Source of the DNA: Bacteroidota bacterium
GTDB lineage: Bacteria; Bacteroidota; Bacteroidia; Chitinophagales; Chitinophagaceae
Direction of reading: 5' to 3'
NCBI GenBank assembly: GCA_037975885.1
Contig: JBANFS010000005.1
Location: 66,504-130,503 of the forward strand
DNA length: 64,000 nt
Part shown: piece after piece, positions 1 to 64,000 of the stretch
Position numbering within the stretch: position 1 is the stretch's first letter
Layout: each line of letters opens with the position of its first letter
Made by a program: the position numbers and the translations under genes
Notes under the pieces: model-generated
The model's database searches: none
Seen by the model: the letters and a program-made list of their open reading frames with translations, nothing else
Told to the model about the DNA's origin: nothing

Positions 1-1512
1 AATACTTTCAGCAATATTTCTTGTCCTATGTTTTACTTTAAAGCGTGCAAGCATTTCGTAATCATCACCCCCTTCAATGGAATCAATTAAGTGTGGTAAA
101 TAGTACCAGCCTTTGTTGGCAATGATGGCCATTACATTGGCTAGTTGAGTAAGGGTTGTTGTAATTTCTCCTTGTCCAATGGAGTTAGAAATAATATTAC
201 ATGCCTGCCAATTTTTACCAAATATTTTCTGGTAATATTTGGCGGTAGGGATGTTGCCCATTCTTTCTGAAGGAAGGTCTACCCCTAGTTTTTTTCCAAG
301 CCCAAATGAATAAGCGTATTCGTTAAAGAGACCAAGGGTTATATCTCTATTATTAACTTTTGCATTGTCTAATATTCTACGAAAAGCAACTGCAAAATAA
401 CTATTGCATGATTTTGAAATAGCAGGCTTTAATGTAAATGTACCAGCAGCGTGACATCCCATTCTTCTACCGCAACCTAAATAACTACCACCACAACTTA
501 CCGTCATTTGATCATCAATCACACCTTCTGCCATACCAATTATACCTACCAGTGTTTTAAAGGTAGAGCCCGGAGAGTAGGTGGTACTAACGGTTCTATT
601 CAGTAATGGTTTTCTAGGATCAAAGTACATCATGTCAACCAAATGCTTTTTTCTTTGGTTACCCGTTAGGTAATTGGGGTTATAGGTAGGCGCGCTAACC
701 ATACATAAAATGCCGCCTGTTTTTGGATCTATTGCAACAATACTACCCACTTTATTTTCCATCAGCTTCTCGCCAAGCTTTTGGAGTTCTACATCGATAC
801 TCGAGTATAAATTTTTTCCGGCTATAGCGGCTGTGTCAAACTCTCCTTTTTCCCAAGGCCCCTGAATTCTTCCTTTATTGTCTCTGATAAAACGCTTGAT
901 GCCGCGCTGACCCATAAGTACTTTTTCGTAACTATTTTCAAGTCCAGTAGTGCCAAAGTAGTCACCCATTTCGTAACCTTCATCTTTATGTCTGCGTAAA
1001 AACCCCGTATCTACTTCTGCTGTGTAACCCAACACTGCAGCGCCGCAATCGTATGGATAAGAACGCACCGATCTTTCACTGAGCGTAAAGCCAGGAAAAC
1101 GGTACATGTTTTCGTTGAGGCGTGCAAAATTTTCGGTGGTGAGTAAGGGTTCAAATACACTTGGTTTAACAGCCCCATTTTTAAAAATTAAATCACGCAT
1201 TCTTTTTTTATAAGTGGCGGTATCTATATTTAATAAGGCACAAAGTGCAAGGGTGTCTGTCCCTTTAGATTCTGCGGGGATCACTACCAAATCGTAACTA
1301 ATGGTATTTTCAAGAATGGCTCTTTTTTTTCTGTCAAAAATGATTCCCCTATCTGGATAAATCACTTTACGGTAAAAGGCATTGTTGTCTGCAGCCATTT
1401 TGTATTTTGTTGAAAATACCTGAAGGTTAATGAGCTGAAGGGTAATTAAAACAAAAGCGCCTATAAAAATAAGTTGTACAATTCTACTTCGGTTTTGATT
1501 AAAGGCAGACAT
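1..1512 (-). CDS. mrdA: Penicillin-binding protein 2 (peptidoglycan D,D-transpeptidase), 3' end truncated by the window edge
   Basis: Not in the ORF track. Hand translation from ATG at 1512 gives MSAFNQNRSRIVQLIFIG... with an N-terminal TM helix, RGIIFDR dimerisation motif, SxxK (SPGSTFK) and SxN (SCN). The frame is open to position 1 and lies downstream of mreBCD. Confidence 0.93.
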   Translation of the reverse strand, partial: MSAFNQNRSRIVQLIFIGAFVLITLQLINLQVFSTKYKMAADNNAFYRKVIYPDRGIIFDRKKRAILENTISYDLVVIPAESKGTDTLALCALLNIDTATYKKRMRDLIFKNGAVKPSVFEPLLTTENFARLNENMYRFPGFTLSERSVRSYPYDCGAAVLGYTAEVDTGFLRRHKDEGYEMGDYFGTTGLENSYEKVLMGQRGIKRFIRDNKGRIQGPWEKGEFDTAAIAGKNLYSSIDVELQKLGEKLMENKVGSIVAIDPKTGGILCMVSAPTYNPNYLTGNQRKKHLVDMMYFDPRKPLLNRTVSTTYSPGSTFKTLVGIIGMAEGVIDDQMTVSCGGSYLGCGRRMGCHAAGTFTLKPAISKSCNSYFAVAFRRILDNAKVNNRDITLGLFNEYAYSFGLGKKLGVDLPSERMGNIPTAKYYQKIFGKNWQACNIISNSIGQGEITTTLTQLANVMAIIANKGWYYLPHLIDSIEGGDDYEMLARFKVKHRTRNIAESI

Positions 1513-1623
1513 AGGAGCTTGGAAAAATAATTCAACTAAAATGTATTGCAAATTTGATGTAACAAAGCCAACAATACATCATTTTGTCAAAAAAAACTTA
1601 TGCATACTTGTGGACAGTAGAAA

Positions 1624-2157
1624 CTAGGCTGCGTTGGTTCTGTACTTGCCTTTTCTTAAAAAAAGAAGTTCAGAAAGTACAATCATCATAAAGCTTACAA
1701 GCGTAGTGCCAATGACTTTACCTAAAAAGTACACAAAGTCTCCAAATTGAAGCCATTCGATAAGCACCAAGTAAAAATGGTGGATAAATGTTAGCAGTCC
1801 TACATAAACCGCGTAAGGTGCCCAACCCATACTGTTTACACCCGGCTCGGCGTAGCTTTGTTCTATGGTTTCTTGCGGTAATAGTAGGTTTAAAAGGTAG
1901 GGTCTGATATAAGCGATAAGCACGCAGGGAGCGGCATGCAGCCCGGCAGTACCGGTAAAATAATCTAATGAAAGGCCAAACAAGAAAGCAACAATGAGGA
2001 GCGAAAACCTGTTCATAGAAAACGGCAACCAAAGTATATACAAGAAATATAAGTAGGGAATGATAAAACGGTGCACGGGCGGCACTTCGTTGAGTACCAC
2101 AATTTGAAGTAACAGAAACAGCGCAAACCGAATGATATTTTTAAGTAAGCTATTCAC
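1624..2157 (-). CDS. mreD: Rod shape-determining protein MreD
   Basis: 177-aa polytopic membrane protein between mreC and mrdA; GLSLDYF..GLHAA pattern. Confidence 0.85.
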   Translation of the reverse strand: MNSLLKNIIRFALFLLLQIVVLNEVPPVHRFIIPYLYFLYILWLPFSMNRFSLLIVAFLFGLSLDYFTGTAGLHAAPCVLIAYIRPYLLNLLLPQETIEQSYAEPGVNSMGWAPYAVYVGLLTFIHHFYLVLIEWLQFGDFVYFLGKVIGTTLVSFMMIVLSELLFLRKGKYRTNAA

Positions 2158-3004
2158 GTGTCTTTGAATTGTTGTTTTCTATATCAAATTGCTCTTGGTA
2201 GCGAAGGTTCTCTACAAGGTATACAAACTGAACCGTAAAAAAGTTAACGGCTGTTTTAATTTTAAGGGTATAAAAATTACTAGAAGGGTCGGCGTCTATC
2301 TCAGCTACCTTGCCCACTATTTGGTATGGCGGGAAGTTTGCTGAGTAAGTGCTCGTAACAACCGTATCTCCTTTTACCACTTTAGCCCCCTTAGAAACGT
2401 TTCGTAAAAGCAGGTAATATGGACTAGCTCCATCCCATTCGATGCTACCCGCGTTATTGTCTTTTTTAAGCATAGCACTAACCCTGCTGTTGCGGTGAAG
2501 AAGACTCATAACCTTACTTGTATTGTCAGATACTTCAACTACAACACCAACAATGCCTTCTGGACTTACTGCTGCCATACCTTTTTTTACACCTTGTAAA
2601 CGGCCGCGTTCAAGTGTTAAAAAATTGGTTTGTAAAGAAACGGTATTGCCAATTACTTTAGCCGGAAGCCAATTGTATTTTCTAAATTTATTGAGCGAGT
2701 CTTTGTATACCGAATCGGTTACAATTTGTATACTAGAATCTGGTACTGATATATTTGAACGTAGTAAATTTAAAAGACGCGCATTTTCGAGTGCTAATTG
2801 TTGATTGGTTTCTCTTAAAAAAAAGTAGCCACGCATATTGTAATAGCGCTCATTAATTTTTGAAGTTGCGTCACTCATTTTCGCAGAAAAAAAAGTTTGA
2901 TGCGAAGTGCTTGCCTTAGTAAGCATATAAATGGAAGCTATTTGCAATAGCAAAAAGCTAAGTAATGTAAAATGCCTACGAATGAAATCAAAAATATTTT
3001 TCAA
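2150..3004 (-). CDS. mreC: Rod shape-determining protein MreC
   Basis: N-terminal TM helix, coiled coil (QQLALENARL), GIVGVV and GDTVVTS beta-domain motifs; follows mreB. Confidence 0.92.
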   Translation of the reverse strand: MKNIFDFIRRHFTLLSFLLLQIASIYMLTKASTSHQTFFSAKMSDATSKINERYYNMRGYFFLRETNQQLALENARLLNLLRSNISVPDSSIQIVTDSVYKDSLNKFRKYNWLPAKVIGNTVSLQTNFLTLERGRLQGVKKGMAAVSPEGIVGVVVEVSDNTSKVMSLLHRNSRVSAMLKKDNNAGSIEWDGASPYYLLLRNVSKGAKVVKGDTVVTSTYSANFPPYQIVGKVAEIDADPSSNFYTLKIKTAVNFFTVQFVYLVENLRYQEQFDIENNNSKTRE

Positions 3005-3013
3005 GGTAAATTA

Positions 3014-4039
3014 TTAGCGCATGATGAACGGAAAACGCTGATAATTTTTAAGTGCTAAACCGGTACCGCGCACAACACTCTTAAGAGGGTCTTCTGCAAC
3101 GTGAACAGGTAATTTAATTTTTGCACTTAATCTTTTATCGAGCCCACGTAGTAAAGCACCACCACCTGTGAGGTATAATCCGCGGCGATAAATATCCGCA
3201 GCAAGCTCTGGTGGCGTGGTTTCTAGGGCTTTTAAGATCGCTTCTTCAATTTTAAAAATACTCTTATCAAGTGCTTCAGCGATCTCTTGGTAACTCACCA
3301 TAATTTGTTTAGGAATACCTGTTACAAGGTCTCTACCATTTACTGGTAAATCATCTGGTGGATTGTCTAAATCTTTCATGGCAGCGCCCACATTAATTTT
3401 AATTTGCTCTGCTGTACGCTCACCAATTAATAAACTATGATAACGGCGAAGTGCCTCCATAATGTCTGCGGTAAATTCATCACCTGCTACACGAATACTT
3501 TGATCACACACGATACCTGCAAGTGCAATAACGGTAATACCTGTTGTACCACCTCCAATATCAATGATCATATTTCCTACTGGTTCTTCAACATCTATAC
3601 CAATACCTAGAGCAGCTGCCATAGGTTCGTGAATCATATAAACTTCTTTAGCACCTGCTTGTTCTGCAGAATCTCTTACGGCACGTTTTTCAACTTCGGT
3701 GATAGAAGAAGGAATACAAATTACCATACGCCAGCTTGGAGGGAACAATGGTTTTTTAGGGTAGATCATTTTCATCATCTCCCGAATCATTAATTCCGCT
3801 GCGTTAAAATCTGCAATTACACCATCTTTTAATGGACGAATGGTTCGAATGCTCTCATGCGTTTTTTCGTGCATCATGAGTGCCTTTTTACCAACTGCCA
3901 AAACTTCCTTTAAATTATTACGATTAAGGGCAACGATTGAAGGCTCGTTAACCACTACTTCATCATTGTGGATAATAAGGGTATTAGCAGTCCCCAAATC
4001 CATTGCAATTTCTTGCGTAAAAAAGTTAAATAATCCCAT
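3014..4039 (-). CDS. mreB: Actin-like rod shape protein MreB
   Basis: DLGTANT, EPMAAALG, DIGGGTT and LTGGGALL actin-fold motifs. Confidence 0.97.
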   Translation of the reverse strand: MGLFNFFTQEIAMDLGTANTLIIHNDEVVVNEPSIVALNRNNLKEVLAVGKKALMMHEKTHESIRTIRPLKDGVIADFNAAELMIREMMKMIYPKKPLFPPSWRMVICIPSSITEVEKRAVRDSAEQAGAKEVYMIHEPMAAALGIGIDVEEPVGNMIIDIGGGTTGITVIALAGIVCDQSIRVAGDEFTADIMEALRRYHSLLIGERTAEQIKINVGAAMKDLDNPPDDLPVNGRDLVTGIPKQIMVSYQEIAEALDKSIFKIEEAILKALETTPPELAADIYRRGLYLTGGGALLRGLDKRLSAKIKLPVHVAEDPLKSVVRGTGLALKNYQRFPFIMR

Positions 4040-4132
4040 GGTATAATGCGTAAAGCTTGAGTAAATGTATTACTACAAAGGTGCTTGAAATAAATGGAAA
4101 TAACAAAGCCTATTCTTACGAATTTTATCTGC

Positions 4133-5422
4133 TTATTTATTTTCAAATTCGTAGCCAATATCGCCTCTAAAATTCATGCCTTCAAATTCAATTTTTTGAA
4201 GACGCTGGGTGGCCGTTTTTACCGCTTCGCTAATATTTTCGCCATAGGCAGTAACGGCTAAAACCCTTCCCCCACTTGTAACAACGGCATTTTGACCCAG
4301 TGCAGTACCGGCCTGAAATACAAGGGTGTTTGGCGTATCGTTAACAGTTTCTAGTCCTTTAATGACCTTGTTTTTTTGGTAGCTACCAGGGTAGCCACCA
4401 CTAACTGCCATTATGGTGGCGCAGCTTCTGGTGTCGTAACTTATATTAGCATCAATTAAAGTCCCATTATCCATGGCTGCAAAAAGAGCCACTAAATCAG
4501 TTTGTAAGCGCGGCATCACCACTTCCGTTTCTGGATCGCCCATACGGCAGTTGTATTCGATTACATAGGGTTCCCCCTCTACATTCATGAGGCCAAAAAA
4601 TACAAAGCCATGGTAGCAAAGTTCTTCCTGAGCAAGACCGTTAATGGTAGGTTTAACAATGCGATCTTCAACTTTTTGCATAAAAACATCGTCCATAAAA
4701 GGAACAGGGCTCACACAGCCCATACCACCGGTATTAAGGCCTGTGTCGCCTTCTCCTATTCGTTTGTAGTCTTTGGCGTGACCAATAATTTGGTAGTCCA
4801 TACCATTGGTAAGTGCAAAAACACTCACTTCTATTCCAGATAAAAATTGTTCAATCACTACACGGCTGCTGGCTTCACCAAACTGCTTATTTACAAGCAT
4901 TTCGTCAAAGGTTTCAAGCGCCTCTTGATGCGTGGTTGCAATTACAACCCCTTTTCCAGCTGCTAAACCGTCGGCTTTTAGTACGATGGGAAGGGTGTGC
5001 GCAGCAATGTATGTTTTGCCTTCTTCTATGTTTTCTAAAGTAAATTCTGCGTAGGCGGCCGTAGGGATTTGGTGGCGCTGCATAAACTTCTTACTAAATG
5101 CTTTGCTGCCTTCTAATTGGGCTGCTTTCGCAGAAGGTCCCACCACAATAATTTCCCTAAGTGCGGGATCCGCCTCAAAAAAATCATAAATACCTTTTAC
5201 AAGAGGCTCCTCGGGTCCTACTACCACAAGTCCAATTTGATGCGTGATGCATGCGGCTTTAATACCCTCAAAATCAGTAACTGAAATATCTAGATTGGTT
5301 CCAATGCCTGCTGTACCTGGGTTTCCGGGTGCAATATATAGCTCGTTGCAATGATGACTTTGTGACATTTTCCAAGCAAGCGCATGTTCTCTTCCGCCAG
5401 AACCAAGTAGTAAAATATTCAT
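4133..5422 (-). CDS. purD: Phosphoribosylamine--glycine ligase
   Basis: MNILLLGSGGREHA start, KADGLAAGKGV, GLNTGGMG, EYNCRMGDPE. Start placed at 5422, not 5470, because a -7 promoter element lies at 5446-5453. Confidence 0.96.
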   Translation of the reverse strand: MNILLLGSGGREHALAWKMSQSHHCNELYIAPGNPGTAGIGTNLDISVTDFEGIKAACITHQIGLVVVGPEEPLVKGIYDFFEADPALREIIVVGPSAKAAQLEGSKAFSKKFMQRHQIPTAAYAEFTLENIEEGKTYIAAHTLPIVLKADGLAAGKGVVIATTHQEALETFDEMLVNKQFGEASSRVVIEQFLSGIEVSVFALTNGMDYQIIGHAKDYKRIGEGDTGLNTGGMGCVSPVPFMDDVFMQKVEDRIVKPTINGLAQEELCYHGFVFFGLMNVEGEPYVIEYNCRMGDPETEVVMPRLQTDLVALFAAMDNGTLIDANISYDTRSCATIMAVSGGYPGSYQKNKVIKGLETVNDTPNTLVFQAGTALGQNAVVTSGGRVLAVTAYGENISEAVKTATQRLQKIEFEGMNFRGDIGYEFENK

Positions 5423-5445
5423 AGTAATAGGTATAAATGGGTAGG

Positions 5446-5453
5446 CAAAAGTA
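5446..5453 (-). promoter_or_regulatory. Bacteroidota sigma-A -7 element (TACTTTTG) upstream of purD
   Basis: Exact TAnnTTTG match 23 nt upstream of the purD ATG. Confidence 0.55.
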
Positions 5454-5554
5454 TCATTTTCGCCGCTCATTTATGCGGGTGTTTCGCAGTAAAGATTTTA
5501 TTGCTATTTTACAGCACCGGAAAATCAATAGTTTACAACGATAACGAGCCATTT

Positions 5555-7054
5555 ATGAATCAAACTATTTCTCAGAAAGGTCACCCTAAAGGATTGTATG
5601 TACTTTTTGCCACAGAAATGTGGGAGCGCTTTAACTATTATGGTATGCGTGCCATATTGGTCCTGTTTATGACTAAGGCACTCATGTTTGACAAGATTTT
5701 TGCTTCTAATATATATGGTAGTTATACAGGATTAGTTTTTTTGACACCACTAGTGGGCGGTTATGTAGCTGATAGGTATTGGGGCAATAAGCGTTCTATT
5801 ATTTTAGGAGGATTGGTGATGGCTATTGGCGAGTTTGTTTTATTTTTTTGCGGCTCTATGTATAAGACTAATCCAGAAATTGCTGGGTTGTTGTTTTTTG
5901 CAGGTCTGGGGCTCATGATAGCAGGCAATGGATTTTTTAAGCCCAATATTTCTGCCATGGTGGGGCAGTTGTATCCCGAAAATGATAAACGAAAAGATTC
6001 GGCGTACACTATATTTTATATGGGTATCAATACGGGTGGTGCCATTGGCCCCTTCGTGTGCGGATTTTTTGGTGACACGGGTAACCCCGCCGATTTTAAA
6101 TGGGCATTTTTAGCTGCTGGAATAGGGATGTTATTGAGTGTTTTGGTAATGCACTTTTTCCATAATAAATATGTAGTAGATCAAAATAATCAAGTCCTAG
6201 GTTTAACACCAAAAGATGCGCCAGCTGCTGCCAATAAACCATTGTATGTGTTTGGCGGCTTATTTATTTTTTCGTTGATCTCAGTTGCACTGATATATGT
6301 AGAAGCCAATGTATTTAGTTATTTATTTTATTTATTACTTGGCTCCATTTCACTTATTGCGTTTTTAATTTTTTCTGATAAAACATTAAGTGCTTTAGAA
6401 AAGAAAAAAGTTTCTGTCATTTTTGTAGTATCATTTTTTGTGATATTTTTTTGGAGTGCTTTTGAGCAAGCGGGCGCTTCCCTTACTTTTTTTGCAGAAG
6501 AGCAAACCAATCGTACACTCGGTTCTTATACCATACCTTCTAGTTTTTTCCAATCAATGAATTCCACTTTTGTTGTGGCATTTGCTCCGCTATTTGCATG
6601 GCTTTGGTTAAAGCTTGGAAAATTTGAACCAGGCTCTCCAGCTAAAATGGCACTCGGATTATTTTTATTAGCACTTGGTTATTTATGGATTGCATTTGGG
6701 GTACACAATGTGGCACCTGGTGTTAAAGTAAGTATGATTTGGCTTACGGGTATGTATGCGCTTCATACTTGTGGAGAGCTTTGTTTATCGCCTATTGGAC
6801 TATCACTTGTAAATAAATTAGCCCCTGTTAAATTTGCATCTTTGCTAATGGCCGTATGGTTTACAGCTAATGCATTTGCCAATAAATTTGCAGGGCTGTT
6901 AAGTGGTTTATATCCAGATGGTAAAACAACGTATTTTGCTGGCTATGCCATCACCAATTTATTTGACTTTTTTATTTTATTTGTTGCAATGGCAGGCACC
7001 GCTGCATTCGTTTTATTTTTAATTGCACGTAAGCTAAAAAACATGATGGACTAA
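5555..7054 (+). CDS. POT/PTR family proton-dependent di/tripeptide transporter (MFS)
   Basis: GHPKGLYVLFATEMWERFNYYGMR (ExxERFxYY), GNGFFKPNIS, FYMGINTG and ELCLSPIGLS motifs; likely start MNQTISQKG at 5555. Confidence 0.93.
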   Translation: MNQTISQKGHPKGLYVLFATEMWERFNYYGMRAILVLFMTKALMFDKIFASNIYGSYTGLVFLTPLVGGYVADRYWGNKRSIILGGLVMAIGEFVLFFCGSMYKTNPEIAGLLFFAGLGLMIAGNGFFKPNISAMVGQLYPENDKRKDSAYTIFYMGINTGGAIGPFVCGFFGDTGNPADFKWAFLAAGIGMLLSVLVMHFFHNKYVVDQNNQVLGLTPKDAPAAANKPLYVFGGLFIFSLISVALIYVEANVFSYLFYLLLGSISLIAFLIFSDKTLSALEKKKVSVIFVVSFFVIFFWSAFEQAGASLTFFAEEQTNRTLGSYTIPSSFFQSMNSTFVVAFAPLFAWLWLKLGKFEPGSPAKMALGLFLLALGYLWIAFGVHNVAPGVKVSMIWLTGMYALHTCGELCLSPIGLSLVNKLAPVKFASLLMAVWFTANAFANKFAGLLSGLYPDGKTTYFAGYAITNLFDFFILFVAMAGTAAFVLFLIARKLKNMMD

Positions 7055-7095
7055 TCTATCATGATCCATTTTAAAATTTCTTAAAAACCAACTAT

Positions 7096-9153
7096 ATGTC
7101 TGAGCAAAAAAAAGTTTTTAAACCCTTTATTGCACCTGAAGAAAATGTAAAAGAACTAACCGTTAAATCTATTTTAGTGGGCAGTTTGTTTGGCGTTATT
7201 TTTGGAGCAGCAACCGTTTATCTTGCATTAAAAGCAGGTCTTACCGTATCCGCTTCTATTCCTATTGCAGTAATAGCCATTACACTTGGACGTAAGTTTT
7301 TAAAAACAACGATACTAGAAAATAATATCATTCAAACCACAGGATCTGCTGGTGAAAGTATTGCTGCGGGTGTAGCATTTACCCTTCCTGGATTTTTATT
7401 TTTATCATCACCAGATAGTGCCGAATATTTTAATTACCTCACCATTTTAATTCTTGCTATTATTGGCGGGCTCCTTGGTACACTTCTAATGATTCCGCTG
7501 CGTAAGGCGCTTATTGTTAATGAACATGAAAATCTTCCTTACCCAGAAGGAACGGCTTGTGGCGATGTATTAAAAGCTGGTGAAAAAGGTGGTGATTTTG
7601 CAAAAACAGCTTTTTGGGGATTAGGTGTTGCTTTTGCGTATGCCATTTTGCAAAAAGTATTACATGTGATTGCAGAAACCCCTTATTATGCAACCAAGCA
7701 AATCAATAAATTTTTTCCTTCTGCTAAAGTAAGTGGTGAAATCACACCAGAATATATGGGTGTGGGATATATTATTGGTCCAAAAATTGCAGGCGTACTC
7801 GTTGCGGGTAGTGTACTTAGTTGGATGGTGTTTATTCCACTTTTATCAACCCTTGTACCTGCCGATGTGATTGCGGCGCAACTGGTAAAACTTGGTTACT
7901 TAATGGATCTTGCAAAACCAGGTGGTAAAGGTGGATGGGACCCGGTAACGCATCAGTTTAATGATTATTCGGCAGCTATTTATTATGCCTATATCAGACA
8001 AGTTGGTGCAGGTGCTGTAACGGCGGGTGGTATCATTACTTTGTTAAAAACCATTCCTACGATTGTTAAATCTATCAAAGGAAGTTTTGCTTCTTTACAA
8101 AATAGTAAAGACCCAAGCGCTGCAGCTGTTTTAAGAACCGAAAAAGATTTGAGTTTAAAAGTAGTGGGCATTGGAAGTTTAGCACTTGTTGCACTCATTG
8201 CTGTATTACCGCAAGTGCCTGGTGAAAGCATTTTACAAAAACTATTAATTGGTGTGCTGGTGATTTTATTTGGTGCACTTTTTGTAACCGTATCGTCACG
8301 GATTGTAGGACTTATTGGTTCTTCAAATAACCCAATTAGTGGTATGACCATTGCTACTGTAATGGGCACGAGTTTAATATTTTTAAGTGTAGGCTGGACG
8401 GGCCAAGCATTTGAACCACTTGTACTTGTTGTAGGTGGAATGATATGTATTGCAGCTGCTAACGCGGGCGCTACATCCCAAGATTTAAAAAGCGGTTACA
8501 TTGTTGGAGCTACACCACGCAATCAACAAATTGCACTTTTTGTGGGAGCGATTGTTTCATCGATTGTGATAGGTTTAACGGTTAAATTTTTAGATCGTCC
8601 TACCACCGAAATGATGGAACAGGGTATTCAGCACGCGATTGGTTCTGATAAATATCCAGCACCGCAGGCTACGCTCATGGCTACTTTAATTAAAGGTATT
8701 TTATCACAAAATTTAGATTGGCAATATGTAGTGGTGGGGGTGTTTTTAGCCATCACCATGGAGCTATGCGGTATTAAATCTTTAAGCTTTGCGATTGGTG
8801 TTTATTTGCCACTTGCAACTACACTACCTATATTTATTGGTGGCGCAATTAGAGGTATTGTTGAAGCGAAAGACAAAAAAGCAAACAAGCCAGCTGCAAG
8901 TGCCGAAGACGAAGACTTAAGTAAAGGGTCATTATTTGCAACTGGGCTAGTTGCAGGCGGTGCTGTTGCCGGAGTGCTTATTGCTTTTGCAACGGGTACA
9001 AGTGCAGGCGAAAAGTTTTTGGCATCCATTAGCCTAGAAGAAGGCATTGTACATAGCGTTTCTCAAAATGGATACTTTTTAATTGGTACTTTGTTTTTTG
9101 CTGCCATGGGCGCTATTTTATACAAAGTGGCCACTAAAAAAGCGGATGCATAA
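7096..9153 (+). CDS. OPT family oligopeptide transporter
   Basis: GLTVSASIP, ENNIIQT.GSAGES, LPYPEG.AC, SNNPISGMTIAT, QDLKSG and YPAPQATLM motifs typical of bacterial OPT/YSL-like proteins. Confidence 0.92.
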   Translation: MSEQKKVFKPFIAPEENVKELTVKSILVGSLFGVIFGAATVYLALKAGLTVSASIPIAVIAITLGRKFLKTTILENNIIQTTGSAGESIAAGVAFTLPGFLFLSSPDSAEYFNYLTILILAIIGGLLGTLLMIPLRKALIVNEHENLPYPEGTACGDVLKAGEKGGDFAKTAFWGLGVAFAYAILQKVLHVIAETPYYATKQINKFFPSAKVSGEITPEYMGVGYIIGPKIAGVLVAGSVLSWMVFIPLLSTLVPADVIAAQLVKLGYLMDLAKPGGKGGWDPVTHQFNDYSAAIYYAYIRQVGAGAVTAGGIITLLKTIPTIVKSIKGSFASLQNSKDPSAAAVLRTEKDLSLKVVGIGSLALVALIAVLPQVPGESILQKLLIGVLVILFGALFVTVSSRIVGLIGSSNNPISGMTIATVMGTSLIFLSVGWTGQAFEPLVLVVGGMICIAAANAGATSQDLKSGYIVGATPRNQQIALFVGAIVSSIVIGLTVKFLDRPTTEMMEQGIQHAIGSDKYPAPQATLMATLIKGILSQNLDWQYVVVGVFLAITMELCGIKSLSFAIGVYLPLATTLPIFIGGAIRGIVEAKDKKANKPAASAEDEDLSKGSLFATGLVAGGAVAGVLIAFATGTSAGEKFLASISLEEGIVHSVSQNGYFLIGTLFFAAMGAILYKVATKKADA

Positions 9154-9155
9154 AT

Positions 9156-9187
9156 AAACAGTAAGAGTCATTAAACTTTTACTGTTT
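9156..9187 (+). terminator. AT-rich stem-loop between OPT and DUF1800 (possible weak terminator, processing site or operator)
   Basis: AAACAGTAAGAGT-cattaa-ACTTTTACTGTTT: 13-bp stem with one G-U pair and a 6-nt loop; only a short U-tract. Confidence 0.4.
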
Positions 9188-9205
9188 TAAAGGCTCTAAT
9201 AGAAT

Positions 9206-11134
9206 ATGAAGATTAACCTTACAAGCCAAACACATACGCGTGCCTTAGGGTATGTATTTGTGTTTGGCTTTTTGTTTTTAATGGCATTTATACAGCCAGC
9301 GCCTAAAATGCCCTATAAAAAAGCGGGTTTAACGGAGCAGGAAGCTGCCTTACACTTACTTAACCGCTTTACGTTTGGTCCGAGGCCAGGTCAGGTTGAG
9401 GAAGTAGTGAAGCAAGGACTCGAAAACTGGTTTTTGGAACAGTTGCAACCTGCAAAAGACAACGAAACGGTTCGTGTAAAGCTTTCTAGCTATTCTGCCC
9501 TTGCCATGCCCACCGATTCTATTGTAAATACGTACTTGCAGCCTGCGCAACTTTTAAGACTTGCCATTGCAAAAGGATATATCGATAAAGACTCGGTAGA
9601 TAAAACAGATAGACCCGCTTATAGAGAAGCCCTCAAAAAACTCCAAGCCGATTATGGTTTTAGGCCACTACAAGAATTACAGCGCGAACTGATCAATCAA
9701 AAAGTAATTAGAGCGGTGTATAATGATGCGCAATTACAAGAAGTGCTAACTGATTTTTGGTTCAATCATTTTAATGTATCACTCACAAAAAATCAGGTGC
9801 AACAACTGGTGTTACCATACGAGCGTGATGCGATTAGGCCCAATGTTTTAAATAATTTTTCATCACTACTTTTTGCAACAGCAAAGCATCCGGCTATGCT
9901 ACTCTATTTAGACAATGCACTAAGCATCAGCAATGAAAATGAATATGCAAAGCGTCAATTAAAAGCAGCACAGCGATTACTTGATTTAAATGCTGCTAAA
10001 AAAATGCTCGCTGCTGCTAGTGTTTCTGAAGATTCTATGCAAAAAATGGATGCTATGGAAAATCAGATGACAACGCAAATTAAAAAAAGAAAATCCCAGG
10101 GGTTAAATGAAAACTATGCGCGCGAAGTAATGGAATTGCATACCCTTGGAGTGAATGGCGGATACACGCAATCTGATGTTACGGAACTAGCGCGCGCCTT
10201 AACAGGCTGGGGCGTTAAACCCATGTATGAAGAAGGACCACTTGCTAAAAGGTTTTCAAATATCCCGCCTGCACAACTTGCACGCAGGGGTTTGCAAGTA
10301 GAAGATTGTTTTTTATATAGTGCTGAAAAGCATGACGAAAATGCAAAAACAATTCTTGGAAAAACTTTTCCTGCAAATGGTGGTTACAACGAAGGTATGG
10401 AAGCGCTTGCTATGCTTGCATCACACCCTGCAACGGCGCGATTTATTGCTACCAAACTAGCTGCTAAATTTATAGCGGACGATCCACCAACAGCCGTTGT
10501 AGAAGAAATGACTAAGACATTTATAGCATCTAAAGGTGATATTAAAGAAGTGTTATTAACCATGGTCATGCATCCTGGTTTTTGGATCAAGGCCAAAGAA
10601 AAAGAAAAAATAAAATCTCCATTTGAACTTGCGGTGAGTGCAGTACGCGCAACGGGTACCGAAGTGGTAGCTCCCTATCAGGTGTTTGCCTGGTCCGAAA
10701 AAATGGGTCAAAAATTTTATTTTTATCAGGCGCCAACGGGCTTTCCGGATAGGGCAAATTTTTGGATCAACACAGGATCACTATTAAATAGAATGAATTT
10801 TGGAATGGCCCTTGCTGCGCAAAAAATACCTGGTTTAAAAACCAATTTATTAGCGCTCAATCAAAATCATGAGCCTGAAAGTGTAGAAGAAGCACTTCAA
10901 ATTTATACCAAACTACTATTACCGGTTGCCAATCAAAAAGAAAATTCGGAGCGTATTATGTCTATTGTGCGCGCACAAAATATCGATCAAAAAATTGCAT
11001 CCGCCACTAAAGACACCGGCGGTATGCAAGACATGCAAAAGGAATCCATATCTGATATGAATAATACACCATTAAAAAGTATGGCACAGGTGGTTGGTGT
11101 GATTATTGGTTCACCTGCGTTTCAGCGCAAATAA
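9206..11134 (+). CDS. DUF1800 family protein with N-terminal signal/anchor
   Basis: HLLNRFTFGPRPG, FWFNHFNV, HPAMLLYLDN, NENYAREVMELHTLG, ARALTGW and KIKSPFE motifs; hydrophobic N-terminus. Confidence 0.9.
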   Translation: MKINLTSQTHTRALGYVFVFGFLFLMAFIQPAPKMPYKKAGLTEQEAALHLLNRFTFGPRPGQVEEVVKQGLENWFLEQLQPAKDNETVRVKLSSYSALAMPTDSIVNTYLQPAQLLRLAIAKGYIDKDSVDKTDRPAYREALKKLQADYGFRPLQELQRELINQKVIRAVYNDAQLQEVLTDFWFNHFNVSLTKNQVQQLVLPYERDAIRPNVLNNFSSLLFATAKHPAMLLYLDNALSISNENEYAKRQLKAAQRLLDLNAAKKMLAAASVSEDSMQKMDAMENQMTTQIKKRKSQGLNENYAREVMELHTLGVNGGYTQSDVTELARALTGWGVKPMYEEGPLAKRFSNIPPAQLARRGLQVEDCFLYSAEKHDENAKTILGKTFPANGGYNEGMEALAMLASHPATARFIATKLAAKFIADDPPTAVVEEMTKTFIASKGDIKEVLLTMVMHPGFWIKAKEKEKIKSPFELAVSAVRATGTEVVAPYQVFAWSEKMGQKFYFYQAPTGFPDRANFWINTGSLLNRMNFGMALAAQKIPGLKTNLLALNQNHEPESVEEALQIYTKLLLPVANQKENSERIMSIVRAQNIDQKIASATKDTGGMQDMQKESISDMNNTPLKSMAQVVGVIIGSPAFQRK

Positions 11135-11138
11135 ATAA

Positions 11139-12401
11139 ATGAAAATGGCAAACAGAAGGGCTTTTATGAAATCGGGTGCGCTTGCATTATTTGCTACTGG
11201 CATAAGTGGGCTTCCCCGTTTTATAACAGAAGCAGCAGCGGGCACACAAATGCTACCGATGTATAAAAAAAATAAAACCTTGGTTTGTATTTTCCAGCGC
11301 GGTGCGATGGATGGCTTAATGGCTGTAACACCCTTTGCAGACCCTGCTTTACAACTTGCAAGGCCAGGTTTATTTATGCGTCCAACAGCTAGCGAAGGTG
11401 GTTTATTTAATTTGGACGACCGTTACGCTATGCACCCTTCACTAAAAAGTTTGTTTCCTTATTTTAATGCAAAAAATTTAGCGGTGGTGCATGGGGTGGG
11501 TAGCCCTAATACGACTAGAAGTCATTTTGATGCCCAGGATTATATGGAGTCGGGCACACCGTTTGCAAAAGGTACCGCAAGTGGTTGGCTTAATAGAGCA
11601 GTAGGTTTACTTAATCATGCACCTACGCCGTTTTCTGCGGTAAGTGTTACAAGTTCTTTACCGCGTAGTTTATATGGTGATGCGGATGCGATTGCTATCA
11701 ATAATTTACAAGATTTTTCGATCCAACTAAAAGGCAACCCAATGGCTGCTGGTAAAGCGGCAACTTCATTTGAAGAGCTTTACGATCAAACTGCAAACGA
11801 GCTACTCAATAAAACAGGTAAAGAAAGTTTTGAAGCACTCAAAATTTTAAAGTCAAACAATATCAAAAATTACCAGCCTGCAAATGGCGCGGTGTATCCA
11901 AACTCGGCACTTGGTAATTCTTTGAAACAAATTGCAACACTCATTAAAATGGATGTTGGATTAGAAGTAGGTTTTGCAGAGAGCGGTGGTTGGGATACGC
12001 ATTTTAACCAGGGTACAACAAACGGTATTTTTGCACGTAACCTAAAAGATTTTTCAGATAGTATTGCCGCGTTTTGGCAAGATCTTGGAGAACGCCACGA
12101 TGATGTTACGCTGATGACCATGACTGAATTTGGCCGAACCGTAGCGCAAAATGGAACCGGCGGAACCGATCATGGTAGAGCAAGCTGCCTATTTGTTTTA
12201 GGCAATGATGTGGCTGGCGGAAAAGTATACAGTAATATGGGAAGCCTTGCCAAAGAAAACCTCGAAGACAATAGAGACCTACCTGTTACCACCGATTTTA
12301 GAGCAGTGTTTAGTGCAGTTGCAGAAAATCACTTGCAGTTAAAAACAAATGGTAACTTATTTCCCGACTGGTCAGGTGATTCATTAAAAATGATGCTATA
12401 G
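11139..12401 (+). CDS. DUF1501 family protein with Tat signal peptide
   Basis: NRRAFMK twin-arginine motif; FQRGAMDGL, RSHFDAQ, GGWDTH, TEFGRT and GTDHG motifs; 4 nt after DUF1800. Confidence 0.9.
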   Translation: MKMANRRAFMKSGALALFATGISGLPRFITEAAAGTQMLPMYKKNKTLVCIFQRGAMDGLMAVTPFADPALQLARPGLFMRPTASEGGLFNLDDRYAMHPSLKSLFPYFNAKNLAVVHGVGSPNTTRSHFDAQDYMESGTPFAKGTASGWLNRAVGLLNHAPTPFSAVSVTSSLPRSLYGDADAIAINNLQDFSIQLKGNPMAAGKAATSFEELYDQTANELLNKTGKESFEALKILKSNNIKNYQPANGAVYPNSALGNSLKQIATLIKMDVGLEVGFAESGGWDTHFNQGTTNGIFARNLKDFSDSIAAFWQDLGERHDDVTLMTMTEFGRTVAQNGTGGTDHGRASCLFVLGNDVAGGKVYSNMGSLAKENLEDNRDLPVTTDFRAVFSAVAENHLQLKTNGNLFPDWSGDSLKMML

Positions 12402-14333
12402 TTTTCCGTTTTTAATTTCGTCTACAACAGCTGGATCTAATAGCGTACTTGTATCGCCTAAATTTTCTGTTTCCCCTTCTGCAATTTTGCGAAGAATACG
12501 GCGCATAATTTTACCACTTCTTGTTTTTGGAAGACCTGATACAAATTGTATTTTATCTGGTTTTGCAATCGCTCCAATAATCCGCGTAACGGTTTGTAAA
12601 ATATCTTTTCGTACAAGTTCACCAGTACCGTGTGTGTCCTGTGCATGCGATCCACCATATATTACATACGCATAAATGCCTTGCCCTTTTACGTCATGCG
12701 GATAACCAACCACAGCGCTCTCTACAACACCGGCGTGCATGTTAATGGCGTTTTCTACTTCGGCGGTTCCAATTCTATGACCACTTACATTGAGTACGTC
12801 GTCAACCCTTCCTGTAATTCTAAAAAATCCATCTTTATCTTTTAATGCACCATCGCCCGTAAAATACATATTCTCGTAAGTAGCAAAATAATTGGTTCTG
12901 CAACGCTCATGATCACCGTAGGTAGTGCGTAAAATAGATGGCCATGGCGATTTGATACAAAGGTTTCCAGAGATGGTTTCATCGCCTTCCGGGACTACTT
13001 CTTTACCGTTTTCATCTACCAGTATCATTTCGAGACCTGGCATGGGAAGTGTTGCCCAGCTTGGCTTTGCAGGCGTTATGCCCGCTAAATTTGAAATCAG
13101 ACAACCACCGGTTTCTGTTTGCCACCAAGTGTCTACGATAGGACAGCGGCCTTTGCCTACATTTTGATCATACCAGTGCCATGCTTCTTCGTTGATAGGT
13201 TCCCCAACGGTTCCTAATACTTCTAGTGACGATAAATTTTTTCCTTGAAGTGGACCTAAACCAAAACCCATTAAACTACGGATGGCTGTTGGCGCCGTGT
13301 ATAAAATATTGACTTTGTATTTATCTACTACATCCCAAAATCTTCCGGCGTCAGGCCAGGTAGGAATGCCTTCAAATAATAGTGTGGTAGCACCAGCGCT
13401 TAATGGTCCGTACACGATATAACTATGTCCTGTAATCCAACCAATGTCTGCGGTACAAAAATGAATTTGACCAGGCTTGTACTGAAATACATTTACAAAT
13501 GTGTAGTTGGTATACACCATATAACCACCGCAGGTATGCACCACGCCTTTTGGTTTTCCTGTAGAACCCGAAGTGTATAAAATAAATAAAGGATCTTCGG
13601 CGTCCATTTCTTCGGCTTCAATAAAACTGATTCCTTTTTCTTCTACTTGTTTCATTTCATCTTCCCACCAACAGTCGCGTCCTTTAATCATAGAAACTGG
13701 CGTGCGTGTGCGGGTTGCAACAATAACGCGCTTAACGGTTTTATTTCCAATGAGCGCATCATCAATCACTGATTTTAATGGAATGTCTTTAGCACCTCTG
13801 TATGCGCCATCACAAGTAACTATGAAGGCTGCATTTGCGTCTAATAAACGGTCTGCAATACTTTGTGCCGAAAATCCACCAAACACCACAGAGTGAATGG
13901 CGCCAATGCGGGCGCATGCAAGCACTGCAATAGCCAGTTCTGGAATCATACCCATGTAAATACAAACACGGTCACCTCTTTGAACGCCATTGTTTTTAAG
14001 TACTTGCGCAAACTGACAAACCTTTTCAAGGAGTTTGCTATAGGTGAGTACTCGACCCGCTTCATCAGGGGCATTGGGCTCCCAAATAAGTGCAGGTAAA
14101 TGTCCTTTGGTAGGAATATGTCTATCCAAACAGTTTTCGGTGATATTTAATTTACCACCTTTAAACCATTCTACTTTTGGTTCTTTAAAATTCCATTCAA
14201 GTGTAGTGTCCCATTTTTTACGCCATGTAAAATGTTCTGCAACCTCGCCCCAAAAAGCAGCAGGGTCCTCAATACTTTTTTTGTATGCTTCTTTATACGC
14301 GTCAAAACTTGTAAGCTGATAAGGATAGGTCAT
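12396..14333 (-). CDS. acs: Acetate--CoA ligase (AMP-forming acetyl-CoA synthetase)
   Basis: YTSGSTGKPKG, DTWWQTETG, GRVDDV and PKTRSGKIMRR (acetylated Lys) motifs. Confidence 0.97.
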   Translation of the reverse strand: MTYPYQLTSFDAYKEAYKKSIEDPAAFWGEVAEHFTWRKKWDTTLEWNFKEPKVEWFKGGKLNITENCLDRHIPTKGHLPALIWEPNAPDEAGRVLTYSKLLEKVCQFAQVLKNNGVQRGDRVCIYMGMIPELAIAVLACARIGAIHSVVFGGFSAQSIADRLLDANAAFIVTCDGAYRGAKDIPLKSVIDDALIGNKTVKRVIVATRTRTPVSMIKGRDCWWEDEMKQVEEKGISFIEAEEMDAEDPLFILYTSGSTGKPKGVVHTCGGYMVYTNYTFVNVFQYKPGQIHFCTADIGWITGHSYIVYGPLSAGATTLLFEGIPTWPDAGRFWDVVDKYKVNILYTAPTAIRSLMGFGLGPLQGKNLSSLEVLGTVGEPINEEAWHWYDQNVGKGRCPIVDTWWQTETGGCLISNLAGITPAKPSWATLPMPGLEMILVDENGKEVVPEGDETISGNLCIKSPWPSILRTTYGDHERCRTNYFATYENMYFTGDGALKDKDGFFRITGRVDDVLNVSGHRIGTAEVENAINMHAGVVESAVVGYPHDVKGQGIYAYVIYGGSHAQDTHGTGELVRKDILQTVTRIIGAIAKPDKIQFVSGLPKTRSGKIMRRILRKIAEGETENLGDTSTLLDPAVVDEIKNGKL

Positions 14334-14402
14334 GGCTTGTCGTTTGAAGTCATAAATATACGTTACTAACTATTTTATTATTCATTTATTACGCAAAGAA
14401 TT

Positions 14403-14424
14403 AATAAACGCTTGTTCGTTTATT
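14403..14424. promoter_or_regulatory. Perfect inverted repeat in the acs/MFS divergent promoter region (candidate operator)
   Basis: AATAAACG-cttgtt-CGTTTATT. Confidence 0.4.
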
Positions 14425-14487
14425 GAGGCGTAAAAAGTTGGAAAAATGCGTTGGTTGGCGTAAGTTGTTGCTACTATTGTTTAGCAC

Positions 14488-16014
14488 ATGAAAAAACAAA
14501 ATAAAATTTGGCAGGTGATTACTGCCTCGTCCCTTGGTACCTTAATTGAGTGGTACGATTTTTATATTTTTGGAAGCCTCGCTACCGTTATTGCGGGTCA
14601 GTTTTTTCCTAAAACAAATCCAACGGCGGCGCTTTTATCTACACTAGCCACTTTTGCTGCTGGTTTTATTGTAAGGCCTTTTGGTGCGCTTGTTTTTGGA
14701 AGACTAGGTGATTTGGTAGGCCGTAAGTATACTTTTTTATTAACACTTGTTTTGATGGGTGGATCAACATTTGCGATTGGGCTCGTGCCTAGTTACGAAT
14801 CTATTGGATTTGCAGCACCAATTATTGTATTAACGCTTCGTTTGCTGCAAGGCCTTGCGCTTGGTGGAGAATATGGCGGCGCTGCTACTTATGTGGCAGA
14901 GCATGCGCCTGCAGGAAGAAGGGGTTATTATACTTCATGGATTCAAACAACGGCAACACTTGGTTTATTTGTTTCATTAAGTGTGATTTTATTTACGCGC
15001 CATAGTTTAGATATTGACCCGGCTGTATCGATTGCAAAATTTAATGCATGGGGTTGGCGTATTCCGTTTTTGTTTTCAATTGTACTTGTGGGTGTTTCAA
15101 TTTATATCCGTTTAAAAATGCAGGAGTCTCCGCTGTTTTCTAAATTAAAATCGGAAGGTGCTATTTCTGTAAATCCACTCAAAGAAAGTTTTGGCCATAA
15201 AGAAAATTTAAAGATGGTTTTGCTGGCGCTTTTTGGTGCAACCATGGGACAAGGTGTGGTGTGGTATACCGGTCAATTTTATGCGCAATCATTTATTGAA
15301 AATGTTTGTAAAATAGATTTTGATCAGTCGCGTACCATTTTAATTTGGGCCATTTTATTTGGCACGCCGCTATTTGTGGTGTTTGGTTCTTGGAGCGATA
15401 AAATTGGTAGAAAATGGATTATGCTAGTGGGTATGTTTCTGGCTGTTATCACATATAAGCCTTTATTTAAAGGGCTTTTAGAGCTTTCAGATACGACCAC
15501 AAAAACCGAAGTGGTAGCTGCTGCAACTTCAAAAATTAATTCAGTTTCTATTCCTAATACACAAAATTTTGTACGAACAGCACTGTCCACAAAATCTTAC
15601 ACAGATGGCACCGTCGTAACCACCACTACCACCGATACTTTGTATGCAAATCCTGCACAAACAACAATAAAACCCGTTGTTAAAATAAGCAAAGTGCTTA
15701 CGAATGGCATTTATTGGAAAATGGTACTTATTGTATTTATCATGATTGTGTATGTAACCATGGTATACGGGCCTATCGCTGCATTTTTAGTAGAATTATT
15801 CCCAACAAAAATTAGGTATACCTCCATGTCATTACCCTATCATATTGGTAATGGTGTGTTTGGTGGCCTCACGCCTTTTATTGCAACATTACTCACAACT
15901 ATGTATACCGCAGATGCACTTGCTGGTCTTCAATACCCAATTATTGTAGCTGCCGTTTCTGTAATTATTGGCACCCTGTATCTCGATTCAAAAATTAACA
16001 CCAAACACGATTAA
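14488..16014 (+). CDS. MHS-family MFS transporter (metabolite:H+ symporter), probable carboxylate uptake
   Basis: GTLIEWYDFYIFG, RLGDLVGRK, RLLQGLALGGEYGGA, SDKIGRK and ELFPT.IRY motifs; divergent from acs. Confidence 0.88.
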   Translation: MKKQNKIWQVITASSLGTLIEWYDFYIFGSLATVIAGQFFPKTNPTAALLSTLATFAAGFIVRPFGALVFGRLGDLVGRKYTFLLTLVLMGGSTFAIGLVPSYESIGFAAPIIVLTLRLLQGLALGGEYGGAATYVAEHAPAGRRGYYTSWIQTTATLGLFVSLSVILFTRHSLDIDPAVSIAKFNAWGWRIPFLFSIVLVGVSIYIRLKMQESPLFSKLKSEGAISVNPLKESFGHKENLKMVLLALFGATMGQGVVWYTGQFYAQSFIENVCKIDFDQSRTILIWAILFGTPLFVVFGSWSDKIGRKWIMLVGMFLAVITYKPLFKGLLELSDTTTKTEVVAAATSKINSVSIPNTQNFVRTALSTKSYTDGTVVTTTTTDTLYANPAQTTIKPVVKISKVLTNGIYWKMVLIVFIMIVYVTMVYGPIAAFLVELFPTKIRYTSMSLPYHIGNGVFGGLTPFIATLLTTMYTADALAGLQYPIIVAAVSVIIGTLYLDSKINTKHD

Positions 16015-16025
16015 AAATATTTGCT

Positions 16026-16241
16026 ATGAATCAAATTAAAAAACTAGCTGGCATCATTTGGCTATTATTAGGTCCTGCAAGCATTTATTTTATAGTACGT
16101 GCGGCTGCGCATGAAGTTGCAATAAAACCTGGTGTCGATACGGTAATACAATGGGGTGTATTTGTAGTCATATTTATTCCCATAGCTATTGGCATGAGTA
16201 TTTTTGGCTACTATGCCATTAAAGGCGAATACAATCACTGA
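16026..16241 (+). CDS. Small two-TM membrane protein (DUF6814-like)
   Basis: 71 aa with two hydrophobic helices, 11 nt after the MFS gene; ends GYYAIKGEY. Confidence 0.7.
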   Translation: MNQIKKLAGIIWLLLGPASIYFIVRAAAHEVAIKPGVDTVIQWGVFVVIFIPIAIGMSIFGYYAIKGEYNH

Positions 16242-16291
16242 TTTTATAGATTGTTTATGAAAATGAAGTAGCCGGCTCTTACAAGAAATGA

Positions 16292-16299
16292 TATCTTTG
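16292..16299 (+). promoter_or_regulatory. -7 element (TATCTTTG) 4 nt before the gldA ATG
   Basis: Exact TAnnTTTG match. Confidence 0.55.
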
Positions 16300-16303
16300 T
16301 ATT

Positions 16304-17032
16304 ATGTCTATTGAGGTAAAAGAGGTAAGTAAAAACTACGGAACACAAAAAGCCGTGCAGTCCATCAGTTTTTCTGTGGCGCCAGGCGCTGTGGTTGGAT
16401 TTTTAGGCCCCAATGGTGCCGGGAAAAGCACGACACTCAAAATGATAGCCGGCTATTTAACCCCCGATGCTGGATCTATTACTGTTAACGGCATTGATGT
16501 GGTAAAAGATCCTATTGCAGCAAAAAAGCAAATAGGCTATTTAGCAGAAGCCAACCCGCTTTACTACGACATGTACGTTAAAGAATACCTCAGTTTTATT
16601 GGTAAAGTACACGGTATCCAAGGAGTATTAAATGCTGTAGCTAATTGCATCGACCTTACAGGCCTAGGTATCGAATCTCATAAAAAAATTGGTCAGTTAT
16701 CGAAGGGGTATAAGCAGCGTGTTGGTCTAGCAGCGGCGCTTATTCATAACCCATCCGTGTTGTTATTAGACGAGCCTACCTCCGGCCTTGATCCCAATCA
16801 AATTATCGAAATTAGAAACGTAATTAAGGAGCAAGGGCAGGTAAAAACGGTGCTCTTTTCGTCACATATACTGCAAGAAGTAGAAGCCATCTGTGTCAGC
16901 GCCTTGATTTTATCAAAAGGTCAAATTGTGGCCAACGACTTATTGTCTAATCTCCTTAATAACAAGAGCCAGAGCCTAGAATCTGTGTTTAAGTCCCTAA
17001 CAAGTGGCGCAGAAACGCCTATAAATGCTTAA
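16304..17032 (+). CDS. gldA: ABC transporter ATP-binding protein, GldA-like
   Basis: GPNGAGKST Walker A, LSKGYKQRVGLA signature, LLLDEPTSGLDPNQIIEIR, FSSHILQEVEA. Confidence 0.75.
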   Translation: MSIEVKEVSKNYGTQKAVQSISFSVAPGAVVGFLGPNGAGKSTTLKMIAGYLTPDAGSITVNGIDVVKDPIAAKKQIGYLAEANPLYYDMYVKEYLSFIGKVHGIQGVLNAVANCIDLTGLGIESHKKIGQLSKGYKQRVGLAAALIHNPSVLLLDEPTSGLDPNQIIEIRNVIKEQGQVKTVLFSSHILQEVEAICVSALILSKGQIVANDLLSNLLNNKSQSLESVFKSLTSGAETPINA

Positions 17033-17066
17033 ATTGCATCCTTAATAGCAAACTAATTAGTCATAA

Positions 17067-18374
<1,308 letters not shown>

Positions 18375-18385
18375 TTTTTACTACA

Positions 18386-18688
18386 ATGAAAAAAGTAACA
18401 TCCATACTAACCAATAAATACCTGCTTGCAGGCATATTTTTTATTGTATGGATGTTATTTTTTGACCAACGAAATTATTTTCAGCAAAAGGAAACCATGG
18501 CCGAACTTGATAAGTTGGAAACCAAAAAAAAGTATTACCAAGAGCAAATTGAAAAAGCCAAAGCCGAGCTTACCGATTTGCAAAATGATCCTGCTGCCCT
18601 CGAAAAATTTGCGCGCGAACGTTACCTCATGAAGCGCGATGGCGAAGACGTTTATATTATCGAAGATTCTTTAGCCCCCACAAAATAA
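18386..18688 (+). CDS. ftsB: Septum formation initiator FtsB/DivIC family
   Basis: TM helix, coiled coil and LEKFARERYLMKR.GE motif; directly after eno. Confidence 0.8.
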   Translation: MKKVTSILTNKYLLAGIFFIVWMLFFDQRNYFQQKETMAELDKLETKKKYYQEQIEKAKAELTDLQNDPAALEKFARERYLMKRDGEDVYIIEDSLAPTK

Positions 18689-18716
18689 AGCAGATCCTAT
18701 CTCGTTTATAAGTGGT

Positions 18717-18944
18717 ATGGAACCGTTTAAAGAGGAAGATTTGTTGTTGTATCTCTATAAGGAGTGCCCTAAGGCCACCTCTGATGCCATACATACTGCT
18801 TTAGAGGAAGGTAATTACTTGCTCGAAGAACAATTAAAAACCCTCCGCCGTTCTATTGCCCAGCTAAATGCTTTGGAGCTCAAAAGACCCTCTCTTTTTT
18901 CGCTTAAAGCGGTTAAAAATTATTCTAAAAAAGGATTGGACTAG
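18717..18944 (+). CDS. Hypothetical 75-aa protein resembling a stand-alone anti-sigma N-terminal helical domain
   Basis: In frame order between ftsB and nth; EDLLLYLYKE...I..AL......E.L..L pattern. Confidence 0.55.
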   Translation: MEPFKEEDLLLYLYKECPKATSDAIHTALEEGNYLLEEQLKTLRRSIAQLNALELKRPSLFSLKAVKNYSKKGLD

Positions 18945-18951
18945 TATTTCC

Positions 18952-19608
18952 ATGACTAAAAAAGAAAGATACGCCGGCGTCATTGCTTATTTTGAAGCGC
19001 AGGTTCCTATCGCGGAAACCGAGCTTATATACAATAATCCTTTTGAGCTATTAGTAGCCGTTATTTTATCGGCGCAGTGTACCGACAAACGCGTGAATCT
19101 TACCACACCTGCCATTTTTGCAAAATTTCCAACGCCACAAAAAATGGCAAAAGCTAGTTTTGACGAAATGTTTGCGCTCATAAAAAGCATTTCTTATCCA
19201 AGTAATAAGTCTAAACATTTAATTGGCATGGCTAATTTACTGCTGTCAAAATTTGGCGGCGAAGTGCCCATGACGGTAGATGAACTAGTGGAACTTCCAG
19301 GGGTGGGTAGAAAAACGGCTAACGTTATTACCAGTGTTATTGATCAGCAACCCAATATGGCCGTGGATACACACGTATTTAGGGTAAGTAAAAGACTGGG
19401 GCTTGTGGCACAAAAAGCGAGTACGCCCCTTGCCGTGGAAAAAGAACTCATAAAAAATATTCCTTCGGAACTGGTGCACAAAGCACACCACTGGCTAATA
19501 TTACATGGCAGGTATACCTGTTTAGCTAGGTCGCCAAAATGTGAAAACTGTGGCCTGCAAACAAATTGCCGATATTACAATACCAAGGTATTAAAAGTCA
19601 AATCCTAG
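18952..19608 (+). CDS. nth: Endonuclease III
   Basis: LVAVILSAQCTD, HhH motif LPGVGRKTA, VDTHVFR and C-x6-C-x2-C-x5-C [4Fe-4S] motif; start MTKKERY at 18952. Confidence 0.96.
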   Translation: MTKKERYAGVIAYFEAQVPIAETELIYNNPFELLVAVILSAQCTDKRVNLTTPAIFAKFPTPQKMAKASFDEMFALIKSISYPSNKSKHLIGMANLLLSKFGGEVPMTVDELVELPGVGRKTANVITSVIDQQPNMAVDTHVFRVSKRLGLVAQKASTPLAVEKELIKNIPSELVHKAHHWLILHGRYTCLARSPKCENCGLQTNCRYYNTKVLKVKS

Positions 19609-22600
19609 CGAGAAATAATAGAGCGGCTTTCCTTTAAATACGCCTTTCATTGGCCATCCAGCATCAAGCTTCATAAAGTAACCTAGTAAGGTACTTCTTA
19701 CACCAAAGCCATAACCACCTGCAAAAGGCCCAAGACCACCCGCATCGAGTTTCACCACCACTGGAGAGTTAACATCAACAATCACGTCACCTGGGCGTTT
19801 GATGCCATTGTACTTGCCATTCCAAGCTGTTCCTAAATCTATAAACTGCGTGATTTGGAAGTTGCGTAAAAATGCGTTGTTGATAGGTCTATTAAATATG
19901 GTTGCAAAAAGAGGCAGTCTAAATTCTGAATTGATTACAAATGCATTGTTGCCGTTTGCAATATTTTGTTGGTAGCCTCTCATGTTTACAGCTAATGATT
20001 GGAAGGCATAGCTCTGATCCTGCGCTGGAAAATTTTGACTATTAAACTTTGGGTTGATCCAGCTATCAACACCCCCTAGGTAATAAATAATTTTTTGTCC
20101 GCCCCACGAAAAATCAGCAGCAGCTCTTCCGGCCCAAATAAAATTTCTGTAAATTTTATAGTAGTAGCGTGCATCAAATCCTAGATTTAAAGTTGCCTTA
20201 CCATTGTTCATTTCTGTTTTAAGGCTTGGCATATTGAGGTCAAAGAAAATTTTATAACGCAGTCCGTTCCAAATATTTTGTGTTGGGTTGATGGTATTAT
20301 CATGCACATACTCGATGCGTGATACCATAAATTTACTAACCGTGTCGGGGTAGGAAAGTGCACCTGGGTCTGGATAGCCTACTCTATTATCGTAAGATTT
20401 TAAAATGCCTCTATCAACGCGAAGGCCAAAAGTGACACGTAAACTTTTTACTTCATTAAATGGGTACGCAATATTACCTTGGAATAAATTGGTAATAAGC
20501 ATATTAGAATAAGGCGTATTAAAGTAGTTGGTTACATTGCTTCTATAGTAAGTGGCGCCCCAGTCTAATCTCTTTTTAAAGTTCTGGTAGCTAAAAATGA
20601 TATCCTTGTCTTTGAGGTCGGTTCCAAAACGAATACCACCCATAAACTTATGGTCCTCTAATAAATCGCTAGTGCCAATTCTTAAATTGAAGTTGAAATT
20701 ATTACCATTGTTTAATTGAATGGGGCCTGCGCCACCTGCATAAGGTTGATATCTATTGAGTAATAAGTTGTTTGAAAATCCACTCAAAATATAGTCGCTA
20801 CTAAATTTAAGTCGGTAGTCAAATAGTTTGGAATCACTTAAAATATTTTTTGCCTTAGCAGATAATAGATCCGCTTTTTTTACAGAAAAACTATCTGCGG
20901 GTTCGTCGGAAAATTCTGATTGAAAAAGATTGGCTTTTGCAGAAGTGTCAATTGTTTTTTTGTAGACAATGGCGTTACCTTCTGCTGCTCTCATTTCATC
21001 CATTACTTTTTTCATGTAAGTAGTGGGTCTCAAATTGAGGTTTCTCTTTTTTAGTGCGATAGAGTCTACGCGTAGTTTGTATAAGAATTTATAATCGCCT
21101 TCACGTCTTACTTCGCTCACCTGGCCTTTATCGCCAGCTATTCTAGTTTCTAGCAGTGAGCTTTGGTAATTGGTAATAGGGAATGAGTACGTAGAGTCTT
21201 TGTAAACTTGAAAAAAACTAATGCTATCTGGCTTTTCTCTTTGCCATGCATTTAGGGTAGAGTCAATTTCTTTGGGTGATGCGTTGCGAAGCATATCGTC
21301 ACCAATATGATAGAGTGTATCTAGTCCATTTCTTTGCGTTGCAAAAAATCCTGCCCATCTGTTACCAACGCCGTTTTCATCAGCTACAAAAGTAAAGTGG
21401 TTGGTGTTGTATCCCATTGGATAGCTTGCATTTCCGTATTTTAAATTGGTAAGTTGTGTGATTTGTTTGTTTTTACTATTGTTTAAATAGTCAACCATAA
21501 ACACGTTAAAATGATATTTGCTAGGTATTGCGGTGTCGCTATTTGGCGCATACGGGCTAGGCCTGTTAGACGAAAATAAAATACCAGATTTGTTAGGAAA
21601 AGAAACAAAACTTGGATGCAAATCATCATAAACGTCGTCTGTAAACTGCGTTAATTGGTTTTCTTCAATTTTGTAGGTAAAAATATCGGTATGGCCATTT
21701 TTTGCAGCACTCATCACTACATTATTGGCGTCTAGCATATAGGATGCATCTAAAATTTGATCGATGCCTGCAATTTTTTGCTTGAACCGCTTAATGCGCG
21801 TTACCACGTCATACACAAACATTTTAATGGCACCTTCTTCCGAATAGATGACTAATAATTTGGTTCCTTTATTATCCCAGGCCATAATTGGATAGTTGGG
21901 ATTGATATCTCCTTGATTCGTTCTTACGCCAGATTTTAAAAGCACACGACCATCGTAAAAATTTTCCATCAGCTTTACACTGTAAATGCCTCTGTTAAAT
22001 TCCACTACTGCATAATTGTTGCTTTTTGGATTTGGGTTGGCTTGAAATCTGAAATAATCTTTTTTAGAAACGTCTTCTGAAATATTCAATTGGCCTTTTG
22101 GTGAATTTTTTCGCTGACGAATGTCTTTAGCATATTTATCTTGTTCATATTCCATGAATTCGGATAATACTTCTTTGAATTTCTTTTTGCAAACTTTTAA
22201 AAAGGCACTATTTAAGTTTTTATAAATTCTAGCTAGATAAAGTAGATATGTGATGTTTTCTTTTCTATACTTTACGCTGATAAAATTCCAGAATGCATGC
22301 CCTGCAAGGGTTGGCTTGTCAAATGCAAATTGATAAAACGTATTGTATCTGCCACTAAGCATAGCACTTTTAAGCGCGTCGTCTTTTTCTACACTCCAGT
22401 TTTCGGCAGCATACACAACATAACCATCGAGCATCCATTTGGGTAAATCTAATAATGCTTGGTTGCTTGCAAATTCTCCAATGTCTTCTCCAAAAAGTAA
22501 ATTATCAGATAATACTTTGGCGATGCCTTCTTTAATTTGTCTTTTTAAATTAGCGTGATTGCCATCAAAGTAAACCACAATTTTATTGTTCACCAGTTTT

Positions 22601-22944
22601 GTTAGACCACCAGCACTTTGCCAGTCTGATCCTAGGCCAATATTGCTGCTTTTATAATCATCATAATTACTGTATACAATAATGTTGGCCCTACGTTGTA
22701 AAGAATATTCTACAAAATTTTCGATAGCGCCTAATTCTTGCTCTGCAACCTGTGCCACAAACTTGCCAAGTTCTACCCCACCTTGTGATGTATATGTATT
22801 AAAATTGGGGGATTGATGAAATTTCCACACCAGTTTTTTATATTGTACTCTATTTTTACCAAACTCTACAGCATTGACCTGCGACTGGCCAAAAACAGCC
22901 AAACTACACATGATAAAAATTAGTCCTATTCTTTTCAATTTCAT
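19591..22944 (-). CDS. Large outer-membrane protein: signal peptide, peptidase-MA-like domain, TolB/PD40-like propeller and Omp85-type C-terminal barrel
   Basis: EFGKNRVQY N-terminus, propeller-like repeats (DDLHPSF, ILFSSNR), MRGY and FIDLG Omp85 motifs, terminal YFSLGFDF beta-signal. Confidence 0.7.
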   Translation of the reverse strand: MKLKRIGLIFIMCSLAVFGQSQVNAVEFGKNRVQYKKLVWKFHQSPNFNTYTSQGGVELGKFVAQVAEQELGAIENFVEYSLQRRANIIVYSNYDDYKSSNIGLGSDWQSAGGLTKLVNNKIVVYFDGNHANLKRQIKEGIAKVLSDNLLFGEDIGEFASNQALLDLPKWMLDGYVVYAAENWSVEKDDALKSAMLSGRYNTFYQFAFDKPTLAGHAFWNFISVKYRKENITYLLYLARIYKNLNSAFLKVCKKKFKEVLSEFMEYEQDKYAKDIRQRKNSPKGQLNISEDVSKKDYFRFQANPNPKSNNYAVVEFNRGIYSVKLMENFYDGRVLLKSGVRTNQGDINPNYPIMAWDNKGTKLLVIYSEEGAIKMFVYDVVTRIKRFKQKIAGIDQILDASYMLDANNVVMSAAKNGHTDIFTYKIEENQLTQFTDDVYDDLHPSFVSFPNKSGILFSSNRPSPYAPNSDTAIPSKYHFNVFMVDYLNNSKNKQITQLTNLKYGNASYPMGYNTNHFTFVADENGVGNRWAGFFATQRNGLDTLYHIGDDMLRNASPKEIDSTLNAWQREKPDSISFFQVYKDSTYSFPITNYQSSLLETRIAGDKGQVSEVRREGDYKFLYKLRVDSIALKKRNLNLRPTTYMKKVMDEMRAAEGNAIVYKKTIDTSAKANLFQSEFSDEPADSFSVKKADLLSAKAKNILSDSKLFDYRLKFSSDYILSGFSNNLLLNRYQPYAGGAGPIQLNNGNNFNFNLRIGTSDLLEDHKFMGGIRFGTDLKDKDIIFSYQNFKKRLDWGATYYRSNVTNYFNTPYSNMLITNLFQGNIAYPFNEVKSLRVTFGLRVDRGILKSYDNRVGYPDPGALSYPDTVSKFMVSRIEYVHDNTINPTQNIWNGLRYKIFFDLNMPSLKTEMNNGKATLNLGFDARYYYKIYRNFIWAGRAAADFSWGGQKIIYYLGGVDSWINPKFNSQNFPAQDQSYAFQSLAVNMRGYQQNIANGNNAFVINSEFRLPLFATIFNRPINNAFLRNFQITQFIDLGTAWNGKYNGIKRPGDVIVDVNSPVVVKLDAGGLGPFAGGYGFGVRSTLLGYFMKLDAGWPMKGVFKGKPLYYFSLGFDF

Positions 22945-23004
22945 AACCGAACTTTAGTGTTTTAAAATTAGTCAATTACCTTGTAAAATTTTCATAAAAC
23001 GCGC

Positions 23005-23640
23005 ATGATCCACATTAAAGCCTTCACTTTTAGCCCAATTTCAGAAAATACCTATGTTTTATACAATAACGAGGGCAAAGCTATCATAATTGACCCTGGT
23101 TGCTACTTTCCGAACGAACAAGAAACGTTAAAAGATTTCTTGACAGATAACAGCTTAACACCGGTATACCTGCTTAATACCCACTGCCATCTCGATCATG
23201 TGTTTGGGAACAAGTGGGTACATGAAACCTACAGTTTGGAGCCTCATTTGCATCCAAATGAGGAGGCCATGTTAGCGCTAGCACCGGTATCAGGTGAGCG
23301 TTGGGGTTTACCCTTTCAAAACTACACGGGGCCGCTGCATTTTTTAAATGATGGCGACACTGTATTATTAGGAGAAACTGAAATTCAAGTGATTTTAGCG
23401 CCAGGTCATTCGCCTGGAAGTATTTGCTTTTATATTCCTTCCCAAGGTGATTTGATAGGTGGTGACGTTTTATTTAGAGGAAGTATTGGAAGAACAGACC
23501 TTCCGGGTGGCGATTCAGAAACGCTTTTGAATAGTATTCGCGAAAAACTTTGGGTATTGCCTGACGAAACGGTGGTGTATTCGGGACATGGTATCAAAAC
23601 AACCATTGGGTACGAAAAAAGAAATAATCCTTTTTTGTAA
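23005..23640 (+). CDS. MBL-fold metallo-hydrolase (glyoxalase II/YcbL-like)
   Basis: THCHLDH, PGHSPGS, GDVLFRGSIGRTDLPGG and YSGHG motifs; no signal peptide. Confidence 0.92.
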   Translation: MIHIKAFTFSPISENTYVLYNNEGKAIIIDPGCYFPNEQETLKDFLTDNSLTPVYLLNTHCHLDHVFGNKWVHETYSLEPHLHPNEEAMLALAPVSGERWGLPFQNYTGPLHFLNDGDTVLLGETEIQVILAPGHSPGSICFYIPSQGDLIGGDVLFRGSIGRTDLPGGDSETLLNSIREKLWVLPDETVVYSGHGIKTTIGYEKRNNPFL

Positions 23641-23660
23641 CTAAATCTATAACTATATCA

Positions 23661-25823
23661 CTACTGTGCGAGGTATGTTTTTAAAAGCATGAGTCCTATA
23701 TTTTTATAGGGAGGTATATAGTCTTGAAAACTTGTTTTAGCTGCACCTTTTAGTTGATCATTCATTTGTTTCCAAATGGCAGGCCAAACAATATCTTGTC
23801 CTTTTTCAATCGTCTCCGCTATTTGGCTTAAAAGCGCAGCGTTGATAACGCCTTTGCCTATTTGTTTGCTGGCAATTACCTGTGTTTCTGGGGCGCGCTT
23901 TAGTACCGCTGCTAATTTTTGATAACCGCCACAACTCCCTAGTAGCACAAGTTTGACACTACTGTCAATGCTAGCGACGGTATGGTTTGCATAATAGCTA
24001 TGGCCTCTATGCACAATAATGCTAGGCGTTATTTGCTTTTCTGATAAATAAGCCGATAAACTATCCTGGGCTTTTAAATCAAGTTCTTCTTTTTCATCGA
24101 GTGGCGCATTTGCATAAATACTTATACGGCCATTTGTGCTACTCACTTCCGTAAAATATTTTTGTTTGATTATTTTCCAGCCAGTCTTGTTAAAACTATT
24201 TATAAAGGCATTAAAAATTTGTGCGCCATCTTTATCGCCATAAAAATATTGTCTGATAACTACTTTTTGTTGGTTATTTTTTAATGTGTTCATCGAAAGA
24301 ACTCCAACGTTATTGAGTAGTGCATGCGTTGTATTATTATTTCTATTGTCTTCTAAAAAAGCTGTGCACAATTCATCTAATAAAGCATAGAGACTGCTAC
24401 TTTTATTTTTTCTAATTTCTGTAAGTAATAAATTTTGCATGCTTGTATCTGTGATACTAGAAAAGGCATCTGCAACATCTACAGCGTCTTCTAATGTAGG
24501 CGCCTTGTCCAAATCACGCACAAAACTGCGCATATAATAACCACTTATATCGAGTGGCATATGAGATAAAAAATTTTGTAGCGTATTGTAATTCGCTGCT
24601 ACTGCAATAAATTTTTTAAAAAAATCTTGATGTACTATGGTGAGTAAATCACTTGTGGTTTTGGTCCCAAGTTTTTGAATGATGAGCGGATAAACGCCTG
24701 ATACAAAACTAGATGTATAGAGTTCGTCGGCACCTAGAACTGCAATATAATAGAGTTCATGCGGGCTTAAATTAGCTAGTTTTTTGAACCGAAAACTAGC
24801 TATCTCTGTTTGGTGTAAACCATTGATATCATTAACATACAGCTCCATCACAAGACTTTTAAGCCTCGATAATAGTGCCGCTTCTGCCACGAGCTTCTGG
24901 CCCATTTTTTTTCCTTCCACCTGTTGGATTCTCGTATGTACCAGAAGTTTAAAATAGTTTTCTGATTGGTCTTGTGGAATAAGCGGCGTGATGGTGTCGA
25001 TACTCATTTTACCAGTATAGAGCGCGTCCAAAAATGGAAAATAATAACGCCCGGTTTTCATAAATGCAAGCCTCCCAATCCATTTGACAAGTGGATGATT
25101 AATAGACTGAATTTTTTTACCAAGCGCACTTGGTGCTGCCGCATAATTGTATACTATTTCTGCATTTTTAAATGCAGCAGCGATAAGTATACTGTCGGCG
25201 TATCTGTTGCTAGAGATTTGTGGGCCTTGTTTATCCAATATTTGTAACACTTGCTCAGGATTGTTCTGACAGTTTTTTAAAACAATGATGTCTCTAGAAG
25301 CACCGTATCCTATATTATCAGTAAAGCTTTGGCTTGCCAATAAAATATTTCCAATACTTACATTTTCCTTTGCAATAACATCACTCATGTTAAGTCCTTT
25401 AGCGCTTAAGTGCATAGCTGTTGTGAACGCACGAACACATACGGCAACTTCTTCCGAATTTATTTTATTGAGTTTAAGTCCTAATTGAATTTCAGATAAT
25501 AAATTATTTAAGCCACGTAGCCATTTAAATTTTTCATTATCGGATAGCCCCAAATTTGATTCAATCCATTTTCTATTTTCAAAAACCGCAACTTGTAAAC
25601 TATCTTTTAGTGGTAAATTTTGGGCAATTGAAGGCAGCGTGATCAGGGCTTTTTCATTTTCAATGATATAATCATGACTCAACCCCCTGATGGTAGGAAT
25701 GGGCGGCATTTGATCACCCTTTTTAGTGGATTGAGCGGCTACGGTTATAGTGCATAGTACTGCCCATAGCATAAGGATTATTGGCAAATACACCGCTTTT
25801 AATATGTTGCTCTGGTTTTTCAT
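23661..25823 (-). CDS. Hypothetical exported 720-aa protein with possible C-terminal clan CD (CHAT-like) peptidase motif
   Basis: Signal-peptide-like N-terminus; mostly helical body; C-terminal IIVHRGHS...LVLLGSCGG. Confidence 0.6.
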   Translation of the reverse strand: MKNQSNILKAVYLPIILMLWAVLCTITVAAQSTKKGDQMPPIPTIRGLSHDYIIENEKALITLPSIAQNLPLKDSLQVAVFENRKWIESNLGLSDNEKFKWLRGLNNLLSEIQLGLKLNKINSEEVAVCVRAFTTAMHLSAKGLNMSDVIAKENVSIGNILLASQSFTDNIGYGASRDIIVLKNCQNNPEQVLQILDKQGPQISSNRYADSILIAAAFKNAEIVYNYAAAPSALGKKIQSINHPLVKWIGRLAFMKTGRYYFPFLDALYTGKMSIDTITPLIPQDQSENYFKLLVHTRIQQVEGKKMGQKLVAEAALLSRLKSLVMELYVNDINGLHQTEIASFRFKKLANLSPHELYYIAVLGADELYTSSFVSGVYPLIIQKLGTKTTSDLLTIVHQDFFKKFIAVAANYNTLQNFLSHMPLDISGYYMRSFVRDLDKAPTLEDAVDVADAFSSITDTSMQNLLLTEIRKNKSSSLYALLDELCTAFLEDNRNNNTTHALLNNVGVLSMNTLKNNQQKVVIRQYFYGDKDGAQIFNAFINSFNKTGWKIIKQKYFTEVSSTNGRISIYANAPLDEKEELDLKAQDSLSAYLSEKQITPSIIVHRGHSYYANHTVASIDSSVKLVLLGSCGGYQKLAAVLKRAPETQVIASKQIGKGVINAALLSQIAETIEKGQDIVWPAIWKQMNDQLKGAAKTSFQDYIPPYKNIGLMLLKTYLAQ

Positions 25824-25944
25824 ATGAAATCTCGTAAAAATACAACCTTATAAACCAGTTGGAGGCTTATTTTGTTAAAAGCCCCTTAAAAGCCTTAACA
25901 ATTACATAATATTCCTAAAAGATGGCTTTACCAATCTTTAAAAT

Positions 25945-25952
25945 TAAATTTG
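25945..25952 (+). promoter_or_regulatory. -7 element (TAAATTTG) upstream of the response regulator
   Basis: Exact TAnnTTTG match 19 nt before the ATG. Confidence 0.55.
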
Positions 25953-25971
25953 TGTAAACTATTTATCAATT

Positions 25972-26658
25972 ATGGCTGCTGCCCCTATAAAAAAAATATT
26001 GATTGCCGACGACGAACCCGATATTTTAGAAATAGTGGGCTACAATTTGCAAAAAGAGGGCTACGAGGTTCACACTGCAAAAAATGGCGATGAAGCCGTC
26101 GATCTTGCAAAAAAAATAAAACCAGATTTACTGATACTCGATATTATGATGCCTAAAAAAACGGGTATTCAGGTTTGTGAAATATTGCGCGCCCTAACAG
26201 AATTTAAAGATACTCTCATTATTTTTTTAACAGCAATGAGTGACGAAGCTTCACAAATAACGGGACTAGAAATTGGCGCAGATGATTATGTAAACAAGCC
26301 CATTTCTCCCAAAGTACTTGTAAGTCGTGTGAATGCACTCTTTAGAAGGGTTTCGCCAAAAGAAGCTTCTTCTGTGATGCAGTTTGGCTCGGTGCAAATT
26401 GATAGTATCAAGTTTATGGTTACCATTGGTGGCGATGAAAAGGTACTCGCTAAAAAAGAGTTTGAACTTTTACACTTACTCGCTTCTAGGCCTGGCCGCG
26501 TTTTTTTACGAAACGAAATACTCTCGCAAATTTGGGGTAACGAAGTAATTGTTGGCGACCGCACCATCGATGTGCACATCCGAAAAATTCGTCAAAAATT
26601 AGGAATCGACTGCATTACCACTGTTAAAGGCGTGGGATATAAGTTTGATTTACCTTAA
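25972..26658 (+). CDS. OmpR/PhoB-family response regulator
   Basis: ILIADDE, LILDIMMP (phospho-Asp), GADDYVNKP, winged helix KEFELL...RTIDVHIRKIR..GVGYK. Confidence 0.95.
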   Translation: MAAAPIKKILIADDEPDILEIVGYNLQKEGYEVHTAKNGDEAVDLAKKIKPDLLILDIMMPKKTGIQVCEILRALTEFKDTLIIFLTAMSDEASQITGLEIGADDYVNKPISPKVLVSRVNALFRRVSPKEASSVMQFGSVQIDSIKFMVTIGGDEKVLAKKEFELLHLLASRPGRVFLRNEILSQIWGNEVIVGDRTIDVHIRKIRQKLGIDCITTVKGVGYKFDLP

Positions 26659-26666
26659 TTTGCAGC

Positions 26667-27704
26667 ATGAAAAACCTTTCCATTCAGCAACTGGCGGCCT
26701 TCGCGGCAGCAATTATAGCGCTTGGTTTTTCTAGTACTATTGGCTTCATTTACCATAGTTGGTATCATTTTGGGGTTACTTTTCTAACCACGGGCATCGC
26801 ATCTTATTTACTGATCCGTTATATTTTTGAAATTTTCGTAAACCGAAAAATCAAACTTATTTACAAGCTCATTTACCAAACAAAAGCAACAAAAAGAGAA
26901 GAAACCTATTTTAAATATATTTTACCAAAAAAAGAACTAGATGAAGTAGGGGAAGAAGTGGTGCAGTGGGCCGAGCAGCGTAGTGCCGAGATTGAGCAAC
27001 TTAAAACCAACGAAAACTACCGCAAAGAATTTTTACAAAACCTATCTCACGAAATTAAAACACCCATTTTTGCAATTCAAGGGTATGTAGACACTTTATT
27101 AGATGGCGCACTAGAAAGTCCTGAAACAGCTGTTCGCTTTTTAAAAAATGCGTCTAAAAATGTAGACCGGATGGTAAATCTGGTAAAAGATCTTGATGAA
27201 ATTGCAAAGCTTGAAATGGGTGAACAGCCGCTCAATAAGTCTACTTTTTTTATTCAAGATATCATCAAAGAAGTGTTTGATGCTTTGTCTATTAAGGCAG
27301 CCAAACAAAATATTAGCTGCAGTTTCAAAAAAGGATCTGAGGGTCAAACATTGGTGTTTGCTGACAAAGAAAAAGTACGTCAGGTGCTCAATAATCTAGT
27401 GGTCAATGCATCTAAATACGGAAAGCAAGACGGATCTATTGTAGCCAGTGTTTACAAAACCGATGAAGACCATGTGCTCATCGAAATTAGTGACGATGGT
27501 ATTGGCATCGCTGAAGAACATTTGCCCCGCATATTTGAACGTTTTTACAGAACCGATAAAGGACGCAGTAGAGACGCTGGTGGCGCCGGTATTGGACTTG
27601 CGATTTGTAAACATATAATCGAAGCACATGGTCAAACCATCCATGTACGCAGTAAATTAGATATTGGAACCACGATTGGTTTCACGCTCGCTACAAGCGC
27701 ATAA
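26667..27704 (+). CDS. Sensor histidine kinase, PhoR-like (two TMs, minimal periplasmic loop)
   Basis: H-box LSHEIKTP, N-box QVLNNLVVNA, DDGIGI, FERFYR and GIGLAI boxes. Confidence 0.93.
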   Translation: MKNLSIQQLAAFAAAIIALGFSSTIGFIYHSWYHFGVTFLTTGIASYLLIRYIFEIFVNRKIKLIYKLIYQTKATKREETYFKYILPKKELDEVGEEVVQWAEQRSAEIEQLKTNENYRKEFLQNLSHEIKTPIFAIQGYVDTLLDGALESPETAVRFLKNASKNVDRMVNLVKDLDEIAKLEMGEQPLNKSTFFIQDIIKEVFDALSIKAAKQNISCSFKKGSEGQTLVFADKEKVRQVLNNLVVNASKYGKQDGSIVASVYKTDEDHVLIEISDDGIGIAEEHLPRIFERFYRTDKGRSRDAGGAGIGLAICKHIIEAHGQTIHVRSKLDIGTTIGFTLATSA

Positions 27705-27760
27705 TTCTTTTTCTATATTCCCGATCTCTACCTAATTTGCAGGCTTAATACGCATTTCAA

Positions 27761-28798
27761 ATGGCAAAAATATTGGTTACTGGCGGTTGTGGTTATATAG
27801 GTTCGCATACCATTGTAGACTTATTATCAAATGGTTTTGATGTTATCTCCATAGACAATTTTTCTAGGTCTTCTAATTATGCGGTAGCAGCCATCGAAAA
27901 AATTACAGGAAAGCGTATTAAAAATTACGAAGTAGATTTAAAAAATTTTGATGATACATTAGCGGTTTTTCAGGAAAACTCAGACATTGCTGGTATCATT
28001 CATTTTGCGGCTTACAAAGCAGTTGGTGAATCGGTACAGGAGCCTTTGTTTTATTATGAAAACAATATTGGATCGCTTGTAAACATTTTAAAGTGTGTGC
28101 AGGAATTTGACATTCCTCATTTTGTATTTTCATCTTCATGTACGGTGTATGGCAATCCGGATGCATCACCAGTAACTGAAAACTCAGAAGTTAAAAAAGC
28201 AGAATCGCCGTATGGTGCTACCAAGCAAATGGGCGAAGAAATACTACAAAACATCGCAGCAGCAGGCGGCGCAAATGTTATACTACTTCGCTATTTTAAT
28301 CCAGTAGGCGCACACCCATCAGCACTGATTGGTGAACTTCCTATTGGCAGACCACAAAACTTAGTACCTGCAATTACACAAACTGCCATTGGCAAACTGC
28401 CTACAATGATGGTCTATGGTAACGATTATCCAACCCGTGATGGTAGTTGTATTCGAGACTATATTCACGTTTGTGATATTGCTAGCGCACATACATTAGC
28501 ACTTCAATATTTGTTAGCAGAAAAAAATGCAGATGCCTGCGAAGTATTTAATTTGGGAACTGGTAAAGGCATTTCTGTACTCGAAGCCATTCAAACTTTT
28601 GAAGCTGTTAGTGGAACTGCATTAAATTACGAAATAGGTCCACGCAGGGCTGGCGATATTGTGGCTATTTATGCCAACAATGAAAAAGCCATCAGTAAAC
28701 TTGGGTGGAAAATTAATTACACCATAGAAGATATGATGCGTACGGCTTGGGCTTGGGAAAAGGGGGTGCAATTAAAAGAGTCGATTGCAAAAAACTAA
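27761..28798 (+). CDS. galE: UDP-glucose 4-epimerase
   Basis: GGCGYIGSH, HFAAYKAVGES, SSSCTVYG, YGATK and LRYFNPVGAH motifs. Confidence 0.96.
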   Translation: MAKILVTGGCGYIGSHTIVDLLSNGFDVISIDNFSRSSNYAVAAIEKITGKRIKNYEVDLKNFDDTLAVFQENSDIAGIIHFAAYKAVGESVQEPLFYYENNIGSLVNILKCVQEFDIPHFVFSSSCTVYGNPDASPVTENSEVKKAESPYGATKQMGEEILQNIAAAGGANVILLRYFNPVGAHPSALIGELPIGRPQNLVPAITQTAIGKLPTMMVYGNDYPTRDGSCIRDYIHVCDIASAHTLALQYLLAEKNADACEVFNLGTGKGISVLEAIQTFEAVSGTALNYEIGPRRAGDIVAIYANNEKAISKLGWKINYTIEDMMRTAWAWEKGVQLKESIAKN

Positions 28799-28799
28799 T

Positions 28800-29861
28800 T
28801 TATTGCACGAGCATCTTTTCGGCGTTTTCAGCCATCTGTAAAGCCTCAATAAATTCTTCAATTTCACCTCCAATAACAGCGTCTAAATTGTATGATGTTA
28901 AACCAATACGATGGTCTGTAACCCTTCCCTGTGGCCAGTTGTAGGTTCTTATCTTAGCACTTCTATCACCGGTACTTACGAGTGTTTTTCTGCGGGTAGA
29001 AATTTCTTCTTCTTGTTTGCGTACCTGCTCTTCGTATAATTTAGTACGAAGCATATTCATTGCTTTTTCGCGGTTACCAAGTTGCGATCTTTCTGTTTGG
29101 CAAACCACCACAACGCCAGTAGGAATATGCGTTAAAAAAACTTTGGTTTCTACTTTGTTTACATTTTGTCCACCCGCACCACCACTTCTCGCAGTTTCCA
29201 TTTTTACATCACTCTCTTTCAATTCAAAATCCACTTCTTCTGCCTCAGGCATTACTGCAACTGTAGCAGCTGAAGTGTGCACACGACCCTGGGTTTCAGT
29301 ATTTGGAACACGTTGCACACGGTGAACACCACTTTCAAATTTAAGGGTACCATACACGTCTTCTCCCGTTACTTCAAGAATTACTTCTTTGTAACCACCA
29401 ACAGTACCTTCACTTTCACTAACAATGGCTGTCTTCCAACCTTTTTTAGCGCAGTAACGTAAATACATACCTAGTAAATCACCAGCAAATAAACTGGCTT
29501 CGTCTCCACCGGTCCCTGCTCTAATTTCTAAAATGGCATTTTTATCGTCTTGTGGGTCTTTAGGAATTAAAAGCTTGGTTAATGTAGCTTCTAATTGTTC
29601 TTTTTGAATTTCTAATTCTGGTAATTCCATTTTAGCCAACTCACGCATATCTTCATCACTACTATTCTGGCTTTCTTTGGCAAATGTGTAATCCGAAAGT
29701 ACCCTTACATACTTTTCGTAAGGTTGTACAATTTTCTCTAATGAACGGTACTCCTTACTATATGCTCCAAACTGTTTTTGGTCATTGATAATTTCGGGAT
29801 TGGTAAGGGCAATGCCTACCTGATCAAAACGGGCTTTTATGGCTTCTAACTTATCGAGCAT
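28800..29861 (-). CDS. prfA: Peptide chain release factor 1
   Basis: GGQ motif, PxT recognition loop ([14 protein letters not shown]), [11 protein letters not shown]; continuous ORF without frameshift. Confidence 0.97.
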
Positions 29862-29887
29862 AGGGTATTGTAGTTCTTATTGGAGGG

Positions 29888-29895
29888 CAAATTTA
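29888..29895 (-). promoter_or_regulatory. -7 element (TAAATTTG) upstream of prfA
   Basis: Exact TAnnTTTG match. Confidence 0.5.
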
Positions 29896-29967
29896 CGTTA
29901 TTCAGGTGGAGATTTTCAACCTAAATGAGCCTAAAGAATACTTATCTTCCCGTATAATTTTAGATGT

Positions 29968-31548
29968 ATGCTACCCAAACGCTATTCGTTCCTTGTTTTG
30001 ATTGTTTTTTTAGCCTTTTCTGTGCAGGCTCAAATGCCAAGCCAAACTGCTGATATCATCATTAAAAATGCCAAAATATTAGATGGCACGGGTAATTCAT
30101 GGTTTTATGGCGACATCGCTATAGGTAGTGGTAAAATTATTCAAATTGGAAAATTAGCGGGTTGGAATGCTAAAAAAGTAATTGATGCGACCGGCCTTGT
30201 GGCAGCACCAGGATTTATTGATGTGCACACACATATAGAAGGCGACGAGGTTAAAAATCCGGAGGCCACTAATTTCATTTATGATGGTGTTACAACAGTA
30301 ATTACGGGTAATTGTGGTTCATCGGATGCAAATATTGGAAGGTACCTACGCAAAATTGATAGCCTAAAAACATCGGTCAATGTAGCAGCATTAATCGGAC
30401 ACAACGATGTTAGAAAAGCGGTGATGGGAAGAGCAAGTAGAAACCCTACCGAAGCAGAAATGCAAGCCATGGAAAATATTGTTGACAAAGCCATGCGTGA
30501 TGGAGCCGTGGGGATGTCCACCGGACTCATTTATATTCCGGGCACTTATTCTACTACCGAAGAAATTGTGCGCTTGGCAAAAGTAGCGGCAAAATATAAT
30601 GGCGTTTACGCGTCACATATGCGCGATGAAGGTGACAGTGTTGTAGCTGCCATAGAAGAAGCGCTTTACATTGGAACGGCTGCAAATATGCCGGTTCAAA
30701 TTTCTCATTTTAAATTAAGTGGTCAACAAAACTGGGGCCGAAGTCGTGAAACCTTACCGCTTATTATCAATGCCCGAAAAAATGGACTCGATGTAACCAT
30801 CGATCAATATCCATACACCGCAAGTAGTACCTCTTTAAGTACACTCATTCCAGACTGGGTACTCGCAGATGGTCAAGACTCTATTGTTGCGAGGCTTGCG
30901 AGACCTTCCGTGCGAAAAGAAGTGACTAACTATATGTTAGCGCGACTCGCAAAAAGAAAACTAAAGCATTTTAGTTATCCAGTAGTTGCTTACTATGCAA
31001 AAGATACCACACTCAATGGAAAAAGTATTGAAGAAGTAAATACAACACTAGGAAAAAAACATTCGGCAAAACAGGAAGCAGAAACCATTATTGAAATGAT
31101 GGAAAAAGGTGGCGCTTCCATGGTGTTTCATGGCATGAGTGAATCAGACATTAAAGCCATTATGCGTTACCCATTTAACATGTTTGCTTCCGATGCAAGT
31201 ATTCGTGTTTACAAAGAAGGCAATCCGCATCCAAGAGGTTATGGCACCAATGCAAGGGTCCTAAAAAAATATGTACGTGAAGAAAACGTAATTGGTTTAG
31301 AAGAAGCCGTGCGCCGCATGACATCACTCCCTGCACAAAAATTTGGATTTACCGACAGAGGCTTGCTTCGTCAAAATTTTGCCGCTGATATTGTTTTATT
31401 CAATGAAGCAGAAGTGGGCGACAGAGCCGAATACAAAAATCCCCACCAATATGCAACAGGCTTTAGTTACATCATTGTAAATGGTGTTGTTACGGTAGAT
31501 GCAGGTATACACACGGGGGCAAGAGCAGGGGTTGCAATCAGAAAATAA
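29968..31548 (+). CDS. N-acyl-D-amino-acid deacylase (D-aminoacylase), exported
   Basis: PGFIDVHTH, GNCG, HMRDEG, ISHFK, ASDA and PHPRGYG motifs; Sec signal peptide ending VQA. Confidence 0.88.
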   Translation: MLPKRYSFLVLIVFLAFSVQAQMPSQTADIIIKNAKILDGTGNSWFYGDIAIGSGKIIQIGKLAGWNAKKVIDATGLVAAPGFIDVHTHIEGDEVKNPEATNFIYDGVTTVITGNCGSSDANIGRYLRKIDSLKTSVNVAALIGHNDVRKAVMGRASRNPTEAEMQAMENIVDKAMRDGAVGMSTGLIYIPGTYSTTEEIVRLAKVAAKYNGVYASHMRDEGDSVVAAIEEALYIGTAANMPVQISHFKLSGQQNWGRSRETLPLIINARKNGLDVTIDQYPYTASSTSLSTLIPDWVLADGQDSIVARLARPSVRKEVTNYMLARLAKRKLKHFSYPVVAYYAKDTTLNGKSIEEVNTTLGKKHSAKQEAETIIEMMEKGGASMVFHGMSESDIKAIMRYPFNMFASDASIRVYKEGNPHPRGYGTNARVLKKYVREENVIGLEEAVRRMTSLPAQKFGFTDRGLLRQNFAADIVLFNEAEVGDRAEYKNPHQYATGFSYIIVNGVVTVDAGIHTGARAGVAIRK

Positions 31549-31549
31549 T

Positions 31550-33106
31550 TTACTCCTCTCTATGTTTTTGAAAGCTAATATGGTACTCCTGAATTTGTGT
31601 AGGATTTGTTGGCGTTAATGTGAAACTGATTTTTATTGTTCCGTTTTGTGCATGAATATAATAATAACCACGCAGTTCATTTTCCGGCATAAAATTTCCA
31701 GATCCTGTAATGGGTCCAGCTGCTTCAAAAATTGAACTAGCTTCTTTGATTAACGCGTCTATTTTATAATCATCAAAAAAGTTTTCGGCAAATAAATTAG
31801 AAGCTGCTGCGTTTTTCCAACTTGGTAATAGTGCCGTTAATTTTGCTTGCGCATTTTTTAATACCGCAGATGCTGGTAAAATTCTGGGTTGTAAGTCTAC
31901 ATTTCCCATTCTTAAAATGGTATCAATGACCATGGTGTTGAGTACTGCAGTTGGGGCGTAGGTTACGTTTGCTAGCAGTATTACGCCTAGTCCATATTCA
32001 GGAAGTATTCTCCAATTGCTTCCAAAACCTGGAAGCCCACCACTGTGCGCAATGCTTGTTCGGCCGGTACAATCTTTTAACCAACTTAACCCATAACCAT
32101 AAGCGGCCGTTGTTGCACAGGCTCTACCCGATGGATATTTGTAAGTCGCATTGAGTCCAATAAACCTACTAGGCTGGTGCATTTCTCTAATGGAGCTTCT
32201 GCTAATGGGTCCGTTGCTAGTGCCGTTTCGGGCTGGCCAAGCATCCAAATGAAGCGATACATATTTACTAAAAGATTCTAGACTTGTAATCATTCCTCCC
32301 ATGGCTCCATAAATACCATCATGTAATAAAGGCTCTTCTGTCCAGTTGTTATTGATCCATCTATAACCGTGTGCGAGCTTTGCATCATCAATGCTAGAAA
32401 ATTCCCAACTGGCTTCCATATTAAGCGGCTTCCAAATATTTTCTTTGATATACACGCCATAATTTTTGCCCGTTACTTTTTCTATGATATAGCCAAGCAT
32501 GGTAAAACCTACATTGCTGTATTCATACGATAAACCAGTAGCGGTAGAAAAATGAATTCCTTTTTTGATGAATGCTAAAAATTCTTGAGACGTTTTTTCA
32601 AGCTGACGGTCTCCCCATGGATTGTCTTCTGGAAATCCTGCCGAGTGCGTGAGTAAATCTCTAATGGTAATGGGTGCAGCATCTGTGGTGAGCCCTTGAT
32701 TTTTTAATTCAGGAATATACTTGCTGGCTTTATCGTCGAGGTTTAATTTGCCTTCATCTCTTAACTTTAAAATGGCCATCGCCGTAAAACTTTTAGACAT
32801 CGAAGCAATTCTAAACATGCTTTTAGGCGTAGCGGGCGTTTTGGTTTTCAAATTGGTATAGCCACTACTCGTTGTATACACAAGCTTTCCGTCTAGTACG
32901 ATGCCAAAACTGTAGCCCGGAAAGTGATTTTCTGCAGCATATTTTTGCACCATCTTTTCAACTACCGGAAATGCGATGCGCAGTTTTTCTAGCCTATTAC
33001 TGTCTTTAAAGTAAGGAGGTTGATAACCCACTTGTGCCGCAATAAAAAATGGTAGCAACCCAAAAGCTGCTACCATTTTAAATATGAATAATTTATTTTG
33101 TTGCAT
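31550..33106 (-). CDS. Serine hydrolase, beta-lactamase/AmpH-like family, exported
   Basis: SxxK (ASMSK), LLTHSAG, YSN and HSGGLPG motifs; signal peptide. Confidence 0.88.
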   Translation of the reverse strand: MQQNKLFIFKMVAAFGLLPFFIAAQVGYQPPYFKDSNRLEKLRIAFPVVEKMVQKYAAENHFPGYSFGIVLDGKLVYTTSSGYTNLKTKTPATPKSMFRIASMSKSFTAMAILKLRDEGKLNLDDKASKYIPELKNQGLTTDAAPITIRDLLTHSAGFPEDNPWGDRQLEKTSQEFLAFIKKGIHFSTATGLSYEYSNVGFTMLGYIIEKVTGKNYGVYIKENIWKPLNMEASWEFSSIDDAKLAHGYRWINNNWTEEPLLHDGIYGAMGGMITSLESFSKYVSLHLDAWPARNGTSNGPISRSSIREMHQPSRFIGLNATYKYPSGRACATTAAYGYGLSWLKDCTGRTSIAHSGGLPGFGSNWRILPEYGLGVILLANVTYAPTAVLNTMVIDTILRMGNVDLQPRILPASAVLKNAQAKLTALLPSWKNAAASNLFAENFFDDYKIDALIKEASSIFEAAGPITGSGNFMPENELRGYYYIHAQNGTIKISFTLTPTNPTQIQEYHISFQKHREE

Positions 33107-33864
33107 TAATCTCTGCTTGATAGTTTACTGAGTAATCTTAAGATTTCTAAATATAGCCATACAATGGTTACCATAAGGCCAAAAGCTGCATACCACTCCA
33201 TAAATTGAGGAGCACCCCTTTGTGCACCCTGTTCAATCATATCAAAATCTAAAATTAAATTGAGTGCTGCAATTGCTACAATAAATAAGCTAATGCCAAT
33301 ACTTAACATCGAATTATCTCTTACAAAACTTACGTCAACACCAAATAAACCAAGTACCCAAGTAAGTAAATAAAAGATGGCAATGCCAAGCATGGCGCTC
33401 ATCATCATGGACTTAAATTTTTCGGTTGGTTTAATTACTCTAAAATTGTAGAGTAAAAACATGGCAACCGCAACGCCAAATGTTAAGCCTACTGCTTGAA
33501 CCACAATGCCTGGGTAAAATGCGTCGTTAAACATTTTTGATATAGCGCCTAAAAATAAGCCTTCAAGTATTGCATAAGCGGGTGCTAGTGCAGGGGCCCA
33601 GTTAGGTTTAAAAGTGATGGCTAGTGCTGTTATGAGTCCACCTATAACACCCACAATCATAAGGGTTTGTGCGAGGGTTGGATTGTTTTGATCAATTAAA
33701 TGCCAGGTGTAGCCTGCGCCTGCAATTACACCAATGAGCATGAGTCCAAATTTATTCATGGTGCCTCTAACAGACATCGTGCCTTCTGCGTTTGCCTGTG
33801 CGTGACCGGCTTTGTCGAACATTTTTTCTGAAAGGGTAGGATTTCCTGATTCAAATAGTGCCAT
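33106..33864 (-). CDS. Bax inhibitor-1/YccA family membrane protein
   Basis: Seven hydrophobic segments; LNLILDF and WLYLEILRLL motifs; stop overlaps the serine hydrolase start (TAATG). Confidence 0.9.
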   Translation of the reverse strand: MALFESGNPTLSEKMFDKAGHAQANAEGTMSVRGTMNKFGLMLIGVIAGAGYTWHLIDQNNPTLAQTLMIVGVIGGLITALAITFKPNWAPALAPAYAILEGLFLGAISKMFNDAFYPGIVVQAVGLTFGVAVAMFLLYNFRVIKPTEKFKSMMMSAMLGIAIFYLLTWVLGLFGVDVSFVRDNSMLSIGISLFIVAIAALNLILDFDMIEQGAQRGAPQFMEWYAAFGLMVTIVWLYLEILRLLSKLSSRD

Positions 33865-33885
33865 GGTTGTTTAATTTTTATTACT

Positions 33886-33893
33886 CAAATATA
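33886..33893 (-). promoter_or_regulatory. -7 element (TATATTTG) upstream of the YccA-family gene
   Basis: Exact TAnnTTTG match. Confidence 0.55.
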
Positions 33894-33999
33894 CAATAAG
33901 ATTTATTTTTTTAGAAGCCTCTTTACAAGACTTTAACAGTTAAAAAACCATTGGCTACCTCCTTAGTAAATTGTAACTTTACCGCAATTAAAGAAGCTC

Positions 34000-35847
34000 A
34001 TGGAAAAGAAGGAAACATTACTGCAGGACGTTGTGATCAAATTTGCTGGTGACAGTGGTGACGGTATGCAATTAACCGGTCAGCAGTTTACCAATAACAC
34101 CGCTTTACTGGGTATTGACCTCGCTACTTTTCCAGACTTTCCCGCCGAAATTCGGGCCCCAATTGGAACGCTTCCGGGTGTGAGTGGCTTCCAATTACGT
34201 TTTTCTAGTGACCGTGTATTTACACCTGGTGATGATTGTGATGTGCTTGTTGCGATGAACGCCGCTGCTTTAAAAGTAAATTTAAAAGCCATTAAAAAAG
34301 GTGGAAAAATTATTGCGAACGTTGATGGTTTTGACGCTAAAAATTTACGCTTAGCCAATTACCCGGATGGTGTGAACCCATTGGAGGACGGCAGTTTGGA
34401 GGGTTTTGAACTGATAAAAGTAGACGTTACCAAACTAACTCGAGAGGCATTAAAAGACTTTACTGATTTAGGTACCAAAGAAAGAGACCGTGCAAAAAAC
34501 ATGTTTGTGTTAGGTCTTATTTACTGGATGTACAATAGAAATTTAGACAACACGATTACTTTCTTGAATGAAAAATTTGGTAAAAAAGATACCATCTTAC
34601 AAAGTAATATTAAAGTGTTGCAAGCAGGATTTAACTATGGCGATACCACCGAAACTTTTTCGAGTCGTTACCGTGTAGAAAAAGCCAAAATGGTACCTGG
34701 TACTTACCGAAGTATCATGGGAAATCAGGCCCTTTCGATGGGTTTAATTGCAGCAAGTGAAAAATCGGGCTTATCTATATTTTTAGGCACTTATCCAATT
34801 ACACCGGCTTCCGATATTTTACACGAGCTTAGTAAGCACAAGGCTTTTGGAGTTAAAACCTTCCAAGCCGAAGATGAAATTGCGGGTATCTCTGCTGCCA
34901 TTGGTGCTAGCTATGGGGGCTCTATAGGTATAACCACTACATCAGGGCCTGGTATGGCACTTAAAACTGAAGCGATGGGCCTTGCTGTTATGTTAGAGAT
35001 CCCACTCGTTATTATAAACATTCAACGCGGCGGTCCTTCTACCGGACTTCCTACCAAAACTGAGCAGAGTGACTTGTTGCAAGCCTATTATGGACGTAAT
35101 GGAGAATGTCCAATGCCAATTATTGCCTCTTCTACACCTAGCGACTGTTTTGATGCTGCTTATGAAGCGGTGCGTATTGCCGTGCAACACATGACACCGG
35201 TTATACTATTAAGTGATGGATATATTGCCAATGGTGCAGAGCCTTGGAAATTTCCTGTAGCTGCAGATTTAGCGCCTATTCAAGTGAATTTTAAAACAAC
35301 ACTTGATGAAGGAGAAACAAAATTCATGCCGTATAAAAGAGACGAGAAGTTGGTGCGTCCATGGGCTGTTCCAGGAACGCCAGGTTTTGAACACCGCATT
35401 GGCGGTATCGAAAAGCAAGACATTACGGGCAATGTAAGTTACGATCCGGATAATCACCAGCACATGGTAAATACCCGTCAGGCCAAAGTTGATATGATTG
35501 CTGATTATATTCCGCTTCAACAATTAGACAGTGGTGCTGCAACTGGTAAAGTATTGGTACTAGGTTGGGGTTCTACTTATGGTGCGATTAAAACGGCAGT
35601 TACAGAATTACAAGCAGCAGGACATGCGGTAAGCCATGCACATATCAAATACATGCGTCCTTTCCCTAAAAATTTAGGAAGCATCATTGCAGGATTTGAT
35701 AAAGTATTAATTCCTGAAATAAACAATGGTCAACTTATAAAAATAATTAGAGACCAGTATTTGGTAGATGCAAAAGGCTTTAATAAAGTAATGGGAGTCC
35801 CTATCACCAAAGGTGAAATTATAGAGACCGTATTAAATATGCTTTAA
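34000..35847 (+). CDS. korA: 2-oxoacid:acceptor oxidoreductase alpha subunit (fused gamma-alpha)
   Basis: AGDSGDGMQL, YPITPAS, QAEDEIAG, TTSGPG and QRGGPSTGLPT motifs. Confidence 0.93.
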   Translation: MEKKETLLQDVVIKFAGDSGDGMQLTGQQFTNNTALLGIDLATFPDFPAEIRAPIGTLPGVSGFQLRFSSDRVFTPGDDCDVLVAMNAAALKVNLKAIKKGGKIIANVDGFDAKNLRLANYPDGVNPLEDGSLEGFELIKVDVTKLTREALKDFTDLGTKERDRAKNMFVLGLIYWMYNRNLDNTITFLNEKFGKKDTILQSNIKVLQAGFNYGDTTETFSSRYRVEKAKMVPGTYRSIMGNQALSMGLIAASEKSGLSIFLGTYPITPASDILHELSKHKAFGVKTFQAEDEIAGISAAIGASYGGSIGITTTSGPGMALKTEAMGLAVMLEIPLVIINIQRGGPSTGLPTKTEQSDLLQAYYGRNGECPMPIIASSTPSDCFDAAYEAVRIAVQHMTPVILLSDGYIANGAEPWKFPVAADLAPIQVNFKTTLDEGETKFMPYKRDEKLVRPWAVPGTPGFEHRIGGIEKQDITGNVSYDPDNHQHMVNTRQAKVDMIADYIPLQQLDSGAATGKVLVLGWGSTYGAIKTAVTELQAAGHAVSHAHIKYMRPFPKNLGSIIAGFDKVLIPEINNGQLIKIIRDQYLVDAKGFNKVMGVPITKGEIIETVLNML

Positions 35848-35851
35848 TAGA

Positions 35852-36007
35852 CTAGTCTTTGTTTCCAGCCGAAAATATTTGATCTACAGCGCCACCTAGC
35901 ATTGGAAATTTTTCTTTTACAAAACCAGCAATGGTTACAATAGCTTGTTGTGCCTGCTCTGGCGTTAAAGATGCTTCTTTAACTAAGCGTTCTACTAATT
36001 CGTTCAT
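35852..36007 (-). CDS. Small 51-aa hypothetical protein (absent from ORF track)
   Basis: Hand translation MNELVERLVKEASLTPEQAQQAIVTIAGFVKEKFPMLGGAVDQIFSAGNKD*; ATG 10 nt after the clpX stop on the same strand; fills an otherwise empty gap. Confidence 0.75.
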   Translation of the reverse strand: MNELVERLVKEASLTPEQAQQAIVTIAGFVKEKFPMLGGAVDQIFSAGNKD

Positions 36008-36017
36008 ATCAATTGTT

Positions 36018-37253
36018 TTAAGCAACTTTTAGAGAACTAAGTTTGCTTTTGCTAAACTTTTGTTCTGCGTAATCAAGGGTAACAATAAATTTTTGTGTGT
36101 CTGTGCCCGGAAGTTCAAACATGGCGTCGGTTAAAATACTTTCACAAATACTTCTAAGGCCTCTAGCGCCAAGTTTATATTGCATGGCTTTGCCTACCAT
36201 AAAATCAAGTACTTCCTCTTCAATAATAAGTTCAATACCTTCTAGTTCAAATAAACGGTGGTATTGTTTGAGTAATGAATTTTTAGGCTCTGTTAAAATA
36301 CTGCGTAATATACTAGCATCTAATGGTTCTAAGTGAGTTACTACGGGAAGTCTTCCTAGTAATTCGGGGATGAGCCCAAAGCTTTTTAAATCCTGTGCAT
36401 TGATAAATTGCAGTAAATTTTTTCTAGCATTTTCCTGCTCGTCTTTATTAACACTAAAGCCAATGGCATTGGTGTTAATACGTCTTGCAATTACTTTATC
36501 GATACCATCAAAAGCGCCACCGCAAATAAATAAAATATTTTTAGTGTCTACCTTAATCATTTTTTGTTCGGGATGCTTACGTCCACCTTGTGGTGGCACC
36601 AGTGCTTCTGTGCCCTCCAGCATTTTTAATAAACCTTGCTGAACACCTTCGCCACTTACATCACGCGTAATAGAAGGGTTGTCTCCTTTGCGTGCAATTT
36701 TATCAATTTCATCTACGTAAACAATGCCTCTTTCAGCAGCCGCTACGTCGTAATCACAGTTTTGTAATAAACGGGTAAGCATGCTCTCAACGTCTTCACC
36801 AACATAGCCTGCTTCTGTAAAAACAGTGGCATCTACAATTGCAAAAGGAACATTTAAAAGTCTTGCGATGGTTTTGGCTAAAAGTGTTTTACCTGTACCG
36901 GTTTCGCCTACCATAATAATGTTGCTTTTTTCAATTTCAACATCATCTGCTTGTGGTTTTTGTGCCACACGCTTAAAGTGATTGTATACCGCTACCGACA
37001 AGATTTTTTTTGCATCATCTTGCCCAATAATGTATTCGTCTAAAAACTTTTTTATTTCTATGGGCTTACGCACATTGAGTTTAAAGTTCCCTTTCTCGCC
37101 CTCTTTTTTAACCGTTACTTCTTGTGCGATAATTTCTTGTGCATGCTCTACACAGTTCTCGCAAATATGCGAATGCTGGCCTGCAATGAGGATTTTTACC
37201 TCGTCTCGGCTTCTACCACAAAAAGAACAGGTTAATTGATTTGCTTTTGCCAT
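36018..37253 (-). CDS. clpX: ATP-dependent Clp protease ATP-binding subunit ClpX
   Basis: C4 zinc finger (CSFC...CENC), GETGTGKT, YVGEDVE, DVSGEGVQQ, IGF loop. Confidence 0.97.
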   Translation of the reverse strand: MAKANQLTCSFCGRSRDEVKILIAGQHSHICENCVEHAQEIIAQEVTVKKEGEKGNFKLNVRKPIEIKKFLDEYIIGQDDAKKILSVAVYNHFKRVAQKPQADDVEIEKSNIIMVGETGTGKTLLAKTIARLLNVPFAIVDATVFTEAGYVGEDVESMLTRLLQNCDYDVAAAERGIVYVDEIDKIARKGDNPSITRDVSGEGVQQGLLKMLEGTEALVPPQGGRKHPEQKMIKVDTKNILFICGGAFDGIDKVIARRINTNAIGFSVNKDEQENARKNLLQFINAQDLKSFGLIPELLGRLPVVTHLEPLDASILRSILTEPKNSLLKQYHRLFELEGIELIIEEEVLDFMVGKAMQYKLGARGLRSICESILTDAMFELPGTDTQKFIVTLDYAEQKFSKSKLSSLKVA

Positions 37254-37267
37254 AAAACGGTTGCTCC

Positions 37268-37900
37268 TTATATCTTTTCTAGTACACTATCCACAATACC
37301 ATACGCTACGGCTTCTTTAGCATCCATCCAATAATCACGATCAAAGTCTTTCATGATTTGATCTACTGTTTTACCACAGTTTTCTGCTAAGATGCGCGCG
37401 CCAATTTCTTTTGTTTTTCTAATTTGCTCAGCTTGTATTTCAATATCAGCGCTTGTTGCTTGCATGTAGCCACCTAAACTTGGTTGGTGTATCATTACTT
37501 CGCCGTGCGGATAAATATATCGCTTGCCTTTGGTACCAGCACTTAATAAAATAGAACCCATGCTAGCCGCAAGACCCATACAAATAGTAGATACAGGGCT
37601 TTGAATGAGTTTCATGGTATCGTACATCACCATACCACTAGTTACAACACCACCCGGGCTATTGATGTAAAATTTAATTTCTGCGCCTGGTTTGTCTGCG
37701 TCTAATAAAAGTAATTTGTTCACTACTTCTTTAGCAGATTTATCATCTACTACACCCCACAAATAAACGGTTCTCTTTTCAAAGAAAAGTTTTTCCATTT
37801 TTTTCATGAGCATTCCGTTATTCTCAGGCTTGTCTTCTTTTACAGATTCTTCTTCGTCTTCCATTAAGAATGGATTTACAATATATTTTAAGTCTGTCAT
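37268..37900 (-). CDS. clpP: Clp protease proteolytic subunit, second paralog
   Basis: YINSPGG, GLAASMG (Ser), MIHQP (His), DRD (Asp). Confidence 0.93.
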   Translation of the reverse strand: MTDLKYIVNPFLMEDEEESVKEDKPENNGMLMKKMEKLFFEKRTVYLWGVVDDKSAKEVVNKLLLLDADKPGAEIKFYINSPGGVVTSGMVMYDTMKLIQSPVSTICMGLAASMGSILLSAGTKGKRYIYPHGEVMIHQPSLGGYMQATSADIEIQAEQIRKTKEIGARILAENCGKTVDQIMKDFDRDYWMDAKEAVAYGIVDSVLEKI

Positions 37901-37907
37901 GGCGTTA

Positions 37908-38591
37908 TTATTTTTTTTCTTTGCGTGGGTTGGTTAATAATACTTCATCTACCAGTCCATATTCTTTTGCGTCTTGTGCAGTCATCCAAAAATCTCTATC
38001 GCTATCTTTTGCAATGGTAGCTTCGTCTTTACCGGTGTGATGCGCTGTGATAGCGTATAATTCTGATCTTAATTTTTTAATTTCTCTTGCAGTGATTTCA
38101 ATATCTGTTGCTTGTCCGCCAATGGCACCACTAGGTTGGTGCATCATGATTCGGCTATGCTTAAGAGCGGTACGTTTTCCTTTAACACCAGCGCATAATA
38201 AAATTTGTCCCATGCTTGCTGCCATACCCGTGCAAATAGTGGCAACATCTGGCCCTATAAACTGCATGGTATCATAAATGCCAAGACCAGCATATACACT
38301 TCCTCCTGGGCTATTGATATACATTTGGATATCGCGGGTACGGTCCGTGCTTTCTAAAAACAAAAGCTGCGCTGTAACAATATTTGCTACGTAGTCGTTG
38401 ATACCCTCGCCTAAAAATATAATACGGTCCATCATTAAACGTGAAAACACATCCATGCTAGCCACGTTCATGGGGCGCTCCTCAATAATATAAGGAGTGA
38501 GGTTGGTTACCTGGCTGTAATTGTGCAGTGTTGCACTGCTAATACCGCGGTGCTTAATAGCATACTGCTCAAATTCTTTTCCTAGATTCAT
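37908..38591 (-). CDS. clpP: Clp protease proteolytic subunit
   Basis: DVFSRLMMDRIIFLG, YINSPGG, GMAASMG, MMHQP and DRD motifs. Confidence 0.96.
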   Translation of the reverse strand: MNLGKEFEQYAIKHRGISSATLHNYSQVTNLTPYIIEERPMNVASMDVFSRLMMDRIIFLGEGINDYVANIVTAQLLFLESTDRTRDIQMYINSPGGSVYAGLGIYDTMQFIGPDVATICTGMAASMGQILLCAGVKGKRTALKHSRIMMHQPSGAIGGQATDIEITAREIKKLRSELYAITAHHTGKDEATIAKDSDRDFWMTAQDAKEYGLVDEVLLTNPRKEKK

Positions 38592-38634
38592 ATACTTTTA
38601 TTTTCGCTTTGAAGATAAGTTATTTGCTTATCAT

Positions 38635-38660
38635 AAAAAAAGCCGGGTTACCCCAGCTTT
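38635..38660 (-). terminator. Intrinsic terminator after tig
   Basis: Minus strand AAAGCTGGG-GTAA-CCCGGCTTT followed by a T-run; GNRA tetraloop. Confidence 0.7.
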
Positions 38661-38679
38661 CTCTTATGATACTATAAGA

Positions 38680-40041
38680 TTAGTGGTGGTGATTGTGCAA
38701 CTTTTTTGCAAAATCTTCGGCGCTAATGCTTTCCTCTTTGGCAGAAACTTGTGTTTCAATGATGCCAAATAATTTTTCGGTACTAATGCGGTGGTAGCTA
38801 TCCTCCACAAATTTACGGTCTTGCATCATGCGGTTAGCATAATCTTCAACCCATTGTTGGTTATCACCTAAAGCACCTAGTTGACCGCCAATGTAGCTAA
38901 ACAATTGTTGCTTCGCAAAAGCACGGATATCGTCAGGCATTACTTCAATTTTATTATCGGCAGCTAATTTGCTGCTTACGAGCGTCCATTTTAATTGACC
39001 AGCAAAGCTTGGGTAATCTGCTTCAGCTTCTGCTTCGGTTTTTGGTTTTTCTCCCCCTGTTTGTAACCAACGCTTTAAAAAGCCTTCTGGTAATTCCATT
39101 GGGGTATGGTCTACAAAGTGGTGATAAATTTGGTCGTGAATTTGATTGCGAGATTGTGCATCATAATAAGCTTCCATTTCCTTTTTTACTTCTGCAGTAA
39201 ATTCCTCTGCAGTAGCAATTGCAGCATTAGGGTATACGCTTGCAAAAAACTCAGCGTTCATTTCAGCCTTTTCTACTAGACCTACTTTTGTAATTTGTAA
39301 GCTAAAATATTTATCAGCATCAGCGTCTGTTAAACCTAAATCAGCTAAAATTGCTTCTTTTTCTTTTGCTTCAAACGCTTTGCCTACTTGCAATACAATA
39401 CTGTCTTCGTTTTTCTTACCAATTAAATTTTTTCTGAACTTAGGCTCAAAATATTTTACTAGTAAAGAGTTGTCTTTTGAGATACCACCTTCAATAACTA
39501 CACCAGCCTTGTCGCACTCAACAAACTTTACATTTAGCACATTATCATCACCAGTTACTGCTTCAGGCTCTGTCATTTTACCGCTACGAATTTGTAAACG
39601 CTCAATTTCGTCTTGCAGCATTTGATCCGTTACGTTTATTTTATAGCGAGTAACTTTTACTTTTTTCAAGTCAATATCTACTGCTGGCTTAAGTCCAATT
39701 TCAAAAGCAAAGGTGTAGCTCTCTGGATTGTTTACATCCATATTGCGTAACTCGCTATCTAAAGGAAGCGGTTGAGCAAAAATATCTAGTTGTTCCGCTT
39801 GTAAGTAGCTGTTTAATTCCTGCTCAACTGTTTTTAAAACTTCGTCTGTAAAAACGCTTTGACCATACATTTTTTTAACAAGTCCTGCAGGTACCATTCC
39901 TTTTCTAAAACCAGGAATATTTGCAGTTTTTGCATATTTTTTGAGGCTCACTTCAAAATTGCCTAAGTAGTCTGCCTTATCTAAGGTTACTGTTAGTTTG
40001 TCTGTAAGCTTTGCAATGTTCTCTCTCGTAACTTTTGCCAT
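38680..40041 (-). CDS. tig: Trigger factor
   Basis: IPGFRKGMVP ribosome-binding motif; Bacteroidota-type length; upstream of clpP-clpX. Confidence 0.93.
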   Translation of the reverse strand: MAKVTRENIAKLTDKLTVTLDKADYLGNFEVSLKKYAKTANIPGFRKGMVPAGLVKKMYGQSVFTDEVLKTVEQELNSYLQAEQLDIFAQPLPLDSELRNMDVNNPESYTFAFEIGLKPAVDIDLKKVKVTRYKINVTDQMLQDEIERLQIRSGKMTEPEAVTGDDNVLNVKFVECDKAGVVIEGGISKDNSLLVKYFEPKFRKNLIGKKNEDSIVLQVGKAFEAKEKEAILADLGLTDADADKYFSLQITKVGLVEKAEMNAEFFASVYPNAAIATAEEFTAEVKKEMEAYYDAQSRNQIHDQIYHHFVDHTPMELPEGFLKRWLQTGGEKPKTEAEAEADYPSFAGQLKWTLVSSKLAADNKIEVMPDDIRAFAKQQLFSYIGGQLGALGDNQQWVEDYANRMMQDRKFVEDSYHRISTEKLFGIIETQVSAKEESISAEDFAKKLHNHHH

Positions 40042-40102
40042 GTCTTCTTATTTATAAGGTTTTGCCTGAGGCCCAAATAGGCCAAAGGGGTTAAATGGGC
40101 TG

Positions 40103-40110
40103 CAAAGGTA
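40103..40110 (-). promoter_or_regulatory. -7 element (TACCTTTG) upstream of tig
   Basis: Exact TAnnTTTG match. Confidence 0.55.
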
Positions 40111-40136
40111 AGAATTGTAGGCTAAAAACACCTCTA

Positions 40137-40715
40137 TTATTTGCCAAAAGCGGCAATATTGCTGCTAAAGATCTTTACGGCAATGGCGAGCAAAATCACA
40201 CCAAAAAACTTCCGAACGGCCATTAAACCACCCTCTCCAAGGCCTTTTTGGATCCAATTCAGTGATTTTAAGACGATAAATACAATAACTAGGTTTACAA
40301 CGATACCCGATAAAATGTAAACTTCTTCAAAATTGGCCTTTAATGACATAATGGTAGTAAGGGTTCCGCTTCCAGCAATAATGGGGAAAGCAATGGGTAC
40401 CATGGTACTAGATTTGGAGTCTTTGTCGCCTTTAAAAATTTCGTGCCCAAGTACCATTTCGAGGCCTAATAAAAAGATCACTACAGACCCACCCACGGCA
40501 AAAGAGCGAATGTCAAGGCCTAAAACGTTTAAAAAAGGCTTGCCAACAAATAAAAAGGCAATCATGAGTGCTCCAGAAATTAGGGTGGCATTACCAGATT
40601 TAATGCCACCCATTTTTTCTTTCAAGGATATTAAAAGCGGAATAGATCCGACAATATCTATAACCGCAAATAGTGTAAATGTAACCGTGATGAGTTGGTC
40701 AAATTGGAAGTTCAT
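40137..40715 (-). CDS. MarC family membrane protein
   Basis: LFAVIDIVGSIP, VPIAFPIIAGSG and RKFFGVILLAIAV motifs; likely start MNFQFDQ at 40715. Confidence 0.88.
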   Translation of the reverse strand: MNFQFDQLITVTFTLFAVIDIVGSIPLLISLKEKMGGIKSGNATLISGALMIAFLFVGKPFLNVLGLDIRSFAVGGSVVIFLLGLEMVLGHEIFKGDKDSKSSTMVPIAFPIIAGSGTLTTIMSLKANFEEVYILSGIVVNLVIVFIVLKSLNWIQKGLGEGGLMAVRKFFGVILLAIAVKIFSSNIAAFGK

Positions 40716-40759
40716 ATTGGTAAGTATTGTTGCCCTTCTTACAAATATAACCAATTATT

Positions 40760-42676
40760 TTACCAACTGAACATGGCCCCAATACTTGCATTTAGCGGCA
40801 TGGTTTTAAAGCCATAGACCTCATAATATTTGGTGTTGGTGAAGTTTTGAATGTCAGCAGTAAAGCGCCAATATTTATTAAGTTGGTAACCAACATTTGC
40901 AGCAATTGTTGCATAAGATTTCAAAAGTATATCAGGCGCCGCATAACCACCAACATCATATCTTTTGCTCGCATACCTGCCTGTAATTTCGAGTCGCAAT
41001 TTTGTATTGACTTGAGCGCTGATACCCATATTTAATTGGTGCGCGGGCCTACGTAGTAAATAATCGTATGTGATGGTGTCTTGATTGGTGATTCTATTTT
41101 GCGTGGTTTCTTTGCCAGCTAAAAAAGTATAGTTAGCAAAAGCAGTAACGCCGTTCGCAAATGATTTTCTCAGTTCAAACTCTAATCCGTTCACTATTTG
41201 TTTTACATAATTAAAATACTGATAATTGATGTAGTTGTAATCGATTCCATTTGCTGTTTGTCTGTTAAAATATACAAGCCTTGTTTGAAGCGTTTTGTTT
41301 TGGTAACTAAAACCAGCTTCGTAACTGGTTGCTTTTTCTGGATCTAGTTTGTCGTTGATACTTATTTGGTATAAGGATGGTGCTTTAAATCCAGAAGACA
41401 CACTTGCAAAAATTCTTGTGTTTGCACTCAGTGCAAAAGATGGATTTAAAGTAAAGGTTTGGTTGCTACCATACACCGAATGTTTGTTGGCACGACCACC
41501 TAATTCGAGGGTTAATTTTTTATCTAGGCCAGTGTAGAGTAATGAACCATAAATGGCAGATTGCTCGGCAAATCTAGTAGGATCATTAAATTTGTAAGGG
41601 CCCCAACCGCTCACAGAAAGATAGTTTTGACTATATGAACCTTTTCTGTAATCCAGTCCTGCAAGGGCTGTTAGCCTGTCTGATAATTTAACGCTGGTAT
41701 ATATTTCGGCGTAATCAGAAGCAGCTACGTAATCGTTTTTTTCAAACCAAGTACTTGTTTTATGCGCACTGTCATTTAAAAAATGTCGATCCAAAGTATT
41801 GTGCTGATAGGTACCTGTAATTTGCCAATCATTTTTCTTGTAAACAAAACCAGTACCTATTAGTAAGCTGCTATTTTCGATGGTAAAATCTCTATCATCT
41901 CTAAAAACGCCCGCGTCAACACCTGCTTTGTATTTGTTGTACATGCTAAATGCCTTAACCGAAAAATGTTCGGTAGCTGCGTAGTTGATTTGGCCATGAA
42001 GTGCGGTTCCTTTATAGGCGTCTGCATCAAAATTATTTTTTCCAGTTGTATCATTTGCTGCAGAAAATCCTTTTGAATTGCTATGTGCAATGCGGCCAGA
42101 GTATGACCATTTATTTTTTTTGCCTGCAACTTGTAAGTTGTTTTTTTGAGTACCAAAACTACCCAAAATACTACTAGCATTAATTTGTAATGGCCTCGTA
42201 ATATCTTTACTGGTGGTAATAATATTGATTACACCTGCAATGGCGTCACTACCATACAGGGTAGATTGCGCGCCTCTGCAAATTTCTATACGCTCAATAC
42301 TACTTGTTGCAAAAAGATTTAAGTCTAAATCGTTGTTGATAAATGATGGATCATTTACTGGGATGCCGTCAAGTAATACAAGTGTTCTGCCGCCAGATGC
42401 GCCGCGCGTAAAAATAGTTTGAACACTTCCTGCATTGTTGCTAGCCCCATTGACCGTAACACCAACTTGTTCTTGAAGCAGGGTGGCTAAATTTTTGTTG
42501 CCCATTTTTTCCAAATCTGATTTGGTAATAACGGTAACCACTTTGCCGGTGGTAGATTGTTTTTGTGCCATTTTATTGGCCGTCACCACAACTTCGTCGA
42601 GTGTGGTGGTGTCTTGTTGTGCGCTTACCATTTTCGCTGAAAATAGCAAGCTGAGGAGCATTAATTTTTTGCCCAT
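40760..42676 (-). CDS. btuB: TonB-dependent cobalamin receptor, BtuB-like
   Basis: Signal peptide, TonB box (LDEVVVTA), plug RTLVLLDG...IERIEICRGAQSTLYGSDAIAGVINI, C-terminal aromatic residue; directly downstream of a cobalamin riboswitch. Confidence 0.85.
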   Translation of the reverse strand: MGKKLMLLSLLFSAKMVSAQQDTTTLDEVVVTANKMAQKQSTTGKVVTVITKSDLEKMGNKNLATLLQEQVGVTVNGASNNAGSVQTIFTRGASGGRTLVLLDGIPVNDPSFINNDLDLNLFATSSIERIEICRGAQSTLYGSDAIAGVINIITTSKDITRPLQINASSILGSFGTQKNNLQVAGKKNKWSYSGRIAHSNSKGFSAANDTTGKNNFDADAYKGTALHGQINYAATEHFSVKAFSMYNKYKAGVDAGVFRDDRDFTIENSSLLIGTGFVYKKNDWQITGTYQHNTLDRHFLNDSAHKTSTWFEKNDYVAASDYAEIYTSVKLSDRLTALAGLDYRKGSYSQNYLSVSGWGPYKFNDPTRFAEQSAIYGSLLYTGLDKKLTLELGGRANKHSVYGSNQTFTLNPSFALSANTRIFASVSSGFKAPSLYQISINDKLDPEKATSYEAGFSYQNKTLQTRLVYFNRQTANGIDYNYINYQYFNYVKQIVNGLEFELRKSFANGVTAFANYTFLAGKETTQNRITNQDTITYDYLLRRPAHQLNMGISAQVNTKLRLEITGRYASKRYDVGGYAAPDILLKSYATIAANVGYQLNKYWRFTADIQNFTNTKYYEVYGFKTMPLNASIGAMFSW

Positions 42677-42708
42677 TGTTTGTTTTTTTTAATTTGAACA
42701 ATGAGCTT

Positions 42709-42765
42709 TCAAGAGTTAAAACGGTAGAAACATAAATAGCCGCTGATACAGCATTTACATTCCAT
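42709..42765 (-). other. Putative 18-codon Cys-rich upstream ORF (MECKCCISGYLCFYRFNS*) in the btuB leader
   Basis: ATG directly follows the hairpin GCTTTCGGGCGAAAAGC; TGA 32 nt before the btuB ATG. Confidence 0.3.
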
Positions 42766-42799
42766 GCTTTTCGCCCGAAAGCCGTGAATGATGGTTTGT

Positions 42800-42966
42800 G
42801 ATTGGCAGGTCTTCTGGCTTACGCGCTTCCAACGGGCCTTCCCATCCTAGAATAGAACAGTGGCTGAGGTGTTGGTTGCCTTTTTGCGTTTACAGCTACG
42901 GGGATAGCGCAAGACTTACACTTGCTTCCCTTTTAATTCCGAAAAATTCGAAAACCAATTACAAAG
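42800..42966 (-). ncRNA. Cobalamin (AdoCbl) riboswitch
   Basis: Minus strand shows AAAAGGGAAGCAAGTG..CTTGCGCTATCCCCGTAGCTGTAA, the B12-box GCCACTG...GGGAAGGC and AAGCCAGAAGACCTGCC, upstream of a TonB receptor. Confidence 0.92.
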
Positions 42967-43076
42967 CGAATGTAGGTATTCTACATTCAATTAGCTAAAC
43001 AGGCTCCCTTTTAGTTTTACACCATGCGTTGAAAACTCCCTGAAAGTTTACTACATTTAAGCCCACACTTTATGAT

Positions 43077-44420
43077 ATGCAATCGAAACAAAAATTAAAT
43101 TTATTTAGCTTCACCATGATCGTGGTAGGGCTTGTAATTGGGATGGGAATTTTCAGAACCGCAGCTACCAGTGCTAAAGATGCCATTGAACCCTCTGTTT
43201 ATTTTAGTGCTTGGATAGTAGGTGGCCTAGTTGCCATGTGTGGCGCGCTCACGTATGCAGAAATTGGAAGTCGTTACCCTGTTACGGGCGGCTATTATAA
43301 AGTATTTTCTTATGCCTACCATCCAAGTGTTGCTTTTGCAATTAACTGCATCATTTTAATTAGTAACGCCGCTAGCTTGAGTGGCGTTGCACTTATTGGT
43401 AGTGGGTATATCGCTAAATTGTTTCCAGGACACAGTTGGTCTGATATTGATAAAGCACTGTTAAGTGTAGCTGCTATTTTAGTTTTTTATTTTATCAATT
43501 TGCGCGGATTAAAAATGAGTGCGCGCGCGCAAAACGTACTCATGCTTATAAAAATAAGTATGATAATCGTTATCATTGCAGCTTTATTTTTTCCGCATGA
43601 AACCCTTTTGCACGCTGCATCTGCCCCGGCTCAAGCTGCAACGAATATGAGTTGGATTCAAAGCTTTGGCATTAGTTTAATAGCAGTATCGTTTACTTAT
43701 GGTGGCTATCAACAAACCATCAATTTTGGTAATGAAGTTGAGAAGCCATCAAAAACCATACCTAAAGGAATTTTTATTGGCATCAGCATCATTATTGCGT
43801 TATATCTACTCGCTAATTTCAGTTACTATATGATTATTGGTTTTGACAATATGAAAGGCGAAAGAGAAATTGCATATGCGCTTATTCAACAAACTTTTGG
43901 CAATCAGGCTGCTAATATTTTTTCTTTCTTTTTATTTTTTGGCGTCCTAGCTTATGTGAATGCATTATTAATGAGTAACCCAAGAGTAATGTACGCTATG
44001 AGTGCCGAAGGAACACTCCCCGCTGTTTTTTCTAAACAAGATAAAAAAACGGATGTTCTCGTTTTTTCGTTAACTATTTTTGCGGCGGTATGTATTGTAA
44101 TTTTATTTTTCGCACAAACTTTTGAAAAGATTTTAAACTTCACCATCTTTTTGGACTGCTTTGGGATGGTAGCTTCCAGTGCTGCCATTTTTAAACTCCG
44201 CAGTAAAACCAAGCACCTGGATGGTACGGGCATCTTTAAAATGAAACTATTTCCACTAATACCCCTGTTTTTTATCGCCAATTACCTCTTTGTGGGCGTT
44301 AGTATAGCCATCCAAACTCCAGAAACAGCAGGGGTAGGGGTTGCCGTGTTGGCTGCATTTATGGTACTCTATTTTGTTACTTCTAGGTACCGAAAATCGG
44401 GTCCCAAGACTGCTGAATAG
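43077..44420 (+). CDS. APC family amino acid permease
   Basis: GLVIGMGIF, YAEIGSRYP..GGYY, SFTYGG and EV..PSK.IPKGI motifs; about 12 TMs. Confidence 0.9.
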   Translation: MQSKQKLNLFSFTMIVVGLVIGMGIFRTAATSAKDAIEPSVYFSAWIVGGLVAMCGALTYAEIGSRYPVTGGYYKVFSYAYHPSVAFAINCIILISNAASLSGVALIGSGYIAKLFPGHSWSDIDKALLSVAAILVFYFINLRGLKMSARAQNVLMLIKISMIIVIIAALFFPHETLLHAASAPAQAATNMSWIQSFGISLIAVSFTYGGYQQTINFGNEVEKPSKTIPKGIFIGISIIIALYLLANFSYYMIIGFDNMKGEREIAYALIQQTFGNQAANIFSFFLFFGVLAYVNALLMSNPRVMYAMSAEGTLPAVFSKQDKKTDVLVFSLTIFAAVCIVILFFAQTFEKILNFTIFLDCFGMVASSAAIFKLRSKTKHLDGTGIFKMKLFPLIPLFFIANYLFVGVSIAIQTPETAGVGVAVLAAFMVLYFVTSRYRKSGPKTAE

Positions 44421-44510
44421 ATAAATTCACCCTTCATAACACATAAATTGCCAAAATACCCCCTTTCTTTCCGTCTGTCTAAATTTTAGGGCAAAGGCCA
44501 TTTAATGCAC

Positions 44511-44518
44511 TATTTTTG
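44511..44518 (+). promoter_or_regulatory. -7 element (TATTTTTG) 7 nt before the tolC-family ATG
   Basis: Exact TAnnTTTG match. Confidence 0.5.
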
Positions 44519-44525
44519 CTCTTCT

Positions 44526-45986
44526 ATGAAATCAATATTTACCCTCCTTGCTGCCCTTGTTGTATTACAGGCTCAGTCCCAAACCGAAAAGTGGGACCTC
44601 AAACGTTGTGTAGAATATGCGACTAGTCATAACATTTCTGTTAAACAAGCTGATATTCAGGCACGTATTGCAGCGGTGCAAACCAAACTTTCTAAACTAG
44701 CACTATACCCATCTGTATCAGGTAATTCTGGAATGGGTGTGCGTTTTGGTAGATCTATTGACCCAACTACCAACGCCTTTGCTACTACACAGTTTTTATT
44801 CCAAAATATAGGGTTGTCTGGGGGAATGCAACTATATAACTATGGTAGTCTAAAAAATAGCGTTGCTGTTGCAGATTTAAACGCCAAAGCAGCCCTTGCC
44901 GATATTGATAGAATTGCCAACGATATTTCTTTAAACGTGGCTAATTTTTATCTAAACGTATTGGCATCAGCTGAGCAAGTAAAAATTACACAAGTGCAAA
45001 TTGCACAAACATTAACGCAATTAGAAATCACCAAAAAAAGAGTAGATGCTGGTGCATTACCAGAATTAAATTTGGCTGAAATTGAAGTGCAGCTTGCTTC
45101 TGATAGTAGTAATTACATTGCAGCTTATACAGGCTACGAGCAAAATATTTTAAATTTACAAGGGTTATTAAACCTAGATCCTGCCGTGCCTTTTGAAGTG
45201 GCTACGCCAAATATCAGTAACATTCCTATTCCAAGTTTTGCCGAATTGCAACCCGCTATGGTATATGAAATGGCACTTGGTACACAGCCACTACAAAAAG
45301 CTAATGCCATTCGTTTAGAAGCTGCTAAAAAATCGGTATTGGTGGCAAAAGCACAGCAATATCCAACCTTAACGGTGGGTGGTAATTTGGCATCCAATTT
45401 TTCTAATTCTTTCAGAAGAACAACGGGTGCAAGCTTTTTAGGATATGGCACACCAGTGCCTGGCTTTGATCCAAAAGTATCTATTGGAGGCCAAGATTAT
45501 TTTGTACAAAGTCCCATGTATAAACTCAATCAAACCAACCGAAATATCAGTGAAATATGGGATGGTTGGGCCAAACAGCTAAGTAACAACTTTGGACAGA
45601 ACATTGGATTTAATCTATCTATCCCCATTTTTAATGGTGGTCAAGCTAAAGGGGCGTATCAACGTGCTAACCTAAATGTTAAATCTGCAGAGTTGCAAAA
45701 AGAACAAGCGGATATTACGTTAAAGCAAAATATTTATACCGCTTACAACAATGCAACCGCTGCTTTGCAAAAATTAAACGCAAGTACAAAAGCAGTTGAA
45801 ACAGCGCAAAAAGCATATGATTTTGCTTCAAAAAGATATGAAGTAGGGCTTTTAAGTTCGCTGGATTTAATTACCAATCAAAATAATTTGTTGCGTGCTA
45901 AAGTGCAACAATTAAGTAACCAATACGATTATATATTTAAAATGAAAGTGCTTGAGTTTTACAAAGGACAAGGCATTGCACTTTAA
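44526..45986 (+). CDS. TolC family outer-membrane efflux protein
   Basis: Signal peptide MKSIFT..., WDLKRCVEYA, duplicated OEP repeats (A..QYPTL, LSIPIFNGG, RYEVGLLS.LDL). Confidence 0.9.
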   Translation: MKSIFTLLAALVVLQAQSQTEKWDLKRCVEYATSHNISVKQADIQARIAAVQTKLSKLALYPSVSGNSGMGVRFGRSIDPTTNAFATTQFLFQNIGLSGGMQLYNYGSLKNSVAVADLNAKAALADIDRIANDISLNVANFYLNVLASAEQVKITQVQIAQTLTQLEITKKRVDAGALPELNLAEIEVQLASDSSNYIAAYTGYEQNILNLQGLLNLDPAVPFEVATPNISNIPIPSFAELQPAMVYEMALGTQPLQKANAIRLEAAKKSVLVAKAQQYPTLTVGGNLASNFSNSFRRTTGASFLGYGTPVPGFDPKVSIGGQDYFVQSPMYKLNQTNRNISEIWDGWAKQLSNNFGQNIGFNLSIPIFNGGQAKGAYQRANLNVKSAELQKEQADITLKQNIYTAYNNATAALQKLNASTKAVETAQKAYDFASKRYEVGLLSSLDLITNQNNLLRAKVQQLSNQYDYIFKMKVLEFYKGQGIAL

Positions 45987-46028
45987 TATAGCATCATTAC
46001 ATTTTTAAAAAGTTTGAAATAAAATACC

Positions 46029-47402
46029 ATGAATAAAAAATTACTTTGGACGATCGTTTCACTTGCCCTTTTAATTGTTGTGTTCGTAACACTTAAAAAA
46101 ACCGGCGTTATTGGAAAAGAAGATGGACTTACTGTTTCTGCAGAAAAAGCCGAAATGCGAACCATCATTGAAACAGTGAATGCGAGTGGTAAAGTATATC
46201 CAGAAATTGAAGTAAAAGTGAGTCCGGATATCAGTGGAGAAATTGTTGAGCTAAACGTAAATGAAGGTGATAGTGTTACAAAAGGCCAAGTATTAGCCCG
46301 TATATACGCAGACATTTACTCTACGCAGCGTGATCAAGTAGCCGCTGGTGTAAACCAGGCTAGAGCGCAGCTTGCAAATTCATCAGCAAGTATTGCTGGA
46401 CTCAAAGCAACGCTTGATAACGCAAAGCAGGTATATGATCGTCAGCTTAAATTATACAACGACAAAGTAACTTCTCGTCAAGAATTTGAACAAGCACAAC
46501 AAGCATTAAGAACTGCAGAAGCAAATTATAATGGCGCCAGAGAAGGACTTAAAGGTACGCAAGCTGCAATCAGCGGTGCAGAGGCTCAATTAGCGCGTGC
46601 CAATAAAGATTTATCAAGAACAACACTTGTAGCACCCATGAATGGTATTATAAGTTTGCTTGCAGTAAAAAAAGGCGAGCGTGTTGTGGGGACTGCACAA
46701 ATGGCTGGTACAGAAATGATGCGTGTAGCAGATATGCGTAGCATCGAAATTAGAGTAGACGTTGGCGAGAATGATATTCCTAAAGTAAAAATTGGCGATA
46801 CAGCAGTAGTTGAAGTAGATGCTTATACCAATAGAAAATTTAAAGGGCTGGTTTATAAAATTGCAAATCCTATCACTTCAGCAGCAGGAGCAGCAGGTAG
46901 TAGTTCTGAAGTAACCAACTACAAAGTACATATTCGTTTACTTGCAAGTAGCTATCAAGATTTAATTGTAGCTGGCAATAGCTTTCCTTTTAGACCTGGC
47001 ATGAGTGCAAGTGCAGATATTCAAACCAAAACCAAAGTAAACGTTTTATCGATTCCATTAAACGCAGTAACAACAAGAGACAAGTCGGAAGGTAAAGCAG
47101 GTGCAAGTACTGGTAAAGAGGATAAAAAAGAAGAAGCTGCTCCTACTACCGATAAAAAATCATTAGAAGCAGATGATACCGAAGAAGTAGTATTTGTTCT
47201 ACAAAAAGACAACCGCGTTAAAAAAGTAAAAGTAAAAACAGATATTCAAGACCTCAATTATATCGAAATTATTGATGGTATTAAGGCAGGCGATCAAGTA
47301 ATTACAGGTCCTTACAATACGGTTAGCAAGCTTATTAAAGATAGTAGCCTTGTAAAAGTTGTAAGTAAGGATAAACTCTTTGAAGACAAGAAAAAAGACT
47401 AA
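46029..47402 (+). CDS. Efflux membrane-fusion protein (HlyD/MacA-like periplasmic adaptor)
   Basis: N-terminal TM anchor, VNASGKVYP...SGEIVEL.V.EGD.V.KGQ lipoyl half, coiled coil, APMNG and FRPGMSA motifs. Confidence 0.9.
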   Translation: MNKKLLWTIVSLALLIVVFVTLKKTGVIGKEDGLTVSAEKAEMRTIIETVNASGKVYPEIEVKVSPDISGEIVELNVNEGDSVTKGQVLARIYADIYSTQRDQVAAGVNQARAQLANSSASIAGLKATLDNAKQVYDRQLKLYNDKVTSRQEFEQAQQALRTAEANYNGAREGLKGTQAAISGAEAQLARANKDLSRTTLVAPMNGIISLLAVKKGERVVGTAQMAGTEMMRVADMRSIEIRVDVGENDIPKVKIGDTAVVEVDAYTNRKFKGLVYKIANPITSAAGAAGSSSEVTNYKVHIRLLASSYQDLIVAGNSFPFRPGMSASADIQTKTKVNVLSIPLNAVTTRDKSEGKAGASTGKEDKKEEAAPTTDKKSLEADDTEEVVFVLQKDNRVKKVKVKTDIQDLNYIEIIDGIKAGDQVITGPYNTVSKLIKDSSLVKVVSKDKLFEDKKKD

Positions 47403-47426
47403 GATTTTCAATAAAAAATCCTTTCG

Positions 47427-47434
47427 TATGTTTG
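47427..47434 (+). promoter_or_regulatory. -7 element (TATGTTTG) upstream of gpsA
   Basis: Exact TAnnTTTG match. Confidence 0.5.
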
Positions 47435-47459
47435 TGGTTGATCAACAACCAAATTAGAT

Positions 47460-48470
47460 ATGCGTTTTGGAATTATCGGAAGTGGAAGTTGGGCAACAGC
47501 CCTTGCTAAAATCTTAACAGATAATGGCAATGCTATTCATTGGTGGGTAAGAAATTCTGACACCATCCAGTATATCCAAAAGCGCAAACACAATCCACAT
47601 TATTTAAGCGCCGCTTATTTTAACCAGGCTCAGCTACATTTGACGGATAACGTAGAAGAGCTCGTGGCGGCTGTGGATGTGGTTGTGGTGGCCGTTCCAT
47701 CTGCGTATGTGAGTTCTATATTTGAAGGCATTGATGCTAGCTTACTTGAAGGCAAAAAAATCGTATCTGCTGTAAAAGGTATATTGCCAGATCATAATGT
47801 TTTACTCAATCAATACCTGCACACTACATTTAATTTTCCACTCGATCATTATTTTACACTATTAGGTCCTTGTCATGCAGAAGAAGTGGCCTCCGAAAAA
47901 CTATCTTATTTAACTTTTTCTGGGACTACGCATGAAACAGCGCAGGAAATAGCATCCCATTTTAATTGTGATTATATCAATACGGTTGTTAATACCGACA
48001 TCTATGGTTCTCAGTTTGCGTCTGTATTAAAAAATATATATGCACTCGGTGCTGGTATTGCACATGGACTTGATTACGGCGATAATTTTTTAAGTGTATA
48101 CATTGCAAATTGTGCCAACGAAATGGCTAATTTTTTACAAAAATGTGACCACTGTGAAGGGGCGTCTAAAGTTGTAGTTGCACCTAATTATAATGCCTCT
48201 GTGTATTTAGGCGATTTACTTGTTACCTGTTATTCATTGTACTCGCGGAATCGAACTTTTGGAAACATGATTGGTAAAGGGTACTCTGTAAAAGCGGCTC
48301 AACTCGAATTAAATATGGTGGCCGAAGGGTATAATGCTAGTAAATGTATTTTCGAAATCAATCAGACCTATGGCGCCGAAATGCCTATTGCTACAGGTAT
48401 CTACCAGATTTTATGGAAGCATGTACACGCGGCAAATGGGTTTTCTGAAATAGAAAAAATACTCCTATAA
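47460..48470 (+). CDS. gpsA: NAD(P)H-dependent glycerol-3-phosphate dehydrogenase
   Basis: GSGSWATAL, GPCHAEE, LKNIYA, GDLLVTC.S..SRNR and MVAEG motifs. Confidence 0.94.
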   Translation: MRFGIIGSGSWATALAKILTDNGNAIHWWVRNSDTIQYIQKRKHNPHYLSAAYFNQAQLHLTDNVEELVAAVDVVVVAVPSAYVSSIFEGIDASLLEGKKIVSAVKGILPDHNVLLNQYLHTTFNFPLDHYFTLLGPCHAEEVASEKLSYLTFSGTTHETAQEIASHFNCDYINTVVNTDIYGSQFASVLKNIYALGAGIAHGLDYGDNFLSVYIANCANEMANFLQKCDHCEGASKVVVAPNYNASVYLGDLLVTCYSLYSRNRTFGNMIGKGYSVKAAQLELNMVAEGYNASKCIFEINQTYGAEMPIATGIYQILWKHVHAANGFSEIEKILL

Positions 48471-48482
48471 TTTTTTTTGAGG

Positions 48483-49616
48483 CTACACTTCAAAAAAATC
48501 TGCAGCAATTCCGTCTAAAAAAAATTTTCCTTGCGCCGTTGCTAACAAATAATCTCCTTGTTCAATTAATTGACCTTTGTCAATATAGGCGCTCGATATA
48601 TTTTTTGTTCTAGCTACAAATTCTTTACCAAATGTTTTTTCTAAATAAGTGTACGAACATCCTTCAATGGTTCGAAGGGATGTCATCATGTATTCGTTAT
48701 ACTGCGTAGACACCGATAATATTTCAGACTCAAACGGAACGGTATTATTTTCAATACTACTTATATATAGTGCATTGTTTGCAATATTCCACTGACGCGA
48801 GTTGCCTGTAAATGAATGTGCGGATGGGCCAATGCCTAAATATTTTTTTTGTTGCCAGTAACTGGTATTGTGTTTGCTTCTATAGCCGGGTAGTGCAAAG
48901 TTCGAAAACTCGTATTGTTCATAGCCCGCCTTGTTTGTACGCTCCATTAAGATATCAAAATGTGCCGCTTGTTTTGCAGTATCAATATCTTCTTTTGCAC
49001 CTTTTTGTATCAGTGCACTGAGCGCTGTTTTTGGTTCTACTGTTAAAGCATAACAGGATAAATGTTGCACTTCTAGTGCAACTGCCGTATCAATATTTTG
49101 TATCCAGTTGTTATGGGTGAGTGTAGGAATTCCATAAATAAGATCTATCGAAATATTGGATATCCCAACTTCTTGTGCCCCCTTTATGGCCTCTATGGCA
49201 GCATCGGATCTGTGCGCCCGGTTCATCCAAATAAGGTCTTCGTCAACAAAAGATTGCACACCCATGCTCAGTCTATTGATCCCCATAGATTTAAATGAGC
49301 TTAGTTTTTCTTTTGAAATATCATCAGGGTTTGCCTCAAGTGTAATTTCTACTGTTGGCGAAAGGGAAAAGTGCTTGTTAATGGTATCAAGGATATGCCC
49401 CGTATCTGGCGTGGGCAGTAGAGAAGGGGTTCCACCTCCAAAATAGATGGTATCAATAATAAGGTTGGGGTCTTCAAAAAAATGCTGTTGTAATTCAATT
49501 TCTTTGCAAATGGCTTGTACCATGGGATCTAACAATTTGGTAGAAGCGCTAAAATGAAAATTACAATAGTGGCAGGCCTGCTTGCAAAAAGGAATATGAA
49601 TATAAATGCCTGCCAT
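48483..49616 (-). CDS. hemW: Radical SAM heme chaperone HemW
   Basis: YIHIPFC...CHYC (CxxxCxxC), FGGGTPS, RLSMGVQSF and H(N)..YW motifs. Confidence 0.92.
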   Translation of the reverse strand: MAGIYIHIPFCKQACHYCNFHFSASTKLLDPMVQAICKEIELQQHFFEDPNLIIDTIYFGGGTPSLLPTPDTGHILDTINKHFSLSPTVEITLEANPDDISKEKLSSFKSMGINRLSMGVQSFVDEDLIWMNRAHRSDAAIEAIKGAQEVGISNISIDLIYGIPTLTHNNWIQNIDTAVALEVQHLSCYALTVEPKTALSALIQKGAKEDIDTAKQAAHFDILMERTNKAGYEQYEFSNFALPGYRSKHNTSYWQQKKYLGIGPSAHSFTGNSRQWNIANNALYISSIENNTVPFESEILSVSTQYNEYMMTSLRTIEGCSYTYLEKTFGKEFVARTKNISSAYIDKGQLIEQGDYLLATAQGKFFLDGIAADFFEV

Positions 49617-49632
49617 GTAAATGTTTATGTTG

Positions 49633-49640
49633 CAAATCTA
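49633..49640 (-). promoter_or_regulatory. -7 element (TAGATTTG) upstream of hemW
   Basis: Exact TAnnTTTG match. Confidence 0.5.
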
Positions 49641-49683
49641 CCAAATAGTTGCTACTATGCCGTTGATGTTAGACGAAGCTCCT

Positions 49684-49691
49684 TATTTTTG
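49684..49691 (+). promoter_or_regulatory. -7 element (TATTTTTG) 5 nt before the DUF4271 ATG
   Basis: Exact TAnnTTTG match. Confidence 0.5.
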
Positions 49692-49696
49692 TAACC

Positions 49697-50647
49697 ATGC
49701 AAATCCGTTATTTGTTCGTTCTGGTTGCTTTTTTGAGTGCATCGCTTTTGATGGGCTCTAGCTTGATGGCACAGCAAAATATGGATACTACTTTATTGCA
49801 GGATACTTCCTCCATGATGTCTTCCACAGACTCAGTGTATGCAGACAGTGTCAAAAGGGCATCTGATTCTTTATCTATGCTAGCCAAAAAAAAGGCAGTT
49901 ATAGATACAACCTCGTATCAGAAACTAATGACGCATCCATATTTGCCTATGCAAACAAAACCGTCTTTTAGAATTAATGAACTTCGCATTGCACCTAATT
50001 TTGATGGTCGTTTCTATTTACTTATAGGGATGCTTTTTTATTTGGCTTTTATCAAAGTCACATTTCCAAAGTATTTTTCCAATCTATTTCAACTTATTTT
50101 CCAAAGCCCAGTAAGACAAAAACAAACTAGAGAGCAATTGCAGCAAAATAATTTGGCGGCTCTGTTTAGTAATATTTTGTTTATTCTCAATGCCTCCATA
50201 TTTGTTTCGCTGTTGGCGGTTAAAAATGCTTGGGTAGATTTTTCATTGTATACCAGTATAGCCTATAGCGCTGCCCTCTTTGCAGGACTTTATGTATTCA
50301 AGTTCTTGTTTTTATGGTTCTCTGGTTGGCTATTTGGACAAACGGAGGCGATTGGCAATTATAGTTTTATCGTTTTTTTGACCAATAAAGTAATGGGTGT
50401 TTTTCTTATTCCTGCTATTTTGCTATTGGCATTTTCACCGATTTCTGTTCAGGATTTTGCCTATAATATTGCATTAATCGTCATCAGTATCTTATTTGTT
50501 TACAGGTATCTTATATCTTACTCTATTGTAAGGACCTCTTTGAAGGTGAGTGCCTTCCATTTTTTCTTGTACCTTTGCACCTGCGAAGTACTTCCTATGT
50601 TCGTTTTATACAAACTGACGATGGATTTTATTAGCGGAACTTTTTAA
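49697..50647 (+). CDS. DUF4271 family membrane protein
   Basis: Multi-TM C-terminal domain ending FHFFLYLCTCEVLP; position upstream of hemD as in Bacteroidota T9SS loci. Confidence 0.8.
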   Translation: MQIRYLFVLVAFLSASLLMGSSLMAQQNMDTTLLQDTSSMMSSTDSVYADSVKRASDSLSMLAKKKAVIDTTSYQKLMTHPYLPMQTKPSFRINELRIAPNFDGRFYLLIGMLFYLAFIKVTFPKYFSNLFQLIFQSPVRQKQTREQLQQNNLAALFSNILFILNASIFVSLLAVKNAWVDFSLYTSIAYSAALFAGLYVFKFLFLWFSGWLFGQTEAIGNYSFIVFLTNKVMGVFLIPAILLLAFSPISVQDFAYNIALIVISILFVYRYLISYSIVRTSLKVSAFHFFLYLCTCEVLPMFVLYKLTMDFISGTF

Positions 50648-50652
50648 CTTTG
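50645..50652 (+). promoter_or_regulatory. -7 element (TAACTTTG) overlapping the DUF4271 stop, upstream of hemD
   Basis: Exact TAnnTTTG match. Confidence 0.45.
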
Positions 50653-50672
50653 CACAACCTTAGATAAGTAGC

Positions 50673-51476
50673 ATGGCAAAAATCGGATCAAAAACTGGGA
50701 CAGCTGTTAAGGCAGCCACTACAAAAAGAATTTTAATTTCTCAGCCAAAACCGGAAAGTGATAAATCTCCATATTACGATTTAGAGCGTAAGTACCAGGT
50801 TGAACTCGTGTTCCATCCTTTTATTAAATTAGATGGTATTCCTGCTAAAGAATTTAGAAAACAAAAAATTGATATCGCTGCTTATACAGGCGTCATTTTC
50901 ACGAGCAGAAATGCGATTGATCATTTCTTTCGCACCGCAGAGGAAATGAAAGCTACTATCAGTCAAGACACAAAGTACTTTTGTATTACGGAGGCTGTTG
51001 CACTTTATTTACAAAAATTTATTTTATACAGAAAGCGTAAAGTATTTTACGGCGCAGACGGCTCGACTAAAAGCATGCTTGATGTTATCAATAAGCACAA
51101 AGAGAATGAAAAATTCCTCTATGTATGTAGTGAAAATCAGCAAGACAATGATATTTGCGGCTGGCTTAAACTGCACAAATGCAGTTTTGATTTAGCATTC
51201 ATGTACCGTAGTATCAGCAATGATATTACCCCTTTATTTGCAAAAAAGGGTTTCGAAATAATTTGCTTTTTTACCCCTAGTGGCGTAAAAAGTTTGTTTG
51301 ATAATTTCCCAGACTTTAAACAAAACAAAGTGATCATCGGCGCTTTTGGTAGCAATACTTCTAAAGCAGTAGAAGATGCTAATCTTCGTTTAGATATTAA
51401 AGCACCAGTTCCTCAAAGACCAAGCTTAGTAGCCGCTTTAGACCACTATTTGCAATCCCTTGTCGCAAAAAAATAA
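50673..51476 (+). CDS. hemD: Uroporphyrinogen-III synthase
   Basis: [34 protein letters not shown] and AFG..T motifs. Confidence 0.88.
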
Positions 51477-51481
51477 TCTTT

Positions 51482-53539
51482 TTGCAAACGAATCATTCTA
51501 CGCCTAATTTATTAATAAAGGAAACCAGTCCTTACCTGCTTCAACACGCGTATAATCCTGTGGAGTGGCATCCTTGGGGAGAAGACGCTTTACAACTTGC
51601 TAAAGATTTAGATAAACCAATTTTAGTGAGTATTGGTTATGCAGCCTGTCATTGGTGTCATGTCATGGAACGTGAAAGTTTTGAAGATTTGGCTACTGCC
51701 AAAATCATGAATGATCACTTTATTAATATTAAAATTGATAGAGAAGAAAGGCCCGACCTGGATCATATTTATATGGATGCCGTACAAGCCATGACAGGAA
51801 GTGGGGGTTGGCCGCTCAATGTTTTTTTGACGCCCGATAAAAAACCTTTTTACGGAGGTACTTATTTTCCACCCGAACCCATGCACAATAGGGCGAGTTG
51901 GAAAGATGTATTGCTAGGTGTGTCAAAAGGCTTTAAAGAAAATAGAGATCAGATTGATGCGCAGGCAGATAAGCTAACGCAGCACTTGTTAAGTTCTAAC
52001 GGATTTGGATTTCAAAATAACAATACGGGGGCAGGTCCTGCACTTAGTGATATGGATGCTGCGGTTTCTGCGCTACTTTCGCAAGGGGACTCAGTTTGGG
52101 GTGGCTTTGGCGGCGCCCCTAAATTTCCGCAAACAGCTTCTATTCGTTTTTTATTGAAATATCATTTTTTCAATCCAACGCATGAAAATTCATTGGCGCA
52201 TGCGCTGCTATGTTTGGATAAAATGATGGAAGGCGGCATTTATGATCAATTGGGCGGCGGATTTTCACGGTATAGTACCGACGTGCAGTGGCTCGCACCT
52301 CACTTCGAAAAAATGTTATACGATAACGCACTTATTGTAACTACATTATCAGAAGCCTATCAACTAACAAAAAAAGAATCTTACCGTAAAGCCATTACTG
52401 AAACACTTCAATTTGTTGAAAGAGAATTAATGGACTCTGATGGCGGTTTTTATAGTGCACTTGATGCGGATAGTGAAGGAGTGGAAGGAAAATTTTATAC
52501 ATGGTCCGCAGCAGAAATCACTCAGTTTCTAAAAAATGATGCACCACTATTTATGGCGTATTATGGGGTAACGGAAGCTGGTAATTGGGAGCACACCAAT
52601 ATTTTACATACACCAAAGACTGCAGGCATTGTAGCGCAAAGCTTTGGTATTACTGAATCTGAACTATTATCAACGATTCAAAATTGCAATGCTGTTTTGA
52701 TGGTGGAGCGAAACAAAAGAGTTCGACCTCAAACAGACGACAAACAATTACTAGGTTGGAATGCGCTCATGAATACGGCTTTTAGTAAAGCCTATGCCGC
52801 AACGGGAAATAAAAATTATTTAATACGTGCGCAAAAAAATATGGCGCACCTATTTGAATGTTTCAAAGATTCAAATGGTGATGGTTGGCTACACACTTAT
52901 AAAAATGGTCAAGCAAAAACACCTGCTTTTTTAGATGATTATGCGTATTTGATTGAGGCGCTCATTCAACTACAAATCGTATCTGGTGATTTTTATTGGC
53001 TTGAAAAAGCGGGTGAAATCACAGATTATGTGAATGAGCATTTCCTAGAATCTAGCACTGGATTTTATTTTTATACCCATGATGCACAAACCGATGTTAT
53101 TCTAAGAAAAAAAGAGGTGTACGATGGGGCTACCCCCAGCGGGAACGCGGTTATGGCTAGTAATTTGCTTCATTTAAGTGTCGTATACGGCAGCGACAAG
53201 TATTTGTCCCTAAGTAAAAAGACTTGTCAATCCCTTTTACCTGCTATAGCCAAACATCCGGGTTCCTTTGGTGTTTGGGCCGGCGTTGTCTACAATCAGG
53301 TGGTTGGATTGAGGGAGTTGACCCTCATTGGACCAGGTGTTTTGCCTTACCTGGAGGCAGCGCTTCCCCTGTATCGACCTAATTTAATCTTAAATATTTC
53401 AGAAAATCGGTCAAAAAGCATTTCGGCGATTTCCGATAAATTAATTGATAATCAACAAGTTACGTTTCAAGTCTGTGAAAATTATGCCTGCCAGCTCCAT
53501 CAACTCACTGATTTTGACAGTTTTTTAGCAATTGTGTAA
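51482..53539 (+). CDS. YyaL/SPATA20-like protein (DUF255 thioredoxin domain plus helical-barrel domain), TTG start
   Basis: [61 protein letters not shown] and DDYA motifs. Confidence 0.92.
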
Positions 53540-53693
53540 CTGGGAATCAACTATTTTGCACTTCGGTTTTAGCCAATCCCCCGGCAAAACAGTGTAACAT
53601 TAAACAAAAAATTACTGGATAGAATTTTACCCTGGATCTCTAAATTTATTGGTTTTAAAGCGCTAAAACTCAGGTTTCTGACGTTTCAAAACT

Positions 53694-53701
53694 TATATTT
53701 G
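53694..53701 (+). promoter_or_regulatory. -7 element (TATATTTG) upstream of gldK
   Basis: Exact TAnnTTTG match 26 nt before the ATG. Confidence 0.55.
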
Positions 53702-53727
53702 TCACTGTTATAAATCACACAGATCAG

Positions 53728-55008
53728 ATGAAAGGATATTTAACTACAATTACCTTGGCGTTTTTTACGTTGAGTTTGACTTCTTGCTTCTTTGGAAAAA
53801 ACAAAGGTAAGGGGCTTCCTGATGACGGGCAGTTACATGGCGTTGCTCCTTCAGCCAAGCAAAGCATGTTAACACCAAGGACCATGGTATACGTTCCGCC
53901 CGGAACTTTTCACATGGGCCCAAGTGATGAAGACGTTAGTTTTAATTACAGCAATCGTAATAGAATGGTGTCTATTCCTGGTTTTTGGATGGATGCTACA
54001 GAAATCACCAACAACCATTATCGTCAGTTCGTAAACTGGGTTCGTGATTCACTTGCTTACAAAATTACTTCTGGTGTAGGACTCAACAATCCTTCAGATA
54101 CCACAGCGGTAAATTGGAAAAAAGTGGCTTTATACAAATACGATAACAAGCAACTAGGCACGTTAAATGGTCTTACATACGAAAACGCACTGACTAGAAA
54201 ATTGGCCATCGATCCAGATAGTTTAATTTACAGAGTTCGTTATTTTGACTTACCTGCTGCTGCAAAAATCAATAAAAACGATCCTACTCAAAAAGGTCGT
54301 GATCAAATTGTGAGTTATGCAGTGCCTGTATATCCAGATACCTTGGTTTGGATCAGAGACTTCTCTTATTCTTACAACGAGCCTTTAGCAAAAAGATATT
54401 ACGCGCATCCGGCATACGGTAACTACCCTGTAGTTGGTGTTACTTGGAAACAATCGGTTGCATTTTGTCATTGGAGAACGCATATTCAAAATGCTGATTT
54501 TGAAAAAAAGAAAATTGCTGTGGATGGTGATTATAGATTGCCAAATGAAGCAGAGTGGGAATACGCAGCAAGAGGCGGTCGTACCAGTACGATGTTCCCT
54601 TGGGGTTCTCCTTACTTAAGAAACAAAAAGGGTTGTTTGCTTGCAAACTTTAAGCCTGGTAGAGGTAACTATCCAGAAGATGGTGGTTTTTACACAGTTA
54701 AAGCAAATGCATACTGGCCTAACGATTTTGGTTTATACAATATGTCAGGGAACGTTGCAGAATGGACAGCGTCTTATTTCTACGAAGGCTCTTACAATTT
54801 CATGTCTGACTTAAGTCCGGATGTTAGAATTGAAGCCGATGAAAATGATCCTCCAAGAATGAAGCGTAAAGTAGTTAGAGGCGGTAGCTGGAAAGACGTT
54901 GGTAACGCTTTACAAGTGAGTGCGCGTGCTTACGAATACCAAGACACAGCAAAATCTTATATCGGCTTTAGAACCGTTATTGATTTAGCACCAAGAACAA
55001 AAAGATAA
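53728..55008 (+). CDS. gldK: T9SS/gliding ring lipoprotein GldK (PorK)
   Basis: Lipobox LTSC; FGE-like fold (YPVVGVTW, RLPNEAEWEYAARGG, GLYNMSGNVAEW); first gene of gldKLMN. Confidence 0.9.
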   Translation: MKGYLTTITLAFFTLSLTSCFFGKNKGKGLPDDGQLHGVAPSAKQSMLTPRTMVYVPPGTFHMGPSDEDVSFNYSNRNRMVSIPGFWMDATEITNNHYRQFVNWVRDSLAYKITSGVGLNNPSDTTAVNWKKVALYKYDNKQLGTLNGLTYENALTRKLAIDPDSLIYRVRYFDLPAAAKINKNDPTQKGRDQIVSYAVPVYPDTLVWIRDFSYSYNEPLAKRYYAHPAYGNYPVVGVTWKQSVAFCHWRTHIQNADFEKKKIAVDGDYRLPNEAEWEYAARGGRTSTMFPWGSPYLRNKKGCLLANFKPGRGNYPEDGGFYTVKANAYWPNDFGLYNMSGNVAEWTASYFYEGSYNFMSDLSPDVRIEADENDPPRMKRKVVRGGSWKDVGNALQVSARAYEYQDTAKSYIGFRTVIDLAPRTKR

Positions 55009-55059
55009 TTCCATTACAAAATATTCATTTCAACTTTTTAATTCATAAAAATCTAAACC

Positions 55060-55863
55060 ATGTCTTCAGTTCAACCAAAAACAATCAGTCTACTTGGATT
55101 ACAAGTTCCAGAAAAACAAACCATGAAACTTGTAAACATTTTTGTATGTACCGGTGCATCTGTCGTAATTTTTGGTGCAATGGCAAAAATTCTTCACTTA
55201 TCATGGGCAGATTGGGCGCTTAAAATTGGTTTAACAACAGAGGCAATTATCTTCTTGATTTACGCTATTTTACCTCCAGAGGGACATGCAACTCCACCAG
55301 AAGGTGATAAAAATGGCGGCTCAATTACTACTTCTGTAGCAACTGAAATGGTAAAAAAATTCGATGAAATATTTGCCAACGCAGGTTTAACACAAGAAAA
55401 TTTATCTAAGCTTAGCACGAGCTTTCAAAAATTAGGCACTACTGTTGATCAAATTGGTCAGATTGGTGATGTGGTAAAATCTACTTCAGATTTTTCTGCT
55501 AAAACAAATGAAGCGGCTATCGCGCTTGGTTCTATCAAAGACGCTGCAACCAAAGCAACTGATTCTTTAGGAAGTATTTCTTTAGCTTCAGATAGCACTA
55601 ACGAATACCACAAACAAGTACAAGGATTAGCTAAAAACTTAGGTTCATTAAATACTATTTATGAACTTGAATTACAAGAAAGCAACAACCATCTGAAAGC
55701 ACTTAACCAGTTCTATGGCAAATTAGCGCAAGCTTCTGAAGCAATGAACGGTACTGCAGAAGATGCATTAAAAGCAAAAGAACAAATTGGTGCCCTTGCT
55801 AATAATTTGGGTAAATTAAATCAAGTATACGGTAACATGTTAACTGCGATGCAGGGTAGATAG
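55060..55863 (+). CDS. gldL: T9SS/gliding motor subunit GldL (PorL)
   Basis: Two N-terminal TMs (GASVVIFGA.AKILH; GLTTEAIIF with the conserved Glu), coiled coil, C-terminal VYGNMLTAM. Confidence 0.92.
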   Translation: MSSVQPKTISLLGLQVPEKQTMKLVNIFVCTGASVVIFGAMAKILHLSWADWALKIGLTTEAIIFLIYAILPPEGHATPPEGDKNGGSITTSVATEMVKKFDEIFANAGLTQENLSKLSTSFQKLGTTVDQIGQIGDVVKSTSDFSAKTNEAAIALGSIKDAATKATDSLGSISLASDSTNEYHKQVQGLAKNLGSLNTIYELELQESNNHLKALNQFYGKLAQASEAMNGTAEDALKAKEQIGALANNLGKLNQVYGNMLTAMQGR

Positions 55864-55917
55864 TAACCAACCAAGATTTAAAACTCATTATTAATAAGAC
55901 TACCTAAATAGTACAAT

Positions 55918-57489
55918 ATGTCACTACCTAAGGAACCGCGACAGAAAATGATTAACATGATGTACCTAGTGCTTACTGCACTATTGGCACTGAATGTTTC
56001 GGCCGAAATTTTAAACGCTTTTAAAACCGTAGATCGCAGTTTGATGATTGCGAGTGCGCAAGCTGACAAGCAAAATACACAAGCATTTAGATATTTCGAA
56101 GAATGGGCAAAGGACCCTGCTAAACAAGCTCAAGCAGCTTACTACGAACAATTTGCGAAGCAAGCTAAATTTTTGTCTGAAGATGTTTATAATTACATCG
56201 AAGGACTTAAAGCTGACCTAAAAAAGGAGTCTGGTCTCAAAATTGTTGACGGAAAAGAAGAATATAAAGAGGATGATTTAGATGCTGGAACTCGTTTATT
56301 AGTTGAAGAGGCACCTGAAGGAAAAGGAAAAGGAAAAGAGCTTTTTGAAAAATTGAAAAAATATAAAGAACAACTTTTGCAGATTAATGACTCCATGAGA
56401 GCTGATATCGAAACAGGCTTGCCGATTGATTTAACTATTCCTCCTACTGCAAGTGAAGCAGGAAAAAATAATTGGGCTTACTCTTATTTTCATATGACGC
56501 CTACTATTGCAGCTGTTACGATTTTAAGTAAATTCCAAAACGACGTCAGAAACTCAGAAGCAAAAGCTGTTGAATATTTTCTGAAAAAAGTAGGAAGTTT
56601 GCCTAATCCCCCAACTGATCAAAGTGTTATTGTTTTGGGTAGTGCATCTAAATTATACCCAGGCGAAGAGTTAGTAATCACTGCTGGTGTAGGAGCATTT
56701 AGTAAGTCTGCTTTGCCAAGTGTCTCAGTAGATGGAGCATCTGCACCCGTTAATAGTAGTGGTGTTGCCGAATATAAGTTAACTGCTGGCGGACCAGGAA
56801 CTTACAGTAAAAAAGTAACAGTAACTTATAAAGATTTAAAAGGCTTAACCCAAACTGAAAGCAAAGTTGTTGAATATACTGTTGGCGTTGCTGCTGGATT
56901 AACTGTTTCTACAGATAAAACAAGAGTTTTTTATGTTGGGTTAGATAATCCTCTTAGTGTAACCGGTGCAGGTGGTTCGACTAAATTAAGTGTAAATGTC
57001 ACAGGCCCTGTTACTTTAGCAAATACACAAGTTGCAGGTTCTTACATTATTAAGGCAACTGCAGCTGGTATGGCAACCCTAACTGTAAGTGATGGACAAT
57101 CAAAACCACAAGTGATAAAAATTCCTGTTAAAAGAATTCCGGACCCAACTCCAAAATTGATTGGCGGAGGTGGGACCTATTTAACCGGCGGGGCAATCAG
57201 TTTAGGTAATTTTCAAACTGTACCTGGTTTTGCTCAAGCCTCTCCAATGGACTTTGTATTTGAAGGAGTAAATTTCCAAGTAGTAAAATATACAATGATA
57301 TGCAGTGGCGGGAAAAATTTCTCAATGTCATTAGGCAAAGGCACCTTTAATGGAGCTTCATTTGCTAGCGCACAATCATTAATAAGTAACTGTACTAAAG
57401 GAACAACTGTGGTATTTACTGACATTGTCGTACAAGGACCAGATGGAACAAGGAAACTAAACCAAGATTTAACTTTTGTACTATTATAA
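55918..57489 (+). CDS. gldM: T9SS/gliding motor subunit GldM (PorM)
   Basis: PRQKMINMMYLVLTALLALNVSAEIL TM motif; periplasmic Ig-like domains. Confidence 0.94.
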   Translation: MSLPKEPRQKMINMMYLVLTALLALNVSAEILNAFKTVDRSLMIASAQADKQNTQAFRYFEEWAKDPAKQAQAAYYEQFAKQAKFLSEDVYNYIEGLKADLKKESGLKIVDGKEEYKEDDLDAGTRLLVEEAPEGKGKGKELFEKLKKYKEQLLQINDSMRADIETGLPIDLTIPPTASEAGKNNWAYSYFHMTPTIAAVTILSKFQNDVRNSEAKAVEYFLKKVGSLPNPPTDQSVIVLGSASKLYPGEELVITAGVGAFSKSALPSVSVDGASAPVNSSGVAEYKLTAGGPGTYSKKVTVTYKDLKGLTQTESKVVEYTVGVAAGLTVSTDKTRVFYVGLDNPLSVTGAGGSTKLSVNVTGPVTLANTQVAGSYIIKATAAGMATLTVSDGQSKPQVIKIPVKRIPDPTPKLIGGGGTYLTGGAISLGNFQTVPGFAQASPMDFVFEGVNFQVVKYTMICSGGKNFSMSLGKGTFNGASFASAQSLISNCTKGTTVVFTDIVVQGPDGTRKLNQDLTFVLL

Positions 57490-57499
57490 TTTATAAGTC

Positions 57500-58783
57500 A
57501 TGAAAAAAAATGCATTTGGATTTTGCATACTTCTCTTAATAAGTTTTCAATCTATTTCACAAGGTTGGGGAGGTCTAGGGAATGGAGGTAATAATTCATC
57601 TACTGTAAAAAATACATCAGGTGAATTATATTATCAGCTAAGAACCACTTCGAGCCCTTCAATGCCTAGTGCTGTTTCTTATAATTTTGCAAATCAAACT
57701 TTCAGATCTCTAAGTCCTAATTGGAAAACAACGCCGCCGGCTGCATTTACTGATTATTGGATCTCTAAATTTGTAGTAACTGAAACAAATATTGGCGGTG
57801 GTGTTGGTGTGCCTCAGTTTGAGACACCTACATTAAGAACCAATCTTCAGCCGACTACTGCTGCTCAAGCAGCTACTGTAACGGGAACTGTTAGAGATTT
57901 GACTTTAGATGGTGGTGAAGCTGACAAGAAAGTGCTTAAATCATTACGTGGTGAATATGTTAATGATAACTTTAAATTAAGTGATTCCGCTAAAAATTTT
58001 AATCGAAAAATTAAACCATTAGAATACGAGTATTTAAGAGAAGACGATTGGATTTTCTCCGAGTTTATTTGGCGCGAAATTGACGCTAGAGAAAAAATGA
58101 ATCAAGCATTTATGTATCCTGGCGTTGATAACACTGGGGATCAGAGATTCTTATCTATATTACTTAATTCTATTAAAAACGATAGTGTATGGGCATTTGA
58201 TCCAGTTGGCGAAGGCGATCGATTTACAAAGAGAATTTTTTATGATGAAATTGCTGAAAGAATAAATGGACCTAAAGCAAAAAAAATCATTACTGAAGAC
58301 CCAGATAGACCTGGGGTAGTTGTAAATGACGTTGTTTACTATTATGATAGAACTCAGGGGTTAGATATTGACTCTGTTTATACTTTTAGATTAAAAGAGC
58401 AATGGATTGTTGATAAGGAATCTAGTAGACTTTATTGTAGAATAATCGGCATTTGTCCAGTTGCCACAATAACTGACGTAGATAAGGTGACAGGAAAAAA
58501 AGTTCAATCTAAGCAAGACCTTTTTTGGGTTTATTACCCAGATTTGAGAAATAGTTTAATTACAAAAAAGGTGTACAATCCAAAAAACTATGCGGGCCGT
58601 ATGACATGGGAAGAGCTTTTTGAAAGCCGTTTCTTCTCAAGTTATATTGTAAAATCTAGCAATAACAATCCAAAGAGTAAGTATTTACAAGAATTAATTA
58701 AGAACCCACTCTTTAGATTGTTAGAAGGTGAAAATATTAAAGAAAGAATTTTCAATTACGAACAAGACTTATGGTCTTACTAA
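57500..58783 (+). CDS. gldN: T9SS/gliding ring protein GldN (PorN), with N-terminal extension
   Basis: LEYEYLREDD..F...IWREID, IIGICP, LFWVYYP and RFFSSYIVK motifs; ends IFNYEQDLWSY. Confidence 0.9.
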   Translation: MKKNAFGFCILLLISFQSISQGWGGLGNGGNNSSTVKNTSGELYYQLRTTSSPSMPSAVSYNFANQTFRSLSPNWKTTPPAAFTDYWISKFVVTETNIGGGVGVPQFETPTLRTNLQPTTAAQAATVTGTVRDLTLDGGEADKKVLKSLRGEYVNDNFKLSDSAKNFNRKIKPLEYEYLREDDWIFSEFIWREIDAREKMNQAFMYPGVDNTGDQRFLSILLNSIKNDSVWAFDPVGEGDRFTKRIFYDEIAERINGPKAKKIITEDPDRPGVVVNDVVYYYDRTQGLDIDSVYTFRLKEQWIVDKESSRLYCRIIGICPVATITDVDKVTGKKVQSKQDLFWVYYPDLRNSLITKKVYNPKNYAGRMTWEELFESRFFSSYIVKSSNNNPKSKYLQELIKNPLFRLLEGENIKERIFNYEQDLWSY

Positions 58784-58800
58784 TTGTAAAACATCTTAAT

Positions 58801-58832
58801 AAAAAAAGGGACTTTTCAAGTCCCTTTTTTTA
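58801..58832. terminator. Bidirectional intrinsic terminator between gldN and uvrC
   Basis: AAAAAAAGGGACT-tttca-AGTCCCTTTTTTT: GC stem with A and T tracts on both sides, between convergent genes. Confidence 0.85.
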
Positions 58833-60638
58833 TGGGTTGGCCTCAAAAAATTTTTGAAGTGCGGCTGCTTTTTTGGCGCCAATAAGTGCAGCAATATTTT
58901 GGATAGGCTCTTTTTTAATATTTGCCACAGATTTAAATTCGTTAAGAAGAATTTCTCTTGTAGCTGGCCCAATGCCTTCAATGTTTTCTAGCGCAGTTGT
59001 AAATGTGCCTTTAGATCTTTTGTTTCTATGAAAAGTAATGCCAAAACGGTGTACTTCATCTCTAATACCTCTTAGTAGTTTTAAACTATCACTATCCCAA
59101 GGTAATTTTAGGGACTGGCTATCACCTGCAAAAAATATTTCTTCTTCATTTTTAGCGAGACCTACAAGTGTTGTGCTACCAGTTAGACCTAAAGCCTCTA
59201 TGCTTTCCAGTGCAGCGCTTAATTGCCCCTTGCCTCCATCAATTACAATCAGCTGTGGCATAGGGTCGCCAGATTCTTGTACCCTTTTATACCTTCTATA
59301 CACCACTTCTTTCATGGTAGCAAAATCGTTGATGCCCTCTACCGTTTTTACATTAAAATGGCGGTAATCTTTTTTACTAGGCATTCCGTCTTTAAAACAT
59401 ACCATCGCGGATACAGGAAAGCTTCCCTGAAAGTTTGAGTTATCAAAACATTCGATATGGGTGGGCATTTCCTGTAAATGCAAATAAGATTGTAGTTCGG
59501 TGAGTACAGATTTTTTTTCAGATGGCGTTTTGCCTTCTAGTTGTAATATTTTTTTAAGTTGCAGCTCTCTTGTAAAATATGTGACGTTTTTAATAGAGAG
59601 GTCGAGTAACTTTTTTTTGTCTCCAAGTTTTGGAACTGTGATGGTAATGTTTTTATCAAAATAATCAACCGGATAGGGGACAATAACTTCCGTACTAAGG
59701 CTATTAAAATCGGCTCTTATTCTTTCGATAGCAAAACAAAGTAGTTCATCCTCGGGTTCATCTAATTTACCTTCTAACGGAACTGTATGGGTTTGTATGA
59801 TACTTCCGTTTTGAACCATCAGGTAATTAACATAGGCTAGTTTACCGTCTTTTATAATCGAAAAAACATCTAGATTGGAAAAGTGCTTACCTACTACCAC
59901 CGATTTTTCTTGGTAGGTAAGTAAGAGGTCCATTTTATATTTTAACTGGGCTGCTTTTTCAAAATCGAGGGCCTCTGCATGCGCTTGCATTTCTTTTTTT
60001 AAATGGTTCATGAGTTGACTCATGTTGCCTTTTAGTAAGCCTTTTAACTGCTCTAAACTATCATTGTAATCTGCTTCGGTTTGTAATGCAGCGCAGGGAG
60101 CCAAACAGTTACCTAAATGGTACTCTAGGCAAGGTTTAAATTTTTGTTTATCGATATTTTCTTGGCTCAAATTAAGCTTACAAGTGCGTAGTGGAATAAA
60201 CTGCTTGATAAAACTTAACACTTCTCTTATGGTTCCTTTAGAGGTAAATGGGCCAAGGTAAATCGATCCGTCATTGTATTTTTTCCAGGTAGAAAAGACG
60301 CGCGGAAACCTTTCTTTTTTGATAACTAAATACGGGTAGCCTTTGTCATCTTTTAATAAAATATTATAGCGAGGCTTGTATTGCTTAATTAAGGAATTCT
60401 CAAGTAGTAATGCATCTTGCTCCGAGTCAACAATTGTAAATTCAATCCGATCGATTTTTTGAACCAGTTCGATGGTCTTAAAACTGCTTTGATTTTTTGT
60501 AAAATAGGAGGCGATTCTTTTTTTAAGACACTTTGCCTTACCAACATAAATCAGTACATCCTTTGCATCATAGTATTTATAGATGCCAGGGTCTGACGGT
60601 AATTTATGTGCTATTTTTTGGTACTGCTCTTGGGTCAT
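58830..60638 (-). CDS. uvrC: Excinuclease ABC subunit C
   Basis: GIY-YIG (PGIYKY..IYVGKAK), UVR domain, IECFDNSNFQG, IDGGKGQL and RDEVHRF motifs; HhH tail. Confidence 0.97.
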   Translation of the reverse strand: MTQEQYQKIAHKLPSDPGIYKYYDAKDVLIYVGKAKCLKKRIASYFTKNQSSFKTIELVQKIDRIEFTIVDSEQDALLLENSLIKQYKPRYNILLKDDKGYPYLVIKKERFPRVFSTWKKYNDGSIYLGPFTSKGTIREVLSFIKQFIPLRTCKLNLSQENIDKQKFKPCLEYHLGNCLAPCAALQTEADYNDSLEQLKGLLKGNMSQLMNHLKKEMQAHAEALDFEKAAQLKYKMDLLLTYQEKSVVVGKHFSNLDVFSIIKDGKLAYVNYLMVQNGSIIQTHTVPLEGKLDEPEDELLCFAIERIRADFNSLSTEVIVPYPVDYFDKNITITVPKLGDKKKLLDLSIKNVTYFTRELQLKKILQLEGKTPSEKKSVLTELQSYLHLQEMPTHIECFDNSNFQGSFPVSAMVCFKDGMPSKKDYRHFNVKTVEGINDFATMKEVVYRRYKRVQESGDPMPQLIVIDGGKGQLSAALESIEALGLTGSTTLVGLAKNEEEIFFAGDSQSLKLPWDSDSLKLLRGIRDEVHRFGITFHRNKRSKGTFTTALENIEGIGPATREILLNEFKSVANIKKEPIQNIAALIGAKKAAALQKFFEANP

Positions 60639-61214
60639 TTATGGAAGTATAACGCGAACAGCAATCGTTTTGTTGAGTAAGTATCCCTTAGTTGTTTCTT
60701 TACTAATGGATCTGGTAAATCCTTCATTTGCCTTCCAGCTCAATTGCTCTATGCTTGTGGTGTCTTTACCGGTAAACTGTTTTCTTATAAAAATTCGTTT
60801 AATAAGGGATGTTTTTTCATCCATTAAGATATCAATATTTCTAACCGGAACGTCATTACTATATGGTGTATAATTGATATTAAAACTTGAAGTCCCAGCG
60901 TCTCTGAACACTGATTCTTTGTAATTCTTTTTTTGAATACTATCGCTAATATCTGATTCAATAAATGAATGCACAAGCGTTCTGATGGAAGCGCCATCTG
61001 CTATAATGCTATCTTTAATTGTGCCATCCGTTGTAACAATACTATACCTTGCATCAAGGCTATCAAAATGTTTTAATTGATTATTAAAATAGGCAGCAAT
61101 CGGATAAAAGCTGGTGGTATCAGAACTTATATTGTCCGCATTGGTGGACACTTTGTTATTGTTGCAGCCGATAGCTATCACGCAAACGATGCATGCAATG
61201 AATACTGATTTCAT
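60639..61214 (-). CDS. Hypothetical lipoprotein
   Basis: Lipobox AIG-C after a hydrophobic leader; stop abuts the uvrC ATG. Confidence 0.7.
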   Translation of the reverse strand: MKSVFIACIVCVIAIGCNNNKVSTNADNISSDTTSFYPIAAYFNNQLKHFDSLDARYSIVTTDGTIKDSIIADGASIRTLVHSFIESDISDSIQKKNYKESVFRDAGTSSFNINYTPYSNDVPVRNIDILMDEKTSLIKRIFIRKQFTGKDTTSIEQLSWKANEGFTRSISKETTKGYLLNKTIAVRVILP

Positions 61215-61223
61215 GCCATAAAA

Positions 61224-62591
61224 TTACTTAAACTGTTTGCTCCAACCTATTCGGAAGCCGTAATCAATCAAATTTTCTTTGATGGGATAAGGGTTGTTGT
61301 AAGTGGGGAGTGCCTGGTATCTGATTTGTGGCCCTAACTGCCATATGGTATTGCCTTTTTGATAGCTAAATTGAATACCAATACTGGTATTCATATTCCA
61401 TTTTCGTACGTAGTCATTGCCAGCGGCATAATTTGCATAGTCTGCAGAAAGGAGATAAACATTTTTATTGACATTGTAAGTAGGCTGAATTGTGGCCTGT
61501 GTATGAATACCAAATTTCTTAAACCTTAAAAGCTGGTAATCGAGTCCAATAGGCATGGCCAGCTGGTATACCTTATTATTAAGATGTGCTGCTCTAAAGC
61601 CAACATTGTTATTGTAGCTCGACATGACAGAAATATTTTGCACTCTACCGCCATTTACCAATGCAAGGGTAGTAGCATTGGCGCCGGTTTCATAGGTGTC
61701 AATCTGGTATTGTCTGATATTCAATTGAAGTCCTGTTTTGAATTGCAATCTTTTAGTAACCGGATAATTGAATGTAAATCCAAGTTCTAATCCAATATCA
61801 GGCCTATGTCTTACCGCTTGGTTAAATGTTGGGGATTGACCGTAAACCGAGTTGATTGGGATTGCTATGAGTGAAGGTTGAATTAACTCTTTTACTTTTT
61901 GATCATTAAGCACCCTGAAGCTAGCAGAAGGTGTAGCATAAAATTGAACGCTGTATTTTTTCTTTTTTTGTACTTGGGTTGGACTAGCAGCAAGTTCAAA
62001 ATTATGATTTACCTGCGCATGTATAAGTGCAGGTAAAAGGGAAGTGTTATTTATTTTGTTTCTACTGTCAATACTTGTAACAATATTGGTTGCTTCAAGT
62101 CGATCTGATTTAGTCTCCGTTAGTGATTCAATTTCATCCAAAGAATTGTTTACATGCATTTCATTGCTTCCATTTGAAGTTGACAACCTGGCCGTAGACG
62201 CAATATCCATTACACGCAAAGGCATAGTTGATAAGACTTTTCTAACCTTCGTTTGTAAGGCAGGTTTTGATGCTATCACTTGAGCACTAGATTGATAAGT
62301 AGTAAAAGGCTTATCTAGTGAATTGGTTGTGTTTTTTGGCTTCACAAGATTATTCGTAAGCACAACCGGCGCGGATTTTTGTGTTGCAATAAATGTGGAA
62401 ACCGTAAGTGCTACAAGTACCGTTAAAGCAATGATGGTAAGGGCTGGCCATGATTTATTCCCATGCACTTCTGTACGTATGTTGGCCCAAACACGACTAG
62501 ATGGGTACATCTTGTGTTCGTTTACCTCGTCAAGTAAAAACTCCTCAAAAGCATCTAGTTGATTCCTCTTTTCCATATCTGCCCGCTTCAC
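61224..62591 (-). CDS. Putative anti-sigma factor with one TM and a C-terminal outer-membrane beta-barrel domain
   Basis: Cytoplasmic N-terminus (FEEFL..E..EH.M.PS.RVW.NI), TM WPALTIIALTVLVALTVSTF, S/T/N-rich linker, amphipathic beta-strands ending YGFRIGWSKQF; 4 nt after the ECF sigma. Confidence 0.7.
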   Translation of the reverse strand: MKRADMEKRNQLDAFEEFLLDEVNEHKMYPSSRVWANIRTEVHGNKSWPALTIIALTVLVALTVSTFIATQKSAPVVLTNNLVKPKNTTNSLDKPFTTYQSSAQVIASKPALQTKVRKVLSTMPLRVMDIASTARLSTSNGSNEMHVNNSLDEIESLTETKSDRLEATNIVTSIDSRNKINNTSLLPALIHAQVNHNFELAASPTQVQKKKKYSVQFYATPSASFRVLNDQKVKELIQPSLIAIPINSVYGQSPTFNQAVRHRPDIGLELGFTFNYPVTKRLQFKTGLQLNIRQYQIDTYETGANATTLALVNGGRVQNISVMSSYNNNVGFRAAHLNNKVYQLAMPIGLDYQLLRFKKFGIHTQATIQPTYNVNKNVYLLSADYANYAAGNDYVRKWNMNTSIGIQFSYQKGNTIWQLGPQIRYQALPTYNNPYPIKENLIDYGFRIGWSKQFK

Positions 62592-62595
62592 GTAA

Positions 62596-63174
62596 TTATT
62601 TTTGTATCACCGACAACAACTCAAATTTCTCTTTGGGTGCTTCAATAATTCTTTTTTTAATTAAAATAGTAGAAAGCATTGTTTTAGCCCTTGTGTATTG
62701 GCTTCTACTTGTGCTTTCTTCGATGTCTAACAATGTGCTAATTTCTCTATGGCTATAGCCTTCTATCGCAAATAAATTGAGCACCGTTTTATAGCCAATT
62801 GGCAAGAGTCTGATGCATTCAACAATTTGTTTTGACTGCATGATAGAAGCAATGGATTCTTCCTTTACTTCTAAATTTTCAGCACTTGTTAATTCTAGGC
62901 TCTCTGTAAATTTTTTATATTTTTTTAAAAAGTTAATACTGGTGTGAACCATAATACGCCTAATCCAACCCTCAAATGAACCCTTGTTTTGAAACGTATG
63001 TATTTGTGTGAAAACTTTAATAAACCCTTCTTGCAGCATGTCTTCTGCATCTTCTCGATTTTGCGCAAACCGGTAACAAACGCTCAGCATTTTGGGGCTA
63101 TACCTATTAAATAGCTCCCTTTGTGAAGCGGCGTCGTTTTGTAAACAACCTGCAATAATGGCTTGCTCCGTCAT
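62596..63174 (-). CDS. ECF-type RNA polymerase sigma-70 factor
   Basis: Region 2 (DAEDMLQEGFIKVF, FEGWIRRIMV) and region 4 (LPIGYKTVLNLFAIEGYSHREIS..LDI.ESTSRSQ). Confidence 0.93.
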   Translation of the reverse strand: MTEQAIIAGCLQNDAASQRELFNRYSPKMLSVCYRFAQNREDAEDMLQEGFIKVFTQIHTFQNKGSFEGWIRRIMVHTSINFLKKYKKFTESLELTSAENLEVKEESIASIMQSKQIVECIRLLPIGYKTVLNLFAIEGYSHREISTLLDIEESTSRSQYTRAKTMLSTILIKKRIIEAPKEKFELLSVIQK

Positions 63175-63292
63175 TGAATAGGGTTAATTGTTATCCTAAT
63201 TTAGGTAAAAAAAGGGTAAAAAGGGTATATTTTAAGTATAAATTCATTAATTTAAGGTCAAATTCATACTGTAAATCCCCCCACCAGCAATC

Positions 63293-64000
63293 ATGGAAAA
63301 AAACAGATTCACTGAGTTTACCCCACCACCAACTACTGGCTTGCAACCGTATGCTGGCAGTTTTGGGGCACCTGAGCTCAGGCATCTTTTACGAAGAACC
63401 CTTTTTGGTGCCACAAAAGACGATATGGCTTATTTTTCCGGCAAATCTGTTACCCAGGTTGTTGGTGAATTATTGAATCCTACGGCGCCGTTACCGGCGC
63501 CTCCGGTTAAAGAATATGTAGTAGCAGCTACTACACTCGTTCCTGATACAAATATTGCTGCGGGAAGCACTTGGGTGGGTGATATTAACAATGATGGCAC
63601 CATTGCTAGCTATAGACGCGCATCGTTTAAAAAATGGTGGGTTGGAAATCTTATTAATCAAGACAGAAGCATTCGTGAAAAAATGACGCTTTTTTGGCAC
63701 AATCATTTTGCCACGGAAACCAATGACGTTGGTAATGCGCAATATGTATACAAGCATCATCATTTGCTACGCAGCAGTGCACTTGGGAATTTCAAAACAC
63801 TTACAAAAAACATAACCCTTGATCCGGCGATGCTCGTTTATTTAAATGGGCAATATAATACGGTCACTGCGCCCGATGAAAACTACGCGCGTGAAATTCA
63901 AGAACTTTTTTGTTGTGGTAAAGGCCCTGGCTCATTGTACACTGAGGGCGATGTAAAAGCGGCGGCAAGGGTATTAACAGGTTGGCGAAATAATGCAACC
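63293..64000 (+). CDS. Second DUF1800 family protein, truncated by the window edge (absent from ORF track)
   Basis: Hand translation MEKNRFTEFTPPPTTGLQPY..., RHLLRRTLFG, EKMTLFWHNHFAT, DPAMLVYLNG, PDENYAREIQELF, AARVLTGW; frame open to the end. Confidence 0.9.
   Translation, partial: MEKNRFTEFTPPPTTGLQPYAGSFGAPELRHLLRRTLFGATKDDMAYFSGKSVTQVVGELLNPTAPLPAPPVKEYVVAATTLVPDTNIAAGSTWVGDINNDGTIASYRRASFKKWWVGNLINQDRSIREKMTLFWHNHFATETNDVGNAQYVYKHHHLLRSSALGNFKTLTKNITLDPAMLVYLNGQYNTVTAPDENYAREIQELFCCGKGPGSLYTEGDVKAAARVLTGWRNNAT

Follow-up and report, generated by a model that had tools for sequence, protein, structure and literature searches.

In the window, a 64,000-nt stretch of a Sediminibacterium (Chitinophagaceae) chromosome, four plus-strand genes encode in order a POT-family transporter, an OPT-family transporter, a DUF1800 protein and a DUF1501 protein. 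DUF1800 and DUF1501 alone form the conserved unit, and the four genes together do not hold as one system. With a probability of about 0.7, the pair is an autonomous bicistronic module for an extracytoplasmic metalloenzyme of the alkaline phosphatase (AP) type and a partner subunit of unsolved fold. An earlier, sequence-only reading had proposed a periplasmic two-subunit metalloenzyme acting on the substrate of the two transporters; its two-gene unit and the predicted AP-like, Tat-targeted character of DUF1501 were retained here, while the link to OPT and POT was not. DUF1800–DUF1501 is an already known, uncharacterized DUF pair, and a literature search returned no functional study of either family.

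Organization of the Locus

As first described, the four genes were co-oriented in the ORF listing and separated by 41 nt (POT–OPT), 52 nt (OPT–DUF1800), and 4 nt (DUF1800–DUF1501), and the Pfam and NCBIfam scores of all four proteins were well over the curated cut-offs. The first gene (5555..7054, + strand) encodes a POT/PTR2-family proton:oligopeptide symporter (PF00854, 192.8 bits; TIGR00924, 324.5 vs. a cut-off of 130.2), for which the ORF starts at 5501 or 5555 and ends at 7054, and the ATG at 5555 matches the family N-terminus. The second (7096..9153, + strand) encodes an OPT-family oligopeptide transporter (PF03169, 287.5 bits; TIGR00733, 338.3 vs. 182.5). These two are ordinary peptide importers, probably co-transcribed with each other, and are neighbors outside the conserved unit. 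The DUF1800 protein of 642 aa is encoded at 9206..11134 (+ strand) and matched PF08811 over positions 1–419 of 419 with 415.2 bits (gathering threshold 26.1), and the DUF1501 protein of 420 aa is encoded at 11139..12401 (+ strand) and matched PF07394 over positions 4–382 of 390 with 90.7 bits (gathering threshold 27).

RNA folding found a terminator-like hairpin 3′ of the OPT stop codon (9156..9187, + strand), which has a 13-bp stem, a 6-nt loop and a U-rich 3′ arm and folds at −16.4 kcal/mol, with a z-score of −3.9 vs. shuffles. The 3′ half of this hairpin and the following ~20 nt to the DUF1800 ATG were kept in close relatives; the block CATTAAACTTTTAC(T/C)GTT...CTCTAATA was invariant in their alignment, and the 5′ arm of the hairpin was variable. 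Scans with the sigma-70 promoter and terminator consensus, which does not suit Bacteroidota promoters, scored no higher than shuffles, and inspection by eye gave no convincing candidate for a TAnnTTTG −7 box upstream of DUF1800.

Conservation of the DUF1800–DUF1501 Pair

The pair had been described as widespread, usually adjacent and uncharacterized, and this description held. DUF1800 lay immediately upstream of DUF1501 in all eight annotated plasmid loci, which come from four phyla (Alpha- and Gammaproteobacteria, Bacteroidota, Actinomycetota, and Acidobacteriota), and directly 5′ of DUF1501 in 45 of 51 diverse metagenome loci, four others of which had a DUF1501 gene with no detectable adjacent DUF1800. 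The query of the metagenome scan was a 4-sequence alphaproteobacterial alignment, a 7-sequence cross-phylum alignment being too divergent; a protein search with a diverse DUF1501 profile gave the same close relatives and no distant ones. In the Chitinophagaceae, the order of the pair was kept at every locus with upstream sequence, most commonly with gaps of 9–11 nt. Same-strand adjacency of DUF1800 and DUF1501 was thus found across distant taxa, with a 4-nt gap in the window. The DUF1800 family itself comprises 14,387 clusters at 50% identity. A census of the flanks of the metagenome loci sorted 268 ORFs into 188 clusters, the biggest of which occurred in just eight loci, and the clusters were all unrelated housekeeping families.

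Linkage of OPT and POT to the Pair

OPT directly preceded DUF1800 in 43 of 59 Chitinophagaceae loci (73%), was 0.6–5.2 kb apart in four, and was absent from 12 (13 loci in the synteny and clade comparison). The loci lacking it fell in discrete clades, so that OPT adjacency was lost clade by clade, and at the 13 loci with broken synteny both flanks differed and DUF1800–DUF1501 was intact. The adjacency was confined to a Chitinophagaceae block that also holds mreB, purD, acs, and an MFS gene. POT was co-oriented upstream of OPT at only 14 of 80 Chitinophagaceae loci; in most relatives, its slot is filled by a minus-strand MFS gene of 24–31% identity. The layout of the window recurs in Sediminibacterium roseum, S. 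soli, and S. ginsengisoli. The sequence-only reading had suggested counting the genomes in which OPT or POT neighbors the pair, and this count went against it: POT was limited to those 14 loci, neither transporter was found beside the pair at the eight annotated plasmid loci, and OPT was missing from 33 of the 34 diverse metagenome loci that had enough upstream sequence to show it, the single locus that had it being of the Chitinophagaceae type. Among the loci examined, OPT occurs only at Chitinophagaceae-type loci, and linkage of OPT and POT to the pair was not found beyond close relatives. The presence of POT and OPT upstream of the pair is a matter of lineage-specific synteny.

Expression of the pair was assessed in freshwater metatranscriptomes, of which the assembled contigs carry no strand and the depth is a rough proxy; on that measure, OPT vs. 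the 5′ part of DUF1800 had depths of 12.4 vs. 72.4 in run X1, 12.5 vs. 88.4 in X2, and 0 vs. 15.4 in X5, with the shift in depth falling across the hairpin region (9156..9187). The 4-nt junction of DUF1800 and DUF1501 was spanned by contigs X5#28 (9353–11362) and X1#6 (11069–13325). The OPT–DUF1800 gap was crossed by contig X1#4 (7945–9238) and by a low-depth X10 contig (9081–9260), so some read-through is possible. OPT and POT are probably expressed separately from the pair, the regulation of which looks separate, and in the lake metatranscriptomes the pair was well expressed compared with its neighbors.

DUF1501 Is Predicted to Be a Tat-Exported Protein of the AP Superfamily

The Tat signal that had been noted in DUF1501 (NRRAFMK) was present at residues 1–~35 as N-R-R-A-F-M-K followed by SGALALFATGISGL, in agreement with the N-terminal consensus applied (S/T-R-R-x-F-L-K, then a hydrophobic region). 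Among 84 diverse homologues, 95% or more kept R6 and R7, and 79 carried an RR-hydrophobic motif; the Chondrinema homologue gave a sub-threshold match to Pfam TAT_signal (E 5.6e-4, 20.2 bits vs. a cut-off of 22.7). Searched against the PDB, the family profile matched solely the Tat signals of AioB and NapA, and searches with single proteins and family profiles found no relative of the DUF1501 catalytic domain there.

The fold of DUF1501 was assessed on a predicted structure. The model, built from a 69-sequence alignment of about 70% identity, is of low confidence (pLDDT 59, pTM 0.71), and the motif loops are its lowest-confidence segments. In a Foldseek search of the PDB with this model, all matches listed were AP-superfamily structures, the top ones being 3lxq, LtaS/LtaP, sulfatases, EptC, YejM, and PhoA. 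Ten matches had E ≤ 1e-3 (best E 2e-4) with probabilities up to 1.0 and a TM of ~0.3. Foldseek with this low-confidence model (pLDDT 59) points to an AP-superfamily α/β core in DUF1501. No Pfam Sulfatase match was obtained for DUF1501 even at E ≤ 10, and the [CS]xPxR sulfatase signature is not in the window protein, in which the context of the putative nucleophile is R-S-H-F. Hhalign gave no support for an alignment of a shallow DUF1501 profile with E. coli AslA or PhoA, and with the 84-sequence profile the probabilities were non-significant (0.4% vs. PhoA and 0.2% vs. AslA). Cytochrome c peroxidases matched around GGWDTH at E about 0.4, which was regarded as chance.

The motifs F.RGA.DG, SH, GWDTH, TEFGR, and DHG, picked out in the sequence-only reading, proved to be where the family is most strongly conserved. 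The putative active-site codons span 11310..12173 (+ strand), as judged from conservation in the 84 homologues and colinearity with PhoA, and comprise D58 (11310–11312), S128-H129 (11520–11525), D286 (11994–11996), H288 (12000–12002), E330-R333 (12126–12137), and D344-H345 (12168–12173), all on the + strand; these residues, from D58 to D344-H345, were at least 95% conserved in the 84 homologues, which share 32–98% identity. In the predicted secondary structure, the invariant residues lie at C-terminal ends of β strands and at a helix N-terminus. The hhalign alignment with E. coli PhoA, being non-significant, was used for colinearity only; in it, S128 fell on Ser102, D344/H345 on Asp369/His370, and D286 beside Asp327/His331, and D58 was four residues off Asp51. 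From its signal and its modeled fold, DUF1501 looks like a Tat-exported AP-superfamily metalloenzyme.

DUF1800 Has a Predicted Fold without a Solved Relative

The AF2 model of DUF1800 was confident (pLDDT 88.7, pTM 0.87) and mostly α-helical, with a helical insertion of the Chitinophagaceae type at ~240–300. Its N-terminal hydrophobic helix (residues 7–27; signal peptide or anchor at ~7–30) bears out the hydrophobic signal or anchor noted earlier, and a signal-like N-terminus was kept in the Chitinophagaceae orthologues and was present in 115 of 129 close representatives. A downstream start at M26 or M35, which would remove the signal, was rejected because the orthologues keep this N-terminus. 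A hydrophobic N-terminus was found in 36 of 48 DUF1800 proteins and a Tat signal in some, whereas at six of the eight plasmid loci the DUF1800 protein has no signal of any kind, and Paracoccus and Ensifer are examples of taxa with a signal-less DUF1800; DUF1800 thus appears to become extracytoplasmic by several routes across taxa.

The model matched no PDB structure (best E 0.47, TM ≤ 0.12), sequence and profile searches of the PDB found no relative, and, as modeled, the DUF1800 fold is one without a solved relative. Its invariant polar residues are R54, H188, E302, N303, R306, E307, E310, D324, H376, K381, and R481. A haem-peroxidase-like reading of the motifs ELHTLG and WFNHF was dropped because the confident model did not match any peroxidase.

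Proposed Mechanism and Alternative Explanations

We propose that DUF1501 would be the catalytic subunit, with an AP-superfamily fold, and would be exported folded by Tat, probably already loaded with the metal that such an enzyme would contain. Ser128, at a helix N-terminus, is the likely nucleophile, and a centre of one or two metals would probably be held by Asp58, Asp286/His288, and Asp344/His345. By way of a covalent seryl intermediate, the enzyme would take a phosphoryl or sulfuryl group off an extracytoplasmic ester, presumably a phospho- or sulfo-ester, and pass it to water or to another acceptor. In this organism, an N-terminal signal or anchor of its own would bring DUF1800 to the periplasmic side, and in some other taxa it would get there by a Tat signal or without any signal; once there, it would bind DUF1501, and its invariant Arg/His/Glu/Lys cluster may give substrate recognition, membrane tethering or both. 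It is from gene order only that we infer a DUF1800–DUF1501 heterodimer. More broadly, and at somewhat less than even odds, the pair may represent a widespread class of two-subunit extracytoplasmic enzymes, in which a Tat-exported AP-superfamily subunit depends on a partner whose fold has no counterpart in the PDB (exported by Sec, by Tat or piggy-back on DUF1501, according to lineage) and acts on an ester substrate outside the known phosphatase and sulfatase families.

The original proposal of a four-gene system, in which a periplasmic DUF1800–DUF1501 enzyme makes or modifies a peptide or metal-chelate imported by OPT and/or POT, draws on the co-orientation and short gaps of the four genes and on the position of OPT immediately 5′ of DUF1800 at 73% of the Chitinophagaceae loci, which may reflect a lineage-specific functional link. 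One RNA contig bridges the OPT–DUF1800 gap, and other transporters also lie by the pair, namely an SSF transporter beside it in three loci (L050, L066, and L068), a sugar-porter MFS beside it in Chondrinema, and TonB-dependent receptors near it in Sphingomonas and Chondrinema. However, OPT and POT are absent at the eight plasmid loci and at 33 of the 34 diverse metagenome loci, OPT adjacency travels with the larger housekeeping block (mreB-purD ... acs-MFS) and is lost clade-wise, and POT occurs in 14 loci only. The RNA depth of the pair was 6–7 fold over that of OPT in two runs, with OPT near zero in the third, and a terminator-like hairpin lies 3′ of OPT. Since the linkage is unconserved in relatives and the regulation looks separate, the claim that the pair serves the substrate of OPT and POT was given up, and we consider a four-gene system very unlikely.

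Two other readings keep the pair as the unit and change its chemistry. DUF1501 could act as an envelope-modifying transferase that, like LtaS, EptA or OpgB, attaches a phospho-headgroup to exported glycans or lipids, with DUF1800 as the membrane-anchored partner standing in for the transmembrane domain of those enzymes; we regard this combination as unlikely. LtaS/LtaP, EptC, YejM, and 3lxq are among the best Foldseek matches, but that ranking comes from a low-confidence model for which sulfatases and PhoA score alike. LtaS and EptA have the active-site pattern E/T/DH, and the D...S...DxH...DH order of DUF1501 looks closer to the two-metal phosphatase type. The N-terminal hydrophobic helix of DUF1800 may stay as an anchor, and envelope genes accompany some copies of the pair, namely rfb genes, an LCP-family gene and a GT87 gene near certain loci and, in some Proteobacteria, a chitin synthase and a sugar epimerase with which the pair was transferred (PMC5122149); such neighbors, however, were not recurrent in the flank census. 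In PVC bacteria such as Planctomycetes and Verrucomicrobia, DUF1501 genes pair with PSCyt1/PSCyt2/PSD1 proteins bearing cytochrome c motifs (PMC3542564); by analogy with these cytochrome-like partners, DUF1800 might instead be the haem-binding part of a redox or electron-transfer module, a proposal to which we give next to no credence. It has invariant histidines, and seven of 49 DUF1800 proteins match PSD2/DUF1585 weakly (best E 0.015), yet these matches are below significance and cover ~30 residues, the window protein has one cysteine and no CxxCH motif, and its model resembles no haem protein or other PDB fold. An AP-type metalloenzyme with a DUF1800 partner remains the reading that we prefer.

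Comparison with Known Systems

In Dickeya, Pectobacterium, and Agrobacterium vitis, DUF1800/DUF1501 pairs were transferred along with chitin synthase (PMC5122149). The window pair is like other such pairs in its Pfam families, gene order, short gap and twin-arginine signal on DUF1501, but its DUF1800 is of the long Bacteroidota type, at 642 aa against about 455–545 aa in most plasmid copies, and has a helical insertion and a signal or anchor of its own. Genes for peptide transporters lie beside it, in place of chs and a sugar epimerase. In Planctomycetes, Verrucomicrobia, and Lentisphaerae, DUF1501 occurs in modules with PSCyt1/PSCyt2/PSD1 (PMC3542564, PMC5615132), in which a DUF1501 gene with a Tat signal likewise lies beside a large, mostly uncharacterized exported partner; here, the partner is DUF1800, which has no cytochrome c motif and a non-significant PSD2 similarity over ~30 residues.

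At the level of the modeled fold, DUF1501 resembles the AP superfamily (PhoA, NPP, iPGM, sulfatases, and LtaS/EptA), and, by the non-significant hhalign alignment, a conserved Asp after the first β strand, a Ser at a predicted helix N-terminus, D-x-H, and D-H come in the order that they have in PhoA. It differs in having no detectable sequence homology to these enzymes by HMM or hhalign, no sulfatase C/S-x-P-x-R motif, and an obligate second gene. Judged by its sequence, DUF1501 is comparable to the Tat-exported PhoX and PhoD in carrying a twin-arginine signal on what would be a cofactor-type periplasmic enzyme, although its predicted fold is unrelated to either. The signal-less DUF1800 partners of six of the eight plasmid pairs recall the Tat “hitchhiker” complexes (AioAB and the small and large subunits of hydrogenases), but in the window DUF1800 itself carries a Sec-type signal or anchor, and co-export is therefore not required here.

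With the four-gene system dissolved, a false lead is gone, and these DUFs are spared an annotation with peptide or chelate transport. The pair is a good target for characterization, as it occurs in many phyla, has a predicted AP-type active site, and includes a partner whose model has no solved relative. Identification of its substrate would provide an annotation for tens of thousands of genes, and could uncover a new way in which phosphorus or sulfur esters are turned over outside the cytoplasm or the envelope is modified.

Gene layout and transcription

The sequence-only reading had described four co-oriented genes separated by 41, 52 and 4 nt, and the ORF listing and profile scores bore this out as written. 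On the plus strand lie POT at 5555–7054 (PTR2, 192.8 bits; TIGR00924, 324.5 bits, cut-off 130.2), OPT at 7096–9153 (OPT, 287.5 bits; TIGR00733, 338.3 bits, cut-off 182.5), DUF1800 at 9206–11134 (415.2 bits) and DUF1501 at 11139–12401 (90.7 bits), all four products scoring well over the curated thresholds. The first start of the POT ORF is a TTG at 5501, and the family-typical N-terminus begins from the ATG at 5555. The flanking genes are housekeeping ones, with minus-strand mreC, mreB and purD upstream, and a convergent acs (acetyl-CoA synthetase; 12396–14333, minus strand), a metabolite:H+ MFS symporter, an ABC ATPase, enolase, ftsB and nth downstream. The 6-nt overlap of acs with the 3′ end of DUF1501, stop codon included (12396–12401), leaves no space for a terminator between the two genes; RNA contigs extend from DUF1501 into acs. 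The nearest genomes were Sediminibacterium MAGs, with protein identities of 94–98%. Elsewhere in the window, two minus-strand ORFs at 19591–22944 (1117 aa) and 23661–25823 (720 aa) gave no Pfam matches at E ≤ 1e-5.

The window sequence was present in freshwater metatranscriptomes (runs X1, X2, X5 and X10). An X1 contig (5612–7373) covered the POT/OPT junction with similar depth on either side, consistent with co-transcription of POT and OPT, and the DUF1800/DUF1501 junction was covered by contigs from X5 (9353–11362) and X1 (11069–13325). From OPT to DUF1800, depth rose from 12.4 to 72.4 in X1, from 12.5 to 88.4 in X2 and from 0 to 15.4 in X5, and contigs broke between 9088–9238 and 9260–9353. 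Because DNA contamination would give flat coverage, the step represents a difference in RNA abundance. The gap was crossed by one X1 contig (to 9238) and a low-depth X10 contig (9081–9260), so read-through is possible to some degree. Just past the OPT stop codon lies a 13-bp hairpin (9156–9187; −16.4 kcal/mol, z-score −3.9); in close relatives its 5′ arm is variable while its 3′ half and the stretch to the DUF1800 ATG are invariant, suggesting that DUF1800 is preceded by a putative conserved 5′ element with a regulatory or leader role. The pair is likely regulated separately from OPT, as judged from strandless contigs and approximate depths. In two metatranscriptomes, the first 300–600 nt of the DUF1800 mRNA (9260–9877) were 3–5 fold deeper than the gene remainder and DUF1501 (72 vs. 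15 in X1; 88 vs. 32–50 in X2), which could reflect a stable 5′ fragment, attenuation or strain mixing.

Linkage of OPT and POT to the pair among Chitinophagaceae

The proposal that POT, OPT and the pair form one functional system had been staked beforehand on conserved OPT/POT linkage, which did not hold. The window proteins were mapped onto 80 loci around DUF1501 homologues of 68–98% identity, and DUF1800 lay immediately upstream of DUF1501 in every locus with upstream sequence. OPT adjoined DUF1800 upstream in 43 of the 59 loci whose upstream flank reached 3 kb or more, was 0.6–5.2 kb apart in four and was missing in 12. The OPT-bearing loci also had mreB-purD at the left and usually acs-MFS at the right, so the adjacency is a piece of a larger conserved gene-order block of unrelated housekeeping genes. 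In the OPT-less loci both flanks were changed and the pair was whole, its neighbours including dnaX, CBM9, patatin, MoaC/MoaB and SulP, or SSF, Gfo/Idh/MocA and a downstream Glucosamine_iso-family gene. These loci group in a few discrete clades of the DUF1501 tree, the pattern expected of lineage-specific rearrangement. In one such clade (L066 8126–14648, also L068 and L050), genes for an SSF sodium:solute symporter, a Gfo/Idh/MocA oxidoreductase and a Glucosamine_iso-family protein follow the pair on its strand with gaps of 20–35 nt, and a CBM9 protein is encoded divergently upstream, a possible sugar-related context.

Only 14 loci had POT ahead of OPT in the same orientation; in most others a minus-strand MFS gene occupied this slot, with only 24–31% identity over 200 residues. 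POT was 96% identical to the window copy in L001–L003 and 72–73% identical in L005, L006 and L009, whose purD, OPT and DUF1501 were 87–99% identical. The POT slot seems to hold divergent alleles, or to have undergone replacement by recombination within the population; the opposite-strand MFS gene takes its place in more distant relatives.

The pair outside Chitinophagaceae

DUF1800 followed by DUF1501 was found in all eight annotated plasmid loci (Paracoccus, Azospirillum, Ensifer, Sphingomonas, Vibrio, Chondrinema, Miltoncostaea and Acidisarcina), none of which carried OPT or POT. A metagenome scan seeded with an alphaproteobacterial DUF1501 gave 80 loci at 32–48% identity to the window DUF1501, and four additional Chitinophagaceae-type loci at 64–73%. 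Among the 51 metagenome loci whose upstream flank was 2.3 kb or longer, DUF1800 was directly upstream in 45, 1–1.9 kb off in two and absent from four. POT was found in none of the scanned loci; 34 had space for an upstream OPT, and the sole OPT-bearing locus was L153, which is of Chitinophagaceae type given that its DUF1501 is 73% identical to that of the window.

In a census of the three closest ORFs per side, 268 ORFs fell into 188 clusters, the largest present in only 8 metagenome loci, and the recurrent clusters (E1 dehydrogenase, alpha/beta hydrolase, HD-GYP, Rieske, NuoB, PilZ, DoxX, OEP and CarA) were unrelated. Neither the census nor the locus comparisons revealed a conserved third component, indicating that the pair is a self-contained two-gene module. 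We put the probability that it is autonomous at about 0.9, and consider a functional link with OPT/POT very unlikely.

On the Sphingomonas plasmid (L088 1378–8119), the pair is immediately preceded, on its own strand, by genes for a TonB-dependent receptor and a PI-PLC-like phosphodiesterase, and on the Chondrinema plasmid (L083 3092–9173) a TonB-dependent receptor gene and one for an EEP-family phosphatase are divergent upstream. Such neighbours are a hint of organic-phosphate scavenging, but they are not recurrent. DUF1501 also occurs without an adjacent DUF1800, beside GT87 and CDP-diglyceride synthase (L120 9875–11239) or PilZ and OEP/HlyD (L169 4314–5474), so the partnership is frequent, not universal.

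DUF1501 as a candidate alkaline phosphatase-like enzyme

The N-terminus of DUF1501 (MKMANRRAFMKSGALALFATGISGL...) matches the twin-arginine consensus. Among 84 homologues, R6/R7 are at least 95% conserved, and RR is followed by hydrophobic residues in 79. Searched against PDB sequences, the family profile matched only the Tat signals of arsenite oxidase AioB and nitrate reductase NapA, with weak E-values. AlphaFold modelling based on a shallow alignment gave a poor result (pLDDT 59, pTM 0.71). All Foldseek matches listed for this low-confidence model belonged to the alkaline phosphatase (AP) superfamily (3lxq, LtaS/LtaP, carbohydrate sulfatases, EptC, YejM and PhoA), 10 of them at E ≤ 1e-3 (best E 2e-4, probability up to 1.0, TM-scores ~0.3).

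Residues conserved at ≥95% were R54, G55, D58, R75, R127, S128, H129, F130, E137, W150, R153, W285, D286, H288, E330–R333, N338, T343, D344, H345, D386 and R388. According to the secondary-structure prediction, D58 comes after strand 47–54, S128 opens helix 128–137 behind strand 114–121, D286/H288 follow strand 277–284 and D344/H345 follow strand 323–329. We take these sites to match, in topology, the places where AP-superfamily enzymes carry their first metal Asp, their nucleophile and both D/H ligand pairs. An hhalign comparison of the 84-sequence profile with E. coli PhoA was not significant (probability 0.4%); this alignment placed S128 on Ser102, D344/H345 on Asp369/His370, D286 beside Asp327/His331 and D58 at a distance of four residues from Asp51. 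A type I sulfatase identity was rejected, as the C/S-x-P-x-R motif and any Pfam Sulfatase match at E ≤ 10 are absent. DUF1501 is quite probably an AP-superfamily enzyme, and, with moderate confidence, a metalloenzyme with a Ser nucleophile.

Features of DUF1800

The DUF1800 family is very large, comprising 14,387 clusters at 50% identity (E ≤ 1e-3). An 83-sequence alignment gave a confident model (pLDDT 88.7, pTM 0.87), mainly alpha-helical with a few short strands, an N-terminal helix (7–27) and a helical-hairpin insertion (~246–296) of lower confidence; Foldseek found no match in the PDB (best E 0.47, TM-score ≤0.12). The window protein has one cysteine and lacks a CxxCH motif. Its invariant polar residues (R54, H188, E302, N303, R306, E307, E310, D324, H376, K381 and R481) argue for a putative ligand-binding or catalytic site over a pure scaffold. 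DUF1800 was ~50% identical vs. ~71% for DUF1501 in the same genomes, so DUF1800 evolves faster.

A signal-like N-terminal segment is kept in Chitinophagaceae orthologues and 115/129 close representatives. In a set of 48 diverse homologues, a hydrophobic N-terminus was seen in 36 and a Tat-like signal of their own in a few; the metagenomic L092 copy carries such a signal (TRRDFLK) with a lipobox-like LASC. Among the eight plasmid copies, six lack a recognisable signal (Paracoccus, Azospirillum, Chondrinema, Miltoncostaea, Ensifer and Vibrio). Tat signals are present on the DUF1501 partners of five of these, and the annotated Vibrio DUF1501 CDS begins past the signal region. Such a pattern would fit joint export of the two proteins as a pre-formed complex in these taxa.

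The Acidisarcina DUF1800 (L090 3038–6805; 1255 aa) has three IPT/TIG stretches and an Ig-like domain, types typical of exported proteins, N-terminal to the DUF1800 domain. Weak Pfam matches to the final ~30 positions of PSD2/DUF1585, a domain of planctomycete PSCyt3-type proteins, were seen in 7/49 DUF1800 proteins (best E 0.015; P0282 residues 426–456, approximately window residues 410–445), and could reflect distant kinship of partner proteins or a chance helix match.

Implications for the DUF1800–DUF1501 family

None of the full-text papers found to mention either family gives a function for DUF1800 or DUF1501. The pair was reported as a predicted operon with a Tat motif, co-transferred with chitin synthase in some Proteobacteria (Gonçalves et al., 2016; PMC5122149). 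In PVC bacteria, DUF1501 pairs with PSCyt/PSD1 proteins, and was likewise inferred to be a Tat-exported, cofactor-containing enzyme (Kamneva et al., 2012; PMC3542564). DUF1800–DUF1501 is therefore already recognised as a "conserved unknown", and the window copy is one more member.

Of the sequence-only reading, an exported, AP-like two-component DUF1800–DUF1501 enzyme stood as far as testable, while its functional system with OPT and POT did not. That the two proteins form a physical complex is somewhat favoured, and the odds that the substrate is a phosphate or sulfate ester are about even. In the most likely mechanism, folded, metal-loaded DUF1501 would be exported by Tat and join a Sec-delivered, possibly membrane-anchored DUF1800 on the periplasmic face, where an extracytoplasmic phospho- or sulfo-ester would be hydrolysed or transferred via a seryl intermediate.
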